The notes under the pieces: model-generated
The model's database searches: none
Seen by the model: only the letters and a program-made list of their open reading frames with translations
What the model was told of the DNA's origin: nothing
NCBI GenBank assembly: GCA_007121755.1
Contig: SKJZ01000039.1
Coordinates: 1 to 60,290 of the forward strand
DNA from: Halorhodospira sp.
Lineage (GTDB): Bacteria; Pseudomonadota; Gammaproteobacteria; Nitrococcales; Halorhodospiraceae
Reading direction: 5' to 3'
Length of the DNA stretch: 60,290 nt
Shown: positions 1-60,290 of the stretch, one piece after another
Layout of the letters: every line of letters starts with the position of its first letter
How positions within the stretch are numbered: the stretch's first letter is position 1
Program-made: the position numbers and the translations under genes

Positions 1-199
1 CTACTCGGCCGATCGGGAGCGCGCGCAAAAACTCGCGGCGCTGACGCGCCGCTCAGACAGCTTGCGCGCTCTCCGCTTCGCGGAGTCCTGATCGGCCTGC
101 GATGCTCGGCGCGTCCGGAGGCCGCCCGGCAGGGATTCCGCCCCGGCCATACGACCCGAACGCTTAGTAATGTCTCACTCCGCCAGTGCGAGGGGGCGG

Positions 200-2701
200 T
201 CAGGCCGCCGGGCTGCTCCAAGGCCACGGTTGCGGGCGGTCCAGATGGAACCCCTGGCCGTAGTCTACGCCCATCCGGCAAAGGCTCTCCCGCACCTGTT
301 CGTTCTCGACGAACTCCGCTACCGTGTGGATGCGCATCACTTGGCCGACCCGCTGAATCGCCTGGACCATGGCGTGGTGGACCTCGTCGGCGTCCATGTC
401 GCGGACGAAACTGCCGTCGATCTTGAGGTAGTCCACCGGCAGTTCGCGGAGATAACCGAAAGACGACATCCCCGTGCCGAAGTCGTCCAGCGCCGTGCGG
501 CAACCCAATCGCCGGGCGTTGAGAAGCAACTCGCGGGTCTGCTCCAGGTCCGAAACGGCGCTGGTCTCGGTGATCTCGAGACAGATACACGACGGTGGAA
601 TGTGGTACTTTTCGAAGCATCGCCGGACGAAGGGGAGGAACTCCGGATCGTTCAGGGAATTCCCGGAAATGTTGATGCTGGTTACGGAGTCGCGTCGCGC
701 GGGTTCCGCCCGGAGCATTCTGGCGATGCCGTCAAAGACGGTCTCCACCACCCACCGATCGACCGCCGGCATGATGTTGTAGCGTTCGCCGGCCGGAATA
801 AAGAGGCCCGGTGAGACTTGGTTGCCCTCATGGTCACGCAGCCGCAAAAGGATCTCGCCGTGCGGACCGCCGCCGCTGCCGTTGAGGGAGTGGATCGGCT
901 GATAGTAAAGCTCGAACCGCTCTTCCTCCAAGGCTTGCGGTAGAATACTGGCCCACTCCAATTCGGCGTGGCGCCGTTCAAAGGTGCTACTAGCGGCGTC
1001 GTAGACCTGTATGCGGTTCCGCCCACGGTCCTTGGCCTCGTAGCAGGCGTGGTCCGCCGCCTGTAACAGCGAGGACATGTCGTCCGCTCCGGGGGTGATC
1101 GGGGCTACGCCGATACTGGCCCCAATGGAGAAAGTGCGGGCGCCCCACTGAAAGCGGAATGTGCGGATGCGGTCGATGAGTGACTGCGCTACCTCGAGCG
1201 CGTGGTCCATGTCGTCGTTCCGGATCAGGAGGCCGAACTCGTCGCCACCGAGGCGGGCCAGTAAATCACCCTCCTGCAGATCGCGAGAGAGCCACGCGGA
1301 GAGCTCGCGGAGCAGTTCGTCCCCAGCCGAATGGCCGCAGGTGTCATTGACCAGTTTAAACTGGTCAAGATCGACATAGAGCAATGTGTGCCGGGAGCCG
1401 TCCGGGTCCGTGGGCTCCTTGAGCAGGGTGGCCATTCGCCGTTCGAACTCGCGCCGGTTGCACAGACCGGTCAACGGGTCGCGTGCCGCCTGCCAGGCGA
1501 GTTCCGCCTCGCGCTCCTTGTCGCGGGTGATATCACGGATGATAGCGGTGTAGCGTTGTCGGCCGCCGAACTGGAAGTCGCTCACGGCGATGTAGGCGGG
1601 GAATGTTTTTCCGGCGCGGCTGCGCGCTTCGATCTCCGCGCCACCGTCGTGTCCGGCGGCGTGGAGGCGTTCCATCAGTGTTGCGGCGTCCTCGTCCCGA
1701 TCCAGGTCAGCGAACAGCATGGTCGCCGGCTGGTGGAGGATTTCCTTGGTGTGGTAACCGAACAGGTCCACCGCCGCGCGGTTGAAGGTCTCGATAAGAC
1801 CGGCCTCATCCGTTGTGATAATGCCGTCGACGGTGGTGTTGAGCATGACCCGGGCCCACTCCTCGTGTTCCCGGATAACCTCCCTGGCTCGATGGCGCTC
1901 CCCGATATCGGTAAAGACCGCGAGGTAGTAGATGGGTTGATCGTGCTCGTCGAGGGCGGCGTTGATGGTCAGCCACTGGGGGTAGACGTTGCCGTCCTTG
2001 CGGCGATTCCAAACCTCGCCCTGCCAATGGTGCTCACTCTTCAGGGCCTGCCGCATCGACTGGTGAAAATCCGGTGCATGCAGGCCGGATGAGAGGATGG
2101 ACGGCGTCTTGCCGATCACCTCGTGCGGCGCGTAGCCGGTGATGCGGGTGAATGCCGGATTGACGCGCAGGATCACATCGTTCGGGTCCGTGAGCATAAG
2201 GCCTTCGTGCATATGCTCGAAGGCCGTCTCTGCCAGCGCCAATTGCTCTTGTTGGAAGTGGCGGGCGGTGACGTCGCGCAGAACGGCGATGAGATGCCGC
2301 TGCTCAGCCGCGTCGTCGCTGTGGACCCGGATCATCCATTCGCCACGGAAGGTGGTGCCGATGGAGGTGCGATGAATGAGTTCGCCCGACCAGGCGCCAT
2401 GGGATTCCAGCGCTTTGCGGATGGCCGCCGCATTGGCGCCCTCGCCCTCCATGAAGGGCGCCCGCGTACCAATCGCGGCCTCCGGGGCGTGTCCGGTGAG
2501 CCGGCCGTACGCGGAGTTGGCGTACTCAATGGTGGGGCTGTTCTCCCCGTCGAGGTCGATGCCGGTGATTAGAATCGCGTCGCGGCTGTGCTCCAGCGCG
2601 GCCCGAAAAAGCCCGCAGTCCTGTAAAGAGGGAGTTGCCGAGTGTGTGGAATCGGGATCAGACATCAGAATGCAAAGCCACGGCCCCAAGGTGGTTGCCA
2701 T
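200..2701 (-). CDS. c-di-GMP signalling protein: three PAS-like domains + GGDEF diguanylate cyclase + EAL phosphodiesterase
   Basis: 833-aa ORF. PAS-like segments (IEYANSAYGRLTG, RVNPAFTRITGY, ETFNRAAVDLFGY). Intact GGDEF (RLGGDEFGLL). EAL-domain motifs (GEILLRLR, LEITE, DDFGTG, KIDGSFV, YGQGF). Confidence 0.9.
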   Translation of the reverse strand: MATTLGPWLCILMSDPDSTHSATPSLQDCGLFRAALEHSRDAILITGIDLDGENSPTIEYANSAYGRLTGHAPEAAIGTRAPFMEGEGANAAAIRKALESHGAWSGELIHRTSIGTTFRGEWMIRVHSDDAAEQRHLIAVLRDVTARHFQQEQLALAETAFEHMHEGLMLTDPNDVILRVNPAFTRITGYAPHEVIGKTPSILSSGLHAPDFHQSMRQALKSEHHWQGEVWNRRKDGNVYPQWLTINAALDEHDQPIYYLAVFTDIGERHRAREVIREHEEWARVMLNTTVDGIITTDEAGLIETFNRAAVDLFGYHTKEILHQPATMLFADLDRDEDAATLMERLHAAGHDGGAEIEARSRAGKTFPAYIAVSDFQFGGRQRYTAIIRDITRDKEREAELAWQAARDPLTGLCNRREFERRMATLLKEPTDPDGSRHTLLYVDLDQFKLVNDTCGHSAGDELLRELSAWLSRDLQEGDLLARLGGDEFGLLIRNDDMDHALEVAQSLIDRIRTFRFQWGARTFSIGASIGVAPITPGADDMSSLLQAADHACYEAKDRGRNRIQVYDAASSTFERRHAELEWASILPQALEEERFELYYQPIHSLNGSGGGPHGEILLRLRDHEGNQVSPGLFIPAGERYNIMPAVDRWVVETVFDGIARMLRAEPARRDSVTSINISGNSLNDPEFLPFVRRCFEKYHIPPSCICLEITETSAVSDLEQTRELLLNARRLGCRTALDDFGTGMSSFGYLRELPVDYLKIDGSFVRDMDADEVHHAMVQAIQRVGQVMRIHTVAEFVENEQVRESLCRMGVDYGQGFHLDRPQPWPWSSPAA

Positions 2702-2744
2702 TGTATGCCAACTGCGGGTTTAACCCTACGGGGGCGTGCAGATA

Positions 2745-3251
2745 TCAGGCGCGTGTGATATTGCGGCTACGGGCGGCCGGCGATCGGTTACCGTCGGTGC
2801 CGTAGGTTACGGGCGCATCCTCTTCGCCGCCTTGGGCGAGTATCTCCATCAGCCGTCGGCGGTAGGCTAGGTTTCGGTGAATCAGACGGCCGTTGGCCTC
2901 GTTTAATAGCTGAACGGCAGAGATCCGTTCCTCCAGTTGGTCCCAGGCCGCCCGAAGTTCTTCATCCGCGCTGCGCAGCAGGAGGCGCACGCCGTTCCGT
3001 CCTTCGGGGAGCCCGGTTTCGGCATAGGCGGTGCGCCAATCCGTTTCGGCCGCCTCAAGATCCGCCAGGTATTCCGATTTCCGCCGAAGAAGGGGTTCCA
3101 GTTGGTCGAGGTCGCCTGCGCGTAGCATGCGGCCTTCCTCTTCTAGTACGGCCGCCACCTGGTCGGCACGGGCCGCGCATGCCTCGACACACAGCCGCAG
3201 CCGTTCGAGGAGTTCACGGTCACTGCTGCCGGGCGAGAAGACGCGTTCCAA
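2745..3251 (-). CDS. flgN: Flagellar export chaperone FlgN (for FlgK/FlgL)
   Basis: 168-aa helical Leu/Glu/Arg-rich ORF 7 bp downstream of flgM on the same strand. Conserved flgA-flgM-flgN synteny. FlgN-like C-terminal part (LLNEANGRLIHRNLAYRRRL). Confidence 0.75.
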   Translation of the reverse strand: MERVFSPGSSDRELLERLRLCVEACAARADQVAAVLEEEGRMLRAGDLDQLEPLLRRKSEYLADLEAAETDWRTAYAETGLPEGRNGVRLLLRSADEELRAAWDQLEERISAVQLLNEANGRLIHRNLAYRRRLMEILAQGGEEDAPVTYGTDGNRSPAARSRNITRA

Positions 3252-3258
3252 TGCGGCG

Positions 3259-3576
3259 CTACTCGTCGTCGTTGATCAACGCTTCAAGTTCTGCGAACTT
3301 GCGCGCGACTTTCTCGGCGTCTACAGGGTAGTCGCCATTGGCGATACGCTCTTTCAGCGCATCCACACGTTCACGATCGATCTCGGGCGTCTCTTCGATG
3401 CGGTCGCGAATGGTCTGGAGGCGATCCGACAAAGCGGCTTCGTCTTCGCCGCCCGCGCGCGTGGTACGGCCGGCTTCGGCCGCTACTCCCCCGCTGCCGT
3501 TGACCTTTTGACCCTTGCCGGACGTTAAGGCGCCGGGCGCTGTCGGACGGGGGCCATTATCGATCGGGTTGGACAT
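3259..3576 (-). CDS. flgM: Anti-sigma-28 factor FlgM
   Basis: C-terminal FlgM region (IDRERVDALKERIANGDYPVDAEKVARKFAELE). GAGGAGAG ribosome-binding site just before the ATG at 3576; the ORF could extend to 3609. Sigma28 promoter upstream. Confidence 0.8.
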   Translation of the reverse strand: MSNPIDNGPRPTAPGALTSGKGQKVNGSGGVAAEAGRTTRAGGEDEAALSDRLQTIRDRIEETPEIDRERVDALKERIANGDYPVDAEKVARKFAELEALINDDE

Positions 3577-3660
3577 CGGGCTCTCCTCAACCGGGCTTCT
3601 ATCTCTCAAAATTAGCCTGACCGTCGCGGCCTAATTCGGCCGCAACTCCGCTATAACACA

Positions 3661-3687
3661 CTATCGGCCGCTCTCAATGGAACTTTA
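3661..3687 (-). promoter_or_regulatory. Sigma28 (FliA) promoter for flgM-flgN, possibly also the downstream GGDEF-EAL gene
   Basis: Minus strand reads TAAAGTTC-N11-GCCGATAG against consensus TAAAGTTT-N11-GCCGATAA. Lies about 85 bp upstream of the flgM ATG. Confidence 0.7.
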
Positions 3688-3718
3688 GCCCTCATTAGCT
3701 ACATTGGAACACCGTTGG

Positions 3719-4510
3719 TCAGAACGCAACCTCGACGCGGTTCGGCGCGGTTACGCGGCCTTCAATCTCACGGCCGGAATCAAGGTTCCGTACCCGGATG
3801 CGGTCGCCCTCGCGGCCGTTCTGCAACGCTTCGCCCCGCCCGGTGATTTGAATACCGTTGCCCCTTCCAGCCTCAATGACTACCTCGCTTCCCCGGCGAA
3901 TGAGCAGGGGCTCTTCGACCGACCGGGCGGTAATAATATCCCCTTCCCGAATCGATCGGCGCGCTTCCAGGCCTGCCACGTCGTCGGGTTGTGTGAACCA
4001 GGCGTCGCGATGGCGGCTGATGTCGCGGGCGCTTATACGGAGGTCATCGGAAAGGATTCGGCTGCCGCGGTGCAGTGGGCGGGCGGCTACGACGACTTGC
4101 GAGTGGATCTCCACGCTAACGGGCACGTAGATCGTCCACGGCGCTGCCCCCGTGCAGCGAACGCCTACCGTGGTGGCGCGCAGCGGGTCGCGGCCGTGGG
4201 GTAGGAAGCCCTCCAGTGGTTCGTCGCAAGCGTGCAGGCGCAGCCGTTGGTCCGGCCGAGCGGCGCTCACGGATATGGTGCCTTCGTGCATGCTCTCCAG
4301 GGCTGCGGTCAAATAGGACTCCGCCGTCTCCTGGATTACCGAGACCGACTGTATCGGTTCGGCCGCGGCGGTCGTTGCGAGGCAGAGCGTCGCCATGGCG
4401 ACGCCGTGGCGACGTGCGGCCGACAATAATCCGGCGCTTTGCCGCGCGGACGCCCCCGATTGCCGAAGCCTCAGGCGGCGCATAGGCCTTATGTGGCTAT
4501 GCTCTGGCAT
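3719..4510 (-). CDS. flgA: Flagellar P-ring assembly chaperone FlgA
   Basis: 263-aa ORF with an N-terminal signal-like segment (MATLCLATTAAA). FlgA C-terminal motif (IRRGSEVVIEAGRGNGIQITGRGEALQNGREGDRIRVRN). An internal Met start is possible. Confidence 0.85.
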   Translation of the reverse strand: MPEHSHIRPMRRLRLRQSGASARQSAGLLSAARRHGVAMATLCLATTAAAEPIQSVSVIQETAESYLTAALESMHEGTISVSAARPDQRLRLHACDEPLEGFLPHGRDPLRATTVGVRCTGAAPWTIYVPVSVEIHSQVVVAARPLHRGSRILSDDLRISARDISRHRDAWFTQPDDVAGLEARRSIREGDIITARSVEEPLLIRRGSEVVIEAGRGNGIQITGRGEALQNGREGDRIRVRNLDSGREIEGRVTAPNRVEVAF

Positions 4511-4673
4511 ACCTTCGGCACCTTCGCCGGGATCTCTAATCTAGACAATACAGCAAGTATTATGCCGTATAACAACGCTTAGAGTGCTTTCACCTCTCTG
4601 TAGAGGGGATTACCATGTCTCCGGGGCGGCGGTGCCGCAGCGTGTAGGTAATCGTGGAGGAGTCTGAACGGGG

Positions 4674-5615
4674 ATGGCCGGAATACTGGACTCAGTCGAC
4701 CAGCGTACACAGCTGGCCGGCCAGAATCGCATGGAGCTGCTGCTGTTCCGTTTCGACGGCAGGCAGCGGTACGGCATCAATGTCTTCAAGGTCCGGGAAG
4801 TGCTTCCGGCACTGGAGTTGCAACGGGTTCCTCACTCGCATCCGGTGGCGGTGGGTATCGCCCATATCCGCGGCCAGACGATACCGGTGTTCGATTTGAG
4901 CCTCGCCACCACGGGCCGGCCGTTGGAGAAGAGCGAGGGGAACTACATCATTATCTCCGAGTACAACCGCCAGGTTCAGGGCTTTCTGGTCGCCGGTGTC
5001 GACCGGATCATCAATATGAACTGGGAGGACGTGTTGCCGCCGCCCTCGTCGGGGGCCGGCGGCACCTATTTGACCGCCATTGCCCGTATTGAAGGGGAGA
5101 TGATCCAGATCATCGATGTGGAGAAGGTGTTGGCCGAGGTGAATGCCGCGGGCGGGGCGGATCTCCACACCACCGAGGGCGGCGGCGTTGACGAGGTAAG
5201 CGGCGCCGGCGACTATCTGGTGCTGGCGGTGGACGACTCCGCGGTGGCCCGTAAGCAGGTTACGCGGACCATTGATGATATCGGATTGCGTTCCGTGGCC
5301 GCCACGAACGGCCGGGAGGGGTTGGAACAGCTTCGGGAGTGGGCCGAGCAGGATCCTTCGCCACTGCGCGACCTGATCATGGTGATCTCCGATATCGAGA
5401 TGCCGGTGATGGACGGGTATACTCTCACCCGCCGGATCCGTGAAGACCGGCGCTTGTCCCATGTGCATGTATTGCTGCACACGTCGCTGAGCGGAGTCTT
5501 CAACGCGGAGATGGTCCAGCGTGTCGGCGCCGATGACTTTTTGGCGAAGTTTCACTCCCAGGATCTCGCGGATCGGATTCGTGCGAGACTGGATGAGCGA
5601 ATGGAGAGCCGTTAG
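4674..5615 (+). CDS. cheV: Chemotaxis coupling protein CheV (CheW-like domain + receiver domain)
   Basis: N-terminal CheW-like region (MELLLFRFDGRQRYGINVFKVREV). C-terminal receiver (LAVDDSAVARK, VISDIEMPVMDGY, LHTSLSG, FLAKF). Confidence 0.9.
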   Translation: MAGILDSVDQRTQLAGQNRMELLLFRFDGRQRYGINVFKVREVLPALELQRVPHSHPVAVGIAHIRGQTIPVFDLSLATTGRPLEKSEGNYIIISEYNRQVQGFLVAGVDRIINMNWEDVLPPPSSGAGGTYLTAIARIEGEMIQIIDVEKVLAEVNAAGGADLHTTEGGGVDEVSGAGDYLVLAVDDSAVARKQVTRTIDDIGLRSVAATNGREGLEQLREWAEQDPSPLRDLIMVISDIEMPVMDGYTLTRRIREDRRLSHVHVLLHTSLSGVFNAEMVQRVGADDFLAKFHSQDLADRIRARLDERMESR

Positions 5616-5707
5616 GGTTCCCCGCTGCCGGCGGCGCGGCTGCCGTACGGTCCGGGTTGGATTTCGGGCTCCTTAATTGAATCGAGGATGAGACAGGGGG
5701 GATCGGT

Positions 5708-6532
5708 TTGTCGGCCGTTTCCATTCGCAACGAGGATTATCAGGCATTTAGCCGCTTCCTGGAGCGCTCCTGCGGTATCGTCCTCGGTGATAACAAGCAG
5801 TACCTGGTGGCCAGCCGGTTGGGGCCGTTGTTGGATGAGCAGGGCATGGCGGGTTTGGGTCAATTGGTCCAGGCTTTGGAGAGCCCCTCCGGTCGCGACT
5901 TGAAGGGCCGGGTCATCGAGGCGATGACCACCAACGAGACGCAGTGGTTCCGCGACACATACCCGTTCGAGGTGCTGCGCAAGCATATCCTTCCTGAATT
6001 GGAGCGCCAAGGCGTCAGGACAGCGCGTATTTGGAGCGCCGCCAGCTCTTCGGGGCAGGAGGCGTACTCCATTAGTATGACGTTGGAGGAGTATAAGGCC
6101 CAGGGCGGCCGGCTGGAGGCCGAGATCGTGGGCACCGACATCTCTCCGGCCATGGTCCAGCAAGCCACCGCGGCCCGTTACCGCGCCAATGTGGCTAGGC
6201 GCGGGCTCTCGGTCGAGCGTCAGCAACGTTTCTTCGATTCCATTGGGGAGAATACCTGGGAGGTTAAGCCCCACGTCCGTCGGCGGGTCTCCTTTAAGGT
6301 CCACAATCTTTTGGAAAGCTACGCCGGCTTGGGCAAGTTCGACTTGGTGTTCTGCCGTAATGTGTTGATCTATTTCGGGTGGGAGTCCAGAAAGGACATT
6401 ATTGAGCGGATGGCCAGCGTCATGAAGCCCGGCGCCTATTTGATCGTCGGCGCCTCCGAGTCGCTGGCTCGGCACTCCGAGGAATTCGAGTTGGTGCGCC
6501 TAGACGGCGGCGTGATCTACCGCCGCCGGTAA
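5708..6532 (+). CDS. cheR: Chemotaxis protein methyltransferase CheR
   Basis: 274 aa. CheR N-terminal helical domain plus SAM-methyltransferase motifs (RIWSAASSSGQEAYS, DLVFCRNVLIYF). TTG start in the ORF track. Confidence 0.9.
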   Translation: MSAVSIRNEDYQAFSRFLERSCGIVLGDNKQYLVASRLGPLLDEQGMAGLGQLVQALESPSGRDLKGRVIEAMTTNETQWFRDTYPFEVLRKHILPELERQGVRTARIWSAASSSGQEAYSISMTLEEYKAQGGRLEAEIVGTDISPAMVQQATAARYRANVARRGLSVERQQRFFDSIGENTWEVKPHVRRRVSFKVHNLLESYAGLGKFDLVFCRNVLIYFGWESRKDIIERMASVMKPGAYLIVGASESLARHSEEFELVRLDGGVIYRRR

Positions 6533-6721
6533 CGATTTCAGCGCCGGTCGGGTCCGCCGGCCGGCATATTCTTGCCGCCCTGCCGGCAAACCGTTGCCGG
6601 GTCTGCCCCTTGTTCCGGTCGCTGGCAGCGGAGCGAGTACCCCACCCAAGTCGCCGGGCGGCTCCTGTGGCACTGCCCGGCGCCGAGTTCACCAGCCTCT
6701 CCCCGCCTTGTTCCTGTTCAC

Positions 6722-6737
6722 TGGCACGACTTCTGCA
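6722..6737 (+). promoter_or_regulatory. Sigma54 (RpoN) promoter for the flgB operon
   Basis: TGGCAC-GACTT-CTGCA with exact GG-N10-GC spacing. Lies about 38 bp upstream of the flgB ATG. Confidence 0.65.
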
Positions 6738-6774
6738 TCCATCCGTAGGCGGAAGTCTGTTTGAAAGGTGATTG

Positions 6775-7182
6775 ATGAGCACGGGAATGGACAAGCTGTT
6801 CGGTATTCCGGAGCAGGCGATGCGTCTACGGGGGGAGCGCCATCAATTGCTCGCCTCCAACATTGCCAATGCCGACACGCCGAACTACAAGGCGCGGGAT
6901 ATGGATTTCCAGCAGGCCATGCGGCAGGCTGGCGCGCCGCCTGCGCGGCCTCTGCAGGCGACCCACGCTCAACACCTTCAGCCGCCGCCTTCAGACATGC
7001 TGTCGGCGGCGGATCCGAAATCTTTATACCGTGTTCCCCACGGAGCGGCGTTGGACGGGAATACGGTGGAGACCCATGTGGAGCAAGCCAAGTTTGCCGA
7101 GAACGCGGTCAACCACCAAGCCACGATGGAGTTTCTGGGCGGCCGGATTCGTAAGTTGACCAGCGCCATCCGCGGAGAGTAG
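6775..7182 (+). CDS. flgB: Flagellar proximal rod protein FlgB
   Basis: Rod-family N-terminal motif LASNIANADTPNYKARD. First gene of the flgBCDEFG order. Confidence 0.9.
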   Translation: MSTGMDKLFGIPEQAMRLRGERHQLLASNIANADTPNYKARDMDFQQAMRQAGAPPARPLQATHAQHLQPPPSDMLSAADPKSLYRVPHGAALDGNTVETHVEQAKFAENAVNHQATMEFLGGRIRKLTSAIRGE

Positions 7183-7186
7183 AGCC

Positions 7187-7762
7187 ATGCCGTTAATGCA
7201 CGCCATCGATGTCGCCGGAACCGGGATGAATGCGCAGCAAGTCCGGCTCAACACCGTGGCCAGTAACCTGGCGAATGCGGAGACCGTCGCGCCGACACCG
7301 GAAGAGGCGTATCGGGCGCGCCAACCGGTGTTCGCGGCGGCCCTGCACAAGGCTCAAGGGGGGTATCCGGAGTGGGGTGGCTCACAACCTCCTGGGCAGT
7401 GGAACGGTCCTCCCCCGTGGGCGGAGCATCAAGGGCCGGTAGCGTATCAAGCCCAGTTCTTTCAAGACCCGCTGGCCTTGCCGGCGGAGCGCGCTCTTGG
7501 GTTCGAGGATCCGTGGGCTTCGCCGTCTCCGAGCGTTCCGGTCTTCATGCCGGGCGTGGTGGAGAGCGATGCGGAAATCGAGCCCATCTACAAGCCGCAC
7601 CATCCCCAGGCCGACGAGAACGGCTTTGTATACCGCTCCAATGTGAACCCCATCGAGGAGATGACCAATATGATCTCGGCGTCTCGTTCATTCCAAAACA
7701 ATGTCGAGGTCATGAACACCTCGCGGGATCTCATGCTGGAGACTCTGCGACTCGGCAGATAG
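7187..7762 (+). CDS. flgC: Flagellar proximal rod protein FlgC, with an atypical internal insertion
   Basis: N-terminal VASNLANAET and C-terminal MISASRSFQNNVEVMNTSRDLMLETLRLG are canonical. 191 aa against about 135 aa typical. Confidence 0.9.
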   Translation: MPLMHAIDVAGTGMNAQQVRLNTVASNLANAETVAPTPEEAYRARQPVFAAALHKAQGGYPEWGGSQPPGQWNGPPPWAEHQGPVAYQAQFFQDPLALPAERALGFEDPWASPSPSVPVFMPGVVESDAEIEPIYKPHHPQADENGFVYRSNVNPIEEMTNMISASRSFQNNVEVMNTSRDLMLETLRLGR

Positions 7763-7772
7763 GGAGGAGGTC

Positions 7773-8474
7773 ATGCTGAACCCAGCACAAATGGCGGGGC
7801 TTGCCGGCGATGGAGGAAAGCCGGGCGGTATCCCGGAGGAGTTGCTTCTCCCCAAAGAGGAGGAGAACGGCTCCAACGATATCACCCACGAGGACTTCCT
7901 CAAGCTGATGCTGGCCCAGTTGGAGAACCAGGATCCGACCAACCCCCAGGACACGGAGAAGTTCATGGGGCAGATCGCGCAGTTCACTGCGGCATCCGGA
8001 ATCAGCCAACTGCAGTCCGACTTCCAGTCGTTCTTTGAGCATATGCGGTCGGATCAGTCCCTGCGGGCGTCCCACTTCGTCGGCCGGGAGGTGGTGGTGC
8101 GCGGCGCAGAGGGCTACCTGCCGGAACAGGGGGAATTGCAGGCTGTAATCGACCTCAAGGAGACGGCGCCGAACTTGACGGTGGACGTCGTCAGTCAATC
8201 GGGGGAACGGATCTACCGGGAGCGGCTTGGCGAGCGGTCGTCGGGCGAGCACCCCTTCCAATGGGACGGGACGGACGAGGACGGTCAGCGGCTGCCCGCG
8301 GGTAGCTACAAGATCAACGCGTACATCGAGGATGGCGATGAACGCCACGGCGTGCCCACCCTGGTGGGGGCGCCGGTGACCAGTGTCAGCTTGGGGCGCG
8401 ACGGGCGACCGCCAATGCTTAGCGTGGCCGGCCAGGGAGAGGTCTCCCTGGACGAAGTGCGGCGAATTCGGTAA
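7773..8474 (+). CDS. flgD: Hook capping/scaffold protein FlgD
   Basis: FlgD signature FLKLMLAQLENQDPTNP. Positioned between flgC and flgE. Confidence 0.9.
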   Translation: MLNPAQMAGLAGDGGKPGGIPEELLLPKEEENGSNDITHEDFLKLMLAQLENQDPTNPQDTEKFMGQIAQFTAASGISQLQSDFQSFFEHMRSDQSLRASHFVGREVVVRGAEGYLPEQGELQAVIDLKETAPNLTVDVVSQSGERIYRERLGERSSGEHPFQWDGTDEDGQRLPAGSYKINAYIEDGDERHGVPTLVGAPVTSVSLGRDGRPPMLSVAGQGEVSLDEVRRIR

Positions 8475-8498
8475 TTCGGCTCGAAAAGGGAGTCTGCC

Positions 8499-9734
8499 AT
8501 GTCTTTTAATGTTGCTTTGACCGGTATCAATGCGGCCTCCAAGGATCTCGAGGCCACCAGTAACAACCTGGCCAACTCGGGGACTACGGGATTCAAACGG
8601 TCGCGGGCCGAGTTCAACGACCTCTTCGCCATGGGGCCGATGGGGATTCCGCAACTCGCGATCGGCCAAGGTGCGCGCCTGGCCAACGTCGGGCAGATGT
8701 TTACCCAGGGCTCTTTCGACTTTACCGAGCGTAGCCTCGACCTGGGGATCGAGGGCGGCGGCTTCTTCCGGTTGGAAGACGACGGTGCGGTCACCTATTC
8801 ACGGGCCGGGCAGTTTGAAGTCGATCGAGAAGGCTATATCGTCAACAACACGGGTAAGCGGTTGACCGGTTACCGGACCGACGAGGCGGGGAACCGTATC
8901 GGCGATGGCCGGGATCAGTTGCGTTTGCCCACGGAAGGCATCCCCGCGCGTTCCACAAGCGGCGTGGAGGTGGGGGCCAACCTGAACGCCGATGTCGAGG
9001 CCATGGGACGGAACCAGGTGCCGTTCAACCCCGAGGATACCGAAACCTTCCACGAGTCGACCACGACCACGGTGTACGACTCCCAAGGGTCGGCGCGGGA
9101 TGCGACGTTCTATTTCGTTAAGAGGGGACCGAATGATTGGGACGTCTATACCGAGATCGAGGGTATGGACTGGGACGATGAGAATTCTCCCTATTTCGGT
9201 CCTCATCAGTTGGAGTTTGATGAGGCCGGTAATTTGGCCGGTGAGAACGGGGTAGCGGCCTACGAAGGCGAGTTTGCCGCGGCCGTGGAGGACCTGGATA
9301 TCGAGGTCGACTTCCGCGAGGTGACGCAGTTCGCCCGCCCGTTCAGCGTCACCCGCGTCAGCCAGGATGGATATGCCGCGGGTGAGTTCGAGAACGTCGA
9401 CGTGGAGAAGGACGGCCGGATCTTCGCTCGGTACAGCAACGGGCAGGCCCAGGTGGTGGGGCAGGTCGGATTGACCAGCTTCCCGTCGGAGGAGCGGCTT
9501 CTCAGCGTCGGCGAAACTTCCTGGCAGGAGACCTTCGAGGCCGGAGATCCGCTGATCGGGGTGCCCGGGCAGGGGACGTTCGGCAGGATCGAGAATGGCG
9601 CGTTGGAGCAGTCGAACGTCGATGTGGCGCATGAGCTGGTGAACATGATTACCGCCCAGCGGAACTTCTCCGCCAATGCGCGCATGGTCACCACTCAGGA
9701 CCAGATCACCCAGGAGATTATCAACATCCGGTAA
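8499..9734 (+). CDS. flgE: Flagellar hook protein FlgE
   Basis: N-terminus MSFNVALTGINAASKDLEATSNNLANSGTTGFK. C-terminus NVDVAHELVNMITAQRNFSANARMVTTQDQ. Confidence 0.92.
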   Translation: MSFNVALTGINAASKDLEATSNNLANSGTTGFKRSRAEFNDLFAMGPMGIPQLAIGQGARLANVGQMFTQGSFDFTERSLDLGIEGGGFFRLEDDGAVTYSRAGQFEVDREGYIVNNTGKRLTGYRTDEAGNRIGDGRDQLRLPTEGIPARSTSGVEVGANLNADVEAMGRNQVPFNPEDTETFHESTTTTVYDSQGSARDATFYFVKRGPNDWDVYTEIEGMDWDDENSPYFGPHQLEFDEAGNLAGENGVAAYEGEFAAAVEDLDIEVDFREVTQFARPFSVTRVSQDGYAAGEFENVDVEKDGRIFARYSNGQAQVVGQVGLTSFPSEERLLSVGETSWQETFEAGDPLIGVPGQGTFGRIENGALEQSNVDVAHELVNMITAQRNFSANARMVTTQDQITQEIINIR

Positions 9735-9737
9735 GGA

Positions 9738-9762
9738 GGGAGCGGCCTCCGGGCCGCTTCCC
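9738..9762 (+). terminator. GC-rich stem-loop after flgE, possibly an attenuator or mRNA-stabilising hairpin
   Basis: GGGAGCGGCC-TCCG-GGCCGCTTCCC (10-11 bp stem with one bulge). No T-tract follows. Confidence 0.35.
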
Positions 9763-9779
9763 GCTGAGGTGACAAGCCT

Positions 9780-10520
9780 ATGGACCGTCAGCTCTACATT
9801 GCGATGACCGGGGCGAAGCACTCCCTGGAGGCGCAGCGCCACAACAATAACAACCTGGCCAATGCCAATACGCCGGGTTTCCGCGCTGACCTAGATAGCT
9901 TCTACCAGGCGCCAATGCACGGGCCGGGTTTCGCGACCCGGGCGTACGCTGAAGAGCTGCGAGCCGGAACCGACTTTTCTGGCGGAACGGTGATGACCAC
10001 CGGGCGGCCACTGGATGTCGCCATCCAGGACGAGGGGTGGTTTGTGGTGCAGGCGACGGACGGCAGCGAAGCGTATACCCGGCGCGGGGACTTCCAGGTC
10101 AACGCCGCCGGTTTGCTTACGACCGGTGACGGTCTGATGGTGATGGGCGAGGCGGGACCCATCGCGATTCCGCCGGACAGCAAGGTGGAGGTCGGGGATG
10201 ACGGTGTGATCACCGCGATACCCGACGGCGTCCCGGAGGCCCCGATACAGGTCGATCGCTTCCGGCTGGTGAATCCCCCTCTCGGGGGACTCTTCAAGCA
10301 CGAGGACGGGCTGTTTCGGTTGCACGATGGACAGGCCGCCCCGGATGACGCGGCGGTTCGGGTTAAGAGCGGTGCGCTGGAAGGCAGCAATGTGAATATG
10401 GCCGAGGCGTTGGTCCAGATGATCGATCACGCGCGGCAGTTCGAGACCCACGTCAAGATGATGACCACGGCCGAGCGGAACGAGGAGACATCGGCCCAAC
10501 TTCTCCGCCATCCAAGCTGA
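9780..10520 (+). CDS. flgF: Flagellar rod protein FlgF
   Basis: MDRQLYIAMTGAKHSLEAQRHNNNNLANANTPGFRAD. C-terminus SNVNMAEALVQMIDHARQFE. Confidence 0.9.
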   Translation: MDRQLYIAMTGAKHSLEAQRHNNNNLANANTPGFRADLDSFYQAPMHGPGFATRAYAEELRAGTDFSGGTVMTTGRPLDVAIQDEGWFVVQATDGSEAYTRRGDFQVNAAGLLTTGDGLMVMGEAGPIAIPPDSKVEVGDDGVITAIPDGVPEAPIQVDRFRLVNPPLGGLFKHEDGLFRLHDGQAAPDDAAVRVKSGALEGSNVNMAEALVQMIDHARQFETHVKMMTTAERNEETSAQLLRHPS

Positions 10521-10558
10521 TGGCCGTAACCGAGTAGCTGTTTAAGGAGATATAGGCG

Positions 10559-11344
10559 ATGAATCCGGCACTTTGGGTGAGCAAAACCGGCCTGGATGCG
10601 CAGCAGAAGAGCATGCAGGTGGTTTCCAACAACTTGGCGAACGTCAACACCAACGGATTCAAGAAGGATCGAGCGAATTTCGAGGATCTGTTCTACCAGA
10701 CGGTGCGTCAGCCCGGCGGGCAGTCGAGCCAGGACACGCTGCTGCCCACCGGCCTGATGCTCGGCACCGGCAGCCGCGTGGTCGGGACCGAGAAGATCCA
10801 TACCCAGGGCAACATTATCCAGACGGAGCGCAGCCTCGACGTGGCTATTGAGGGTAAGGGGTTCTTCCAGATCCTCCGGCCGGATGGCGAGGTGGCCTAC
10901 ACCCGTGACGGCGGCTTTCAGCTCAACCAGGACGGGCAGATCGTGACTTCCGGAGGGTACTTGCTGGAGCCGGCGATCGCGGTGCCCGAGGAGGCCGAGC
11001 ATGTGACGATCGGGACCGATGGCACGGTGAGCGCGAAGATGCCGGGGGAGGCGCAGCCTCAGGAACTTGGACAGTTGGAACTCGCGGATTTTATCAATCC
11101 GGCGGGGCTGCAGCCGGTCGGTGAAAACCTGTTTGTCGAGACGGCGGCCAGTGGCGGCCCATTGATCGGTGTCCCCGGAGAGAACGCGCTCGGGACGGTG
11201 ATGCAGGGGGCGCTGGAGTCTTCCAATGTCAATATCGCCGAAGAGTTGGTCAACATGATTGAGACGCAGCGCGGCTTTGAGACCAATACACGGGCGCTCT
11301 CCACGACCGATCAGATGCTGCAATTCATGAACCAGAACGTCTGA
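10559..11344 (+). CDS. flgG: Flagellar distal rod protein FlgG
   Basis: MNPALWVSKTGLDAQQKSMQVVSNNLANVNTNGFK. C-terminus SNVNIAEELVNMIETQRGFETNTRALST. Confidence 0.95.
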   Translation: MNPALWVSKTGLDAQQKSMQVVSNNLANVNTNGFKKDRANFEDLFYQTVRQPGGQSSQDTLLPTGLMLGTGSRVVGTEKIHTQGNIIQTERSLDVAIEGKGFFQILRPDGEVAYTRDGGFQLNQDGQIVTSGGYLLEPAIAVPEEAEHVTIGTDGTVSAKMPGEAQPQELGQLELADFINPAGLQPVGENLFVETAASGGPLIGVPGENALGTVMQGALESSNVNIAEELVNMIETQRGFETNTRALSTTDQMLQFMNQNV

Positions 11345-11375
11345 ACCGGCCGGTAGCCGTAGGGGGTAATGGACG

Positions 11376-12044
11376 ATGAGGAGAGTCGCCTTCGCAGTGT
11401 GTGGCGCGATGGTGCTCGGCGCCTGCGCCCCGCTGCCGCCGGAGGACGCCCCGGAGCCGATGCCGCTGACCGCGCCACGGATCGACCTCTCCGACAATGG
11501 GAACGGCGAGGTGGGCATGATGTTCGAGGAAGAGCGGTCGCTGCGTCTGTTCGAGGATCGCAGCGCCCGGCGGCGTGGGGATCTGGTAACCGTGATAATC
11601 GAGGAACAGACCGCGGGGAATAAGTCCGTGAGTTCCAGTATGAACCGGTCCGCCGGCGCCGAAATACCGGCGCCGCGGATTGGCGATCAGGATTTGGAGA
11701 TCGCTGGGCGGCCTTTCGCCTTTGAGCACGAGGGGGATGCCGCGTTCGAAGGACAGGGGCAGGCGGATCAGGCGACCAACCTGACTGGCACGATCACCGC
11801 CGTGGTGGTCGACACGATGCCCAATGGCCATCTGGTCATACAGGGCGAGAAGGCCGTAACCGTTAGCCAGGGCCAGGAGTATGTGGTTGTTTCGGGGATC
11901 GTTCGCGCCGACGACGTGGCGCCGGACAACACTGTTTCATCCAATCTGATCGCGAATATGCAACTGAGCTACACCGGCAGTGAGACGATCGACGACACAA
12001 CGAAGCCCGGCTGGTTGACTCGCTTCCTTATGCGGCGCCTTTAG
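11376..12044 (+). CDS. flgH: Flagellar L-ring lipoprotein FlgH
   Basis: Lipobox (MVLGAC). FlgH core (DLVTVIIEEQTAGNKS, LVIQGEKAVTVSQGQEYVVVSGIVRADDV). Confidence 0.9.
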   Translation: MRRVAFAVCGAMVLGACAPLPPEDAPEPMPLTAPRIDLSDNGNGEVGMMFEEERSLRLFEDRSARRRGDLVTVIIEEQTAGNKSVSSSMNRSAGAEIPAPRIGDQDLEIAGRPFAFEHEGDAAFEGQGQADQATNLTGTITAVVVDTMPNGHLVIQGEKAVTVSQGQEYVVVSGIVRADDVAPDNTVSSNLIANMQLSYTGSETIDDTTKPGWLTRFLMRRL

Positions 12045-12101
12045 CCGATGCAATGTCTGTATCGACCGGAGTTTCTCAACGATTCAACCGGGATGGGGCC
12101 A

Positions 12102-13196
12102 ATGAAAATGGGTAAGCGCAAAATGGGAATCCGGCAAAAAGCGTGGTTCGATCGGGTAGTGCTGGGCGCCATGGTATTTGCCGTCCTGGCCGCGACGGGG
12201 GCCGCCGCGGCCGAGCGGATCAAGGATATCTCCACCATTTCCGGCGTTCGTAGTAATCAATTGGTGGGGTACGGCCTGGTAGTGGGGCTGGACGGGACCG
12301 GCGACCAGACGCCGTTCACGGAGCAAAGCCTGCGTTCCATGCTTGCGACTCAGGGGGTGACCGTGCCCCCGGACGTCGATCTCAGGACAGACAACGTCGC
12401 CGCGGTCATGGTCTCGGCGGAGTTGCCGGCGTTCGCCCGTTCCGGGCAGCGCATCGACATCACGGTCTCGTCCATTGGTAACGCTGAGACACTGCAGGGC
12501 GGGGAGCTCTTGATGACGCCGTTGCGTGGGGTGGACGATCGTATCTACGCCGTCGCCCAGGGAAGCGTCATTGTGGGTGGGCTCGGTTCCGCCGGCGCGC
12601 AGATCGACATCGAAACCCCCGGCACGGCTTCCATGCCGCGAGGGGCCATCGTGGAACGGCGAGCCCCGTCCAATTTCGCCGACCAGGATGAAGTAGTCCT
12701 CAATCTGAATACGCCCGATTTTACGACCGCACGGCGCACCGCCGAGGTTATTAACGAGCAGCTGGGTCCGAATACCGCGCGGGCCGCCGACGCGGTGACG
12801 GTACGCGTGCGGGCGCCTCGCGACCCGGACCGGCGGGTCAGCTTTATCTCCTTCCTGGAAGAGTTACGGGTTACTCCGGGAGAGGCGCCGGCGCGGGTCA
12901 TTGTGAACGCCCGGACCGGAACCATTGTCATGGGGTCCAAAGTGCGCGTGCTCCCGGCGGCGGTGACCCACGGCAGTATGACCGTGGCGATTGAGGGGGC
13001 GCCAGAAGCGGAACTGAACGGAGAAGCGGCGGCCGATGGGGGCGAGGATTCGATGTTTGTCTTTGAGCCGGGGGCCGATCTCAACGAGATCGTGAACGCG
13101 GTGAACAGCGTCGGCGCCAGCCCAGGGGACTTGGTCGCGATCCTGGAAGCCCTGAAGGCGGCGGGCGCCTTGCGGGCGGAACTACTGGTGATCTAG
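12102..13196 (+). CDS. flgI: Flagellar P-ring protein FlgI
   Basis: Signal peptide followed by ERIKDISTISGVRSNQLVGYGLVVGLDGTGDQ. The ORF is open from 12048 and the start is ambiguous (Met codons at 12093, 12102, 12108 and 12123). Confidence 0.9.
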   Translation: MKMGKRKMGIRQKAWFDRVVLGAMVFAVLAATGAAAAERIKDISTISGVRSNQLVGYGLVVGLDGTGDQTPFTEQSLRSMLATQGVTVPPDVDLRTDNVAAVMVSAELPAFARSGQRIDITVSSIGNAETLQGGELLMTPLRGVDDRIYAVAQGSVIVGGLGSAGAQIDIETPGTASMPRGAIVERRAPSNFADQDEVVLNLNTPDFTTARRTAEVINEQLGPNTARAADAVTVRVRAPRDPDRRVSFISFLEELRVTPGEAPARVIVNARTGTIVMGSKVRVLPAAVTHGSMTVAIEGAPEAELNGEAAADGGEDSMFVFEPGADLNEIVNAVNSVGASPGDLVAILEALKAAGALRAELLVI

Positions 13197-13202
13197 GAGG
13201 TT

Positions 13203-14207
13203 TTGGTGCGTGATGCTCACATGCTCGGCAACGCGCTGCAGCCCGAAGGGCTGACCAGCCTGCGCGGCCGGCTCCAGCAGCCGACGGCCGAAGACATCCG
13301 TGAGGTCGCCCAGCAGTTCGAGAGTGTCTTCGTCGAGATGATGCTCAAACAGATGCGCGCCGCCACACCAGGGGAGAGCATGTTTGGCGGGAATGCGGAA
13401 GATACCTATCGCAGCCTGTTCGACCGCCAGATGGCTCTGCAAGTTGCCCGGGGCGAGGGGATCGGATTGGCGCCGATGATCGAGCGCGAGATGCGGCGCA
13501 ACGTTGGGCTGGAGACCGATGAGGCGCAGGCCGTGCGGGGGTTGGAGGACTACCGCCGGCAGCCGGTCACCCTTCCCCGGTCCGCGGATGAATCAGCGGT
13601 GAGTGGCGTGGTGGAACCGGGCGGTGCCGAGAGCGCGGCGCCCGAAGACCGCGGGGGGGCAACCGGGCTGGGCGGTAAGGGTCCGGCTTGGAGTACCCCG
13701 GAAGAGTTCGTCGAGGCCATTGGGCCAGCCGCCAGACGCACCGCCGAAAAGTTGGGAGTGCCGGCGGTGGCGCTTGTCGCCCAGGCTGCCTTGGAGACCG
13801 GCTGGGGGCAACATGTGATTCGGGACGGCGAGGGGCGTAGCTCCAATAACCTGTTCAATATCAAGGCGCACACCTCCGCATGGAAGGATGAGAGTGTCCG
13901 TGTGCCGACATTGGAGTATCGTGACGGAATACCGCAGCGGGAGTTCGCTGATTTTCGCGTTTACGACTCGGTGGAGGATAGCTTCCGCGACTACGCCGAC
14001 TTTCTTCAACGCAACCCCCGTTATCGGGCGGCCCTGGAGGTTGGCGACGACCCGTCGCGCTTCGTAAGGGCCTTGCAACAGGCCGGTTACGCCACCGATC
14101 CGCGCTACGCCGAGAAGTTGGAGCGGATCATGGAGAGCACGCGCGGTGACCACGTTCGCGCGGGCGCGGATGTGCTCAAGATTCCGGACGATGTGCCGAC
14201 AGGTTAA
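13203..14207 (+). CDS. flgJ: Rod-cap/peptidoglycan hydrolase FlgJ (rod-binding + glucosaminidase domains)
   Basis: N-terminal rod-binding motif VAQQFESVFVEMMLKQMR. C-terminal muramidase-like motifs (AALETGWGQHV, NNLFNIK, YATDPRYAEKL). Confidence 0.9.
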   Translation: MVRDAHMLGNALQPEGLTSLRGRLQQPTAEDIREVAQQFESVFVEMMLKQMRAATPGESMFGGNAEDTYRSLFDRQMALQVARGEGIGLAPMIEREMRRNVGLETDEAQAVRGLEDYRRQPVTLPRSADESAVSGVVEPGGAESAAPEDRGGATGLGGKGPAWSTPEEFVEAIGPAARRTAEKLGVPAVALVAQAALETGWGQHVIRDGEGRSSNNLFNIKAHTSAWKDESVRVPTLEYRDGIPQREFADFRVYDSVEDSFRDYADFLQRNPRYRAALEVGDDPSRFVRALQQAGYATDPRYAEKLERIMESTRGDHVRAGADVLKIPDDVPTG

Positions 14208-14246
14208 GTGAGAGACGGACCCGCGGGTCCGCACAGGTAGAGCGCC

Positions 14247-16268
14247 ATGGCAGACATACTGCAGACTGGGATCTCCGGGCTCCGCGCTTCGCAGCGCGGA
14301 CTGGCGACTACTTCGCACAATATCTCCAACGTCAACACCGACGGCTTCAGCCGCCAGCGGGTGGAGCAGGATAGCTCACTGCCCAAATACTTCTCGCGGG
14401 GCGCGATCGGCACCGGCACGCAGGTACAGACCATCGCCCGGATGAGCGAAGAGACCCGTGTGGACGCCCTTCGGCGGAACCACACTGAGTACGAGCGGCT
14501 GGATACGCTGCAGGAGATGACCGGGCGGATCGACAATCTGGTGGCCGACCCCGACGCCGGCCTCAGCCCGGTGCTGCGGGGGTTCTTCGACGCGGTGGAG
14601 GAGGTGGCCAACGACCCCTCCAATACCGTTGCCGCCCAACAGTTGTTGACCCAGGGGCAAACCTTGGTGGACCGGTTTGATACGCTGGACCGGCGATTGC
14701 TCGATCTGGGTAACGACGTCAATAAACGGATTGAGGTGCAGGCCGAGCAGGTGAACGGCTTGGCGGAGTCGATAGCCGACTTGAATAATGAGATCCGCCG
14801 CCGGTGGTTACGGCCGGAGCGGCCGCCCAATGATCTGCTCGATCGCCGCGAGGAGAAGATTCGTGAGCTTTCGGAGTTGGTCGAGGTGCGTATTACGCAC
14901 CAGGATGATCTGGCGCTGAACGTGGCGATCGGCAGCGGTCAGCCGCTGGTTACCGGTGACCGGGCCAATGAGGTTCAAGTGGTGCAGAACCCCTACGATC
15001 CCGAGCGGCCCGAGTTGGCGGTGAAGGTCGGGGAGCGGGAGCTGCAGGTCAGCCAGTCCATACGTGGTGGAACCCTCGGCGGTTTGTTGGAGTTCCGCGA
15101 CGACGTCCTGGATAAGACGCGGGACGAGTTGGGCAGGGTCGCTACCTCGGTGGCGGCTGCCTTCAACGAGCAGCACAATCGCGGCGTCCAATTTGATGCC
15201 GGCCATCCGCTCCCCGGTGGGGATTTTTTCCGTCACGCGGAGGTCAGTGTCGCGCGGCATCCGCGTAACGAAGGAAGCGAACGGCCCGAGGTGGTGATTG
15301 ACCGGGATGATATTGGAGGTCTCACCGGCCAGAACTACCTGTTGACCCAGGTCGACGGCGACTGGGTGCTGCGGACAGAAGGGCATTCCGAAGAGCGGGC
15401 GCTCGGTCTCGACATTGAAGCCGACGCGGACGGGCGCTACCGCGTGGACGGAATGATCATTGCGCCGCCAAGCGATGCCGCCGATGGGGATCAGTTCCGG
15501 ATCGCGCCCACCCGGGAAGGCGCCCGGGAGGTCGAAGTCCGCCTGTCGCGTCCCACTCAGGTGGCTACGGCCGCACCGGCGCTTACCGGCGAGGCCCTCA
15601 ATGACGAGGGGCAGAGTATCAATAGCGGGCGTGGCCATATCAGTTTGCCCGTCGTTGGGGATGCACGGGGCGTGATGGAGGCGTTGGAGGAGGGAGGCGC
15701 TCTGTCCAAGGGGGTGACCCTGGAGTACGTGGAGGAGGCCAACGGCGACTCCTTCTTCCAAGTGTATGTCGGGGGCGAGGCTTTACCCGGCGCGAGACTC
15801 GCCTACCAACCGAGCGATCCCCAACTGGGCGAGGTCTATAACCTGTCCGAGGTCGAGGGGCTGGAGGGGCTCGATATCGAGATCCGCCTGTACGGGGAGC
15901 CCGATACAGGCGACCGGTTTGCGGTGACCGGTAACTATGAAGGCATTGGCGATAACACCAACGCGCTGCGGTTGGCGGAATTGGCCGAGACGGGGATTAT
16001 GGATCGCGGTAACAGCACGTTCCAGGAGGCGTACAGCTCGATGGTCGGCGAGGTGGGTGCCTACAGCGCACGGGTTCAGACCAATCGGGATGCCCAGTAC
16101 GCCTTGTTGCAACAGGCCGAGGAGGCGTGGGAATCGCTCTCCGGGGTGAACCTCGACGAAGAGGCCGCCAAGATGATGGAATTACAGCGGTCCTACCAAG
16201 CCGCGGCACAGGTGATCACCACCGCCGATGAAATCTTCCGGGAACTGCTCATGGCGGTCCGGCGCTAG
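14247..16268 (+). CDS. flgK: Hook-filament junction protein FlgK (HAP1)
   Basis: MADILQTGISGLRASQRGLATTSHNISNVNTDGFSRQ. C-terminus GVNLDEEAAKMMELQRSYQAAAQVITT. Confidence 0.9.
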   Translation: MADILQTGISGLRASQRGLATTSHNISNVNTDGFSRQRVEQDSSLPKYFSRGAIGTGTQVQTIARMSEETRVDALRRNHTEYERLDTLQEMTGRIDNLVADPDAGLSPVLRGFFDAVEEVANDPSNTVAAQQLLTQGQTLVDRFDTLDRRLLDLGNDVNKRIEVQAEQVNGLAESIADLNNEIRRRWLRPERPPNDLLDRREEKIRELSELVEVRITHQDDLALNVAIGSGQPLVTGDRANEVQVVQNPYDPERPELAVKVGERELQVSQSIRGGTLGGLLEFRDDVLDKTRDELGRVATSVAAAFNEQHNRGVQFDAGHPLPGGDFFRHAEVSVARHPRNEGSERPEVVIDRDDIGGLTGQNYLLTQVDGDWVLRTEGHSEERALGLDIEADADGRYRVDGMIIAPPSDAADGDQFRIAPTREGAREVEVRLSRPTQVATAAPALTGEALNDEGQSINSGRGHISLPVVGDARGVMEALEEGGALSKGVTLEYVEEANGDSFFQVYVGGEALPGARLAYQPSDPQLGEVYNLSEVEGLEGLDIEIRLYGEPDTGDRFAVTGNYEGIGDNTNALRLAELAETGIMDRGNSTFQEAYSSMVGEVGAYSARVQTNRDAQYALLQQAEEAWESLSGVNLDEEAAKMMELQRSYQAAAQVITTADEIFRELLMAVRR

Positions 16269-16281
16269 GAGATCGTGAGCC

Positions 16282-17574
16282 GTGCGTGTATCCACCAGCC
16301 ATATGCAGAATACCGGCGTCCAGAACATGACTGGACAGCAGCAGGGTATTACCGATACCCAGACCCAGTTGGCGAGTGGCCGCAAGGTCTTGCGCCCGTC
16401 CGACGATCCGCCGCGGGCGGCGCGTAGCCTCGATTTGGAGCGGGCAGTGCAGTCCGTTGAACGTTTCAACCGGAACGTTGACATGGCACGGACGCGGCTG
16501 AATCTCTCCGAAGCGACCATGGACCAGGCCGGGGACCAGTTGCAGCGCATTCGTGAACTGGCGGTCCAGGCAGCCAACGACAGCCAGGATCGGAGAACCC
16601 GCAGCTATATCGCATCGGAGGTGCGCGAGCGCTACCAGCAATTGGTGCAGCTTGCGAACAGCCAGGACGGTAACGGTGAATACCTCTTTGCCGGCGCGAA
16701 GACGAGGACGCGTCCGTTCAGTCTGGGGCCCGACGAGAAGGTGACCTACCTCGGCGATCAAAATCAACGCCAAGTGCGAATCGGCCCCGGCCGGCAGATC
16801 GCCGTCGACAACTCCGGCTTCGACGCCTTTATGAAGGTCTACCACGGCAACGCCCAGTACGACGCGCGCGAACATCCGGACAACACGGGCACCGGTGTGG
16901 CCACGGTGGTCGACCGTGGGGTCCAGCGCTTCGATCCCCATATCGACGAGTACCGGGTCCGCTTTGCCGAGGACGACCAGGGCAGCCTGCGCTACGCGGT
17001 GGAGCGTAGCCACGACATAACCGATCCCGCGGCGTGGGAGTGGGTGGTGCCGGCGGAGGGCGGCAACGGTCAGCCCCCGGCCATCGAGGACGCCCCCATC
17101 TATGAACAGGGCGCGACAATCGAGCTGGATGAGGGCATCCGGATCGTCTTGGATGGCGAGCCCGACCCGGCTGCCGACTTCGCTGCCGCCGATCCGGGCG
17201 ATACCTTCCATGTGCGTGGCAGCCGGCCGCAATCGATCTTCGATACGGTGAAACAGTTCATCGACGCGTTGGAGGAAGACGGCGAGGGGCCCGGATTCCG
17301 CAATGCAGTGAACCGGGCCATCGGCGATATCGATCTCGGCTTGGAGAACACCTTCCGGGTCCGCGCGGAGTTGGGTGCCCGCCAGTCGACGCTGGATACG
17401 GAGGAGGCCGGCAACCGGGCGGCCCTTGTTGACCTCCAGGAAGCGTTGTCCCGCGAGCAGGATCTCGACTACGCCGAGGCGACCGGCCGTTTCAATCAGG
17501 AGCTAACCGGCCTTCAGGCCGCCCAGATGTCTTTTAGCCGTATCCAAGACCTCTCGCTGTTCAATTATATCTAA
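16282..17574 (+). CDS. flgL: Hook-filament junction protein FlgL (HAP3)
   Basis: Flagellin-like N-terminus (MRVSTSHMQNTGVQNM, RIRELAVQAANDS) and C-terminus (LTGLQAAQMSFSRIQDLSLFNYI). Follows flgK. Confidence 0.9.
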   Translation: MRVSTSHMQNTGVQNMTGQQQGITDTQTQLASGRKVLRPSDDPPRAARSLDLERAVQSVERFNRNVDMARTRLNLSEATMDQAGDQLQRIRELAVQAANDSQDRRTRSYIASEVRERYQQLVQLANSQDGNGEYLFAGAKTRTRPFSLGPDEKVTYLGDQNQRQVRIGPGRQIAVDNSGFDAFMKVYHGNAQYDAREHPDNTGTGVATVVDRGVQRFDPHIDEYRVRFAEDDQGSLRYAVERSHDITDPAAWEWVVPAEGGNGQPPAIEDAPIYEQGATIELDEGIRIVLDGEPDPAADFAAADPGDTFHVRGSRPQSIFDTVKQFIDALEEDGEGPGFRNAVNRAIGDIDLGLENTFRVRAELGARQSTLDTEEAGNRAALVDLQEALSREQDLDYAEATGRFNQELTGLQAAQMSFSRIQDLSLFNYI

Positions 17575-17719
17575 CGGCATCACGCAAGCCCCTGTATGCC
17601 GCGCCCTTTATTGGCCTCGTGGTTAGGTGAGACCAAAGGCATCCCAGTCATATCGATCTGAGTGATAGCTGAAGACTAACAATATGCAGGTACGGCTTCG
17701 AATCTTCAATTAGAAACGC

Positions 17720-17738
17720 GAATCATTCTCGTTATCAT
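17720..17738. promoter_or_regulatory. Fur-box-like site upstream of the TonB-dependent receptor
   Basis: Reverse complement GATAACGAGAATGATTC matches 13 of 17 positions of the Fur consensus GATAATGATAATCATTA. Lies in an AT-rich 218-bp intergenic region about 55 bp upstream of the ATG at 17793. Confidence 0.4.
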
Positions 17739-17792
17739 GTGCGTTCCGTTTATGAGGTGGCTGTCAGCCGCAAAAGAAAGGAGCGCAGCGTG

Positions 17793-20024
17793 ATGAGAAA
17801 AGGTTCGCAGCGGAACGCAATACCCTCTGTGGTCGCGGCTGCCACCGTGATGGCGGTCGCAACATACGCCCACGCCGAAGAGACACAGGTTCGTGTCCTG
17901 GACCGCCTGACGATTACCGGCGATCCCGACCGTATCCAGGAAATCCCCGGCTCCGCACAATCCTTGGACCGCGAACGCCTCGACCGTCAAGGGTATACCG
18001 ATCCTCACCGGATCTTGCGGGAGATACCGGGGGTGAATGTGGCCGACGAGGAAGGATTCGGTCAGTTCCCGCATATCAGCATGCGGGGGGTGCCGCCGGA
18101 GAGGAACTCGCGCATCACCGTTATGGAAGATCGCGTCTTGGCTGCCCCGGCGCCTTACTCCGCTCCGGCCGCTTACTACTTCCCGCCAATGGGGCGAATG
18201 GACGGGGTGGAAGTATTGAAAGGCTCGAGTTCCATCAAGCACGGTCCTTATACCACTGGGGGCGCGCTGAACATGCGTTCCACGCCGCTTCCAGTGGAGC
18301 GTTCCGGCAAGGTCGATCTGCTGCTTGGCTCCAACAACGGGCGCCGCAGTCACGCGCATATCGGCGGCACCGAGGGGCAGTGGGGATGGTTGCTGGAGTC
18401 GTTTACCGAGCAGAGCGACGGCTTTAAGAAGTTGGATAATCCCCTCTCCGGGCCGAATCAACCCGAGCCGAATACCGGGTTCGATCGGCGCAACCTGATG
18501 GGTAAGCTGGGATGGACTAGCGATCCGGCGGACGCCGTCTTTCAAGAGGTGCAATTCAAGTTTGCCACCGATGATCGCACCATCAACGATACCTACCTGG
18601 GGCTGACCGAGGAGGACTACAACCGAAACCCCTACCGGCGCTACCGTGGTAGCCAGTTCGACGAGATCAACACTGATCACAATCTTTACCACTTGCAGCA
18701 CTATATCTCGCTGAATGCGGATACCGATGTTACAACCGATGTCTACTACGCCGATTTCGTTCGCAACTGGTACAAGCTGCACCATGTCGCCGGCACAGGG
18801 ATCACAGCTATTCTCGATGATCCGGACCAGTTTTCGGACGAGATCAGCTGGATTCGCGGCAATCCCGACGATCCGAGTACCCGCGGCAATGTCCGCGCCA
18901 ACAATCGCGAGTACTACTCGCGGGGTATTCAGACGCGGGTAACCCACCTCTTCGAGGGGTACGGCTGGGAGCACGATCTGGAGGTCGGACTGCGCTACCA
19001 CGAGGATGAGGAGGATCGTCTGCAGTGGGAGGACGCCTTCAAAATGGAGGACGGCTTCATGGTCCTCGATGACGGCGGCGAGCCGGGCAGCACAACCAAC
19101 CGGGTAACCGACTCCCGCGCGATCGCCGCCCACATCCAGAACACGATGCGACGTGGCGCGTGGACGGTCACGCCGGGGCTTCGCTACGAGACCATTAAGT
19201 TCACTCGAAGGGACTACCAGGAGGATCCACCGACCCGGTCGGTAACTGAGGCCAAGCGCGACAACACATATGACGTCTGGATCCCCGGTCTCGGTGCAAC
19301 CTACCGCATCGACGAGAACTGGAGCGTGCTTGCTGGTGTTCATCGAGGTTTTGCGCCGGCCGGCCCCAATCCTGATCTGGATGAAGAGAAGAGCACGAAC
19401 CTGGAGACGGGGTTCCGTTACCGGGATCGCTTTACACGGGCCGAGGTGATCGGATTTCTCAACGACTATGACAACATCGTGGCCGAGTGTACGGCCGTAG
19501 GTGGGGCTGGGTGCGAGGCGGGCGACGCATTCTCCGGCGGGGCGGTTCAGGTCTATGGCCTGGAGGCGTTGATCCTTCACGATCTCGGGCTGTCACGCGG
19601 CTGGGCGTACCATGTGCCGATCACATTGTCGTACACCTACACCGTAAGTGAGTTTGAGGAGGATTTCGGAGGGACAGGGCCGAATAATTGGCAGGACGCC
19701 GAAAAGGGAGACAGCCTGCCGGAGGTGCCGAAGCATGCGGTCAACCTGGGAATCGGTCTCGGCCGGGACACATGGCGCCTGGATCTGAACGCCAACTACG
19801 TCACTGAGGCGCAGGCCAGGGCGGGTAGCGACCACAAGGATCAGACCATCGACTCTAGGGTGTTGCTCGATCTGTCGGGCGAATACCGGGTCCATGGTCA
19901 CGCCCGCCTCTTCGCCAGCGTCGAAAACCTGGCCGATCAGGAGTACGTCGTCCACCACCGCCCCGCCGGCATGCGTCCCGGCAAACCCCGTGAGCTTTGG
20001 GCCGGGGTGAAGGTCGACTTCTAG
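17793..20024 (+). CDS. TonB-dependent outer-membrane receptor
   Basis: Signal peptide (MRKGSQRNAIPSVVAAATVMAVATYAHA). Plug-domain motifs (REIPGVNV, MRGVPPERNSRITVMEDRV, VEVLKGSSSIKHGPYTTGGALN). Large beta-barrel ending in VKVDF with a terminal Phe. AGGAG ribosome-binding site before 17793. Confidence 0.9.
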   Translation: MRKGSQRNAIPSVVAAATVMAVATYAHAEETQVRVLDRLTITGDPDRIQEIPGSAQSLDRERLDRQGYTDPHRILREIPGVNVADEEGFGQFPHISMRGVPPERNSRITVMEDRVLAAPAPYSAPAAYYFPPMGRMDGVEVLKGSSSIKHGPYTTGGALNMRSTPLPVERSGKVDLLLGSNNGRRSHAHIGGTEGQWGWLLESFTEQSDGFKKLDNPLSGPNQPEPNTGFDRRNLMGKLGWTSDPADAVFQEVQFKFATDDRTINDTYLGLTEEDYNRNPYRRYRGSQFDEINTDHNLYHLQHYISLNADTDVTTDVYYADFVRNWYKLHHVAGTGITAILDDPDQFSDEISWIRGNPDDPSTRGNVRANNREYYSRGIQTRVTHLFEGYGWEHDLEVGLRYHEDEEDRLQWEDAFKMEDGFMVLDDGGEPGSTTNRVTDSRAIAAHIQNTMRRGAWTVTPGLRYETIKFTRRDYQEDPPTRSVTEAKRDNTYDVWIPGLGATYRIDENWSVLAGVHRGFAPAGPNPDLDEEKSTNLETGFRYRDRFTRAEVIGFLNDYDNIVAECTAVGGAGCEAGDAFSGGAVQVYGLEALILHDLGLSRGWAYHVPITLSYTYTVSEFEEDFGGTGPNNWQDAEKGDSLPEVPKHAVNLGIGLGRDTWRLDLNANYVTEAQARAGSDHKDQTIDSRVLLDLSGEYRVHGHARLFASVENLADQEYVVHHRPAGMRPGKPRELWAGVKVDF

Positions 20025-20127
20025 GGCGGGCTTGCCACTCGCCTTCCCCTCGGGGCGGGCGCGTGCGCCCCGCCACAGGGGTGACGGGTGACCGGTGGAT
20101 GTTCTCTATATGAACGGCAACGAATCG

Positions 20128-20159
20128 CCGGGGCTGCATTGCAGCTCCGGCTTTTTTTT
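20128..20159 (+). terminator. Rho-independent terminator after the TonB-dependent receptor gene
   Basis: CCGGGGCTGCA-T-TGCAGCTCCGG stem (one G/T mismatch) followed by T8. Confidence 0.7.
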
Positions 20160-20328
20160 GCCGCCCTTTCCGCCCCAGGGGTAAATATTGTCCGGATTGC
20201 CGCCGATACCCCAGTGATCGCCTTATAAAGAAGAAGCGCCAGAACGACATTTGGCCCGTAAAATCAATCGGATAGGGTGTAACAGTGTCCGCCGAGAGCG
20301 GGCGGCAACTTTTTTCCGCTTTGGGGGG

Positions 20329-20355
20329 TAAAGGATTGCCGCTCAGGGCCGATAA
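20329..20355 (+). promoter_or_regulatory. Sigma28 promoter of flagellin gene 1
   Basis: TAAAGGAT-N11-GCCGATAA, about 87 bp upstream of the ATG at 20442. Confidence 0.75.
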
Positions 20356-20441
20356 GGATAACGAAGGCACGATAAGGGTCACCGAAGGCGGCAAGTTGTC
20401 GCCGCCCTGGCCTTCCGATGGATTCGCAAAGGAGAGGAGTC

Positions 20442-21884
20442 ATGGCACAGGTAATCAATACCAACGTAGCGTCCCTGAACTCGCAGAGGCACCTGAGTGC
20501 CTCGCAGGGCGACTTGGCGACATCGATGGAGCGTCTGTCGTCCGGCCAGCGTATCAACTCCGCGCAGGATGATGCGGCCGGTCTGGCAATCGGTAACCGC
20601 TTCTCCGCCCAGATTAATGGTCTGGACCAAGCGGCTCGGAACGCAAACGACGGCATCTCGTTCGCCCAAACGGCCGAAGGCGCCATGGACGAGATGGGCA
20701 ATCTGCTTCAGCGGATCCGTGAGCTGGCGGTGCAGGCGGCGAACGATAGTAATACCGCATCCGACCGCCGGGCGTTGGACGCTGAGGTCCAGCAGGCGGT
20801 GATGGAGATCGACCGGATCTCGCGCAGCACGCAGTTCAACGGCCAGAACATCCTGGATGGAAGCATGCGGGAACTGGTCTTCCAGGTTGGTGCCAATCGG
20901 GCTCAGACCATCAACGTCACCGGGGTGGACGTTCGGGGCGAAGTCATGGGTGCCGAGGTGGTCGACGGTCAAACCGTGCGCCGGGAGTTGGATGAGAGCG
21001 GTGAGTATGCCGATCTCGATGTCTCCAACATCACCGTCAACGGCGTCGATGTCAGCTTGGCCGGCACCCGCGAGGTAGCCGACGTGGTCAATGCGCTCAA
21101 CGCCGCCACCGCCGGTACCGGTGTCCAGGCCTTCCGGGCCGATGTGGCGGAAACGGACGTGATGACCTTCAACAACCCCGGTGCTGGCAGTGAGGGGATG
21201 TTGTTGATCAACGGCACGGAGATCGGTTTCAGCGGTTCGGATGACGCGGATGCGTCCCTCCAGAACTTCCTGGACGAGGTCAACCGTGAGTCGGCCCGTA
21301 CCGGTGTGCGTGCCGAACAGGCCGGGGATAACGGCTTCCGCCTGATATCCGACGCCGACTTCGTATTGGAAGAGACGGATCCGACCCGTAATCCGATCGC
21401 CAACGCCGACGATGTTCTCGGTCCGAACGGCGCTACGCGCTTTGAACGTGGCATCCAGATGGTCAACGACGTCGGCCGTCCGGTGTTGCTGACCGAGGGT
21501 GCGGATCTGGCGACTCTCGGGTTGCAGAATCGCGAAGGTGAGGCGCTGGAGGCGGAGCGTTACACGGTGTCCGGTCAGTGGGCCTTGGATGTCCGCGGCC
21601 GCGAATCGGCGAGCAACGCGATCCGCACAGTGGATTTTGCCTTGGGGCAGATCAATGCGGTACGGGCAGACCTCGGTGCGGTGCAGAACCGATTCGAGTC
21701 CACTGTCTCCAACCTGCAGAACATCTCCGAGAACATGAGCGCCACCCGTTCTCGGATCATGGATGCAGACTTTGCGGAGGAGACGTCCAACATGACCCGT
21801 AGCCAGATCCTCCAGCAGGCGGGTACCTCCATGTTGGCGCAGGCCAACCAAGTCCCGCAAAACGTGCTGACCCTGCTGCAGTAA
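20442..21884 (+). CDS. fliC: Flagellin (copy 1, 480 aa)
   Basis: MAQVINTNVASLNSQRHL. C-terminus FAEETSNMTRSQILQQAGTSMLAQANQVPQNVLTLLQ. AAAGGAGAGGAG ribosome-binding site before 20442. Confidence 0.95.
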   Translation: MAQVINTNVASLNSQRHLSASQGDLATSMERLSSGQRINSAQDDAAGLAIGNRFSAQINGLDQAARNANDGISFAQTAEGAMDEMGNLLQRIRELAVQAANDSNTASDRRALDAEVQQAVMEIDRISRSTQFNGQNILDGSMRELVFQVGANRAQTINVTGVDVRGEVMGAEVVDGQTVRRELDESGEYADLDVSNITVNGVDVSLAGTREVADVVNALNAATAGTGVQAFRADVAETDVMTFNNPGAGSEGMLLINGTEIGFSGSDDADASLQNFLDEVNRESARTGVRAEQAGDNGFRLISDADFVLEETDPTRNPIANADDVLGPNGATRFERGIQMVNDVGRPVLLTEGADLATLGLQNREGEALEAERYTVSGQWALDVRGRESASNAIRTVDFALGQINAVRADLGAVQNRFESTVSNLQNISENMSATRSRIMDADFAEETSNMTRSQILQQAGTSMLAQANQVPQNVLTLLQ

Positions 21885-21890
21885 CACCGG

Positions 21891-21923
21891 AGCAGGGCCC
21901 GGCTTGACCCCCCGGGCCCTGCT
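21891..21923 (+). terminator. Perfect 12-bp stem-loop after flagellin 1
   Basis: AGCAGGGCCCGG-N9-CCGGGCCCTGCT. No T-tract, so termination efficiency is uncertain. Confidence 0.45.
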
Positions 21924-22079
21924 GCCGGATCTCGCTGACCCCGAGACCCGTTTCCGGTAGCAGCTTCAGCGCCTTTTGGAGCATTACGAGAGATTGCGAA
22001 AGTAAGGAGGTGAACCACAGACCATGACCCTCAATCACGTGGTATGACTCCGGCGGCGCCCTCTTTTTGAGGGTGCCGC

Positions 22080-22106
22080 TAAAGCTGTCGATCGGTCGGC
22101 CGATAC
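22080..22106 (+). promoter_or_regulatory. Sigma28 promoter of flagellin gene 2
   Basis: TAAAGCTG-N11-GCCGATAC, about 100 bp upstream of the ATG at 22208. Confidence 0.7.
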
Positions 22107-22207
22107 GTTGGGCAAGCGCACGAGTTGTCTGCCCGACGAACGGGACCGCTCGTGCCAGGGGTCAGCGACGGCGCGGTGGTGCGCCGGTCACGTGAAGGAG
22201 ACGGGTC

Positions 22208-23704
22208 ATGGCACAGGTCATTAACACTAATGTTGCGTCGCTTAACACGCAGCGGAATTTGAACGCGTCGAAGGGTGATCTTGAGGTTGCTCTCGAGAGG
22301 CTCTCTTCGGGGCAGCGGATCAACAGCGCGCGGGACGACGCCGCGGGTTTGGCCATCAGCGGGCGGTTTACCGCTCAGATCAACGGCCTCAACCAGGCGG
22401 CCCGTAACTCGAACGATGGGATTTCCTTCGCACAGACGGCGGAGGGGGCAATGGAAGAGATGAGCAATCTTCTGCAGCGGGTTCGTGAGTTGGCGGTTCA
22501 GGCGGCCAACGACACCAACTCGCCTTCCGATCGTCGCGCGTTGGATCAAGAGGTGCAGCAGGCGATCCAGGAGATTGATCGCATCGCTCGCACCACCCAA
22601 TTCAACCAGCAGAACGTGCTGGACGGGACGCTGCGGGAGCTAGTCTTCCAGGTGGGTGCCAATCGTGGCCAGGCCATTACGGCCCGGGGCGTCGATGTGC
22701 GCGCCATGAATTTGGGAGCCGATGTCATCGACGGGCTGGGCATGCAGCATCGTCCGGGGCAGAACATTCGGGAGCAGATCCCGGATACCATGTATCTCAA
22801 TGGGCGCGAGATCAGCTTGGAAGGTGTGCGCGATGAGAACGATCTGGCGCGTACGATCAATGAGTTGCAAGCGCAGACCGGTGTAGAGGCGACTCAGGCC
22901 GACCGGGTGATCTCTCAGCCGGTGAATTTGGAGGTTCCAGAAGAAGGGCAGACGGCCCGGTTGTGGCTCAACGGCGTCTCCGTGGATATTGATGGGAGTC
23001 AGGCCGACGGCTCCATGGAAAATGTGGCAGCGGCCATCAATGATCGCGCCGCGGATACGCGGGTACGTCTGGAGAAAGACGTCGAGGTCGGGGACCAGAC
23101 ATTGGATTGGGCCTTCGTCTCTAATGAGAACTTCTCGGCTCAGTACGAAGGGCACGGCGCAATCACCGTCGGGGGTGAAGAGCTTGGCATGGGGCTCGAT
23201 CCGGAGGATGAGGAGGCCCAGGGTCTGATGTTCCGGGGAGGAATGAGCCTCGCCGTGACTATCGGCTCTGATCTGCGAATCTCCGACGATGCTGAAGGCA
23301 ATGTCTCGGCGACAGGGGGGATAAGCGGGTTGGGGTTGTCCCGGCACGGTGTTGACCAGGCCCTGGGCCCGCGCGAGTACACCATCGGCGGTCAGAACCC
23401 GGTGGATGTGCGCACGCGGCTGAGTGCTTCCGACGCCATTGTGGCGGTGGACTATGCTCTGCAGCAGATCAACAACACGCGGGCCGATCTCGGTGCAGTT
23501 CAGAATCGCTTTGAGTCCACCATCAACAACTTGACGATCTCGGCAGAGAATCTCAGCGCGTCGCGGTCCCGTGTACGGGACGCCGACTTCGCTGAAGAGA
23601 CGGCGGAGATGACGCGAACGCAGATTCTGCAGCAGGCCGGCACCTCGGTGTTGGCCCAAGCGAATCAGATTCCGCAAAACGTGCTCCAGCTGCTCCAGCA
23701 GTAA
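22208..23704 (+). CDS. fliC: Flagellin (copy 2, 498 aa)
   Basis: MAQVINTNVASLNTQRNL. C-terminus FAEETAEMTRTQILQQAGTSVLAQANQIPQNVLQLLQQ. The central domain is unrelated to that of copy 1. Confidence 0.95.
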   Translation: MAQVINTNVASLNTQRNLNASKGDLEVALERLSSGQRINSARDDAAGLAISGRFTAQINGLNQAARNSNDGISFAQTAEGAMEEMSNLLQRVRELAVQAANDTNSPSDRRALDQEVQQAIQEIDRIARTTQFNQQNVLDGTLRELVFQVGANRGQAITARGVDVRAMNLGADVIDGLGMQHRPGQNIREQIPDTMYLNGREISLEGVRDENDLARTINELQAQTGVEATQADRVISQPVNLEVPEEGQTARLWLNGVSVDIDGSQADGSMENVAAAINDRAADTRVRLEKDVEVGDQTLDWAFVSNENFSAQYEGHGAITVGGEELGMGLDPEDEEAQGLMFRGGMSLAVTIGSDLRISDDAEGNVSATGGISGLGLSRHGVDQALGPREYTIGGQNPVDVRTRLSASDAIVAVDYALQQINNTRADLGAVQNRFESTINNLTISAENLSASRSRVRDADFAEETAEMTRTQILQQAGTSVLAQANQIPQNVLQLLQQ

Positions 23705-23783
23705 CGGGATCACCGGTATCCCGTAGGACGGCGGCGGCTGGACCACCCGACGGCCCCCCAGCACGTTGGGGAGGGGAGGGAAG

Positions 23784-24191
23784 ATGAGTAGCGAGGTCCA
23801 GACGCTAGGCTACATGGGATACTCGGTGACCGGAGTGGCGCGTGGAGGAGAAGATAGGCAGGATGCCAAGGTGCCTCTGGGTGACGAAGAACAGGATGTG
23901 CTCCAGAGGTCCGAGTGGGTAGTCAAGATGGAACAGCGGGCCGAGGCGGAGCAAGCTCCGCTCGACGATCCCGAGGCCCTGGAGAAAGCCGTCGAGCGCA
24001 TGGAGGAGTTTATCAAGAGCGTCGGCCGTGACCTTCAGTTTCGGATCGACGATGATACGGGGCGTGTGGTGGTGACTGTCCTGGTGCGTGGCACCGATGA
24101 TGTGGTCCGGCAGATTCCGCCGGAGGAGATGTTGTCCATCTCGAAGCGGATGGCGGAGGTCCACGGCCTGCTTTTTAACGGTCAGGCTTGA
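23784..24191 (+). CDS. flaG: FlaG-family flagellar protein
   Basis: FlaG C-terminal motif (LQFRIDDDTGRVVVTVLVRGTDDVVRQIPPEE). Positioned between flagellin and fliD. GGAGGG ribosome-binding site before 23784; the ORF is open from 23766. Confidence 0.8.
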   Translation: MSSEVQTLGYMGYSVTGVARGGEDRQDAKVPLGDEEQDVLQRSEWVVKMEQRAEAEQAPLDDPEALEKAVERMEEFIKSVGRDLQFRIDDDTGRVVVTVLVRGTDDVVRQIPPEEMLSISKRMAEVHGLLFNGQA

Positions 24192-24271
24192 GCGAGCGGC
24201 GGGAGACGGGTTCGGTTCGATGGATGCGGGAAGATTCCGGTCCGGGGCGTAGAACGGCCCTGGCAGCGGGA

Positions 24272-24319
24272 ACATGCCTTCCAGTGGGGCGCGGTAAGGT
24301 GCCCCACTGGAAGGCATGT
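24272..24319 (+). terminator. Perfect 19-bp stem-loop downstream of flaG
   Basis: ACATGCCTTCCAGTGGGGC-N10-GCCCCACTGGAAGGCATGT followed by TTTATT. The right arm overlaps the -24 element of the fliD sigma54 promoter. Confidence 0.6.
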
Positions 24320-24327
24320 TTATTGCA
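24312..24327 (+). promoter_or_regulatory. Sigma54 promoter for fliD
   Basis: AGGCAT-GTTTA-TTGCA with exact GG-N10-GC spacing. Confidence 0.55.
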
Positions 24328-24369
24328 TATACTAGCTTTGCGGCAATACTTATCGCAAAGCTAGTATAT
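24327..24369. repeat. AT-rich perfect 16-bp inverted repeat (operator or 5'-UTR hairpin) at the fliD transcription start region
   Basis: ATATACTAGCTTTGCG-N11-CGCAAAGCTAGTATAT, beginning at the last base of the -12 element. Confidence 0.6.
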
Positions 24370-24446
24370 AGCCATCGAACGCAGGGGGATGAGCCATGGT
24401 AGCCCCGGGATCTCCGGGTGGCGGTCCGGCGCCCCACAACCGGATC

Positions 24447-25844
24447 ATGGAGAAACTGGGTGCCGGATCGGGTCTCAATACCGCCTCGATCGTCGAGGAT
24501 TTGGTTGAGGCCGAACGCGCGCCCACCGAGAAGCGCCTCGCCGATCGTCAGGAGCGGCTGCAGACCGAGATCTCGGCCCTCGGGCAGATGCGTTCGGTGC
24601 TCGGTGAGTTTGAGGAGGGGGTCCGCGGTCTCGACGACCCGGACAACTATGCTGCGATCGATGGGAGCTCCCGGGATTCCGGTGTGGCCGATATCACCGT
24701 CGGCGATAGCGCGTTGCCGGGCGCCCATGACGTGGATGTGCAACAGCTCGCCCAGAGCCAGCGTTTGGCCACGGTCCCCGGAGTGTTCGAGAGCAGTTCC
24801 GATCCGGTGGGAACCGGGCAGTTGGTGATCGTTCTTGGTGACGGCCGTGAACAAACAGTCACCATCGGTGATGACGACGCCACCTTGTTGGGGATCCGCG
24901 ACGCCATCAATCGGCAGGCCGAGGGTGTGACCGCGTCCATCGTCGATGACGGGGCTGGGCCGCGTCTTTCATTGATGACTGCGGAGTCCGGCGAGCATAA
25001 CGCCGTGCTGGGTGTCGATGTCCGACAGGGTGAGGACGACTCCGGCGACCTTTATCCGTTTCTCTTTGCGGTCACGGACGACGACAGGGGTGGCGAGGGG
25101 GTCGGGGGGATGAGGCAGATCCGTGCCGCCCAGGATGCCGTGGTCACCATCGACGGCTTGACGGTGACCCGCTCCGAGAACCGTATCGAGGACGCCATCG
25201 AGGGCGCGACGCTGACGCTCAACGATGTCGGTAGCACACGGGTCGAGATCAAGGAGCGAGAGGGGCTCATTGAAGAGCGTGTTCAGAGCTTTGTTGAGGC
25301 GTACAACGTGGTGCGCGACCAGTTTAATCAGCTCTCCCATTACAACCCCGAGACCGAGGAGTCGGGGCCGCTTCAGGGTGACGCGACCCTCCGCGGGATC
25401 GAGATGCGGCTCTCCCGTGCGGCGACCGAGCCGTTGCCGGCTTTGGAGGGGATGCCGATTCAGGCCCTGACCGACATCGGCATCATGACGCAGCGTAATG
25501 GCGGATTGGAGTTGGATGCGGCGCGGTTCCAGCAGGCGGTAGCGCAACACCCCGGCTTGGTCACCCAGTTGTTTACCGATAAGGAAGACGGCGTTGCAGT
25601 GCGGATGCAGCGGCTTTTGGACGAGTCCCGGGGGGCCGACAGTGCCATTGGTGTCAGGACCAGTGGGTTGGAGAGCCAGCTTGAGCGGATCGAGGACGAC
25701 CGGGAGCGGCTGGACCGCCGCATGGAGAAAGTGGGGGAGCGTTTGAGGCGGGAGTTCACGGCCATGGATAAGGCGGTGGCGGAGTTCAATCAGACGTCCG
25801 AATTCCTGGAGCAGCGCCTGGCCGCGATGAACCGCTCGGACTGA
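24447..25844 (+). CDS. fliD: Filament cap protein FliD (HAP2)
   Basis: N-terminus GAGSGLNTASIVEDLVEAERAP. C-terminal coiled coil (RMEKVGERLRREFTAMDKAVAEFNQTSEFLEQRL). The ORF is open from 24396. Confidence 0.9.
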   Translation: MEKLGAGSGLNTASIVEDLVEAERAPTEKRLADRQERLQTEISALGQMRSVLGEFEEGVRGLDDPDNYAAIDGSSRDSGVADITVGDSALPGAHDVDVQQLAQSQRLATVPGVFESSSDPVGTGQLVIVLGDGREQTVTIGDDDATLLGIRDAINRQAEGVTASIVDDGAGPRLSLMTAESGEHNAVLGVDVRQGEDDSGDLYPFLFAVTDDDRGGEGVGGMRQIRAAQDAVVTIDGLTVTRSENRIEDAIEGATLTLNDVGSTRVEIKEREGLIEERVQSFVEAYNVVRDQFNQLSHYNPETEESGPLQGDATLRGIEMRLSRAATEPLPALEGMPIQALTDIGIMTQRNGGLELDAARFQQAVAQHPGLVTQLFTDKEDGVAVRMQRLLDESRGADSAIGVRTSGLESQLERIEDDRERLDRRMEKVGERLRREFTAMDKAVAEFNQTSEFLEQRLAAMNRSD

Positions 25845-25991
25845 TTGTCTTCAGACAGCCGCGCAGTGGGATGGAAAATTGAGAATTGGAGTCTGCCCCC
25901 TGATTTTGGATTGCCCGGGCGGTAAAGAATTTCCGCTTTCCGCCGCCACATTGGGGGAGCATAAATCCAACCACCGGAGGCAGAGCCTGGG

Positions 25992-26429
25992 ATGAGCTAC
26001 GCAGCCATGCATCGCGGTATCAATCAATATCAAAAGGTCGGCGCATACTCGAGCGCGGCTTACGCCGATCCCCACCGTCTGATCCAGCTGCTCTTCGACG
26101 GGCTGCTGGATCGGGTCGCCCAGGCACGGGGGGCGATGGAGCGGGGGGAGGTCGCCAGGAAGGGGGAGTTGATCGGTAAGGCGATCGCGATCCTGGACGG
26201 GCTTCGTGGGGCGCTCGACCACGATCGCGGCGGCGACATCGCCGGCAACCTCGAAGAGCTTTACGTGTATGTCCAGCGCCGTTTGGTGGAAGCCAATGTC
26301 GCCAACGACGTCGTGATTCTCGACGAGTGCGCATCGTTGATGCGTGAGATCAAGGCCGCCTGGGAGGCGATACCGCCCGAGGTTCGGAATCGCAAGGCGG
26401 CTGAAGCCTTGGCGGCACGGGAGCAGTAG
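25992..26429 (+). CDS. fliS: Flagellin export chaperone FliS
   Basis: 145 aa with FliS four-helix pattern (DPHRLIQLLFDGLLDRV, KAIAILDGLRGALD, GDIAGNLEELYVYVQRRL). Confidence 0.9.
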   Translation: MSYAAMHRGINQYQKVGAYSSAAYADPHRLIQLLFDGLLDRVAQARGAMERGEVARKGELIGKAIAILDGLRGALDHDRGGDIAGNLEELYVYVQRRLVEANVANDVVILDECASLMREIKAAWEAIPPEVRNRKAAEALAAREQ

Positions 26430-26777
26430 ATGGTGGCCGGGTCGGCCAGGGACGATCTTCCTCGCCGGCGTGCCCGGCGCGTTGCGGAGCTGACCCGGCA
26501 GATGGTTCGTTGCTCCCGTGAAGCCGATTGGGACGGTGTCGTGGAACGGAACCGGCTCCGGCATCTGGAGGCCGAGGCGCTCTTCCAATCCGGGTTTCCG
26601 GCGGGAGACAACGAGTATATCCGTTCCATTCTGGAAGAGGCCTTGTCGGTGGAGCGAGAGGTGCGGGAGCGGATGACCGCCGCCCGCGACGAGTTGGGCG
26701 TCGAAGCGCGCAGCTCGAGCCGCCACTACACCGCAAGTAATGTCTATCGGCGGTTCTCCGGCAGTGCCGCCGGGTGA
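26430..26777 (+). CDS. FliT-like flagellar chaperone (small helical protein after fliS)
   Basis: 115-aa Arg/Glu-rich helical ORF whose start abuts the fliS stop codon. Same position as fliT/fleP in related clusters, with a FliT-like W-x-x-V...R pattern (EADWDGVVERNRLRHLEAE). No strong motif. Confidence 0.5.
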   Translation: MVAGSARDDLPRRRARRVAELTRQMVRCSREADWDGVVERNRLRHLEAEALFQSGFPAGDNEYIRSILEEALSVEREVRERMTAARDELGVEARSSSRHYTASNVYRRFSGSAAG

Positions 26778-26784
26778 CGAAATT

Positions 26785-26814
26785 TTGACGGCCGTGTCGC
26801 CATCGCCTTAGACT
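26785..26814 (+). promoter_or_regulatory. Possible sigma70-type promoter for fleQ
   Basis: TTGACG-N18-TAGACT about 40 bp upstream of the fleQ start. Weak -10 element and an 18-bp spacer. Confidence 0.3.
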
Positions 26815-26856
26815 GCGTCTCGCCGAGGGGGCAGACGGAGTCGGTGGGGGAGACCG

Positions 26857-28257
26857 GTGGTCCAAGTATTGGTCGTCGATGGGGACGCCGAGCGGCGGAC
26901 CGGCATTGAAGCGGTGTTGCAGTACCTGGAGCACCCGGTGGTCCACGCCGAGGGGGCGGGGGCCGGCGAGGTAGCCGAGCGTACCGGGGGGCTCGCGCTG
27001 GCCTTGGTCACTGCCGACGGCAGCGAAGAAGCGCCCGTCCGCTCCTTGGCCGAGGCGGCCCCCGACCTTCCCATCTTCCTGTTGACGCCACAAGGCTGGC
27101 CCACGCCGGCGCCGAAGGATTTCGGCGCCGAATTGTTGGGCGTTCTCGATCTACCGCTCCGCCACAATCAATTCACCGCCGCCCTACGTCAGGCGCTGAG
27201 CCACAATGCGCGCAGCCGTGAGCACGGGAGGCGCCCCCACGCCCAGCGCTTGGTCGGCGAGAGCCGCCCGATACAGCGCGTCCTGGATCTGATCGAGCAG
27301 GTGGCCGAGACCGATGCCAGCGTACTCATACTGGGGGAATCGGGGACCGGCAAGGAAGTCGTGGCGCGTAGTATTCATGCCCGCTCGTCTCGCCGCACGC
27401 GTCCTTTCGTGCCGATCAACTGCGGGGCGATTCCGTCGGAGTTGTTGGAGAGTGAATTGTTCGGCCATGAGAAGGGCGCCTTCACCGGGGCTATCTCGGC
27501 ACGGCAGGGCCGCTTCGAGTTGGCTCAGTCCGGTTCTATCTTCCTCGACGAGATCGGTGACATGAGTATGCATATGCAGGTCAAACTGCTGCGCGTGCTC
27601 CAGGAGCGCACCTTCGAGCGTGTCGGTAGTAACAAGTCGCTTGAGGCCGATGTGCGGGTGATCGCGGCCACCCATCGGAATCTCGATGCCGGTATCCGGG
27701 AAGGCACCTTCCGGGAGGACCTCTTTTACCGGCTCAACGTCTTCCCGATCGAGGTGCCGCCACTACGTGAGCGCCCCGGTGACATCCCCGTATTGATTGA
27801 GGAGATCATCCGGCGTATCGAAGAGGAGGGGCGGGGCTCGGTGCGCGTCAGCCCCGCGGCTATGTCGTGTCTTTCGGCGTACTCTTGGCCCGGCAACGTG
27901 CGGGAGCTGGCCAATGTGGTGGAGCGGGTGGCGATCATGTGTCCCTACGGGGAAGTGCAGGTGGAGAATCTGCCTAAGAAGATCCGCGAGGCGGCGCGCG
28001 GGGGGGATGACCCGGCGCTGTCGGACCGGATCGCCCCGGCGTCGGCCAATGGCGAGGAGGGGCCGTCGCTGCCGAACGTCGATTGGGGTGATGGCGGCAT
28101 CGACTTGAAGGAGCATCTTACCGGCGTGGAGCAGGCGTTGATCCGGCAGGCGCTCGGCGCTACCGATGGGGTCGTCGGCCGCGCGGCCCGCCTCCTCGGC
28201 CTGCGGCGGACCACTCTGGTCGAGAAGCTGCGCCGTTACGAAATCGAACGCCCCTGA
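26857..28257 (+). CDS. fleQ: Master flagellar sigma54-dependent activator FleQ/FlrA
   Basis: FleQ-type non-phosphorylatable N-terminal domain. AAA+ sigma54-interaction domain ([55 protein letters not shown]). C-terminal HTH. Confidence 0.9.
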   Translation: MVQVLVVDGDAERRTGIEAVLQYLEHPVVHAEGAGAGEVAERTGGLALALVTADGSEEAPVRSLAEAAPDLPIFLLTPQGWPTPAPKDFGAELLGVLDLPLRHNQFTAALRQALSHNARSREHGRRPHAQRLVGESRPIQRVLDLIEQVAETDASVLILGESGTGKEVVARSIHARSSRRTRPFVPINCGAIPSELLESELFGHEKGAFTGAISARQGRFELAQSGSIFLDEIGDMSMHMQVKLLRVLQERTFERVGSNKSLEADVRVIAATHRNLDAGIREGTFREDLFYRLNVFPIEVPPLRERPGDIPVLIEEIIRRIEEEGRGSVRVSPAAMSCLSAYSWPGNVRELANVVERVAIMCPYGEVQVENLPKKIREAARGGDDPALSDRIAPASANGEEGPSLPNVDWGDGGIDLKEHLTGVEQALIRQALGATDGVVGRAARLLGLRRTTLVEKLRRYEIERP

Positions 28258-28406
28258 CGGCACGACGTTGCCGGTCACCGGCAATGTCGTGCCGTCTTTG
28301 CCAGCCGACGGAATCTTGACTGCCGATGGTTGCCGGAGCGCCGGAAGTCCGGCGCCGCCGCGTATCTCAGTGACGTAGCGCCCCGCCGTTCTTGGGCGTC
28401 TCCCGC

Positions 28407-28422
28407 TGGCATATCTATTGCT
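28407..28422 (+). promoter_or_regulatory. Sigma54 promoter for the fleR-like gene, probably continuing into fliE
   Basis: TGGCAT-ATCTA-TTGCT with exact GG-N10-GC spacing. Confidence 0.6.
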
Positions 28423-28486
28423 TATCTACTCTGCGCCGCTGGAATTCACCGCGGCTGGATGGATGAGTTCAGGGGGGATCATCGGT

Positions 28487-29908
28487 ATGGGTCAACAATG
28501 CGTGCTCGTGGTGGCCCGTGAGGCGGGCCGGCGTAACGGGCAGCGCCAACGCCTGGAGCAGGGAGGGTTTCGGGTGGCCGAGGCGGAGGACGCGGTGGCG
28601 GCCAACCCGTTGCTCGAGGCCGGTGGATTGGTCGCCGCCGTCTGTTGTGAAGGCGGCGAGGATGGGGATGGTTGGCGGGTTTTGGCCCGGCACCCCATGG
28701 CCCCACCGGTGGTGGTTATCTCTCAGCAGGCGAGCGTCGGCGGCGCGGTCGCCGCGATGCGCGACGGAGCTGCCGACTACGTGTCGGAATCCGGCGCCGT
28801 GGCCGAGATCGCCGGCGCTGTGGCCAGGGTTACGGAGTCGGGTCCGAATCTAGTGGCGGAGGACCGGACGAGCCGCCAGACCTTGGCCTTGGCTCAGCGT
28901 GTCGCGGGGAAAGACGTCACGGTGCTGCTCACCGGCGAGTCGGGCACTGGCAAGGAGGTTTTCGCCCGGTATATCCACGACCGTTCGCCACGGGCCGAGG
29001 GGCCGTTCATTGCCGTCAACTGCGCGGCGATCCCTGAGAACATGCTTGAGGCCCTGCTCTTTGGCTTTGAAAAAGGGGCGTTTACCGGCGCGCATCGGGC
29101 CCACGCGGGCAAGTTCGAGCAAGCCCAGGGGGGGACCGTGTTGCTTGATGAGGTCTCCGAAATCGAGCCCGGCCTTCAGGCTAAGCTACTGCGCGTGCTT
29201 CAGGAGCGAGAAATCGAGCGCCTCTGCGGGCAGACACCGATTCCCCTGGACGTCCGCGTGCTCGCCAGCAGCAATCGCGACTTGAGGCAGCACGTGCGCG
29301 ACGGCCGATTCCGGGAGGATCTCTATTACCGGTTGCACGTCTTTCCCATTCATCTGCCGCCTTTGCGGGAGCGCCCTCACGACATCATCCCGCTGGCCCG
29401 CAGTTTCGCGGCCAAGTACGCCCAGTTGGGCTACTCGGGAGCGCGTTTTACGCCGGAGGCGGAACGCCTGCTGATCGAGTACGCGTGGCCCGGCAACGTT
29501 CGCGAATTGGAGAACGTGGTGCAGCGGGCGTTGATCCTGGCCGACGGCGACGCAATCGACGCCGGCGCGGTCCACTTCGATCCGGTGCCGAGCGATGGAT
29601 TTGGCGGCGACGGGGGCATCGCTCCCGCGCTGATGGGGGGGGCATCGGTACCCGGCGGGCTGTCCACGGGCGCTCCGAAGGTGCAGCCGGAGGCGGTCGG
29701 CGGCGACGCCACCCTCGAGGAGGATCTCAAGAGCCGGGAGTATCGGCGGATATTGGAGACGCTGGCGTCCGTCGGTGGCAGCCGCAAGGACGCCGCGGCG
29801 CGGCTCGGGATCAGTAGCCGCACGTTGCGCTACAAGTTGGCGCGGATGCGGCAGGACGGTTTCGAGATCCCGGAACGGTTTGGGCTCCAGTACGCCTACG
29901 GCGGTTAA
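28487..29908 (+). CDS. FleR/FlrC-type sigma54-dependent activator with a degenerate receiver domain
   Basis: AAA+ domain ([46 protein letters not shown]). C-terminal Fis-type HTH ([19 protein letters not shown]). The N-terminal receiver-like fold lacks the acceptor Asp. AGGGGGGA ribosome-binding site before 28487; the ORF-track start at 28418 lies inside the promoter. Confidence 0.85.
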
Positions 29909-29923
29909 TCGGGGGTAGGGAGC

Positions 29924-30238
29924 GTGAGCAATTTCCGTATCGAGCAAGCCCTCGCCGAGATGCGTTCGCTTTCCGGCCGACCGAATGAGGTCGCGCCGGC
30001 GGGTAATCAGCCCGGCGTAGACGAGTTCTCCGAACTCCTCCAGCAGGCTGTGACGCATGTCAATGAACGGCAGGTGGAGGCGAACGAACTCAGTAACGCC
30101 TATATGCGCGGCGAGGAAGTGAAACTGACGGATGTGATGATCTCGTCCCAGAAGGCGCAGATCTCTTTCGAAGCCATGAAGGAAGTGCGTAACCGGCTGT
30201 TGGAGGCTTACCAAGAGATCTCCAACATGCAGGTCTAA
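29924..30238 (+). CDS. fliE: Flagellar hook-basal body protein FliE
   Basis: 104 aa with C-terminus VMISSQKAQISFEAMKEVRNRLLEAYQEISNMQV. GTG start. Confidence 0.9.
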   Translation: MSNFRIEQALAEMRSLSGRPNEVAPAGNQPGVDEFSELLQQAVTHVNERQVEANELSNAYMRGEEVKLTDVMISSQKAQISFEAMKEVRNRLLEAYQEISNMQV

Positions 30239-30282
30239 GACACGCCTGTTCATGATTAGGCTGTAATCAGGTGGGAGGAGCC

Positions 30283-32076
30283 ATGGCCGAGAGCCAGGCA
30301 CTGACGGAAACGGAAAACGGGAGTCCGCCGGCTGCGTTCGATGAAGAGATCGACTTTGGCACCACCGGCAGTCAGTCGAGCGGTGGTCGGGAGGGGAGTG
30401 CGGGTATCTTCGCCGGGCTGATCCCGGACGAGCAGTTGGCGTGGGTGCGGCGCTCCCTCGGCGATGGCGCGCTCCGCAAGGCAGCCCTAGGGGTGGGGTT
30501 GTTGGTGGCCGCCGGCATTGGCTTCGGCCTCTTCCTCTGGTCCCAGGATCCGGCGGAGTACCGGACCCTCTACGGCGAGTTGTCGTCTCAAGACGCCTCC
30601 GAGATCTTGGAGGTTCTGGATAGCCGGGGGATCGCCGTCCGGTTCGATGAGCGCACCGGAGAGATCAGTGTGCCCCCGGAGCACGTCCATCGGGCGCGCA
30701 TTTTCCTCGCTTCGGAGGGGTTGCCGCGGAGCACCGGCTTCGGCTACGAGATGCTGGAAGAGGATACGGGCTTCGGGGTCTCGGAGTTTCTGGAGCACGC
30801 CCGCTTCGATCGGGCGTTGGAGACCGAGTTGGCGCGGTCCATCGAGACCTTGCGCGGCGTCGCCTCCGCTCGTGTCCATTTGGACGCCCCGCAGGAGTCC
30901 GTCTTCGTCCGTAACCGCCGTGAGCCGCGGGCGTCCATCGTCTTGCAACTGGACCAGGAGCGGCGCCTGTCGGATAGCCAAGTGGAGGCGGTCATCCATC
31001 TGGTGGCCAGCGCGGTTGCCGATCTTGACCACGAGAACATCAGCGTCGTAGATCACCGGGGGCGGCTGCTTACTTCCGAGGGAGCGCCCGACGAAGCCGC
31101 CGAGACGGCGCGGCAGTTTGAGTTTACCAGGCGCCTTGAGGAACGCCTGCAGCGGCAGGTGGAGGATCTGGTGGAGCCCCTGGTGGGGCCGGACCGCGTG
31201 CGCGCCCAGGTGAGCGCCCGGCTCGATTTCTCCGCGCGCAGCCACATGGAAGAGCTGTTCGATCCAGGTCAGAGCGCGGTCCGCAGCGAGCAGATGATGG
31301 AGCGCAGCGGCAGTGGTCCCTCATGGCCGATCGGCATCCCCGGAGCGCTGACCAATCAGCCGCCCGGTTCCGGCAGCCTCGACCCCGACGATACGGGCGA
31401 CGGGCGGCCGCCGGGGAGTTTCGGCTCCAGCGAGACGCGCAACTGGGAGGTGGGGCGTACGGTGAATCAAATTCAGCCCGCCCAGGGTACCGTCGACCGC
31501 CTTACCGTAGGCGTACTCATTGATCACCGCTATATGGAGAATGAAGAGGGGCAGGTGGTGCGCGAGCCGCTCAGCGATGCCGAAATGGAGCGCATCGACG
31601 CCCTTGTTCGCGATGCAGTGGGGTACGATGAGGGTAGGGGCGATGCGGTCAGCGTGGTCACGGTGCCGTTTGCCGAGATCATCGAACCGCCGCCGGCGCC
31701 GGTCGATGTCTGGGAGCAGGACTGGGTTCGCGATCTGATCCGTTTGGGCGTCTTCGCAGTGATCGGTATCCTGATTTACCTCGTGGCCATCCGGCCCATC
31801 GTAAATCGCGTGCTTACCGGCCGGTCTGAAGAAGACTACGGGGACGGCGTCGATGGAGTGGCCGCCGGGGGCGATGCGTTGGCGGCCCCGGAGGGCGAGG
31901 AGAGTGAAGAGGCGCTGCGCCTTGCGGGGGTTGGCGGCGAGCAGTTGACGGATATGCGTGAACGCCCCTACGAGGCCAAACTGCAGGCGGTGTTGGAACT
32001 GGTGGAGAATGAACCGGAATTGGCCGCCAATACACTTAAGAGTTGGCTTGACGAAGAAGACTCGAAGAAGGGGTGA
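30283..32076 (+). CDS. fliF: MS-ring protein FliF
   Basis: TM segment, then YRTLYGELSSQDASEILEVLDSRGI. Second TM near the C-terminus. GGGAGGAG ribosome-binding site before 30283. Confidence 0.92.
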   Translation: MAESQALTETENGSPPAAFDEEIDFGTTGSQSSGGREGSAGIFAGLIPDEQLAWVRRSLGDGALRKAALGVGLLVAAGIGFGLFLWSQDPAEYRTLYGELSSQDASEILEVLDSRGIAVRFDERTGEISVPPEHVHRARIFLASEGLPRSTGFGYEMLEEDTGFGVSEFLEHARFDRALETELARSIETLRGVASARVHLDAPQESVFVRNRREPRASIVLQLDQERRLSDSQVEAVIHLVASAVADLDHENISVVDHRGRLLTSEGAPDEAAETARQFEFTRRLEERLQRQVEDLVEPLVGPDRVRAQVSARLDFSARSHMEELFDPGQSAVRSEQMMERSGSGPSWPIGIPGALTNQPPGSGSLDPDDTGDGRPPGSFGSSETRNWEVGRTVNQIQPAQGTVDRLTVGVLIDHRYMENEEGQVVREPLSDAEMERIDALVRDAVGYDEGRGDAVSVVTVPFAEIIEPPPAPVDVWEQDWVRDLIRLGVFAVIGILIYLVAIRPIVNRVLTGRSEEDYGDGVDGVAAGGDALAAPEGEESEEALRLAGVGGEQLTDMRERPYEAKLQAVLELVENEPELAANTLKSWLDEEDSKKG

Positions 32077-33080
32077 CCGTCATGGCGGGATCGATGAAGG
32101 GTGCTGAAAAGGCGTCGGTGTTGCTCCTTACGCTGGGCGAGGACGCCGCTGCCGAGGTTATGCGCTATCTCGGTCCCCGGGAGGTCCAGAAGGTCGGCCT
32201 GGGTATGACTACGGTCAGTAATGTCAACCGGGAAACGGTCGATGAGGTTCTGGATGACTTCATCAAGGCCGCCGCCGAGCAGACGGCCCTCGGGGTCGGG
32301 TCGTCGGACTATATCCGCAGTGTCTTGGTCAAGGCGCTGGGCGAGGAGAAGGCGGGTTCGATCATCGATCGGATCGTCATGGGCGGCAGTACCCGCGGCT
32401 TGGATCAATTGAAGTGGCTCGATCCGCGGACCATTGCCGAGATGATTCGCTTGGAGCATCCGCAGATCATTGCCATCGTTCTCTCTTATCTGGAGTCCGA
32501 TCAGGCGGCTCTAACGTTGGCTGAGATGCCCGAACGCGTCCGGCACGACATTGTGATGCGTGTGGCGACCCTGGAGGGGATCCAGCCGCGGGCACTTCAA
32601 GAGTTGGATGAGATCATGGAGAAGCAGTTCGCGGGTCAGCAGCGGCTGAAGTCGTCGAGCATCGGCGGGCTCCAATCGGCGGCGCATATCCTCAACAACA
32701 TGGACTCCCTGAACGAAGGCCAGATTCTCGACAACATCAAGGAGATCGACGACGAGTTGGCGGACCGGATACAGGAGCTGATGTTTGTCTTCGAGGATCT
32801 CAGTCAGATGGACGATCGCTCGATGCAGCAATTGCTGCGTGAAGTCGATACCGGCACCCTTACATTGGCCCTGAAGGGCGCCAGCGAGGAACTGCAAGCG
32901 AAGTTCTTCAATAACCTCTCCCGCCGGGCGGCAGAGATGCTGCAAGAGGATCTCGATGCCATGGGGCCGGCACGCATCAGCGATGTCGAGGGTGGGCAGA
33001 AGGAGATCCTGGCCATCGCCAAACGGATGGCGGACGAGGGCACCATTACTTTGGTGAGCAACACCGAGCAGTATGTCTAG
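32073..33080 (+). CDS. fliG: Rotor/switch protein FliG
   Basis: 335 aa with conserved EHPQIIAIVLSYL, MFVFEDL and the C-terminal charged torque helix region. Start overlaps the fliF stop. Confidence 0.95.
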   Translation: MTVMAGSMKGAEKASVLLLTLGEDAAAEVMRYLGPREVQKVGLGMTTVSNVNRETVDEVLDDFIKAAAEQTALGVGSSDYIRSVLVKALGEEKAGSIIDRIVMGGSTRGLDQLKWLDPRTIAEMIRLEHPQIIAIVLSYLESDQAALTLAEMPERVRHDIVMRVATLEGIQPRALQELDEIMEKQFAGQQRLKSSSIGGLQSAAHILNNMDSLNEGQILDNIKEIDDELADRIQELMFVFEDLSQMDDRSMQQLLREVDTGTLTLALKGASEELQAKFFNNLSRRAAEMLQEDLDAMGPARISDVEGGQKEILAIAKRMADEGTITLVSNTEQYV

Positions 33081-34161
33081 GGAGTCCGCGGCCGGGTCTC
33101 ATGCCCGCTTTCGGGTCATCCCTGTGGAGCAGGCGGTCGAGCATACCCTCTGGGAAACACCGGATGTCACGGAGCCGGAGCGGCGGCGCCGGCAGGCCCA
33201 GGAGGAAGCGCAGGAGCGCGAAGCCGAGCGGGCGAGAAGGGAGCGGCGGCGTGAGAAGCGGCGCTTGGCGGTCAAGGAGCGCCTGCGTCAAGAGGATGAG
33301 GCGCGCCGCGCCCTTCCTACCGTGGAAGAGATCGAAGCGCTGCAAGAGTCGGCGCGCAAGGAGGGCCACAAGACCGGCTATAAGGAGGGCCAGGAGGCCG
33401 GTTACCAGGACGGGTACGCTGCCGGGTTTCAGCAGGGTGAAGAGGACGGCCGGCACTCCGGGGCCGCGTTGGTCGAAAGGCTGCGCGCCTTGCTCGATAC
33501 CTTGGGTCGCCCGCTGGAGCGGCTGGATGAGAGTACGGAGGATGAGCTTACCCACTTGGTCTTTGCGGTGGCCCGCCGGATGGTGTTGGAAGAGTTGCGC
33601 ACCGACCCGGAGCAGGTGCGGGCGGCGGTACGCCAGGCACTGCGCGAACTCCCCGCCAACCAGCGGGAAGCCGCTATTCGTGTCCATCCCGATGATCTGC
33701 CGTTCATTGAAGAGCACTTGGGTCAGGAGGCCGCCGGGCAGGGCTGGTCCGTCGCCGGCGATCCGGCGCTGACGCGCGGAGGGTGCGTCATAGAGACCGA
33801 GATCTCGCGGGTCGACGCGACGGTGGAGCGGCGGCTGGATGCCGTGGCGCAACAACTTTTCGGCGACCCGTCGGATAGCGAACAAGACCCGGTGGTCAAC
33901 GAGACTTTTCGCGGTGAGGCGCCCCAGGACGGCGGCGGTGTCGAGCCGAAGTCGCCGGAGAGCGAGGAGCGGCCTCCGCGGCAAGCGCATGCGGACGGTT
34001 CGTCACCGGATGCGGAAGGATCAGCGACCGGCGCGGGAGATCCCCGGGCCGATGCGGAAGCCAACAGTGGTGCGAGTGCTAACGGTGGCTCGCCCGCAAG
34101 TGGTGGTGCGGATACGGAGACGAACGGCAACGCGGGCGCTGGCGCCGAGGGGGACCGGTGA
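33073..34161 (+). CDS. fliH: Flagellar export ATPase regulator FliH, with a long low-complexity C-terminal tail
   Basis: Charged E/R-rich N-terminal half. FliH core ([36 protein letters not shown]). Lies between fliG and fliI with overlapping stop/start codons. Confidence 0.85.
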
Positions 34162-35507
34162 CTGAGACGGTCGGCCGCGCCGAGGGCTGGGTTGGCCGTG
34201 TGCGGCGCCGGGTCACCGGCCTAGAGCCGTCCAGTCCGGCGGTGGAGGGAATCCTGCGGCGCATGGTCGGTTTGACGCTCGAGGCGGAGGGTTGCCGGGC
34301 GGCGCTGGGCAGCCGGTGCACGATCCAGGACGGCGGGGCCGAGGTTGAGGCCGAAGTCGTCGGCTTCTCCGGTGAACAACTCTTCCTCATGCCTACCGGG
34401 GATCTCCACGGCGTCATGCCGCGCGCTCGCGTCATCCCGTCTGTCAGTTCCGCCCAAGCCAGGGTCGGGCCGGAGTTGCTCGGGCGGGTGCTGGATGGAG
34501 GCGGGAGGCCGATCGACGGCCAAGGGCCTCTGAAGGCCCGCGAGCGGACGCCGTTGATGGCGGAACCCGTCAATCCGTTGGAGCGCGCGCCGATTACGCA
34601 GCCGTTGGACGTCGGCGTGCGCTCCATCAATTCCCTCTTTACCGTCGGGCGCGGCCAGCGCATGGGACTCTTTGCCGGTAGTGGCGTGGGTAAGAGCGTA
34701 TTGCTCGGCATGATGACCCGTTACACGACGGCGGATGTCGTGGTAGTGGGCCTGATCGGCGAGCGGGGCCGGGAGGTGCGGGAGTTCATCACCGAGATCC
34801 TGGGCCGGCACGGCTTGGCCAGATCGGTCGTCGTGGCGGCGCCGGCGGATACGTCGCCGCTATTCCGCCTCCACGGCGCCATGCTCGCTACCAGCATTGC
34901 CGAGTACTTTCGCGACCAGGGGCTCAACGTTCTACTACTGATGGATTCGTTGACTCGGTACGCCCAGGCCCAAAGGGAGATCGGGCTGGCTATCGGGGAG
35001 CCTCCGACAACCAAAGGGTATCCGCCGTCAGTGTTCAATCTGCTCCCCCGTCTGGTGGAGCGAGCCGGCAATGGCGCTGACGGTAGAGGCTCGATAACCG
35101 CGTTTTACACCGTGTTGGTTGAGGGGGACGACCATCAGGAGCCGGTCGCCGACGCGGCGCGGGCAATCCTAGACGGCCACCTGGTGTTGTCGCGGAGACT
35201 GGCTGATTCCGGGCTCTATCCGGCGGTGGAGGTCGAGCAGTCGATCAGCCGGGTGATGATCTCGGTGACCCACGAAGAGCATCAGAAGGCGGCTCAGATC
35301 TTCCGCGAGCTGTACGCGGCCTACCGCCAGAACGAAGACCTTATCAGCGTTGGTGCCTACCAGCGCGGCGCCGATCCACGGGTGGATCAGGCGATCCAAT
35401 ACTACCCCCATCTGCGGGCGTTTCTGCAGCAAGATGTCGGCGAGGCCGTCGATTACGACGCCTCTGTCGCCACCCTGTTGCAACTGACCGGGGCGCGTCC
35501 GTCGTGA
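34158..35507 (+). CDS. fliI: Flagellum-specific ATPase FliI
   Basis: Walker A GSGVGKS, Walker [11 protein letters not shown]1/T3SS ATPase core. GTG start overlaps the fliH stop. Confidence 0.95.
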
Positions 35508-35965
35508 CGAAGCGGTCCGAGCGGCTTAAGCCGGTGCAGAGGCTCGCTGAGCAGCGGCGCGAGCAGGCGGCTGGGCATCTGTCCCGGGCGGAGGTGGCGC
35601 TGCGGGAGGAAGAGGCGCGCCTCCAAGAGTTGCTCGGCTTTCGCCGCGATTACTGTGGCCAGTTCGCTGCCGGCAGCCGCGTCGATGCGGCGCGGTTGCA
35701 GGACTTCAACTCTTTCTTGACCCGTCTCGACGAGGCGGTGGTGCGGCAGCGTCAAGCGTTGACCAAGCAGCAGCAGCAGGTCAATTACGCCCGCCGGGTC
35801 TGGTTGGAGTTTTGGCAGCAGCACCGCACCGTCGAGCACGTGGTCACCAGCCGTCAACAGGAAGAGGCGGAGGCGGAGGCGCGCCGTGAGCAGAAGGAGG
35901 CGGATGAGGTCGCCCGCTTGCTCTTCCAGGCCGCAGCGGCCGGGCGGTTGCCGGGGAAACGGTGA
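35504..35965 (+). CDS. fliJ: Flagellar export stalk/chaperone FliJ
   Basis: 153-aa coiled-coil protein directly after fliI (overlapping stop/start). FliJ-like heptad pattern. Confidence 0.8.
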
Positions 35966-36021
35966 CGGCGGCAGGAACCCCGCCCCGGCAATACTTTTCT
36001 CAAGGTCGGTAAGATGCTCTG

Positions 36022-36037
36022 TGGTCCAAGTTTTGCA
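36022..36037 (+). promoter_or_regulatory. Sigma54 promoter candidate for fliK
   Basis: TGGTCC-AAGTT-TTGCA with GG-N10-GC spacing, about 57 bp upstream of the fliK ATG. Confidence 0.5.
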
Positions 36038-36093
36038 GCATTATTTGCCATGAACCGATCAACCGATGCGAGCATTGATAGGGGGCGCCGGAG

Positions 36094-37353
36094 ATGAAGG
36101 CCGTTGGAGAGCTGGGTATCGATCTCGAGGGCCTGCAGCGGCAGTTCTCTGAAGAGGCCGATCTTGCCCGTGGCGGTGGCGGCGAGGGCTTTCTCGCGGC
36201 GTTGCTGGAGACGCCGTTGCTGAAGGAGAGCGGTCTCTCGGCGGACGAACTCGCCACCGTGCTGGAACAAATGGCCGATGGCGACTTCACCGGTGGCGGC
36301 GAGACTCTGCCGGGTAACGGCGAAGGTTCGCCGAAGGATCTGTTGGCTCTGTTGGCCGCACTGGGGAGTGGCGAGGACCGGTTGGATCTTGGCGGCGGGC
36401 CGGCTGCCGCAGGTAACTCTGACGGCCTTGCCACGGAAGATGGGGCCGCGGTCTCCTATCAGGAGCGTGCCCGCCTGTTGCGCGCGCTGGCCGATTTGCA
36501 GGCCGAGGGGGTCGCGCCCGACGAAATGGCGGCCGCCCTCCAGGAGCGGCTTGGTGACGTCGCGCAGGAAGAGGTGGTCGATGAGACTATCCATATGGCG
36601 GCGGCCGGCGCATTGACCCTGCTCAGTGCGCTGGAGGGGGGCGGCGCGGTCGACGAGGTCCGCCGGAATGCCGCCATGGGTGAGCAGATTGCCCGGGAGA
36701 TGAGGGCGGCGGGCGCACTGAATCCATTGACCGACTCTCTCGGTTCAGTCGGCGGGCCACTCGGTGGTGAGGTGGGCGGTGGTGCCGACGGCGAGACCGG
36801 CGCGGAGCGCCGCCATCCTGAGGGTCTGCTGCAAGCCGCCGAAGGCGGGTCGAGGGGCTCTACGGCGCACGGCGAGTTCACCACCGTTTTGGCGGCCACC
36901 GGGGCGTCCGGGGCCGAACGGGGCGCTGCCGCCGTGCAGCTGACAGTGCAGCCGCCGGTGGGCCAGAATGGCTTCGGTAATGCTGTCGGTGAGCGAGTGG
37001 TCTGGATGGTCAACGAGAACGTCCAGCACGCCCGGCTCCAACTGAACCCGCCCGGCCTTGGTCCAGTGGAGGTCAGTGTCCAGGTCGGCGACGACCGGAC
37101 CACGATTACCTTCAGTGCCCAGAACGCCGCCGCGCGCGAGGCGCTGGAGGCCGAATTGCCGCGTCTCAGGCAGATGTTGGCCGAGCAAGGCCATGAGCAC
37201 GTCGATGTGAATGTCTCTCAGGGCGAGGCGCGGGAGCGTGATGAAGAGGGCGCGGCCAGCGCCGATGGCGACGGCGGCGACGACCCCGCGGAGAACGGCG
37301 ACCACAGTAACGCCGTGGCCGCGGGTTCCGGGTTGGTGGACCACTACGCCTGA
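36094..37353 (+). CDS. fliK: Hook-length control protein FliK
   Basis: Low-complexity A/G/E-rich N-terminal region. C-terminal Flg_hook domain (ARLQLNPPGLGPVEVSVQVGDDRTTITFSAQNAAAREALE). Confidence 0.85.
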   Translation: MKAVGELGIDLEGLQRQFSEEADLARGGGGEGFLAALLETPLLKESGLSADELATVLEQMADGDFTGGGETLPGNGEGSPKDLLALLAALGSGEDRLDLGGGPAAAGNSDGLATEDGAAVSYQERARLLRALADLQAEGVAPDEMAAALQERLGDVAQEEVVDETIHMAAAGALTLLSALEGGGAVDEVRRNAAMGEQIAREMRAAGALNPLTDSLGSVGGPLGGEVGGGADGETGAERRHPEGLLQAAEGGSRGSTAHGEFTTVLAATGASGAERGAAAVQLTVQPPVGQNGFGNAVGERVVWMVNENVQHARLQLNPPGLGPVEVSVQVGDDRTTITFSAQNAAAREALEAELPRLRQMLAEQGHEHVDVNVSQGEARERDEEGAASADGDGGDDPAENGDHSNAVAAGSGLVDHYA

Positions 37354-38147
37354 CGGCGGGTGGCGGTGCGGTGTCCGGCGGCCAGGCGTAACGGCGCCAT
37401 CGCCGTCAGCACTGCCACCAGGACTGGTGCAAAGGGCAGGTCGGCAGTGATCGCCAGTACATAGGCGGCGGTATATCCGATTGCGGCAATCCCCAGAGTC
37501 CACACTACCGCCCGCCGCCATCCGCCGGCGAATGCGAAGGCGATCCATGAGGGAATAAAGACCAGCGCGAAGGCCGCCATTACCCCCATTACCAGCGCAG
37601 CCACCGCCACTGCCAGTGCGGTGACTAAATCGAACCCGAGAATCACCGGCCACTGCGGCCGCCCATTGGCCGGATCGTGGCCGGGGAAGAGGTGGTGGCG
37701 GAGCAGTCGGCGGGAGAGCAGCGGCAGGAGCAGGGCGGTGATCGCCGCCGCTGTAGCCGCAGCGGTAAGTTCGGCGGGGCCAGCGAAGTAGAGCTGTCCA
37801 TCCACCAGGGCGTCGCCCAGCAGCTTTGCGTGGTGGGTCATGGACGCCCCTACCAGCATCGCGCTCCATCCGAAGAGGATCAGCCAGGCGTAGACGTCGT
37901 TGCCGCTGCGCCGCAACGCACCCTTGATGGCCACCGCCAAGACGCTGGCGCCCAGGGCCGCGGCCAGTGGCGGCGCGCCGATGAGCAGGCCGGCAACACC
38001 GCCGGCGCCCGCCAAATGGGCAAAGCCGAGTGCGGCCAGCCACTCCGCCCGCAGGCGCAGGTAGAGCCCCACGCTGGCCACCGCCAGGGCGGCGGCAAGG
38101 CCGGCGACCAGTGGGACGCGGAAGAGTGGGTCGAAGAGGATCTCCAT
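37344..38147 (-). CDS. Metal ABC transporter permease (ZnuB/ABC-3 family)
   Basis: 267-aa polytopic membrane protein in a ZnuA-C-B type operon. Its 3' end overlaps the fliK 3' end by 10 bp (convergent genes). Confidence 0.8.
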   Translation of the reverse strand: MEILFDPLFRVPLVAGLAAALAVASVGLYLRLRAEWLAALGFAHLAGAGGVAGLLIGAPPLAAALGASVLAVAIKGALRRSGNDVYAWLILFGWSAMLVGASMTHHAKLLGDALVDGQLYFAGPAELTAAATAAAITALLLPLLSRRLLRHHLFPGHDPANGRPQWPVILGFDLVTALAVAVAALVMGVMAAFALVFIPSWIAFAFAGGWRRAVVWTLGIAAIGYTAAYVLAITADLPFAPVLVAVLTAMAPLRLAAGHRTATRRQA

Positions 38148-38148
38148 C

Positions 38149-38772
38149 TCAGGCCGCCCCCGCTTCCGCGGGGTGCCCGTTGGGCTCCAAGTGAACTACC
38201 CGGCGGCAGACCCGCTCCACGAAGTCGGCGTCGTGGCTGATGATCAGTGCCCCCCGATGGTCCTCAAGCCGTTGTAGGCCGTCGATGAGCAGATCCCGGC
38301 CCTGGGTGTCGAGGTTGTTGGTGGGCTCGTCGAGCAGTACCAAAGCGCCTTTGTGTCCCAAGACTGACCAGATCACCAGGCTTTGCCGCTGCCCGCCGCT
38401 GAGCCGGTCAATGCGGCAGCCGAGCAAGGGTCGCAGAGACGGTGGCAGGTTTGCAGTGGAGGTCCCCATGAGCGCCATCAGCTCATCGCCACGGAGCGGC
38501 AGCTCCCCGCCCTGGTAAGGGCTTTGGGTTTGGCAGGAGATCCCGGCTCCGGCCGGGATCTCCACCGTGCCGCCGAAGCGGCGGGCCTGACCGGTGAGCA
38601 CGCCGAGGACGGTGGTCTTGCCCGACCCGTTGGGGCCGGCCAATCCCACTACCTCGCCCCGGTGGACGGTCAAAGAGAGCGGGCCGACCACCGGTTCAGT
38701 GTAGCCGGCACGCAAGTGGTGGATCGATAACAGCGGAGTGGAAGAGGTCACCGTGCGCCCGTTGCCGCCCAT
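38149..38772 (-). CDS. Metal ABC transporter ATP-binding protein (ZnuC-like)
   Basis: Walker A GPNGSGKTT, signature LSGGQRQ, Walker B LVLLDEPTNNLD. Confidence 0.85.
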   Translation of the reverse strand: MGGNGRTVTSSTPLLSIHHLRAGYTEPVVGPLSLTVHRGEVVGLAGPNGSGKTTVLGVLTGQARRFGGTVEIPAGAGISCQTQSPYQGGELPLRGDELMALMGTSTANLPPSLRPLLGCRIDRLSGGQRQSLVIWSVLGHKGALVLLDEPTNNLDTQGRDLLIDGLQRLEDHRGALIISHDADFVERVCRRVVHLEPNGHPAEAGAA

Positions 38773-39650
38773 ACAATGGCGTCAATGGTGTCGAAGTAGT
38801 CGTCGGCATCGCCGCCGACCGGGACGTGGGTCGGCAACGCGTGGTAGTTCCATCCCAGCTCCCGCTGGATGAAACGCGCCCCGCCCGCCGGCTGGAAATC
38901 GGTGAAGAGGGTTGCACCCTGCCGGTCCTGCAGGTCACGGACCAGTTGGCGCAAGTGGCGCGCGGTGGGTGGGATGCCCGGCAGCGGTTCCAGGTAGCCG
39001 TGGATCGGTATGCCGAGTCGTTCCATTAAGTAGTCCATGTCTTCGTGGAAAAGTAACACGCCCGGTGCGCTAGCGGCCATCTCCTGCCATCGCGGCAGGC
39101 GTTTGTCCACGGTGGCCTCGAAGCGTGCTGCGTTGTTTTGGAATGTCTCCCGGTGTTCCGGCGCCAGTTCGGCCAGACGGCCAGCCAAGGCGTGGGCCAC
39201 TTGCGCCGTGCGTACCGGGTCGAGGTAGATGTGGGGGTTCCCCGCCGGGTGGACGTCGCCCTGCCCGCGGTCGGGAGCGGCGTGCCCGATCAAATCCACA
39301 TGGGCCACCGCCTCGAAATAGCCGGGGCGGCCGGGCATCACCGCCGGATTGCTGGCGCCGCGCAGCGCCGCCGGCAGCCACCCTTCCTCCAACTCCGCGC
39401 CCACGGAGACCACGAGATCGGCGCGGCGCAGTGCGGCCATCATCGACGGGCGGGCCTCCAGGTAGTGGACGTCGCGGTCGGGCGGGGCCATGGTGACCAC
39501 CTCCACGTGGGGGCCGCCGATCTCCTGGGCCAACATGGCCATGTTGGTTGTGGTGGCGGCGACTTGCACGGGGCTCGCAGCGGCGGTCCCGAAGGTCGTG
39601 ATGGCGGCGAGCGCGGCCAAGGCGGTGGTGACCCATCTTCTGTGCCACAT
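38748..39650 (-). CDS. Periplasmic metal-binding protein, cluster A-I (ZnuA/TroA family)
   Basis: Signal peptide. ZnuA-type metal-ligand motifs (DVHYLEARPS, DVHPAGNPHIYLDP, LLFHEDMDY). No long His-rich loop. Confidence 0.85.
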   Translation of the reverse strand: MWHRRWVTTALAALAAITTFGTAAASPVQVAATTTNMAMLAQEIGGPHVEVVTMAPPDRDVHYLEARPSMMAALRRADLVVSVGAELEEGWLPAALRGASNPAVMPGRPGYFEAVAHVDLIGHAAPDRGQGDVHPAGNPHIYLDPVRTAQVAHALAGRLAELAPEHRETFQNNAARFEATVDKRLPRWQEMAASAPGVLLFHEDMDYLMERLGIPIHGYLEPLPGIPPTARHLRQLVRDLQDRQGATLFTDFQPAGGARFIQRELGWNYHALPTHVPVGGDADDYFDTIDAIVWAATGAR

Positions 39651-39699
39651 GGTGATGGACTCCTTTAGTTATAACGACTTCGGCGCGCGGAAGGCTCTC

Positions 39700-41046
39700 T
39701 TAAAATGGGTGGGCTCCGTGGGCGCCCAGGCTCAGGTTGTACTGGAGCATGAACTGCCAAGCGCCGTGACCTTCGTCGTCATTGTCCTCCTCGGCGAAGT
39801 CGGAGTAGTTGAACTGTGCCCGGATAAATGAGAAGTCGGATGGGTGGAACGTGACGTTGGCGGAGTACCGGTACGACGTGTCCATCGACTCGAAGCGGCC
39901 GTTGTCAAGGTCGGCTTCCAAGGTGTCGTTGGTCAACCCGATGGCCTCGGCGCGCAGTCCGGCGCGCCAGCGGGGGGCGATGCCGTAGACGGTTTGCAGA
40001 TAAATGCCGTCCTGCTTAGCGGTGCCGGAGATCCTGTCGTCTACGTTGAGCGTGTCAACGTCCTGGAACGTCTGGCTGCGATATGTCGCGTCGATGTTGC
40101 GCACGAAGTACTCACCCTGGACGATCCATTGACGGTGCCCCATGTAGCCGCCCGGGTCGTACTTGTAGACGGCGTCGATACCGGCGAACCAGCTGTCGCC
40201 GTCCCACGTCTCCAGCCGCCCGGAGGAGTGCGCCTCGACCATCTGGAAGGCGCGGGCGCTGCCGGCGGAAATGCCGAACTGTGCCGCGTGATCGAAGCCG
40301 AGGTCCGGGCCCCACTTGGCGAATACGGTGCCCAGGCGCGGGCCGCTGACATCGTCGAGCCCGTTGTCGGCACGCCAGCGGAGGCGATCCGGTTCTCCGG
40401 TGTCGTCGGCGTAACCGAGGACGGTGTGTTCCCCAGCCCCCTCGTAATTGGCGATGCCGGAAGTCTCCCCCTGCAATACCTCCACGCCGAGGCGCAGGTA
40501 GCTTCGGGTAGGCGCCAGCCAACTAAGTTGCACGCCGTTCTCCTGCAGCCCTTCATCGCCGAAGAGGTGCTCATTGATCAAAGGCCGATCGACGAAGTCC
40601 CAGTCGTGGGGATGTTGTTGGTTGATGTAGCCGACGTCCGAGAGGAACCGCCCCGCTTTGACTTGCAGCCCGGCGGGCAGTGCGCGAGTGGTCAGGTACG
40701 CCTCTTCCAGCTCAATCCCTGAGGTGCCTTCGACGGCGAGGTTGACGAGGGCGTCGAAGTAAGGGTCCACTGTCGATTGGAAGACGATTTCCGTCTCCCG
40801 CAGGTTGAAGCCGTCTATAAGGTCGTGGTCGTGGTCGTGGTGATCGTGCCCGATCTCGAAGCCGGCCGGGTCGTCAGCGTGGCCGGAGAACTCGTTGGCG
40901 TAGACCGCGTCCAACACGACCGAGATCGACGGGTTTAAGGCCGTGCCGGCGGTAACCCGCTCGGTGGAGGCGTGGAGCGGTGTTCCGGCGGCGACACCCA
41001 GGATCAGTAGGGTCGCCGCAGGCGTGGTGGTGATGGACTGTTTCAT
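39700..41046 (-). CDS. Putative outer-membrane beta-barrel (porin-like) protein with a His/Asp-rich metal-binding motif
   Basis: Signal peptide (MKQSITTTPAATLLILGVAAGTPLHA). HDHHDHDHD run near the N-terminus. Alternating beta-strand pattern with a C-terminal aromatic residue (HPF). First gene of the metal module. Confidence 0.6.
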   Translation of the reverse strand: MKQSITTTPAATLLILGVAAGTPLHASTERVTAGTALNPSISVVLDAVYANEFSGHADDPAGFEIGHDHHDHDHDLIDGFNLRETEIVFQSTVDPYFDALVNLAVEGTSGIELEEAYLTTRALPAGLQVKAGRFLSDVGYINQQHPHDWDFVDRPLINEHLFGDEGLQENGVQLSWLAPTRSYLRLGVEVLQGETSGIANYEGAGEHTVLGYADDTGEPDRLRWRADNGLDDVSGPRLGTVFAKWGPDLGFDHAAQFGISAGSARAFQMVEAHSSGRLETWDGDSWFAGIDAVYKYDPGGYMGHRQWIVQGEYFVRNIDATYRSQTFQDVDTLNVDDRISGTAKQDGIYLQTVYGIAPRWRAGLRAEAIGLTNDTLEADLDNGRFESMDTSYRYSANVTFHPSDFSFIRAQFNYSDFAEEDNDDEGHGAWQFMLQYNLSLGAHGAHPF

Positions 41047-41082
41047 CTTCTAGCGCGCTCCCGGTGCCGTGCTCATTGTTTG

Positions 41083-41098
41083 TGGCGCATAATTTGCT
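41083..41098 (+). promoter_or_regulatory. Sigma54 promoter candidate for the fliL operon
   Basis: TGGCGC-ATAAT-TTGCT with exact GG-N10-GC spacing. Implies a leader of about 230 nt before the fliL start. Confidence 0.55.
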
Positions 41099-41187
41099 TG
41101 TTAGCTTGCACCGCATGCGCCGGTATGGGGTCAAGTATTCGGTCAAGCTTCTCCCCGGGCGGCCGATGAAGATAGTGAGGGATCGAG

Positions 41188-41228
41188 CCCCGGAGGTTAA
41201 TGCAAAGTAATTGCATTAACCTCCGGGG
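41188..41228. repeat. Perfect 18-bp inverted repeat in the divergent region between the outer-membrane barrel gene and fliL (operator or leader hairpin)
   Basis: CCCCGGAGGTTAATGCAA-AGTAA-TTGCATTAACCTCCGGGG. Confidence 0.75.
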
Positions 41229-41343
41229 TCAAGTGGGCTACTTGGTCGGCCGTGTTGCGTTAGACTAGGCACGGGGAAGCCGTTCCAATTTGAGGAACGG
41301 CGATAGTCATGTTGAGCGGAAACGGGGTACAGGAGGCACCGTA

Positions 41344-41799
41344 GTGCCGAAGCTGTTATACGCATTGATGGGTGTGATGACGCTGGTGATGTTGGTGACG
41401 CTGGGCGTCGTCGCTGCCTTCGCGCTGGGGTACATCACGCCGCCGGGAATCGACCAGGAGCCCAGCGTAGAGCCGCTTGGGGAGCCGCAGTACCTCAAGC
41501 TGGAGCCGCCGTTGACGGTGAACTTCGAGCGCGGACAACGGATCAGTTATCTGCAGGCCGAGGTGGAGATCATGTCGCGGCAGGAAGTGGCATTGGAGGG
41601 CGTTCAGCGCCACATGCCGGTGATCCGTAACAATCTGTTGCTGCTGTTTGCCGACCAGAGCTTCCAGGACCTCAATACCCGCGAGGGGCGGGAGAGGTTG
41701 CGACGGGAGTCGTTGCTGGAGATCAATGACATTCTCGAGGAGAAGCAGGTCAACGCCGAGGTCGAGGCGATCTACTTCACCAGTTTTATCATGCAGTAG
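41344..41799 (+). CDS. fliL: Flagellar basal body-associated protein FliL
   Basis: Single TM (LLYALMGVMTLVMLVTLGVV) plus FliL domain (YLKLEPPLTVNF, IYFTSFIMQ). AGGAGG ribosome-binding site before the GTG at 41344; the ORF is open from 41290. Confidence 0.85.
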   Translation: MPKLLYALMGVMTLVMLVTLGVVAAFALGYITPPGIDQEPSVEPLGEPQYLKLEPPLTVNFERGQRISYLQAEVEIMSRQEVALEGVQRHMPVIRNNLLLLFADQSFQDLNTREGRERLRRESLLEINDILEEKQVNAEVEAIYFTSFIMQ

Positions 41800-41820
41800 C
41801 GCTGACAGCGGGTTTTCGCC

Positions 41821-43095
41821 ATGGCGCAGCAGGACATACTTAGTCAGGACGAGATCGACGCCCTGCTCCACGGGCTCGACGACGGTGAGGTTGAGTCCGA
41901 GGAGGAAGAGGGTAGTGGCGAACTAAGGTCTTATAACTTTACCGCCGAGGAGCGCATCGTCCGGGGCCGGATGCCGACCCTGGAGATGATCAACGAGCGC
42001 TTCGGGCGGCTCTTTCGTATCGGCTTATTCAACATGTTGCGCCGCACGCCGGAGGTTTCGGTTACCGGCGTGGACATGATGAAGTTCGGCGAGTACATCC
42101 ATACTCTCTTCGTCCCCACCAGCCTGAACCTGATCCGCCTGCCGCCGCTGCGCGGTACCGGGCTGTTCGTATTCGATCCGAAGCTGGTCTTCCTGGTGGT
42201 GGATAACTTTTTCGGCGGCGGTGGCCACTTCTACCTCAAGGTAGAGGGGCGCGAGTTCACCCCGACCGAGCAGCGGGTGATCCGGTTGCTTCTCGATCAG
42301 GCCTTCGAGGATTTGGGCGAGGCGTGGCAGCCGATACTCGAAGTGGCCTTCGAATATGTGAATATGGAGGTGAACCCGCAGTTCGCCAACATCGTTAGCC
42401 CCACCGAGGTCGTGGTGGTGAGCAAGTTTCATGTCGAGCTGGACGGTGGCGGCGGGGAGATGCATCTGACGCTGCCGTACACCATGATCGAGCCCATCCG
42501 GGATATCCTCGATGCCGGCGTGCAGTCGGACCGCATGGATGTCGATCAGCGGTGGACCCGGTCGCTCCGCGAGGAGATGAAAAGCGCGAAGGTCCACATG
42601 CAGAGCACCCTGGCGCGGGCCGATCTGACCTTGCGCGACCTGGTCCGGCTGCAGGCGGGCGACATCATCCCCATAGAGATGCCGGAACAGGTGATCGTCG
42701 AGGCGGAAGACGTACCGTTATTCCGCGGCGTTTATGGAACCTGTAACGGCCATGCGGCGGTGCGGATCAGTGAGGTGATTCGTGACCATCAGCGTGAGGG
42801 GTTGTTGCCGAAGTATGAAGAGGTCCGGCGCAAGGGGATGCTGGCCCACTTGCAGGACGGGGAGGCGCCGGAAGAGGCGGAGGCGTCCGGGCAGCACGCG
42901 CCACCCGCGGAGGCGGCGGGCGGTGCTGCGGCAGCGCCGGCAACGGCTCCGGAGCAGAGGGGCGGCCGGCGGCCGGAGGAGCCGACACCCGCTGCCGAGA
43001 CGGCTCAGCGGCCAACAGTAGGCAAGGGCCACGGGAATACCATGGCCGATTTCGGCGATGAGTGGGATCTCCTGACGGGCGAGGAAGATCAATGA
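41821..43095 (+). CDS. fliM: Switch protein FliM, with a C-terminal extension of about 100 aa
   Basis: N-terminal CheY-P binding peptide LSQDEIDALL. FliM middle domain and SpoA-like domain (DLVRLQAGDIIPIE). 424 aa against about 330 typical. Confidence 0.92.
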   Translation: MAQQDILSQDEIDALLHGLDDGEVESEEEEGSGELRSYNFTAEERIVRGRMPTLEMINERFGRLFRIGLFNMLRRTPEVSVTGVDMMKFGEYIHTLFVPTSLNLIRLPPLRGTGLFVFDPKLVFLVVDNFFGGGGHFYLKVEGREFTPTEQRVIRLLLDQAFEDLGEAWQPILEVAFEYVNMEVNPQFANIVSPTEVVVVSKFHVELDGGGGEMHLTLPYTMIEPIRDILDAGVQSDRMDVDQRWTRSLREEMKSAKVHMQSTLARADLTLRDLVRLQAGDIIPIEMPEQVIVEAEDVPLFRGVYGTCNGHAAVRISEVIRDHQREGLLPKYEEVRRKGMLAHLQDGEAPEEAEASGQHAPPAEAAGGAAAAPATAPEQRGGRRPEEPTPAAETAQRPTVGKGHGNTMADFGDEWDLLTGEEDQ

Positions 43096-43508
43096 GTGAA
43101 GAGAACGAGAACGGTGACGTCGAGGACGCTTGGGCGGACGCCCTAGCGGAGCAGGATGAAGTCGAGGGGGGCGCAGGCGATGGCGCCTACGCAATGGAAC
43201 TCGACGAGTTCGACTCCAGGGCCTCGAAGTTGGGGGGGGGTAACGAGGAGGGCAATCTCGACGTCATCCTCGATATCCCGGTAACGCTCTCCATGGAGAT
43301 CGGGCGAACTCAAATCAGTATCCGCCATCTGCTGCAACTCAACCAGGGTTCCGTGGTGGAACTAGACCGCCTGGCCGGCGAGCCGCTGGACGTTATGGTC
43401 AACGGTACTCTCATCGCTCACGGAGAGGTGGTGGTGGTGAATGAGCGCTTCGGGATCCGGCTGACCGATGTAATCAGTCCGGCAGAGCGGGTGAAGAAGC
43501 TGCGCTGA
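43092..43508 (+). CDS. fliN: Switch protein FliN
   Basis: SpoA domain (ILDIPVTLSMEIGRTQISIRHLLQLNQGSVVELD, NGTLIAHGEVVVVNERFGIRLTDV). ATGA overlap with the fliM stop. Confidence 0.92.
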   Translation: MSEENENGDVEDAWADALAEQDEVEGGAGDGAYAMELDEFDSRASKLGGGNEEGNLDVILDIPVTLSMEIGRTQISIRHLLQLNQGSVVELDRLAGEPLDVMVNGTLIAHGEVVVVNERFGIRLTDVISPAERVKKLR

Positions 43509-43969
43509 TGCGTGCGCCACGCGCCGCGGTGGTGGGACGACGGTTCGGCGTCGCTTTAGTGGGTTTTAGCGTCAATATCCTGGCGTCGGGGTCGGTGGCC
43601 GCTGCCCAGCCGCTGCCCGGTGTCGAAGGCGCCGCGGTCATTCGTATTGTGCTGGCGCTTTTGCTGGTGCTCGCCCTGATTGGCGGCCTGGCCTGGATGC
43701 TGCGCCGGTACGGGCCGGTCCAGGGCGCCGTGTCCGGCGAGTTGCGGGTGCTCGCCTCCCTCTCAGTGGGCCACCGGGAACGGGTGGTTCTGGTTCAGAT
43801 TGGAGAGACTCAACTGTTGCTCGGGGTGGCTCCCGGGCGGGTACAGACCTTGCATGTTTTGGATCGCCCCGTGGCCGGGGCCAGTGGGACCAATGGAGTC
43901 CCGCGGGAAGTGCAAGGCAGCCCGTTCGCGGAGCGGCTGCGTCGGATGATGCAGCAACCCGGTAGATAA
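43508..43969 (+). CDS. fliO: Flagellar export apparatus protein FliO
   Basis: Single TM (IRIVLALLLVLALIGGLAWML) and FliO motif (LRVLASLSVGHRERVVLVQIGETQLLLGV). Confidence 0.75.
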   Translation: MRAPRAAVVGRRFGVALVGFSVNILASGSVAAAQPLPGVEGAAVIRIVLALLLVLALIGGLAWMLRRYGPVQGAVSGELRVLASLSVGHRERVVLVQIGETQLLLGVAPGRVQTLHVLDRPVAGASGTNGVPREVQGSPFAERLRRMMQQPGR

Positions 43970-43975
43970 CAGTTA

Positions 43976-44731
43976 ATGCGGATCTCTCGCTCTCTCTTTA
44001 CAGCGCTTCCGGTGCTGGCAGCGGCCTTGTTGCCAGCGGTCGCCGTGGCGCAGCAGCCGGGTTTGGACGCACTGACCATCCGGGAGACCGGGGACGGGCA
44101 GGTGTGGTCGCTCAGTGTCCAGGTTTTGGTCCTGATGACACTGCTCACGCTGCTGCCGGCCATGGTGATGATGATGACCGCGTTCACGCGGATCATCGTG
44201 GTCCTGGCCATACTCCGGCAGGCCTTGGGCACCGCCTCCACGCCCTCCAATCAAGTGTTGATCGGGCTGGCGCTCTTCCTGACGCTCTTTGTGATGATGC
44301 CCGTCTTTGACGAAGTTCGGGAGGCGGCATTTGAGCCCTACATGAACGGGGAGATCGAGGCGCCGGAGGCGCTGCAGGCCGGCAGCGAGCCTTTGCGCGA
44401 CTTCATGATTGCCCAGACGCGCGAGGAAGACATCGGGCTTTTCCTGCGTATCGCCGACTACGGTGAGGTGGAGACGCCGGATGACGTCCCACTGTCGATC
44501 CTGATACCGGCGTTTATGACCAGTGAACTCAAGACGGCGTTCATTATCGGCTTTGTGCTCTACCTGCCGTTCCTGGTCATCGACTTGGTGGTGGCCAGCA
44601 CGCTGATGTCGATGGGCATGCTGATGCTTTCACCGATGATTATCTCACTGCCGTTCAAAATCATGCTCTTCGTCCTGGTCGACGGGTGGTCGCTGGTGAT
44701 GGGGACGTTGGCGTCGAGCTTTTTCATATGA
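43976..44731 (+). CDS. fliP: Flagellar export apparatus protein FliP
   Basis: Conserved FliP segments ([57 protein letters not shown]). Confidence 0.95.
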
Positions 44732-44864
44732 CGCCCCAAGGCGGCAATACCTTTCCGCCTTGGGCGGCAAGAGACGGCTCCAACCGGCAACTGTATGCCG
44801 GGTGCCGGAGCCGGAAGCCGTTTGCCGCGGAACGGCAAGAGTTGAACATTAATGGAAGTTAGCT

Positions 44865-45134
44865 ATGAGTCCTGATCTGGCAATAGAGCTTGGCAATCGT
44901 ACGCTGACGGTCGCGGTCATGCTGGCCGGTCCTATCCTCTTAGCGGCGCTGGGGATCGGGCTCATTGTGGGTATGTTCCAGGCTGCGACCCAGATCAACG
45001 AGCAGACCCTCTCTTTTGTGCCCAAGCTGGGTGCCTTAGCGGTCGTCCTTTTCCTTCTAACGCCCTGGATGCTGCGGGTGCTGTTGGATTTTACGCGCAG
45101 TCTCTTTCGGGGGATTCCGGGGATGTTGGGGTGA
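44865..45134 (+). CDS. fliQ: Flagellar export apparatus protein FliQ
   Basis: 89 aa with two TM segments (GLIVGMFQAATQINEQTLSFVPK). Confidence 0.92.
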   Translation: MSPDLAIELGNRTLTVAVMLAGPILLAALGIGLIVGMFQAATQINEQTLSFVPKLGALAVVLFLLTPWMLRVLLDFTRSLFRGIPGMLG

Positions 45135-45917
45135 ATGGAGCTCACCACCGCCGAGATCGCCGGCTGGGTCGGCGCCTTTATGTACCCCCTCATGCGGGTT
45201 GGGGCGGCCGTCGTGGTAGCTCCGGTATTCGGCAACAACATGATTCCGGTGCGGGTTCGCGTCTTTGTCGGCCTCGGGTTGACGGTGGCGGTAATGCCCG
45301 CAGTCGGGCCGATTCCGGCCGCCGATCCGCTGTCCGCCCAAGGGCTGATGATTGCCGGTCAGGAGATACTCGTCGGCCTCACCATCGGCTTCGTGTTCGC
45401 GCTGGCCTTGAACACGGTGGTGATTGCCGGGGAGAGCGTCGCTCTGGCCATGGGCCTGGGCTTTGCCACCATGGTCGATCCCCAGACCGGCATGTCTGTG
45501 CCGGTGATCTCTCAGGTACTGCTGGTGGTGGCCACCCTGCTCTTCCTCGGGTTTGGTGGGCACTTGGTCATGATCCAATTGCTGGCCGACAGCTTCACCG
45601 CCATCCCTGTGGGAGGCGCCGGGCTGGAGCGGGACGCCTTCTGGGATGTGATCTCCTGGGGGTCGCAGCTTTTCGCCGGGGCGGTGTTGATCGCGTTGCC
45701 GGTGGTGACGGTCCTGCTGGTGATCAACTTGGCCCTGGGCGTGATGACGCGGGCGGCGCCGCAGATGAACGTCTTCTCCGTCGGCCTGCCGGTGACCTTG
45801 TTAGTGGGGATGTTGCTGATCCCCGTAATGCTGCTGCCCGCGCTACCGAATCGGATGGCGAGCATTTGGCAGCACGCCTACGACACCCTTGGAGTGATTC
45901 TCGGGGTATCGGGATGA
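45135..45917 (+). CDS. fliR: Flagellar export apparatus protein FliR
   Basis: 260-aa polytopic membrane protein directly after fliQ, with a FliR-like pattern (FMYPLMRVGAAVVVAPVFG). Confidence 0.92.
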   Translation: MELTTAEIAGWVGAFMYPLMRVGAAVVVAPVFGNNMIPVRVRVFVGLGLTVAVMPAVGPIPAADPLSAQGLMIAGQEILVGLTIGFVFALALNTVVIAGESVALAMGLGFATMVDPQTGMSVPVISQVLLVVATLLFLGFGGHLVMIQLLADSFTAIPVGGAGLERDAFWDVISWGSQLFAGAVLIALPVVTVLLVINLALGVMTRAAPQMNVFSVGLPVTLLVGMLLIPVMLLPALPNRMASIWQHAYDTLGVILGVSG

Positions 45918-45933
45918 ACGCGCCGGTCGCTTT

Positions 45934-46071
45934 ACGAACCTTTCGGCAGGCCTTACCAGGGGGCGCCCATAGGGGGTCTCGGCCGCAGGGATGCGGCCGT
46001 GAAGCCTCCAGGGATGGATTCACGGCGTCCCCGTATGGGCGCCCCCTGGTAAGGCCTGCCGAAAGGTTCGT
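45934..46071. repeat. 138-nt element with perfect 38-bp terminal inverted repeats enclosing two GGGA-capped hairpins (MITE-like or structured RNA)
   Basis: Left arm 45934-45971 is the exact reverse complement of right arm 46034-46071. Inner hairpins are CGGCCGCA-GGGA-TGCGGCCG (45980-45999) and TCCA-GGGA-TGGA (46007-46018). Confidence 0.85.
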
Positions 46072-46118
46072 GGCTTGGTCGTTGTCCGGCGGTCGGGTGC
46101 GGGGAGGGCGCGCGCGCT

Positions 46119-47288
46119 ATGGCTGAAGAGAACGAGAGCGGCCAGGAGAAAACCGAAGAACCGACCCCGAAACGCCGCGAAGACAGCAAAAAGAAAGGTC
46201 AGATTCCCCGCTCCCGGGAGCTGACCACCATGCTCCTCATGCTGGCGGCGGCATTGGCCCTGCTGGTCCTGGGCGGCTGGATGGGGTCGCAATTGCAGGC
46301 ACTGTTGGAGTGGTCGTTCACGATAGACCGGAGCCACATCTTCGAAAGGGATGTGGTGGTCAGATCCCTCCACGAGGCGATCGGCCGCGGGTTGATTACG
46401 GTCGGGCCTTTCGCCATGGCCATGCTGGTGGTGGCGTTGGCGGCGCCGGTCGTTCTCGGGGGGTGGTCGTTTTCAGCGCGGCCTATGGCTCCAAAGCTGG
46501 AAAAGATTAGCCCTATCAAGGGGTTCAAGCGGATGTTTGGGACCAAGGCCCTGGTTGAGCTGGGCAAGGCCCTGGGTAAGGTGTTGGTTGTGGGCGGTAC
46601 GGCGCTAGGGCTGTTCTACCTCTTTTTCGACAGCTTCTACGCGATGAGCCGGACGTCTCTGCTACCCGCGATGGCGGAGGGCATGCGGCTGTTCTACATC
46701 TTCTTCTTCCTGTTGGCGCTGTCGCTGCTGGTAGTCGTGGCCATTGACGTGCCGTACCAAATCTACGACCACACCCAGAAGATCCGCATGACCCGCCAGG
46801 AGGTGAAGGACGAGTTTAAACAGACTGAGGGTAAGCCCGAAGTCAAGAGCCGAATACGCGACTTGCAGCGGGAGATGTCCAACCAACGCATGATGGAGCA
46901 GGTGCCCAAGGCCGACGTGGTCGTCACCAACCCGGCTCACTTCGCGGTGGCGTTGCGCTACGATCAGTCCGCAATGCGCGCCCCGCGGGTCATCGCCAAG
47001 GGCACCGATTTGTTGGCGGGCCGGATTCGCGCCGTCGCCGAGGAAAACGGTATTCCGCTCTTTCAGGCGCCGCCATTGGCACGGGCCTTGTATTACTCCA
47101 CGGAGTTGGAGCAGGAGATCCCCTCCGAGCTCTATTTCGCGGTGGCTCAGGTACTGGCCTACGTCTACCAGTTGCGGGCTGCCCGCCGCCGCGGCGCTAG
47201 GCCGCCGGACCAGCCGCGGCCGGAAGTGCCCGAGGGGATGGATCAGCGCCCGGAGCGTGGTGGTAGCCAAGGAGATCAGAACGGCTGA
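46119..47288 (+). CDS. flhB: Flagellar export switch protein FlhB
   Basis: N-terminus EKTEEPTPKRREDSKKKGQIPRSRE. Autocleavage-site motif VVTNPAHFAVAL. Confidence 0.95.
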   Translation: MAEENESGQEKTEEPTPKRREDSKKKGQIPRSRELTTMLLMLAAALALLVLGGWMGSQLQALLEWSFTIDRSHIFERDVVVRSLHEAIGRGLITVGPFAMAMLVVALAAPVVLGGWSFSARPMAPKLEKISPIKGFKRMFGTKALVELGKALGKVLVVGGTALGLFYLFFDSFYAMSRTSLLPAMAEGMRLFYIFFFLLALSLLVVVAIDVPYQIYDHTQKIRMTRQEVKDEFKQTEGKPEVKSRIRDLQREMSNQRMMEQVPKADVVVTNPAHFAVALRYDQSAMRAPRVIAKGTDLLAGRIRAVAEENGIPLFQAPPLARALYYSTELEQEIPSELYFAVAQVLAYVYQLRAARRRGARPPDQPRPEVPEGMDQRPERGGSQGDQNG

Positions 47289-49453
47289 TGAACGCGGTCA
47301 TTGCGGAACAGCTCAGGTTGATCGGCTCGCGGGGGCTCGGCACTCCGCTGCTGGTGGTGGCGTTGCTGGCCATGATGGTTGTGCCGCTACCGCCCCTGGG
47401 GCTGGACATGTTGTTCACCTTCAACATCGTCCTCTCGCTATCCATCCTGCTGGTCACCGTGTACATCATGCGGCCGCTCGAGTTCGCGGTCTTCCCGACC
47501 ATCCTGCTGGTGGCGACGCTGTTGCGGCTGGCGCTCAACGTCGCTTCCACGCGGGTGATCCTCCTGGACGGGCATACCGGTACGGACGCGGCGGGCAACG
47601 TCATTCAGTCCTTCGGCGAGTTCGTCGTCGGCGCCAACTACGTTGTCGGTTTTGTCGTCTTCGCCATCCTGGTCATCATCAACTTTGTCGTGGTCACCAA
47701 GGGCGCGGGCCGTATCTCGGAGGTCACTGCCCGGTTTACGCTCGACGCTCTGCCGGGCAAGCAGATGGCTATCGACGCCGACCTGAACGCCGGTCTGATC
47801 TCTCAAGACGATGCGCGCACCCGCCGGTCGGAGGTGGCCAAGGAGGCGGACTTCTACGGCTCAATGGATGGCGCCGCCAAGTTCGTCCGCGGCGATGCCA
47901 TCGCCGGCATCCTGATCCTCCTGATCAATATCGTCGGCGGGCTGATCATCGGCCTGGCTCAGCACGGCATGCCGGTGGACGAGGCGGCGCGCAACTACAC
48001 GCTGTTGACGATCGGCGACGGTTTGGTAGCGCAGATTCCGTCGCTGGTGCTCTCCAGCGCAACCGCCATTTTGGTGACGCGGGTCTCCGATTCACAGGAG
48101 ATGACCGATGAGGTCGTCCAGCAACTCTTCGGTAACCCGAGGGTGCTGTGGGTGGTGGGCGCGGTCATTGCGCTGTTGGGACTGGTTCCCGGCATGCCGG
48201 CGGCGCCCTTTCTCTTCTTCGCCGTGTTGTGCGGCCTGGGTGCTTGGATGGCGACCCGAAAACAGACGGAGCGGCATGCCGCCGAGGAGGCGGCTGCCGA
48301 GCCGGCCGTCTCGCACGACGAGGATGCCGAACGCAAGGAGCTCACCTGGAATGACGTTCCGCCGGTCGATCCGGTGGGGCTTGAGGTCGGTTACGGCTTG
48401 ATCCCGCTGGTCGATCGCGACCAGGGCGGGCAGTTGTTGAACCGGATCAAGGGCGTACGCAAGAAAATCTCCCAGGATCTCGGCTTTCTGATTCAGCCGG
48501 TACATATCCGTGACAACCTCGATCTGGGGCCCAATTCGTACCGTATCAGTATCTTCGGCGTGCCGGTGGCCGAGGCGGAGGTGCAGCCGGGGCGGGAGTT
48601 GGCGATCAACCCCGGCACGGTCCACGGCGAGTTGGGCGGCGTGGCGACGCAGGATCCCGCCTTCGGTTTGGAGGCTGTCTGGATCGAGCCGGCCCAGCAC
48701 GACTACGCCCAGGCATTGGGGTATACCGTGGTGGACGCCAGCACGGTTATCGCCACCCACCTCTCCCAGCTGGTTCAGCAGCACGCCAAGCAACTCTTCG
48801 GCCACGAGGAGGCGCAGAAGCTCCTCGATATGCTCGCGGAGAGCCAGCCGAAGCTGGTAGAGGAGTTGGTCCCGAACACGCTGCCGCTATCCGTTCTGGT
48901 CAAGGTCATGCAGAACCTGTTGGACGAAGGCGTTCCCATCCGCGATATACGCACCATCCTTGAGACACTGGCCGAGCATGGACAAAAGACGAAGGATCCG
49001 GCGGTACTGACTCAACACGTTCGCGAGGGGCTCGCCCGCATGATTATCCAGAGCATCCACGGAATGAACCAGGAGCTCCCGGTGATTACCCTTGAGCCCC
49101 AGTTGGAACAAATATTGCTTAACACTGTTCAAGGTGCCGGCGAGGGCGGGGGCGGCGGCTTTGAACCGGGACTGGCGGAGCGCATGCAGCAGTCGCTGGC
49201 GGAAGCCGTTCAGCGCCAGGAGGCCGAGGGGCAGCCGGCAGTGTTGTTAACGTCGCCGCCGCTGCGGGTTTGGTTACGCCGCCTGACCCGCAATGCCGCG
49301 CCGGGGCTGTACGTACTTTCATACAACGAGGTGCCCGATGACCGGCAAGTGCGCATTGTCGCGACAGTCGGCCAAGGGCAGGGCCAGGGGCAGGGCGGCG
49401 GCGGGTTGGAGGGCGGCCGGCCGCGTCCGGAGAAAACCGGAGCCGGGGCATGA
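47288..49453 (+). CDS. flhA: Flagellar export gate protein FlhA
   Basis: Conserved TM domain and GAGRISEVTARFTLDALPGKQMAIDADLNAG. Large cytoplasmic domain. Unusual GQGQGQGQGGGG tail. Confidence 0.95.
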   Translation: MNAVIAEQLRLIGSRGLGTPLLVVALLAMMVVPLPPLGLDMLFTFNIVLSLSILLVTVYIMRPLEFAVFPTILLVATLLRLALNVASTRVILLDGHTGTDAAGNVIQSFGEFVVGANYVVGFVVFAILVIINFVVVTKGAGRISEVTARFTLDALPGKQMAIDADLNAGLISQDDARTRRSEVAKEADFYGSMDGAAKFVRGDAIAGILILLINIVGGLIIGLAQHGMPVDEAARNYTLLTIGDGLVAQIPSLVLSSATAILVTRVSDSQEMTDEVVQQLFGNPRVLWVVGAVIALLGLVPGMPAAPFLFFAVLCGLGAWMATRKQTERHAAEEAAAEPAVSHDEDAERKELTWNDVPPVDPVGLEVGYGLIPLVDRDQGGQLLNRIKGVRKKISQDLGFLIQPVHIRDNLDLGPNSYRISIFGVPVAEAEVQPGRELAINPGTVHGELGGVATQDPAFGLEAVWIEPAQHDYAQALGYTVVDASTVIATHLSQLVQQHAKQLFGHEEAQKLLDMLAESQPKLVEELVPNTLPLSVLVKVMQNLLDEGVPIRDIRTILETLAEHGQKTKDPAVLTQHVREGLARMIIQSIHGMNQELPVITLEPQLEQILLNTVQGAGEGGGGGFEPGLAERMQQSLAEAVQRQEAEGQPAVLLTSPPLRVWLRRLTRNAAPGLYVLSYNEVPDDRQVRIVATVGQGQGQGQGGGGLEGGRPRPEKTGAGA

Positions 49454-49484
49454 CGCCGCTCGGCGAACAGACCAGGAGTGAGCC

Positions 49485-51158
49485 ATGCGAATAAAGCGCA
49501 TCTTCGCCGCAGACATGCGGGAAGCTATCCGTAAGGTGCGGGACCAACACGGACCCGAAGCCGTGGTGATCTCTTCAAGGAAGGTGGAGGGTGGCGTCGA
49601 GGTGATCTCCGCCATCGATTACGACGAAAAGGCGGTTCAGGCCGCGGCCGAAGCGCAAGAGCCCCGGGCCGCCGAGATCCCGCCGCTCGATGTCCCAGCC
49701 GGGCCGCGACCGGGGGAGCCGGACGGCGCCGCGGTCGAGCCGGACGGGGGGGCGCTCTTCAAGACGACGGCCGCTGCCAAAACGGCCGATCACCTTATGG
49801 ACGAGGCGGAACAGGCGCGCCAGGTCGCGCTGGCCCGGCTACGTCAACTGCGTTCCAGCGGCGCCACCGCCGGTCTTGCGGATGCCGCGCCGACCGACCA
49901 AGCAGCATCCTTGACCCGTTCGCCGGCAGCCTCGCCCGCCGCTTCGGAGAGGCGGCCGCGTATCGACCTGCGGGTTGGTGGCAACGAGGACGAAGATAAA
50001 GAGTTGTTCAGCGCGCTCTCACGGGAGCACCGGGATGCCCAGAAGAAGCGCGAAGCGTCTCGCCTCCAGACGGTCTCCGATACACGGATAAGGGGCGCCG
50101 CGGCGTCCGGTCCGGCAGGTCCGGTTGGCTCGGTCAAGCCGAAAGGCGGATCTCCCGGCGGGGGGGTGGCGTCGGCGGCTCGCAAGGGTGAAGGCGGGCG
50201 TCCCTCCATCAGGATCAGTGAAGAGCCGGCGATCCAAGAGATGCGCGAAGAGATCAAGACCTTGCGCGGCCTCTTTGAAAACCAACTAAACATGATGGAG
50301 TGGGGGCGGCTGGGCCGCCGCCACCCGGCGCGGGCTAGCGTAATCAAGAGGCTGGCCGATTTAGGGTTGGGGCCCGATGTCAGCCGCCGGCTGGCCGACC
50401 ATGTGCGCGGCGACGAAGACCCCGATGCGGCCTACCGCAAGGCGTTGGCCTTGATCGCAAGGTATCTGCCGGTGACCGACGACGAGATTGTTGCCCAAGG
50501 TGGCGTGGTGGCGTTGGTCGGACCCACCGGGGTCGGTAAGACCACCACGGTAGCCAAGCTGGCGGCACGCTATGCGTTGCGCCATGGGCGCGAGCGGGTC
50601 GCACTGGTCAGCACGGATAACTACCGGATCGGCGCCCAGGACCAGTTGCTTACCTACGCGCGCATCCTCGATGTGCCGGTCTATACGGCCGGCAACCGGC
50701 ACGAACTGAGAACCCTGTTGGACGACCTCGTGGACCGCGGCCTGGTCCTCATAGATACTGTCGGCATGAGCCAAAGGGACGTGCGCCTCGCGGAGCAGTT
50801 CAAGACTTTGGGTAGCGCGGAAGGACTGGTGCGTACCTATCTGGTTCTTTCGGCGGCTACGCAGTTGTCGACACTCACCGAATCGGTGCGCGCCTTTCGG
50901 GCGGCCGACCCGGCCGGTTGCATTTTGACCAAACTCGACGAGGCGACGACATTGGGCGGGGTGCTGACGTGCGCGCTGCGTACCCGGCTGCCGTTGGCCT
51001 ACCTCGGCGTCGGACAACGGGTGCCGGAGGACTTGCAGGCGGCTCGGGGTGATACACTGGTCCACAAGGCGTGCGCGCTCTTGGAAGAGTTCGGACAGAA
51101 CACGGACGAGGAAGCGGTGGCGCTCTCGCTGGGCGGGGGAGGGCATGTCTTTGAGTAA
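49485..51158 (+). CDS. flhF: SRP-like GTPase FlhF (polar flagellar placement)
   Basis: N-terminus MRIKRIFAADMREAIRKVRDQHGPEAVVIS. GTPase motifs GPTGVGKTTT, DTVGMSQRD, TKLDE. Confidence 0.9.
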   Translation: MRIKRIFAADMREAIRKVRDQHGPEAVVISSRKVEGGVEVISAIDYDEKAVQAAAEAQEPRAAEIPPLDVPAGPRPGEPDGAAVEPDGGALFKTTAAAKTADHLMDEAEQARQVALARLRQLRSSGATAGLADAAPTDQAASLTRSPAASPAASERRPRIDLRVGGNEDEDKELFSALSREHRDAQKKREASRLQTVSDTRIRGAAASGPAGPVGSVKPKGGSPGGGVASAARKGEGGRPSIRISEEPAIQEMREEIKTLRGLFENQLNMMEWGRLGRRHPARASVIKRLADLGLGPDVSRRLADHVRGDEDPDAAYRKALALIARYLPVTDDEIVAQGGVVALVGPTGVGKTTTVAKLAARYALRHGRERVALVSTDNYRIGAQDQLLTYARILDVPVYTAGNRHELRTLLDDLVDRGLVLIDTVGMSQRDVRLAEQFKTLGSAEGLVRTYLVLSAATQLSTLTESVRAFRAADPAGCILTKLDEATTLGGVLTCALRTRLPLAYLGVGQRVPEDLQAARGDTLVHKACALLEEFGQNTDEEAVALSLGGGGHVFE

Positions 51159-52029
51159 CGCGGGCCTCGATCAGGCAGCGGGATTGCGCAGGATGGCAAG
51201 TGCCAGACCGGTCAAAGTGATCGCTATTACCGGTGGGAAGGGCGGCGTTGGCAAGACGAATGTCTCGGTGAATCTCGCCGCCGCTTTGACCCAGTTGGGA
51301 AACGAGGTCATGTTGCTGGATGCGGATCTGGGGTTGGCCAATGTCGACGTGGTCCTCGGCCTCTCTCCGAAGATGAATCTCTCCCATGTCATCGATGGCG
51401 AGGCCACCCTGGACGACGTGCTACTCGACGCGCCGGGTGGATTCACGATCGTGCCCGCCTCTTCCGGAACCCGGCGTATGGCCGAGCTCTCCTCTGTCGA
51501 GCATGCAGGGCTGATTCGCAGCTTCAGCGAACTCCAACGCAGTGTCGATGTGCTGTTGGTGGATACAGCCGCCGGTATCTCCGACGGCGTGGTGAGTTTC
51601 GCCATGGCGTGCCGCGAGTTAATCATTGTCGCGTGCGATGAACCTTCATCGATTACCGATGCCTACGCGTTGATCAAAGTGCTCAACCGGGATCACGGCG
51701 TCGAGCGCTTCCGCATGGTCGCCAACAGGGTGCGCAGCCGCCGGGAGGGGCAGTTGCTGCATCAGAAACTCTCATTGGCGACCGACCGTTTTCTCGATCT
51801 AACCCTGGACTTTATCGGGGCGATTCCTGAAGATGACCGTTTGCGTCGCGCGGTGCAGAAGCAGCGGCCGGTGATGGAGGCCTATCCCAACAGTCCGTCA
51901 TCCAAGGCCTTCGCCGAGTTGGCGCGCCGGGTCAATAAGTGGCCGGCGCCCAACGACGCGGCCGGAAACCTGGAGTTCTTTGTTGAACGTTTGATCCAAT
52001 ACAGTGCCGGGTATGGAGGTGTCGTTTGA
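51145..52029 (+). CDS. fleN: MinD/ParA-type ATPase FleN/FlhG (flagellar number regulator)
   Basis: Deviant Walker A ITGGKGGVGKTN. Lies between flhF and fliA. The ATG at 51145 overlaps the flhF 3' end. Confidence 0.9.
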   Translation: MSLSNAGLDQAAGLRRMASARPVKVIAITGGKGGVGKTNVSVNLAAALTQLGNEVMLLDADLGLANVDVVLGLSPKMNLSHVIDGEATLDDVLLDAPGGFTIVPASSGTRRMAELSSVEHAGLIRSFSELQRSVDVLLVDTAAGISDGVVSFAMACRELIIVACDEPSSITDAYALIKVLNRDHGVERFRMVANRVRSRREGQLLHQKLSLATDRFLDLTLDFIGAIPEDDRLRRAVQKQRPVMEAYPNSPSSKAFAELARRVNKWPAPNDAAGNLEFFVERLIQYSAGYGGVV

Positions 52030-52772
52030 TGAACGGCCACGCCATGTACAGCGCGGTGGCGTATCAGGGCGACGACGACGTGGTGGTCCGTTACGCTTCG
52101 CTGGTGAAACGGATCGCGCACCACTTGGCCAGCCGTTTGCCGCCGAGCGTCCAGTTGGAGGATCTGATCCAGTCGGGCATGATTGGTCTTCTGGAAGCGG
52201 CGCGCCAGTACGATGCCTCCCAGGGCGCCAGTTTTCAGACATACGCCGGTATTCGCATCCGGGGGGCGATGCTCGATGAGATGCGGCGGCTGGATTGGAC
52301 GCCGAGGTCGGTGCATCGAAAGGGTCGCGGGGTGGCGGAGGCCATCCGGGCCGTGGAGTATCGCACCGGGCGGGACGCCAGGGATCATGAAGTCGCGGAG
52401 GAGATGGGAATATCGGTGGCGGAATACCATCAAATCCTTCAGGATGTATCGACATCCCGGGTGTTCAGTATCGACCAGGAGGATCCGAACACCGGAGAGT
52501 CGCACGAGCCTGCCGGCAATCAGCCAGGCCCGCTGAACCTCCTCCAGGGCGAGGGCTTTCAGCAGGAGTTGGCGGAGGCGATTCGCGAGCTGCCTGAGCG
52601 TGAACAATTGGTTATGGCGCTCTATTATGATGAGGAGCTCAATCTGCGTGAGATCGGGGAGGTGCTGAGTGTCTCTGAATCGCGCGTCAGTCAGATCCAC
52701 GGCCGGATCATGCTTAAACTTCGCAGCCGTCTGGCCGATTGGAGTGGAAGAGACGATCCGGAGACCGCATAA
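52026..52772 (+). CDS. fliA: Flagellar sigma factor FliA (sigma28)
   Basis: Region 2 ([18 protein letters not shown]) and region 4 HTH ([21 protein letters not shown]). Confidence 0.92.
52715..52741 (+). promoter_or_regulatory. Sigma28 promoter candidate for cheYZAB, inside the fliA 3' end
   Basis: TAAACTTC-N11-GCCGATTG, about 60 bp upstream of the cheY start. Confidence 0.55.
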
Positions 52773-52798
52773 AGCGCCTCGACAGGAGGGGGCCTAAC

Positions 52799-53200
52799 GT
52801 GCCAGCGGATAAGAATATGAAGATACTTGTCGTGGATGACTTTTCCACGATGCGGCGTATCATCAAAAACCTGTTGCGTGAACTCGGCTACAACAACGTC
52901 GTCGAGGCCGATGACGGCAACACGGCGTTGCCGGTACTCAAGCGCGGCGGGATCGACTTTCTGATCACCGACTGGAATATGCCCGGCATGACCGGTTACG
53001 AATTGTTGTGCGAGGTTCGGAAAGACGAGAATTTGAAGGACTTGCCGATCTTGATGGTGACCGCCGAAGCCAAGCGGGATCAGATTGTGCAAGCCGCTGA
53101 AGCTGGCGTGAACGGGTACGTCGTCAAGCCCTTTACCGCGCAGACGCTGCGGACCAAGATCGACAAGATCTTCGAGCGTATCGACGCGGGCGGGGCGTAG
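52799..53200 (+). CDS. cheY: Chemotaxis response regulator CheY
   Basis: (V)[55 protein letters not shown] ribosome-binding site before the GTG at 52799. Confidence 0.95.
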
Positions 53201-53204
53201 CCGT

Positions 53205-53981
53205 ATGGTTGAAGCAGCGATGGGAGAGGACTTCTCGTCCCTGGCCGAATACCGCAAGGCGGCAGAGCGCTTGATCGAGCACGTCGACGCCGGTGATGCC
53301 GAGGCGGCGCAAGGGATTATTGACGATCTGACCCACTTGCGCGAGACGGAGATCTTCCGCGAATTGGGAAGCCTTACCCGGGATCTGCACGAGGCGATCA
53401 AGACTTTCCAGCTCGACGACCGGCTGGCGGACATTACCTCGTCCGAGATCCCTGACGCCCGCGAGCGCCTGAACTACGTCATAACCATGACCGAGCAGGC
53501 CGCGCACCGGACCCTCAATGTCATCGAAGACAGCATGCCACTGGCCCAAGAGTTGGCCTCGGAGAGCAGCCGGCTCCTGCAGCGGTGGCAGGCGTTCCGG
53601 CGCCGCGAATTGTCGGCAAATGAGTTTCGGCAGTTGAGCCGCGAGGTGGACGGGTTTCTAGAAAAGGTGCGCGATAACGGGCAACTAGTACACGATAAGC
53701 TCGGTGAAGCCTTGATGGCGCAGGACTATCAAGACCTGACCGGACAGATTATTCGCAAAGTGATCGCGCTGGTGGAGGAAGTGGAAGGGAATCTGGTCCA
53801 TTTGATCCGGATTTCCGGACAGCGCATCGTGGAGGAGCGCATCCCCGACTCGGATAAGGCGCAACAGGATAAGGACTCCATGATGCGCGGCGTCGGACCT
53901 TCCATCCCGGGCAGTGATGCCGCGGATGTCGTCGGCAGTCAAGACGATGTGGACGACCTTTTGTCGAGCCTGGGTTTCTAG
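53205..53981 (+). CDS. cheZ: CheY-P phosphatase CheZ
   Basis: Catalytic-region motif DYQDLTGQIIRKV and C-terminal CheY-binding peptide DDVDDLLSSLGF. Confidence 0.9.
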   Translation: MVEAAMGEDFSSLAEYRKAAERLIEHVDAGDAEAAQGIIDDLTHLRETEIFRELGSLTRDLHEAIKTFQLDDRLADITSSEIPDARERLNYVITMTEQAAHRTLNVIEDSMPLAQELASESSRLLQRWQAFRRRELSANEFRQLSREVDGFLEKVRDNGQLVHDKLGEALMAQDYQDLTGQIIRKVIALVEEVEGNLVHLIRISGQRIVEERIPDSDKAQQDKDSMMRGVGPSIPGSDAADVVGSQDDVDDLLSSLGF

Positions 53982-54030
53982 AAGGGATCTCGGGCTCCAA
54001 TACCATCTGAAATGAACGGGAGCATCGGCC

Positions 54031-56235
54031 ATGGCCATCGACCTTGAGGACGATATCGTTCAGGACTTTCTGGTCGAGTCCCGGGAGATCCTGGAGCGCC
54101 TCAGTGAGCAGTTGGTCGACCTGGAGCAGCGGCCTACTGATAAAGACCTGTTGAACTCGGTCTTCCGGGGGTTCCATACCATCAAGGGTGGCGCCGGGTT
54201 TCTCGGCATGGATCCATTGGTGGATGTCTGTCATCGGACCGAGGATGTCTTCAACCTGCTCCGGAACGGAGAGAAAGAGGTCACCGCGGACCTCATGGAT
54301 ATTGTGCTGCGGGCGCTGGATGTCGTTGTCGCGCAGTTCGGTAATATCGAAAGCGGCGAGGATCCGCAAGCGGCCCCGCCGGAGTTGCTGCGTGAATTGG
54401 AGACGCACAACGTCGCCGATGGCGCGCCTGCGGCCGAACATCAACCTGCTGCAGCCCCGCCGGCGGCAGCCGGCGCGGACAGTGAGGATCCGGGGGATAT
54501 CAGCGACGCCGAGTTCGAAGAGCTGCTCGATGCGTTGGATGAGGATGGCGGCGGCGGCGCGCCAGCGGAGGCCGCCAGCGACGAGATTACCGATGACGAG
54601 TTCGAAGGGTTGCTGGATGAACTCCACGGCAACGGGCAGCACGCCGGCGTGCCTCCGGGCGTCTCGGCGAGCGCCGGTCCGCCGGAGAAGGCGGCGGCCG
54701 GCAGCGATGACGAGATAGAAGAGGAAGAGTTCGAGGCGCTGCTCGACGATATGTACGGTAAGGGGGCGGCGCCCGGTAAGCACGCCGCGCCGCCAGCCGT
54801 GGAAGCGACCGGTGCTACGCCTGCCGCCGCCAAGGCGCCGGCGGCAGAGGGCGGGCAGGCTCGCGCGGCGAAGGCCCCGTCCGAGCCTGCGGCCAAGTCC
54901 GATCCGCCGCGGGCGGCGGTGTCGCAATCCTCATCTTTGGCGCCTGCCAAGGGTGGTGGTGGGGGCGGCGGTAAAGAGCCGCCGGCCTCCAAGGGGGGCG
55001 GCGCCGCGGGAGCTGGCGGCGGTGGCGGGGCTCCGAAGGTCGAGTCCTCGGTCCGGGTCGATACCTCCAAATTGGACGAGATCATGAATTTGGTCGGTGA
55101 GCTGGTCTTGGTCCGTAACCGGCTCTCCACCCTGAGGGGGTTGTTGGACGACGACCGGATGAGCCAGGCGGTGGCCGATCTCGAGTTGGTGACGTCTGAC
55201 TTGCAGACATCGGTCATGAAGACCCGGATGCAGCCGATCAAGAAGGTCTTTGGCCGTTTTCCCCGTGTGATTCGCGACTTGGCCCGGCAGCTGGATAAAG
55301 AGGTGCGTCTGGAGACGCGGGGCGAGGATACCGATCTCGACAAGAACATGGTCGAGGCGCTTGCCGATCCGATGATCCACTTGGTACGCAATTCGGTCGA
55401 TCACGGCATCGAATCCCCGGATGAGCGGGAGAGCAAGGGAAAGCCGCGTGAGGGAGTGGTCACCCTGTCCGCTGAGCAGGAAGGGGACCATATCCTATTG
55501 ACGATCGCCGATGACGGCGCCGGGATGGATCCGCAAAAACTGCGTCGGTTGGCGGTGGAGAAAGGGGTGATGGACCAGGAGTCGGCCGCCCGTCTCGACG
55601 ACAAGGAGGCCTTCAATCTGATCTTCTACGCCGGCTTCTCCAGCAAGGAGGAGATTTCCGACGTCTCGGGGCGGGGTGTCGGCATGGATGTGGTGAAGAA
55701 CAGCTTGGCCAAGCTCAACGGTACCGTGGATATCGACTCGGAAATGGGTGTCGGTACGGTCATGAAGATCCAGTTGCCGTTGACCCTGGCCATCCTGCCG
55801 ACCCTGATGGTGAAGATCTCTGGCCGTAAGTTTGCGCTGCCGATGTCGGTGGTTCGGGAGATCTTCGAACTGAATCAGACACGTACCAACGTGGTTAACA
55901 ACCGCCTGGTGGTCTTGGTCCGCAACAAGGCCATGCCGCTCTTCTTCCTCGAACGTTGGCTCCATCAGTCGGGCGAGCCCATGCCGAGTAACCAGCAGGA
56001 CGCCGAGACCGAAGGCGAGGATGAGCGCCAAGTGGTGACTGTCATTATCGGCAATCAGGCGGTGGGTTTTGTCGTCGATGAAGTGATTGGGCTGGAGGAG
56101 GTAGTGATTAAGCCGCTCGGTGCGCTCCTTCACGGGTTGCCGGGGCTGGCCGGATCGACCATCACCGGTGACGGCCAGATCGCGCTGATTGTCGATATAC
56201 CGAGCCTGATCAAGTCGTTCGGTGCGCGCCTCTGA
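54031..56235 (+). CDS. cheA: Chemotaxis histidine kinase CheA
   Basis: Hpt domain (FRGFHTIKGGAGFLG). Dimerisation domain. HATPase boxes (HLVRNSVDHGIE, DDGAGMD, GRGVGMDVV). C-terminal CheW-like domain. Confidence 0.95.
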   Translation: MAIDLEDDIVQDFLVESREILERLSEQLVDLEQRPTDKDLLNSVFRGFHTIKGGAGFLGMDPLVDVCHRTEDVFNLLRNGEKEVTADLMDIVLRALDVVVAQFGNIESGEDPQAAPPELLRELETHNVADGAPAAEHQPAAAPPAAAGADSEDPGDISDAEFEELLDALDEDGGGGAPAEAASDEITDDEFEGLLDELHGNGQHAGVPPGVSASAGPPEKAAAGSDDEIEEEEFEALLDDMYGKGAAPGKHAAPPAVEATGATPAAAKAPAAEGGQARAAKAPSEPAAKSDPPRAAVSQSSSLAPAKGGGGGGGKEPPASKGGGAAGAGGGGGAPKVESSVRVDTSKLDEIMNLVGELVLVRNRLSTLRGLLDDDRMSQAVADLELVTSDLQTSVMKTRMQPIKKVFGRFPRVIRDLARQLDKEVRLETRGEDTDLDKNMVEALADPMIHLVRNSVDHGIESPDERESKGKPREGVVTLSAEQEGDHILLTIADDGAGMDPQKLRRLAVEKGVMDQESAARLDDKEAFNLIFYAGFSSKEEISDVSGRGVGMDVVKNSLAKLNGTVDIDSEMGVGTVMKIQLPLTLAILPTLMVKISGRKFALPMSVVREIFELNQTRTNVVNNRLVVLVRNKAMPLFFLERWLHQSGEPMPSNQQDAETEGEDERQVVTVIIGNQAVGFVVDEVIGLEEVVIKPLGALLHGLPGLAGSTITGDGQIALIVDIPSLIKSFGARL

Positions 56236-56276
56236 TGTCGCCGGGCGGCCGCCTTATTTGCCATTGGGGGGAGTGA

Positions 56277-57461
56277 GTGAGTATTCGTGTTCTGGTGGTC
56301 GACGACTCCGGATTCTTTCGTCGGCGTATTCGCGCCATGCTCGATTCGCACCCGGACCTGGAGGTCTGTGGAGAGGCCTGTAATGGGCGGGAAGCCGTCG
56401 AATTGGCGGAGAAGCTCAGGCCCGATGTCATTACGATGGATATCGAGATGCCGGAATTGGACGGCATCAGCGCAGTGCGCCAGATTATGCGCAAACGCCC
56501 CACGCCCGTGTTGATGTTCTCCTCGTTGACGTATGAGGGCGCCAGGACAACGTTGGAGGCGTTGGAAGCCGGGGCGACGGACTTCATCCCGAAACGGTTC
56601 GCCGACATCTCCGGCGATATGGATGAGGTCAGGCAGCAACTGACGTCGCGTTTGGTGGAGATGGGGCGCAAGAGGGGGGGAGCGCGGCAGTCTGTTGAAC
56701 CGTCGGCATCCACAGCAAGCGCCGACGGGGTATCAGGCGGTGAGAAGAAGATGGATGCGGCGGAGCCACCCCGCGAGGCGGTAGCATCCGGCGCATCGGC
56801 ACGGACACCGCGGCCGGGGCCATCGGCGCGGCCAGCGCCACAGCCAGCGCCCCCTGCGGCGGAGCCCCGGCGGCGGCGTGGCCCGCGAGTGAGTGATTTG
56901 GAATTGGTCGTTATCGGCTGCTCCACCGGCGGTCCCGTTGCTCTGCAGCGGGTCTTGACTCAGTTGCCGGCAGGTTTTCCGCTGCCGCTGGTGGTGATCC
57001 AGCACATGCCGGCGAGCTTTACCCCGGCGTTCGCAGAGCGGCTCAACGAGTTGTGCAAAGTCAGTGTTCGGGAGGCGAACGACGGGGATGTGGTAAGGCC
57101 GGGAGAGATCCTGCTGGCTCCTGGAGGGCGGCAGCTCGGCTTCCGCAGCGTCGGTGGGAAGTTGTCGGTGCATACCTTCGAAGGGACCCCCGATCAGTTC
57201 TATAAGCCGAGCGTGGATGTAGCCTTTAGCGAAGCGGCTCAAGTAATCCCGGGGCGGGTATTGGGGGTCGTTTTGACGGGCATGGGGTCGGACGGCGCCA
57301 AGGGCGCTCAACTGCTCAAGAAGGGCGGCTCCTGGGTCTGGGCTCAGGATGAGGCGACATCGGTGATATACGGCATGCCTGCGGCAGTGGCCAAGGCGGG
57401 CGCCGCCGATCAGGTTCTTCCATTGGATAGCGTGGGACAGGAGTTAGCGCGCCTGCGTTAG
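56277..57461 (+). CDS. cheB: Chemotaxis methylesterase/deamidase CheB
   Basis: Receiver (VLVVDDSGFFRR, ITMDIEMPELDG), P/A-rich linker and esterase motifs (GCSTGGP, HMPASFT, GMGSDG). Confidence 0.92.
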   Translation: MSIRVLVVDDSGFFRRRIRAMLDSHPDLEVCGEACNGREAVELAEKLRPDVITMDIEMPELDGISAVRQIMRKRPTPVLMFSSLTYEGARTTLEALEAGATDFIPKRFADISGDMDEVRQQLTSRLVEMGRKRGGARQSVEPSASTASADGVSGGEKKMDAAEPPREAVASGASARTPRPGPSARPAPQPAPPAAEPRRRRGPRVSDLELVVIGCSTGGPVALQRVLTQLPAGFPLPLVVIQHMPASFTPAFAERLNELCKVSVREANDGDVVRPGEILLAPGGRQLGFRSVGGKLSVHTFEGTPDQFYKPSVDVAFSEAAQVIPGRVLGVVLTGMGSDGAKGAQLLKKGGSWVWAQDEATSVIYGMPAAVAKAGAADQVLPLDSVGQELARLR

Positions 57462-57479
57462 CGGGGCGCTGAAAGCCCA

Positions 57480-58277
57480 ATGCGCATTTGGACGGTCGCA
57501 AACCAGAAAGGGGGCGTCGGCAAGACGACCGTGGCGGTCAGCCTCGGTGGTCTGTTGGCCCAACGTCGTCGGCCCACCTTGTTGGTCGATCTCGATCCAC
57601 ACGGCTCGTTGACCAGCTACTTCGGTTACGATCCGGAGACCGTGGAGCCGACGCTGTACGATCTCTTCCGTGGCGGAGGGCGGACACCTCCCGCCAGCAA
57701 GATGATCCAAGAGACGTCGGTGGAGGGGCTCTATCTGTTGCCGGCATCGACCGCGCTGGCGACCCTCGACCGCCAACTCGGCAGCCGCCACGGCATGGGG
57801 TTGGTGATCCGCCGCGGCTTGAACTCCGTGGCCGACCGTTTCGATTACACCATGTTGGACTGTCCCCCGATGCTCGGTGTGCTGATGGTCAATGCGTTGG
57901 CGGCGTGCCATCAGTTGCTGGTGCCGGTGCAGACTGAGTTTTTGGCCCTCAAGGGGCTCGATCGCATGGTGCATACCTTGGAGATGATTCAGCGCTCCCG
58001 TAGTCGCGATCTCCCGTACACCATCGTGCCCACCCTTTACGATAAGCGGACTCGCGCGGCCATAGAGGCGCTGAAGGATCTACGGCAGCGTTACGGAGAG
58101 CGGGTCTGGAGCGGGGCGATCCCGGTGGATACGCAGTTCCGGGAAGCCAGCCGCCAGGGGCTGCCGTTGACCGTGGCGCAACCGTGGTCGCGGGGCAGCA
58201 TGGCTTTCCGCAAGCTTCTCGACTATCTCCAGGAGCGCGATGTCGCGGCGTCGCCGGCGGTGGTGGACCATGAGTGA
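57480..58277 (+). CDS. ParA/MinD-family ATPase associated with chemotaxis arrays (ParC-like)
   Basis: Deviant Walker A ANQKGGVGKTT. Lies after cheB and before a CheW-domain gene and cheW, as in Vibrio parC-parP and Pseudomonas PA1462-PA1463. Confidence 0.8.
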   Translation: MRIWTVANQKGGVGKTTVAVSLGGLLAQRRRPTLLVDLDPHGSLTSYFGYDPETVEPTLYDLFRGGGRTPPASKMIQETSVEGLYLLPASTALATLDRQLGSRHGMGLVIRRGLNSVADRFDYTMLDCPPMLGVLMVNALAACHQLLVPVQTEFLALKGLDRMVHTLEMIQRSRSRDLPYTIVPTLYDKRTRAAIEALKDLRQRYGERVWSGAIPVDTQFREASRQGLPLTVAQPWSRGSMAFRKLLDYLQERDVAASPAVVDHE

Positions 58278-59151
58278 TCCGGGAGAAGAGCACGGTCCGG
58301 CGCTGCCTCGGCACCACCAAGCACTTACGGAGTATCTGGAAGAGCTACTGCGGGATGTGCCGGACGAGGAGTGGGATGTCGAGCCACCCGCCGGGCCTCC
58401 GCCCCGGCGGGCGCGCCGTACTTCTCGCGCCGATCCCGCCGGTGTTGCTGTAAAGGAGCGGGTCGAGCTTCCCCGCGCACCGTTGCCGAAGGTGGCCCCG
58501 CCGCCACCGGAACCGCCTGCGTCCCAGCCGCCTCCGGCGGCGGAGCCGGACCCGTTCCCGGAGTTCGGACCGGATCTCGAGCCGAGGTCGGAGCCGGCGG
58601 TTTCCGTGCCGGAGCCTGTGCCCGAGCCGGAACCCGCGCCTACCCCGGCGCCCGCCGGCGGGCCCGGCGGCCCCGCTGAGGGGGAAACTGAAGATCCGTT
58701 GCCGGCCTGGTCGCGGCCCTACTTCCAGGCGTTGCTGTTCCATGTCGGGCCGCTTCGCTTGGCCGTGCCGCTGATCAAGCTTCAGAGCGTGGTGCCTTGG
58801 TCGGACGAGATCTCTCCGGCGCCCCGCCAACCGGAGTGGATGCACGGGCTCTTGTTTTACCGGGGCAAACAGGTCCGAGTGGTGAATACCGCTGAGCTGG
58901 TGCTCCCCCAGGACCGGCGGCCACCGCCGGAGGAGTTGGAGCCACGCAAGCTGTTGGTGGTCGGGGACGGATGCTGGGCCTTCTCCTGTCGGGATGTCTC
59001 GGAGGTGATTAAACTCGAGCCGGACCAAGTCCAGTGGCGGTCGTCGCGGGGGCGGCGGCGGTGGCTGGCCGGCACGGTGCGGGAACACCTTTGCGCCCTT
59101 ATGGATGCCGACGCCCTTGCCGAAATGCTTGATGAGGATGGCGAGGGCTGA
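58270..59151 (+). CDS. CheW-domain protein with a Pro-rich N-terminal region (ParP-like)
   Basis: N-terminal P/E/A-rich low-complexity region. C-terminal CheW-like fold (ALLFHVGPLRLAVPLIKLQSVVPW, GLLFYRGKQVRVVNTAEL). ATGA overlap with the upstream ATPase gene. Confidence 0.7.
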   Translation: MSDPGEEHGPALPRHHQALTEYLEELLRDVPDEEWDVEPPAGPPPRRARRTSRADPAGVAVKERVELPRAPLPKVAPPPPEPPASQPPPAAEPDPFPEFGPDLEPRSEPAVSVPEPVPEPEPAPTPAPAGGPGGPAEGETEDPLPAWSRPYFQALLFHVGPLRLAVPLIKLQSVVPWSDEISPAPRQPEWMHGLLFYRGKQVRVVNTAELVLPQDRRPPPEELEPRKLLVVGDGCWAFSCRDVSEVIKLEPDQVQWRSSRGRRRWLAGTVREHLCALMDADALAEMLDEDGEG

Positions 59152-59269
59152 TTTCCTGTACGGATGGTCTGGTCTTGGTGGAGACCAGGGGGCAGAATGA
59201 GGCCTGTGACAGCGAGCAGTAGCTCTCGATTACGGTCGTATACCTTTAGCGGACGGGTGATGTAGTCCC

Positions 59270-59773
59270 ATGGCACAACAAACACAGCAAGCACAGAAGC
59301 AAGAAGAGCAGGAGCAGCATGAAGGCCCGGTCAGCCAGTGGGTGACCTTCGGACTCGATGACGAGAGTTACGGCATCAACGTCATGCAGGTCCAGGAGGT
59401 GCTGCCGCCGTCGGAGATTGCCCCTGTGCCGGGTGCGCCCCACTTCGTGATGGGCATCATTAATCTGCGCGGCAAGGTGGTTACGGTCGTCGATACCCGT
59501 CTGCGGTTCGGCTTGCCCACCCGGGAACCGGATAAGGAGAGCCGGATCGTCGTTATCGAGGCGAACAACAACATCGCCGGGGTTATGGTCGACAGTGTCG
59601 CCGAGGTGGCGACGGTCAAGGAGTCCGAGATCGACACCGCTCCCAATGTAGGCAACGAGGAGTCGTCGCGTTATATCTACGGGGTGGTCAGCCGGAAGGA
59701 CGGCCTGTTGATCCTGGTGGACGCGAACAAGCTGCTCACCGATGAGGAGTGGCAAGAGGTCTCTACGATCTGA
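59270..59773 (+). CDS. cheW: Chemotaxis coupling protein CheW
   Basis: WVTFGLDDESYGINVMQVQEVL, GIINLRGKVVTVVDTRLRFG, GLLILVDANKLL. Confidence 0.92.
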   Translation: MAQQTQQAQKQEEQEQHEGPVSQWVTFGLDDESYGINVMQVQEVLPPSEIAPVPGAPHFVMGIINLRGKVVTVVDTRLRFGLPTREPDKESRIVVIEANNNIAGVMVDSVAEVATVKESEIDTAPNVGNEESSRYIYGVVSRKDGLLILVDANKLLTDEEWQEVSTI

Positions 59774-59820
59774 GGGGGTCCCGAAATACCGGCCGGAGGA
59801 GGCGGCTTTTCGAGACCCCC
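59774..59820. terminator. Stem-loop between convergent cheW and the CorC-like gene
   Basis: GGGGGTC-N33-GACCCCC with internal GC-rich pairing and a TTTT in the loop. Weak. Confidence 0.3.
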
Positions 59821-59837
59821 CTTGAGTTCGACCGATC

Positions 59838-60290
59838 CTACGGTGCCGGCCCCGCGGGCCGGACCCGGTAAGGCTGGATCTCGGCCGCCTTTACCCGATT
59901 GCCGTGAGTCTGAATGATGGTCACCGGGTAGCCGTCGAGCAGAAGGCTGGTGCCTGCCTCCGGAATGCTCTCCAGCTTCTCCAAGATCAAGCCGTTCAGG
60001 GTGCGAGGGCCGCTGGTGCTCAGGTCCGCGCCGAGCAGGCGGTTGAGTTCCCGCACGCCGATGCTGCCTTCCACGACCAGCGTTCCGTCTTCACGGCGTT
60101 GGGCTGAACGAGACTGCTCGTGCGGATCGGTGGTGAATTCCCCCACGATCTCCTCAAGGATATCTTCAAGCGCGGCCAATCCCAAGATTTCGCCGTACTC
60201 ATCGACTACCAGTCCGACGCGGGTGCGGTGCTGCTGGAAGTTCACCAGTTGCGTGTGGAGGCCGGTGCCTTCCGGGATAAACAACGGTTC
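59838..60290 (-). CDS. Partial CBS + CorC_HlyC transporter-associated domain protein (CNNM/TlyC family); N-terminus lies beyond the window end
   Basis: VVDEYGEILGLAALEDILEEIVGEF is the CBS to CorC_HlyC junction motif. The ORF is open to the window edge. Confidence 0.75.
   Translation of the reverse strand, partial: EPLFIPEGTGLHTQLVNFQQHRTRVGLVVDEYGEILGLAALEDILEEIVGEFTTDPHEQSRSAQRREDGTLVVEGSIGVRELNRLLGADLSTSGPRTLNGLILEKLESIPEAGTSLLLDGYPVTIIQTHGNRVKAAEIQPYRVRPAGPAP

What the first reader, a model, noticed from the sequence alone, without database searches (positions are those of the whole stretch)
45934..46071. 138-nt element with perfect 38-bp terminal inverted repeats and two GGGA-capped hairpins between fliR and flhB
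fliR and flhB are normally tightly linked, but here they are separated by 201 bp.

- Positions 45934-45971 (ACGAACCTTTCGGCAGGCCTTACCAGGGGGCGCCCATA) are the exact reverse complement of 46034-46071.
- The 62-nt core folds into two sub-hairpins, each closed by a GGGA (GNRA-type) tetraloop: CGGCCGCA-GGGA-TGCGGCCG, and TGAA..TCCA-GGGA-TGGA..TTCA.
- Both hairpins carry the direct repeat CAGGGATG.
- No T-tract follows, so it is not a classical terminator.
- The element lies in sense orientation inside the presumed fliL-to-flhB transcript.

A perfect 38-bp RNA duplex would be an ideal RNase III substrate, which could uncouple flhB/flhA mRNA from the upstream genes. Alternatively it is a MITE-like or REP-like mobile repeat, although I see no clear target-site duplication.
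Basis: seen in the sequence. Interest (0 to 1): 0.7.

Follow-up and report, generated by a model that had tools for sequence, protein, structure and literature searches.

The report
YPAL-type palindromic insertion between fliR and flhB
The 138-nt hairpin between two flagellar export genes is a real, recent insertion of a small palindromic repeat related to the known Yersinia "YPAL/RU-2" elements, so it is not a conserved flagellar control signal, although its conserved tip carries two hairpins that look like binding sites for the regulator CsrA.

Summary
Window 45934-46071 has 43-nt inverted arms (38 perfect, then one G.G mismatch) around a 52-nt core with two GGGA-capped hairpins. It folds far better than shuffles (-124.7 kcal/mol, z -12.6) and has no T-tract.

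It is a lineage-specific insertion. At least three other assemblies of the same species (99.6-99.97% identical) carry its left or right part with identical sequence. The nearest relative (FlhB 89%) has a 57-nt fliR-flhB spacer without it, and cultured Halorhodospira have 3 nt.

The core belongs to the YPAL/RU-2 repeat family of Yersinia (Rfam Ysr224). A covariance model built only from enterobacterial plasmid copies finds the window element as the sole significant hit in 60 kb (57.6 bits, E about 1e-11). Across the family the long stem differs in every copy but stays paired, while the core is conserved.

No second copy and no clear target-site duplication were found here, and the rest of the genome could not be searched.

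Both core hairpins fit CANGGANG, the CsrA/Rsm motif, in nearly all members. That link is untested.

The RNase III idea is plausible but untested. This is a new member of a known kind, of moderate interest.

The parts
45135..45917 (+). fliR (260 aa); its stop codon lies 16 nt before the element
   Evidence: Pfam Bac_export_1, E 5e-64. The same protein is found in MAG contig SLRU01000018.
45918..45933 (+). Left remnant of the ancestral fliR-flhB spacer. It ends in GCTT (45929-45932) followed by T. A strain SNP lies at 45926 (G in the window, A in the MAG).
45934..45976 (+). Left arm of the long stem. Positions 45934-45971 are perfectly complementary to 46034-46071. Position 45972 is the G.G mismatch. 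Positions 45973-45976 (GGGG) pair with 46029-46032.
45977..46028 (+). Conserved 52-nt core shared with YPAL/RU-2-type elements. Order: TCTC tag (CGTC or CCTC in relatives), hairpin 1, spacer GTGAAGCC, hairpin 2, then TTCACGGCGTC (the final CGTC is 46026-46029).
   Evidence: Covariance model R1, built without the window, matches 45960-46045 end to end at 57.6 bits, E 1.3e-11. Alignment A3. BLAST hit to the Enterobacter plasmid copy.
45980..45999 (+). Core hairpin 1: stem CGGCCGCA/TGCGGCCG with loop GGGA. CAGGGATG (45986-45993) fits CANGGANG as a C-G-closed AGGGAU hexaloop.
   Evidence: The stem covaries across the family while the C-G closing pair never varies.
46007..46018 (+). Core hairpin 2: stem TCCA/TGGA with loop GGGA. 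CAGGGATG (46009-46016) fits CANGGANG, 23 nt after the first motif.
   Evidence: Compensatory changes TCCA/TGGA, TACA/TGTA and GCCA/TGGC occur across members, with an invariant C-G closing pair.
46029..46071 (+). Right arm of the long stem, the reverse complement of the left arm.
   Evidence: Identical in L001 and L030.
46072..46118 (+). Right remnant of the ancestral spacer. It starts with G then GCTT (46073-46076) and holds the flhB Shine-Dalgarno GGGGAGGG (46101-46108). It is collinear with the relative's spacer and its GGGAG.
46119..47288 (+). flhB (389 aa). Its stop overlaps the flhA start at 47288.
   Evidence: Pfam Bac_export_2, E 3e-128; FHIPEP for 47288-49453.

Best explanation
**What it is**
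- Window 45934-46071 is one copy of a palindromic miniature insertion element of the YPAL/RU-2 superfamily. This is the family that Rfam lists in part as Yersinia sRNA Ysr224.
- It entered the roughly 57-63-nt fliR-flhB spacer of a Halorhodospira-related bacterium after that lineage split from its nearest sampled relative. This is shown.
- Like its relatives, it has a conserved ~52-nt core of two small hairpins at the tip of a long stem. The stem sequence is specific to each copy but always complementary. This is shown.

**How it most likely works (inferred)**
- The neighbouring genes are co-directional and are separated by only 3-57 nt in relatives. No promoter or terminator signal is present. 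The element is therefore most likely transcribed as part of the fliM...fliR-flhB-flhA message.
- There it would fold into a ~43-bp RNA duplex capped by the two hairpins.
- By analogy with YPAL, ERIC and Correia elements, it would alter mRNA fate at the fliR|flhB junction. It could block 3'-to-5' exonucleases and stabilise the upstream segment, or serve as an RNase III cleavage site separating the two halves.
- It is most likely a tolerated selfish insertion with a side effect on expression, not an evolved flagellar control element.
For: **Structure**
- The structure is real and far beyond chance.

**Lineage-specific insertion**
- At least three other assemblies of the same species, 99.6-99.97% identical, carry its left or right part with identical sequence.
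- The closest relative (FlhB 89% identical, about 83% DNA identity) has a 57-nt spacer without the element in three assemblies. H. halochloris and H. abdelmalekii have 3 nt.
- With the element removed, the window's 63-nt spacer is collinear with the relative's 57 nt.

**Family membership**
- BLAST links the core to an Enterobacter plasmid copy. That copy links to Yersinia copies identical to the published 168-nt RU-2/YPAL sequence, which score 133.9 bits on Rfam Ysr224 (PMC2759123).
- Model R1, trained only on 5 enterobacterial copies, finds the window element at 57.6 bits, E 1.3e-11, full length. It is the only significant hit in 60 kb.
- On the family alignment 93.9% of cells pair, against 35-45% when the partners are slid out of register. 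21 of 29 pairs show changes on both sides.

**Published properties that also hold here (PMC2229807)**
- YPAL is not A+T-rich; the window element is 67% G+C.
- YPAL has internal inverted repeats, shows filled and empty sites between related genomes, and is reported as read through with upstream genes and possibly affecting upstream transcript stability.
- The element starts 16 nt after the fliR stop. My recollection of De Gregorio 2006 is that YPALs tend to lie just downstream of stop codons.
- A shorter 130-136-nt YPAL variant exists in Y. pestis (PMC2267715).

**Signals**
- No terminator or sigma-70 promoter signal is present.
Against: - No second copy was found in the window, in about 5 kb beyond it, or in relatives' loci.
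- The arm 20-mers have no true match in 185,579 reference genomes, 241 million metagenome records or viral contigs.
- No called protein anywhere contains a translation of the element.
- There is no convincing target-site duplication. The only candidate is GCTT on both sides, offset by 1 nt, which is not significant.
- The Yersinia and E. coli-plasmid copies are flanked by 14-21-nt duplicated terminator-like hairpins. The window copy is not.
- The window scores only 16.9 bits on Rfam Ysr224, whose threshold is 70.
- It lacks the outer ~50-nt segments of the 168-nt YPAL.
- Its arms are nearly perfect, unlike the imperfect Yersinia stems.
- Transcription, folding in vivo and any effect on mRNA are all inferred.
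Confidence: 0.75

Rival explanations
1. Mobile CsrA/Rsm-binding module. The conserved core is kept because its RNA displays two C-G-closed ANGGAN hexaloops (CANGGANG) 23 nt apart, an ideal site for one CsrA dimer. Wherever it inserts in the sense orientation it recruits or titrates CsrA. Here that would tie the fliR-flhB junction of a flagellar export operon to the Csr system.
For: - CANGGANG is the Rsm/CsrA motif (PMC6849547).
- Two GGA hexaloop hairpins 18-21 nt apart form a high-affinity dimer site, and the C. jejuni flaA leader titrates CsrA this way (PMC4894983).
- In the window both hairpins read CAGGGATG on the sense strand of the operon.
- Across six distinct members 11 of 12 hairpins fit the motif.
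- The C-G closing pairs never vary, while the rest of the stems covary.
- Pantoea copies at two further loci, not used to form the idea, fit in 5 of 6 hairpins.
- The model strand, which carries GGA, folds better than its complement in 6 of 6 members.
Against: - A single CANGGANG is at chance frequency in the window, 43 against 45 expected.
- Wobble pairs give no strand signal, 3 G.T against 3 A.C.
- Rfam's Ysr224 RNA is defined on the opposite strand.
- Most copies examined lie between convergent genes, so their transcribed strand is unknown.
- The sites are about 90-110 nt from the flhB ribosome-binding site, so classical translational repression is unlikely.
- No csrA lies in the window, and its presence in this genome was not checked.
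- The same invariant bases could be a transposase recognition site on single-stranded DNA.
- No paper in the held library links CsrA and YPAL.
Confidence: 0.22
2. Dedicated regulatory hairpin. The stem evolved, or is maintained, as an RNase III processing site that uncouples flhB/flhA mRNA from fliL-R.
For: - A 38-43-bp near-perfect duplex is predicted inside a probable operon transcript.
- RNase III cleaves the comparable hairpins of Neisseria Correia/NEMIS elements (cited in PMC2229807).
Against: - The element is absent from the closest relative and from cultured Halorhodospira, so it is not a conserved feature of this junction.
- It belongs to a mobile repeat family found in unrelated contexts.
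- Cleavage was not tested.
Confidence: 0.12
3. Classical TIR-defined MITE. It would be a deletion derivative of an insertion sequence, mobilised in trans by a transposase that recognises the 38-bp terminal repeats, with many identical copies elsewhere in the genome.
For: - It has long terminal inverted repeats, is small, and shows a filled-versus-empty site.
- Three of four assemblies break inside it, which can happen at repeats.
Against: - The arms match nothing in reference genomes, metagenomes, viral contigs, plasmids or phages.
- There is no clear target-site duplication.
- In the family the arms differ between copies, even between two copies 130 nt apart on one plasmid, while the core is conserved. 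This is the reverse of a TIR-defined MITE.
- The contigs break in the core and not at the element's edges, which fits trouble with a long palindrome as well as it fits a repeat.
Confidence: 0.1
4. Intrinsic terminator or attenuator separating a fliL-R operon from an flhBA operon.
For: It is a very stable G+C-rich hairpin just after a stop codon.
Against: - No T-tract follows the stem, and the scan finds no terminator there.
- No promoter-like site lies between it and flhB.
- Relatives have 3-57-nt spacers with no room for such signals.
Confidence: 0.04
5. Assembly artefact: a fold-back chimera.
For: - It is a long, near-perfect palindrome in metagenome-derived sequence.
- Several assemblies break there.
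Against: - Independent assemblies reproduce each half, with unique flanks on both sides.
- The core is homologous to a family known from isolate genomes.
Confidence: 0.02

Closest known systems
YPAL / RU-2 (Yersinia palindromic sequences; De Gregorio et al. 2006; Delihas 2007); Rfam RF02770 Ysr224 covers part of it
   Same: - Homologous ~52-nt core: a CGTC-type tag, hairpin 1 with an RGGA loop, hairpin 2 with an NGGA loop, then ...CGTC.
- The core sits at the tip of a long internal inverted repeat.
- Not A+T-rich.
- Lies just after a stop codon.
- Filled and empty sites occur between related genomes.
- A 130-136-nt short variant exists.
- Sources.
   Different: - 138 nt instead of 168 nt, lacking the outer CAGACTGCTGACAA.../...TTGTCAATAACCT segments.
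- The arms are unrelated in sequence and nearly perfect (38/38, then 4 more).
- No duplicated hairpin or other clear target-site duplication.
- Only one copy seen.
- The host is a Halorhodospira relative, far outside Enterobacterales.
- Below the Rfam threshold, 16.9 against 70 bits.
Correia / NEMIS elements of Neisseria
   Same: - A 100-155-bp palindromic insertion co-transcribed with neighbouring genes.
- Its long hairpin is an RNase III substrate that changes mRNA levels (as cited in PMC2229807).
   Different: - No sequence similarity.
- Correia elements have conserved 24-26-bp terminal repeats, TA duplications and often an IHF site.
- Here the arms are copy-specific and the core is the conserved part.
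ERIC / IRU (RU-1) elements
   Same: - An imperfect palindrome of about 127 bp in intergenic regions of gamma-proteobacteria.
- It is co-transcribed and shown in Yersinia to alter the stability of flanking mRNA segments in an orientation-dependent way (PMC2229807).
   Different: - A different sequence family.
- A resemblance I recalled between the core and the ERIC1R primer region was not pursued and is not claimed.
REP/BIME and CGTC-tagged palindromic repeats (Di Nocera et al. 2013)
   Same: - Small G+C-rich hairpins with a short unpaired tag.
- CGTC, and the variants CCTC and TGTC, are named in that paper.
- Some dimers are embedded in longer palindromes, for example in Halothiobacillus neapolitanus.
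- No dedicated transposase is known for the CGTC type (PMC3733652).
   Different: - The published CGTC units have 8-9-bp stems that start with A-T pairs and end in CCA tails, which is not seen here.
- The consensus figures were not available, so no direct comparison was made.
CsrA/Rsm-binding RNAs (CsrB/RsmZ-type hairpins; C. jejuni flaA leader)
   Same: Two apical C-G-closed ANGGAN hexaloops (CANGGANG) about 20 nt apart (PMC4894983, PMC6849547).
   Different: - The sites are carried on a mobile palindromic element and do not overlap a ribosome-binding site.
- No Rfam Csr/Rsm family matches.
- Binding is untested.

Membership tests
YPAL / RU-2 superfamily | Sequence and structure homology to known members | tested here: met
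   - Model R1, built from 5 enterobacterial copies without the window, gives 57.6 bits, E 1.3e-11, over the full model length. It is the sole significant hit in 60 kb.
- The BLAST chain runs window -> Enterobacter (E 0.03) -> Yersinia (E 6e-9).
YPAL / RU-2 superfamily | Length of about 167-168 bp with the characteristic outer segments | tested here: not met
   The element is 138 nt, and the outer YPAL segments are absent.
YPAL / RU-2 superfamily | Internal inverted repeats folding into a long stable stem-loop; not A+T-rich | tested here: met
   The stem is 43 bp, the fold is -124.7 kcal/mol, and the element is 67% G+C. The description is in PMC2229807.
YPAL / RU-2 superfamily | Target-site duplication of 3-26 bp, with targets at or next to dyad symmetry | tested here: inconclusive
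   - The only candidate is GCTT at 45929-45932 and 46073-46076, each 1 nt from the repeat ends.
- Removing the element plus one GCTT copy gives a 57-nt spacer, the same length as the relative's, but the gapless identity is only 23/57.
YPAL / RU-2 superfamily | Many dispersed copies in the host genome | not testable with these tools
   Only about 65 kb of this genome could be read, and it holds one copy. The genome and metagenome scans used arm 20-mers, which would miss copies with other arms.
YPAL / RU-2 superfamily | Filled and empty sites between related genomes | tested here: met
   The site is filled in the window and in at least three other assemblies of the same species. It is empty in the closest relative (three assemblies) and in two Halorhodospira species.
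Rfam RF02770 Ysr224 | Score at or above the gathering threshold (70 bits) | tested here: not met
   - The window scores 16.9 bits, E 0.72, on the minus strand.
- Yersinia copies score 133.9 bits and the Enterobacter copy 39.5 bits.
Classical TIR-defined MITE | Terminal inverted repeats shared among copies and with a parent insertion sequence | tested here: not met
   - The arms have no true match in any collection searched.
- Within the family the arms differ from copy to copy.
Intrinsic (Rho-independent) terminator | G+C-rich hairpin followed directly by a T-tract | tested here: not met
   The stem is followed by GGCTTGGTCGTTG, and the scan finds no terminator-like site there.
RNase III substrate | Uninterrupted double-stranded RNA of about two helical turns or more (established knowledge); cleavage in vivo | not testable with these tools
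   A perfect 38-bp duplex is predicted. Cleavage needs end-mapping in wild type against an rnc mutant.
CsrA/Rsm binding site | GGA in an apical hexaloop closed by C-G (CANGGANG), ideally two sites about 18-21 nt apart | tested here: met
   - Met by sequence and predicted structure only.
- The motifs are at 45986-45993 and 46009-46016, 23 nt apart.
- The motif definitions come from PMC6849547 and PMC4894983.
- Protein binding was not tested.
CGTC-tagged REP (Di Nocera 2013) | Stem of 8-9 bp starting with A-T pairs, 4-5-nt loop, terminal CGTC tag and CCA tail | tested here: inconclusive
   A CGTC-type tag (TCTC here; CGTC or CCTC in relatives) precedes an 8-bp stem with a 4-nt loop. The A-T-first stem and the CCA tail are not seen. 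The consensus figures were not held.

The most novel reading that the evidence does not exclude
YPAL-superfamily elements may be mobile CsrA/Rsm-binding modules.
- The part conserved from Yersinia to a Halorhodospira relative is a pair of C-G-closed ANGGAN hexaloop hairpins, spaced for one CsrA dimer and held at the tip of a copy-specific long stem.
- Each sense-oriented insertion would place a transcript under Csr control or add to a dispersed CsrA sponge.
- In this genome that would connect the fliR-flhB junction of a flagellar type III export operon to CsrA.
- It could also explain why YPAL-bearing transcripts accumulate in Yersinia.
Probability: 0.2. Interest if true: 0.75.

Novelty: new member of a known kind. 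Interest (0 to 1): 0.38.

Why it matters
**For this locus**
- The long fliR-flhB gap is an accident of insertion, not a flagellar control design.
- Genome annotators should mask it as a repeat.
- It also breaks short-read assemblies: three of four assemblies of this species end inside it.

**More broadly**
- The YPAL/RU-2 family, described only in Yersinia and Pectobacterium and listed in Rfam as a Yersinia small RNA, extends further. It is present in Pantoea and Enterobacter, on conjugative plasmids of E. coli, Klebsiella and Citrobacter, and in a distant halophilic phototroph lineage.
- Its evolutionary pattern is the reverse of a normal MITE. The core is conserved while the arms are copy-specific but always paired.
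- That pattern points to an unknown way of spreading or being maintained.
- The core's match to the CsrA motif gives a cheap, direct experiment.

Tried and rejected
**Searches for other copies**
- Exact 20-mers of the arm returned only chance single-arm hits. These were in coding or AT-rich sequence of Verrucomicrobia and unrelated metagenomes.
- The viral contig scans were empty.
- The phage collection had no match.
- E. coli genomes had no match to the Enterobacter copy.
- A six-frame translation of the element against 5.8 billion proteins returned nothing.

**Rfam**
- The best Rfam hit, MIR820 at 48 bits against a threshold of 196, is a generic long-hairpin match and was dismissed.

**Leads that did not hold**
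- A weak CsrA-like tblastn hit at 30104-30220 is FliE.
- A target-site duplication could not be established from the diverged spacer of the relative.
- The idea that the core inserted into a pre-existing palindrome is rejected for this locus, because the relative's spacer holds no such palindrome.
- Inversion of the core between the arms was considered as the cause of the contig breaks. It was set aside because it would place the graph branch at the outer ends of the arms, not in the core.
- A sigma-54 promoter reading of TGGTAAGGCCTGCC in the right arm was rejected by eye because the GG-to-GC spacing is wrong.

**Not available or not pursued**
- The primary YPAL paper (PMC1636318) is not held.
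- The look-up did not return the 50-200-kb contig that should span the junction, so no second full-length copy of the element was read.
- The recalled resemblance to the ERIC1R primer region was not pursued.
Full report
**1.

fliR (45135-45917) and flhB (46119-47288) are identified by Pfam, and they are 201 bp apart. Positions 45934-45971 are the exact reverse complement of 46034-46071. No such match occurred in 100 shuffles.

The repeat finder extends the arms to 43 nt, 45934-45976 and 46029-46071, with a single G.G mismatch at 45972/46033. The arms enclose 52 nt.

The core holds two small hairpins:
- CGGCCGCA-GGGA-TGCGGCCG (45980-45999)
- TCCA-GGGA-TGGA (46007-46018)

The 8-mer CAGGGATG occurs in both, 23 nt apart.

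As RNA the region folds at -124.7 kcal/mol, against -69.6 +/- 4.4 for shuffles, z -12.6. No T-tract follows the stem, and no terminator-like or sigma-70-like site is found. A sensitive BLAST finds no other copy in the window, not even a partial one.

**2. It is real DNA, and it is an insertion**

The source is a Halorhodospira relative. Its FlhB is 77% identical to that of H. halochloris.

The same species appears in several assemblies that are 99.6-99.97% identical to the window:
- MAG contig SLRU01000018 carries the left arm and core.
- SLRU01000274 and ENA contig k141_804184 carry the core and right arm.
- All are identical to the window over the element. A flank SNP at 45926 shows they are separate strains.

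The nearest relative (FlhB 89% identical, about 83% DNA identity) was seen in three assemblies. It has a 57-nt fliR-flhB spacer with no element. H. halochloris and H. abdelmalekii have a 3-nt spacer.

With the 138 nt removed, the window's 63-nt spacer is collinear with the relative's 57 nt, including the flhB Shine-Dalgarno. The element therefore entered after the two lineages split.

**3. It is not a widespread TIR family**

- Exact 20-mers of the arm found only chance hits in 185,579 species-representative genomes and 241 million metagenome records.
- They found nothing in viral contigs.
- Phage records gave nothing.
- A six-frame translation of the element matched no called protein among 5.8 billion.

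**4. The core is the key**

A distant BLAST of the element against plasmids gave one marginal hit, E 0.03, covering only the core, on an Enterobacter chuandaensis plasmid. That site has the same architecture: 26-nt arms of unrelated sequence around a 52-nt core. Hairpin 1 there has a different stem but the same CAGGGATG, and it is followed by CTCCAGGGATGGATT-ACG-CGTC.

The Enterobacter copy in turn matches Yersinia plasmid copies at E 6e-9. Those copies are identical to the published 168-nt RU-2/YPAL sequence of Y. pestis CO92 (PMC2759123, Table 1b). They score 133.9 bits on Rfam Ysr224. The Enterobacter copy scores 39.5 bits and the window 16.9 bits. Ysr224 is therefore a piece of the YPAL repeat.

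Further members lie in these places:
- on conjugative plasmids of E. coli, Klebsiella and Citrobacter
- on Pantoea megaplasmids, at three loci

**5. Objective membership test**

I built a covariance model (R1) from five enterobacterial copies, leaving the window out. Across the whole 60-kb window, on both strands, its only significant hit is 45960-46045 on the + strand. The score is 57.6 bits, E 1.3e-11, with the model matched end to end. The next hit, at 12 bits, is an unrelated hairpin.

The model also found a second, previously unseen copy on the Enterobacter plasmid, and nothing in any relative's flagellar locus.

On the resulting alignment:
- 93.9% of cells pair, against 35-45% when the partners are slid by 1-3 columns.
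- 21 of 29 pairs show changes on both sides.
- These include pairs in the two short core hairpins: CGGCCGCA, CCGCGTCA and CCGCGCCA in hairpin 1, and TCCA, TACA and GCCA in hairpin 2.

The alignment was fitted to the model, so the counts lean towards the structure. The gap to the slid controls is nevertheless large.

**6. What kind of element this is**

Published descriptions of YPAL fit the window copy (PMC2229807):
- not A+T-rich
- inverted repeats internal
- variable target duplications of 3-26 bp at or near dyad symmetries
- filled and empty sites between related genomes
- described as read through with upstream genes, and possibly influencing upstream transcript stability

A survey lists about 100 copies in Y. 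pestis, plus a 130-136-nt short variant (PMC2267715).

The window copy differs in several ways:
- It lacks the outer YPAL segments.
- Its arms are nearly perfect.
- It shows no duplicated hairpin at its ends. The Yersinia and E. coli-plasmid copies are flanked by 14-21-nt duplicated terminator-like hairpins.
- The only candidate duplication is GCTT, offset by 1 nt on each side. This is not significant.

Across the family the arms differ in every copy, even between two Enterobacter copies 130 nt apart, while the core is conserved. This is the reverse of a TIR-defined MITE. It also means my arm-based scans of the large collections could not have found other family members. The core was searched only in viral contigs and plasmids. 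Copy number in this genome is unknown. About 65 kb of it holds one copy.

**7. How it most likely works**

*Shown.* It is a lineage-specific insertion of a YPAL-type element 16 nt after the fliR stop and 47 nt before the flhB start. It lies in a co-directional block fliM-N-O-P-Q-R / flhB-A-F within a Pseudomonas-type flagellar regulon that includes FleQ, a second sigma-54 activator and FliA.

*Inferred.* It is transcribed within the operon message. It folds independently of its flanks into a ~43-bp duplex capped by the two hairpins. It changes mRNA fate at the junction, either as a barrier to 3' exonucleases or as an RNase III site. The precedents are YPAL, ERIC and Correia elements.

I take it to be a tolerated selfish insertion with a possible side effect on the fliR:flhB expression ratio.

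**8. An unexpected feature**

The family's invariant bases are the loops and the C-G pair that closes each of them. Those pairs never vary in the nine distinct aligned sequences. Read as 8-mers, they are:

| Copy | Hairpin 1 | Hairpin 2 |
|---|---|---|
| Window | CAGGGATG | CAGGGATG |
| Enterobacter copy 1 | CAGGGATG | CAGGGATG |
| Yersinia | CAAGGATG | CATGGATG |
| E. coli plasmid | CAAGGATG | CACGGACG |
| Enterobacter copy 2 | CAGGGAAG | CATGGATG |

These all fit CANGGANG, the Rsm/CsrA motif (PMC6849547), presented as apical hexaloops about 20 nt apart. That is the high-affinity arrangement for a CsrA dimer, as in the C. jejuni flaA leader that titrates CsrA (PMC4894983).

Pantoea copies at two further loci, examined after the idea was formed, fit in 5 of 6 hairpins.

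Cautions:
- A single CANGGANG is at chance frequency in the window.
- Wobble pairs show no strand bias, 3 against 3.
- Rfam defines Ysr224 on the other strand.
- Most copies lie between convergent genes.
- The same bases could be a DNA-level recognition site.
- The held library has no paper linking CsrA and YPAL.

I rate this a 0.2 possibility. It is cheap to test.

**9. Assembly behaviour**

Coordinates marked "about" are computed from record coordinates.
- SLRU contig 18 ends at window position 46033.
- SLRU contig 274 and ENA k141_2527651 start at about 45980.
- k141_804184 starts at 45987.
- k141_3082736 ends at about 45992.
- Contig lengths indicate that one 65.5-kb contig should span the junction, but the look-up did not return it.

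The breaks lie in the core and not at the element's edges. They therefore fit trouble reading through a long palindrome at least as well as a multi-copy repeat, and I draw no conclusion on copy number from them.

**10. Verdict**

The RNase III idea is plausible but untested, and it is not a conserved feature of this junction. The element is a new, distant member of the known YPAL/RU-2 family.

Interest is moderate. It comes from three points: the family's reach beyond Enterobacterales, the pattern of a conserved core with copy-specific arms, and the CsrA-like hexaloops.

Noticed in passing
L015 1451-1619, L016 1451-1619, L017 1201-1363: YPAL copies are flanked by duplicated terminator-like hairpins. 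The duplicates are AAACCGCCTTTATGGCGGTTT in the Y. similis plasmid, GAGCCAGTAGGCTT in Y. pseudotuberculosis, and CAGGGGC-loop-GCCCCTG in the E. coli plasmid, where the two copies differ in the loop. The element seems to insert right after a terminator stem and duplicate it.
   Followed up: partly
Rfam RF02770 (Ysr224) on L015 and L016 1512-1618, minus strand: The Rfam family 'Yersinia sRNA 224' is simply 107 nt of the YPAL/RU-2 repeat, on the strand opposite to the published RU-2 sequence. This explains why it ranks among the most abundant 'sRNAs' in genome surveys (PMC9029176).
   Followed up: partly
L014 2258-2350 (minus strand) and 2480-2571 (plus strand), then 2578-2700: The Enterobacter plasmid carries two family copies in opposite orientation about 130 nt apart, with entirely different arms. 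They are followed by degenerate direct repeats of CCGCCGCTGACTCACT...CAGCCAGCCAAC. This lies in a 2.4-kb region with no listed gene.
   Followed up: no
Window about 45980-46033; contig ends in L001, L007, L030 and computed ends of ENA contigs: Three of four assemblies of this species end inside the element's core. Right-hand contigs start at 45980-45987, and left-hand contigs end at about 45992 or 46033. The cause is not established; it could be a palindrome read-through problem or variation in the population.
   Followed up: partly
Window 24271-24320 and 24327-24369: Two further perfect palindromes lie between the flagellin gene region and fliD (24396). The first has 20-nt arms with a 10-nt loop, followed by TTTATTG, and looks like a terminator. 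The second is A+T-rich: ATATACTAGCTTTGCG / CGCAAAGCTAGTATAT with an 11-nt loop, 27 nt upstream of fliD, and could be an operator or activator site.
   Followed up: no
Window 28256-28296: A 19-bp hairpin (GACGGCACGACGTTGCCGG...CCGGCAATGTCGTGCCGTC) starts at the stop codon of fleQ (26857-28257) and is followed by TCTTTGCC. It is probably the fleQ terminator. It was the only other, non-significant, hit of the family model.
   Followed up: no
Window 55602-55690: Three CANGGANG motifs (CAAGGAGG, CAAGGAGG, CATGGATG) lie about 40 nt apart on the sense strand inside cheA (54031-56235). This may be chance or a repeated peptide.
   Followed up: no
Window 44732-44864; L008 1260-1390; L011 1316-1406: The fliP-fliQ spacer is unusually long, 133 nt here, 131 nt in the closest relative and 91 nt in H. 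halochloris. Unlike the fliR-flhB gap, it is conserved across the lineage. It was not examined further.
   Followed up: no
L015 1142-1425, minus strand: A full-length ryfA RNA (Rfam RF00126, 179.5 bits) lies immediately next to the YPAL copy on the Y. similis conjugative plasmid.
   Followed up: no
Window right arm 46054-46068 against L014 2264-2277: The outer part of the window's arm (CTGCCGAAAGGTTCG) resembles the inner arm of the second Enterobacter copy (CCGCCGAAAGGTCCG). Both Enterobacter copies have a TGTA/GAAA internal loop next to the closing stem, with GTAG on the left side. This may be a vestige of shared arm ancestry or of a REP-like tag.
   Followed up: no
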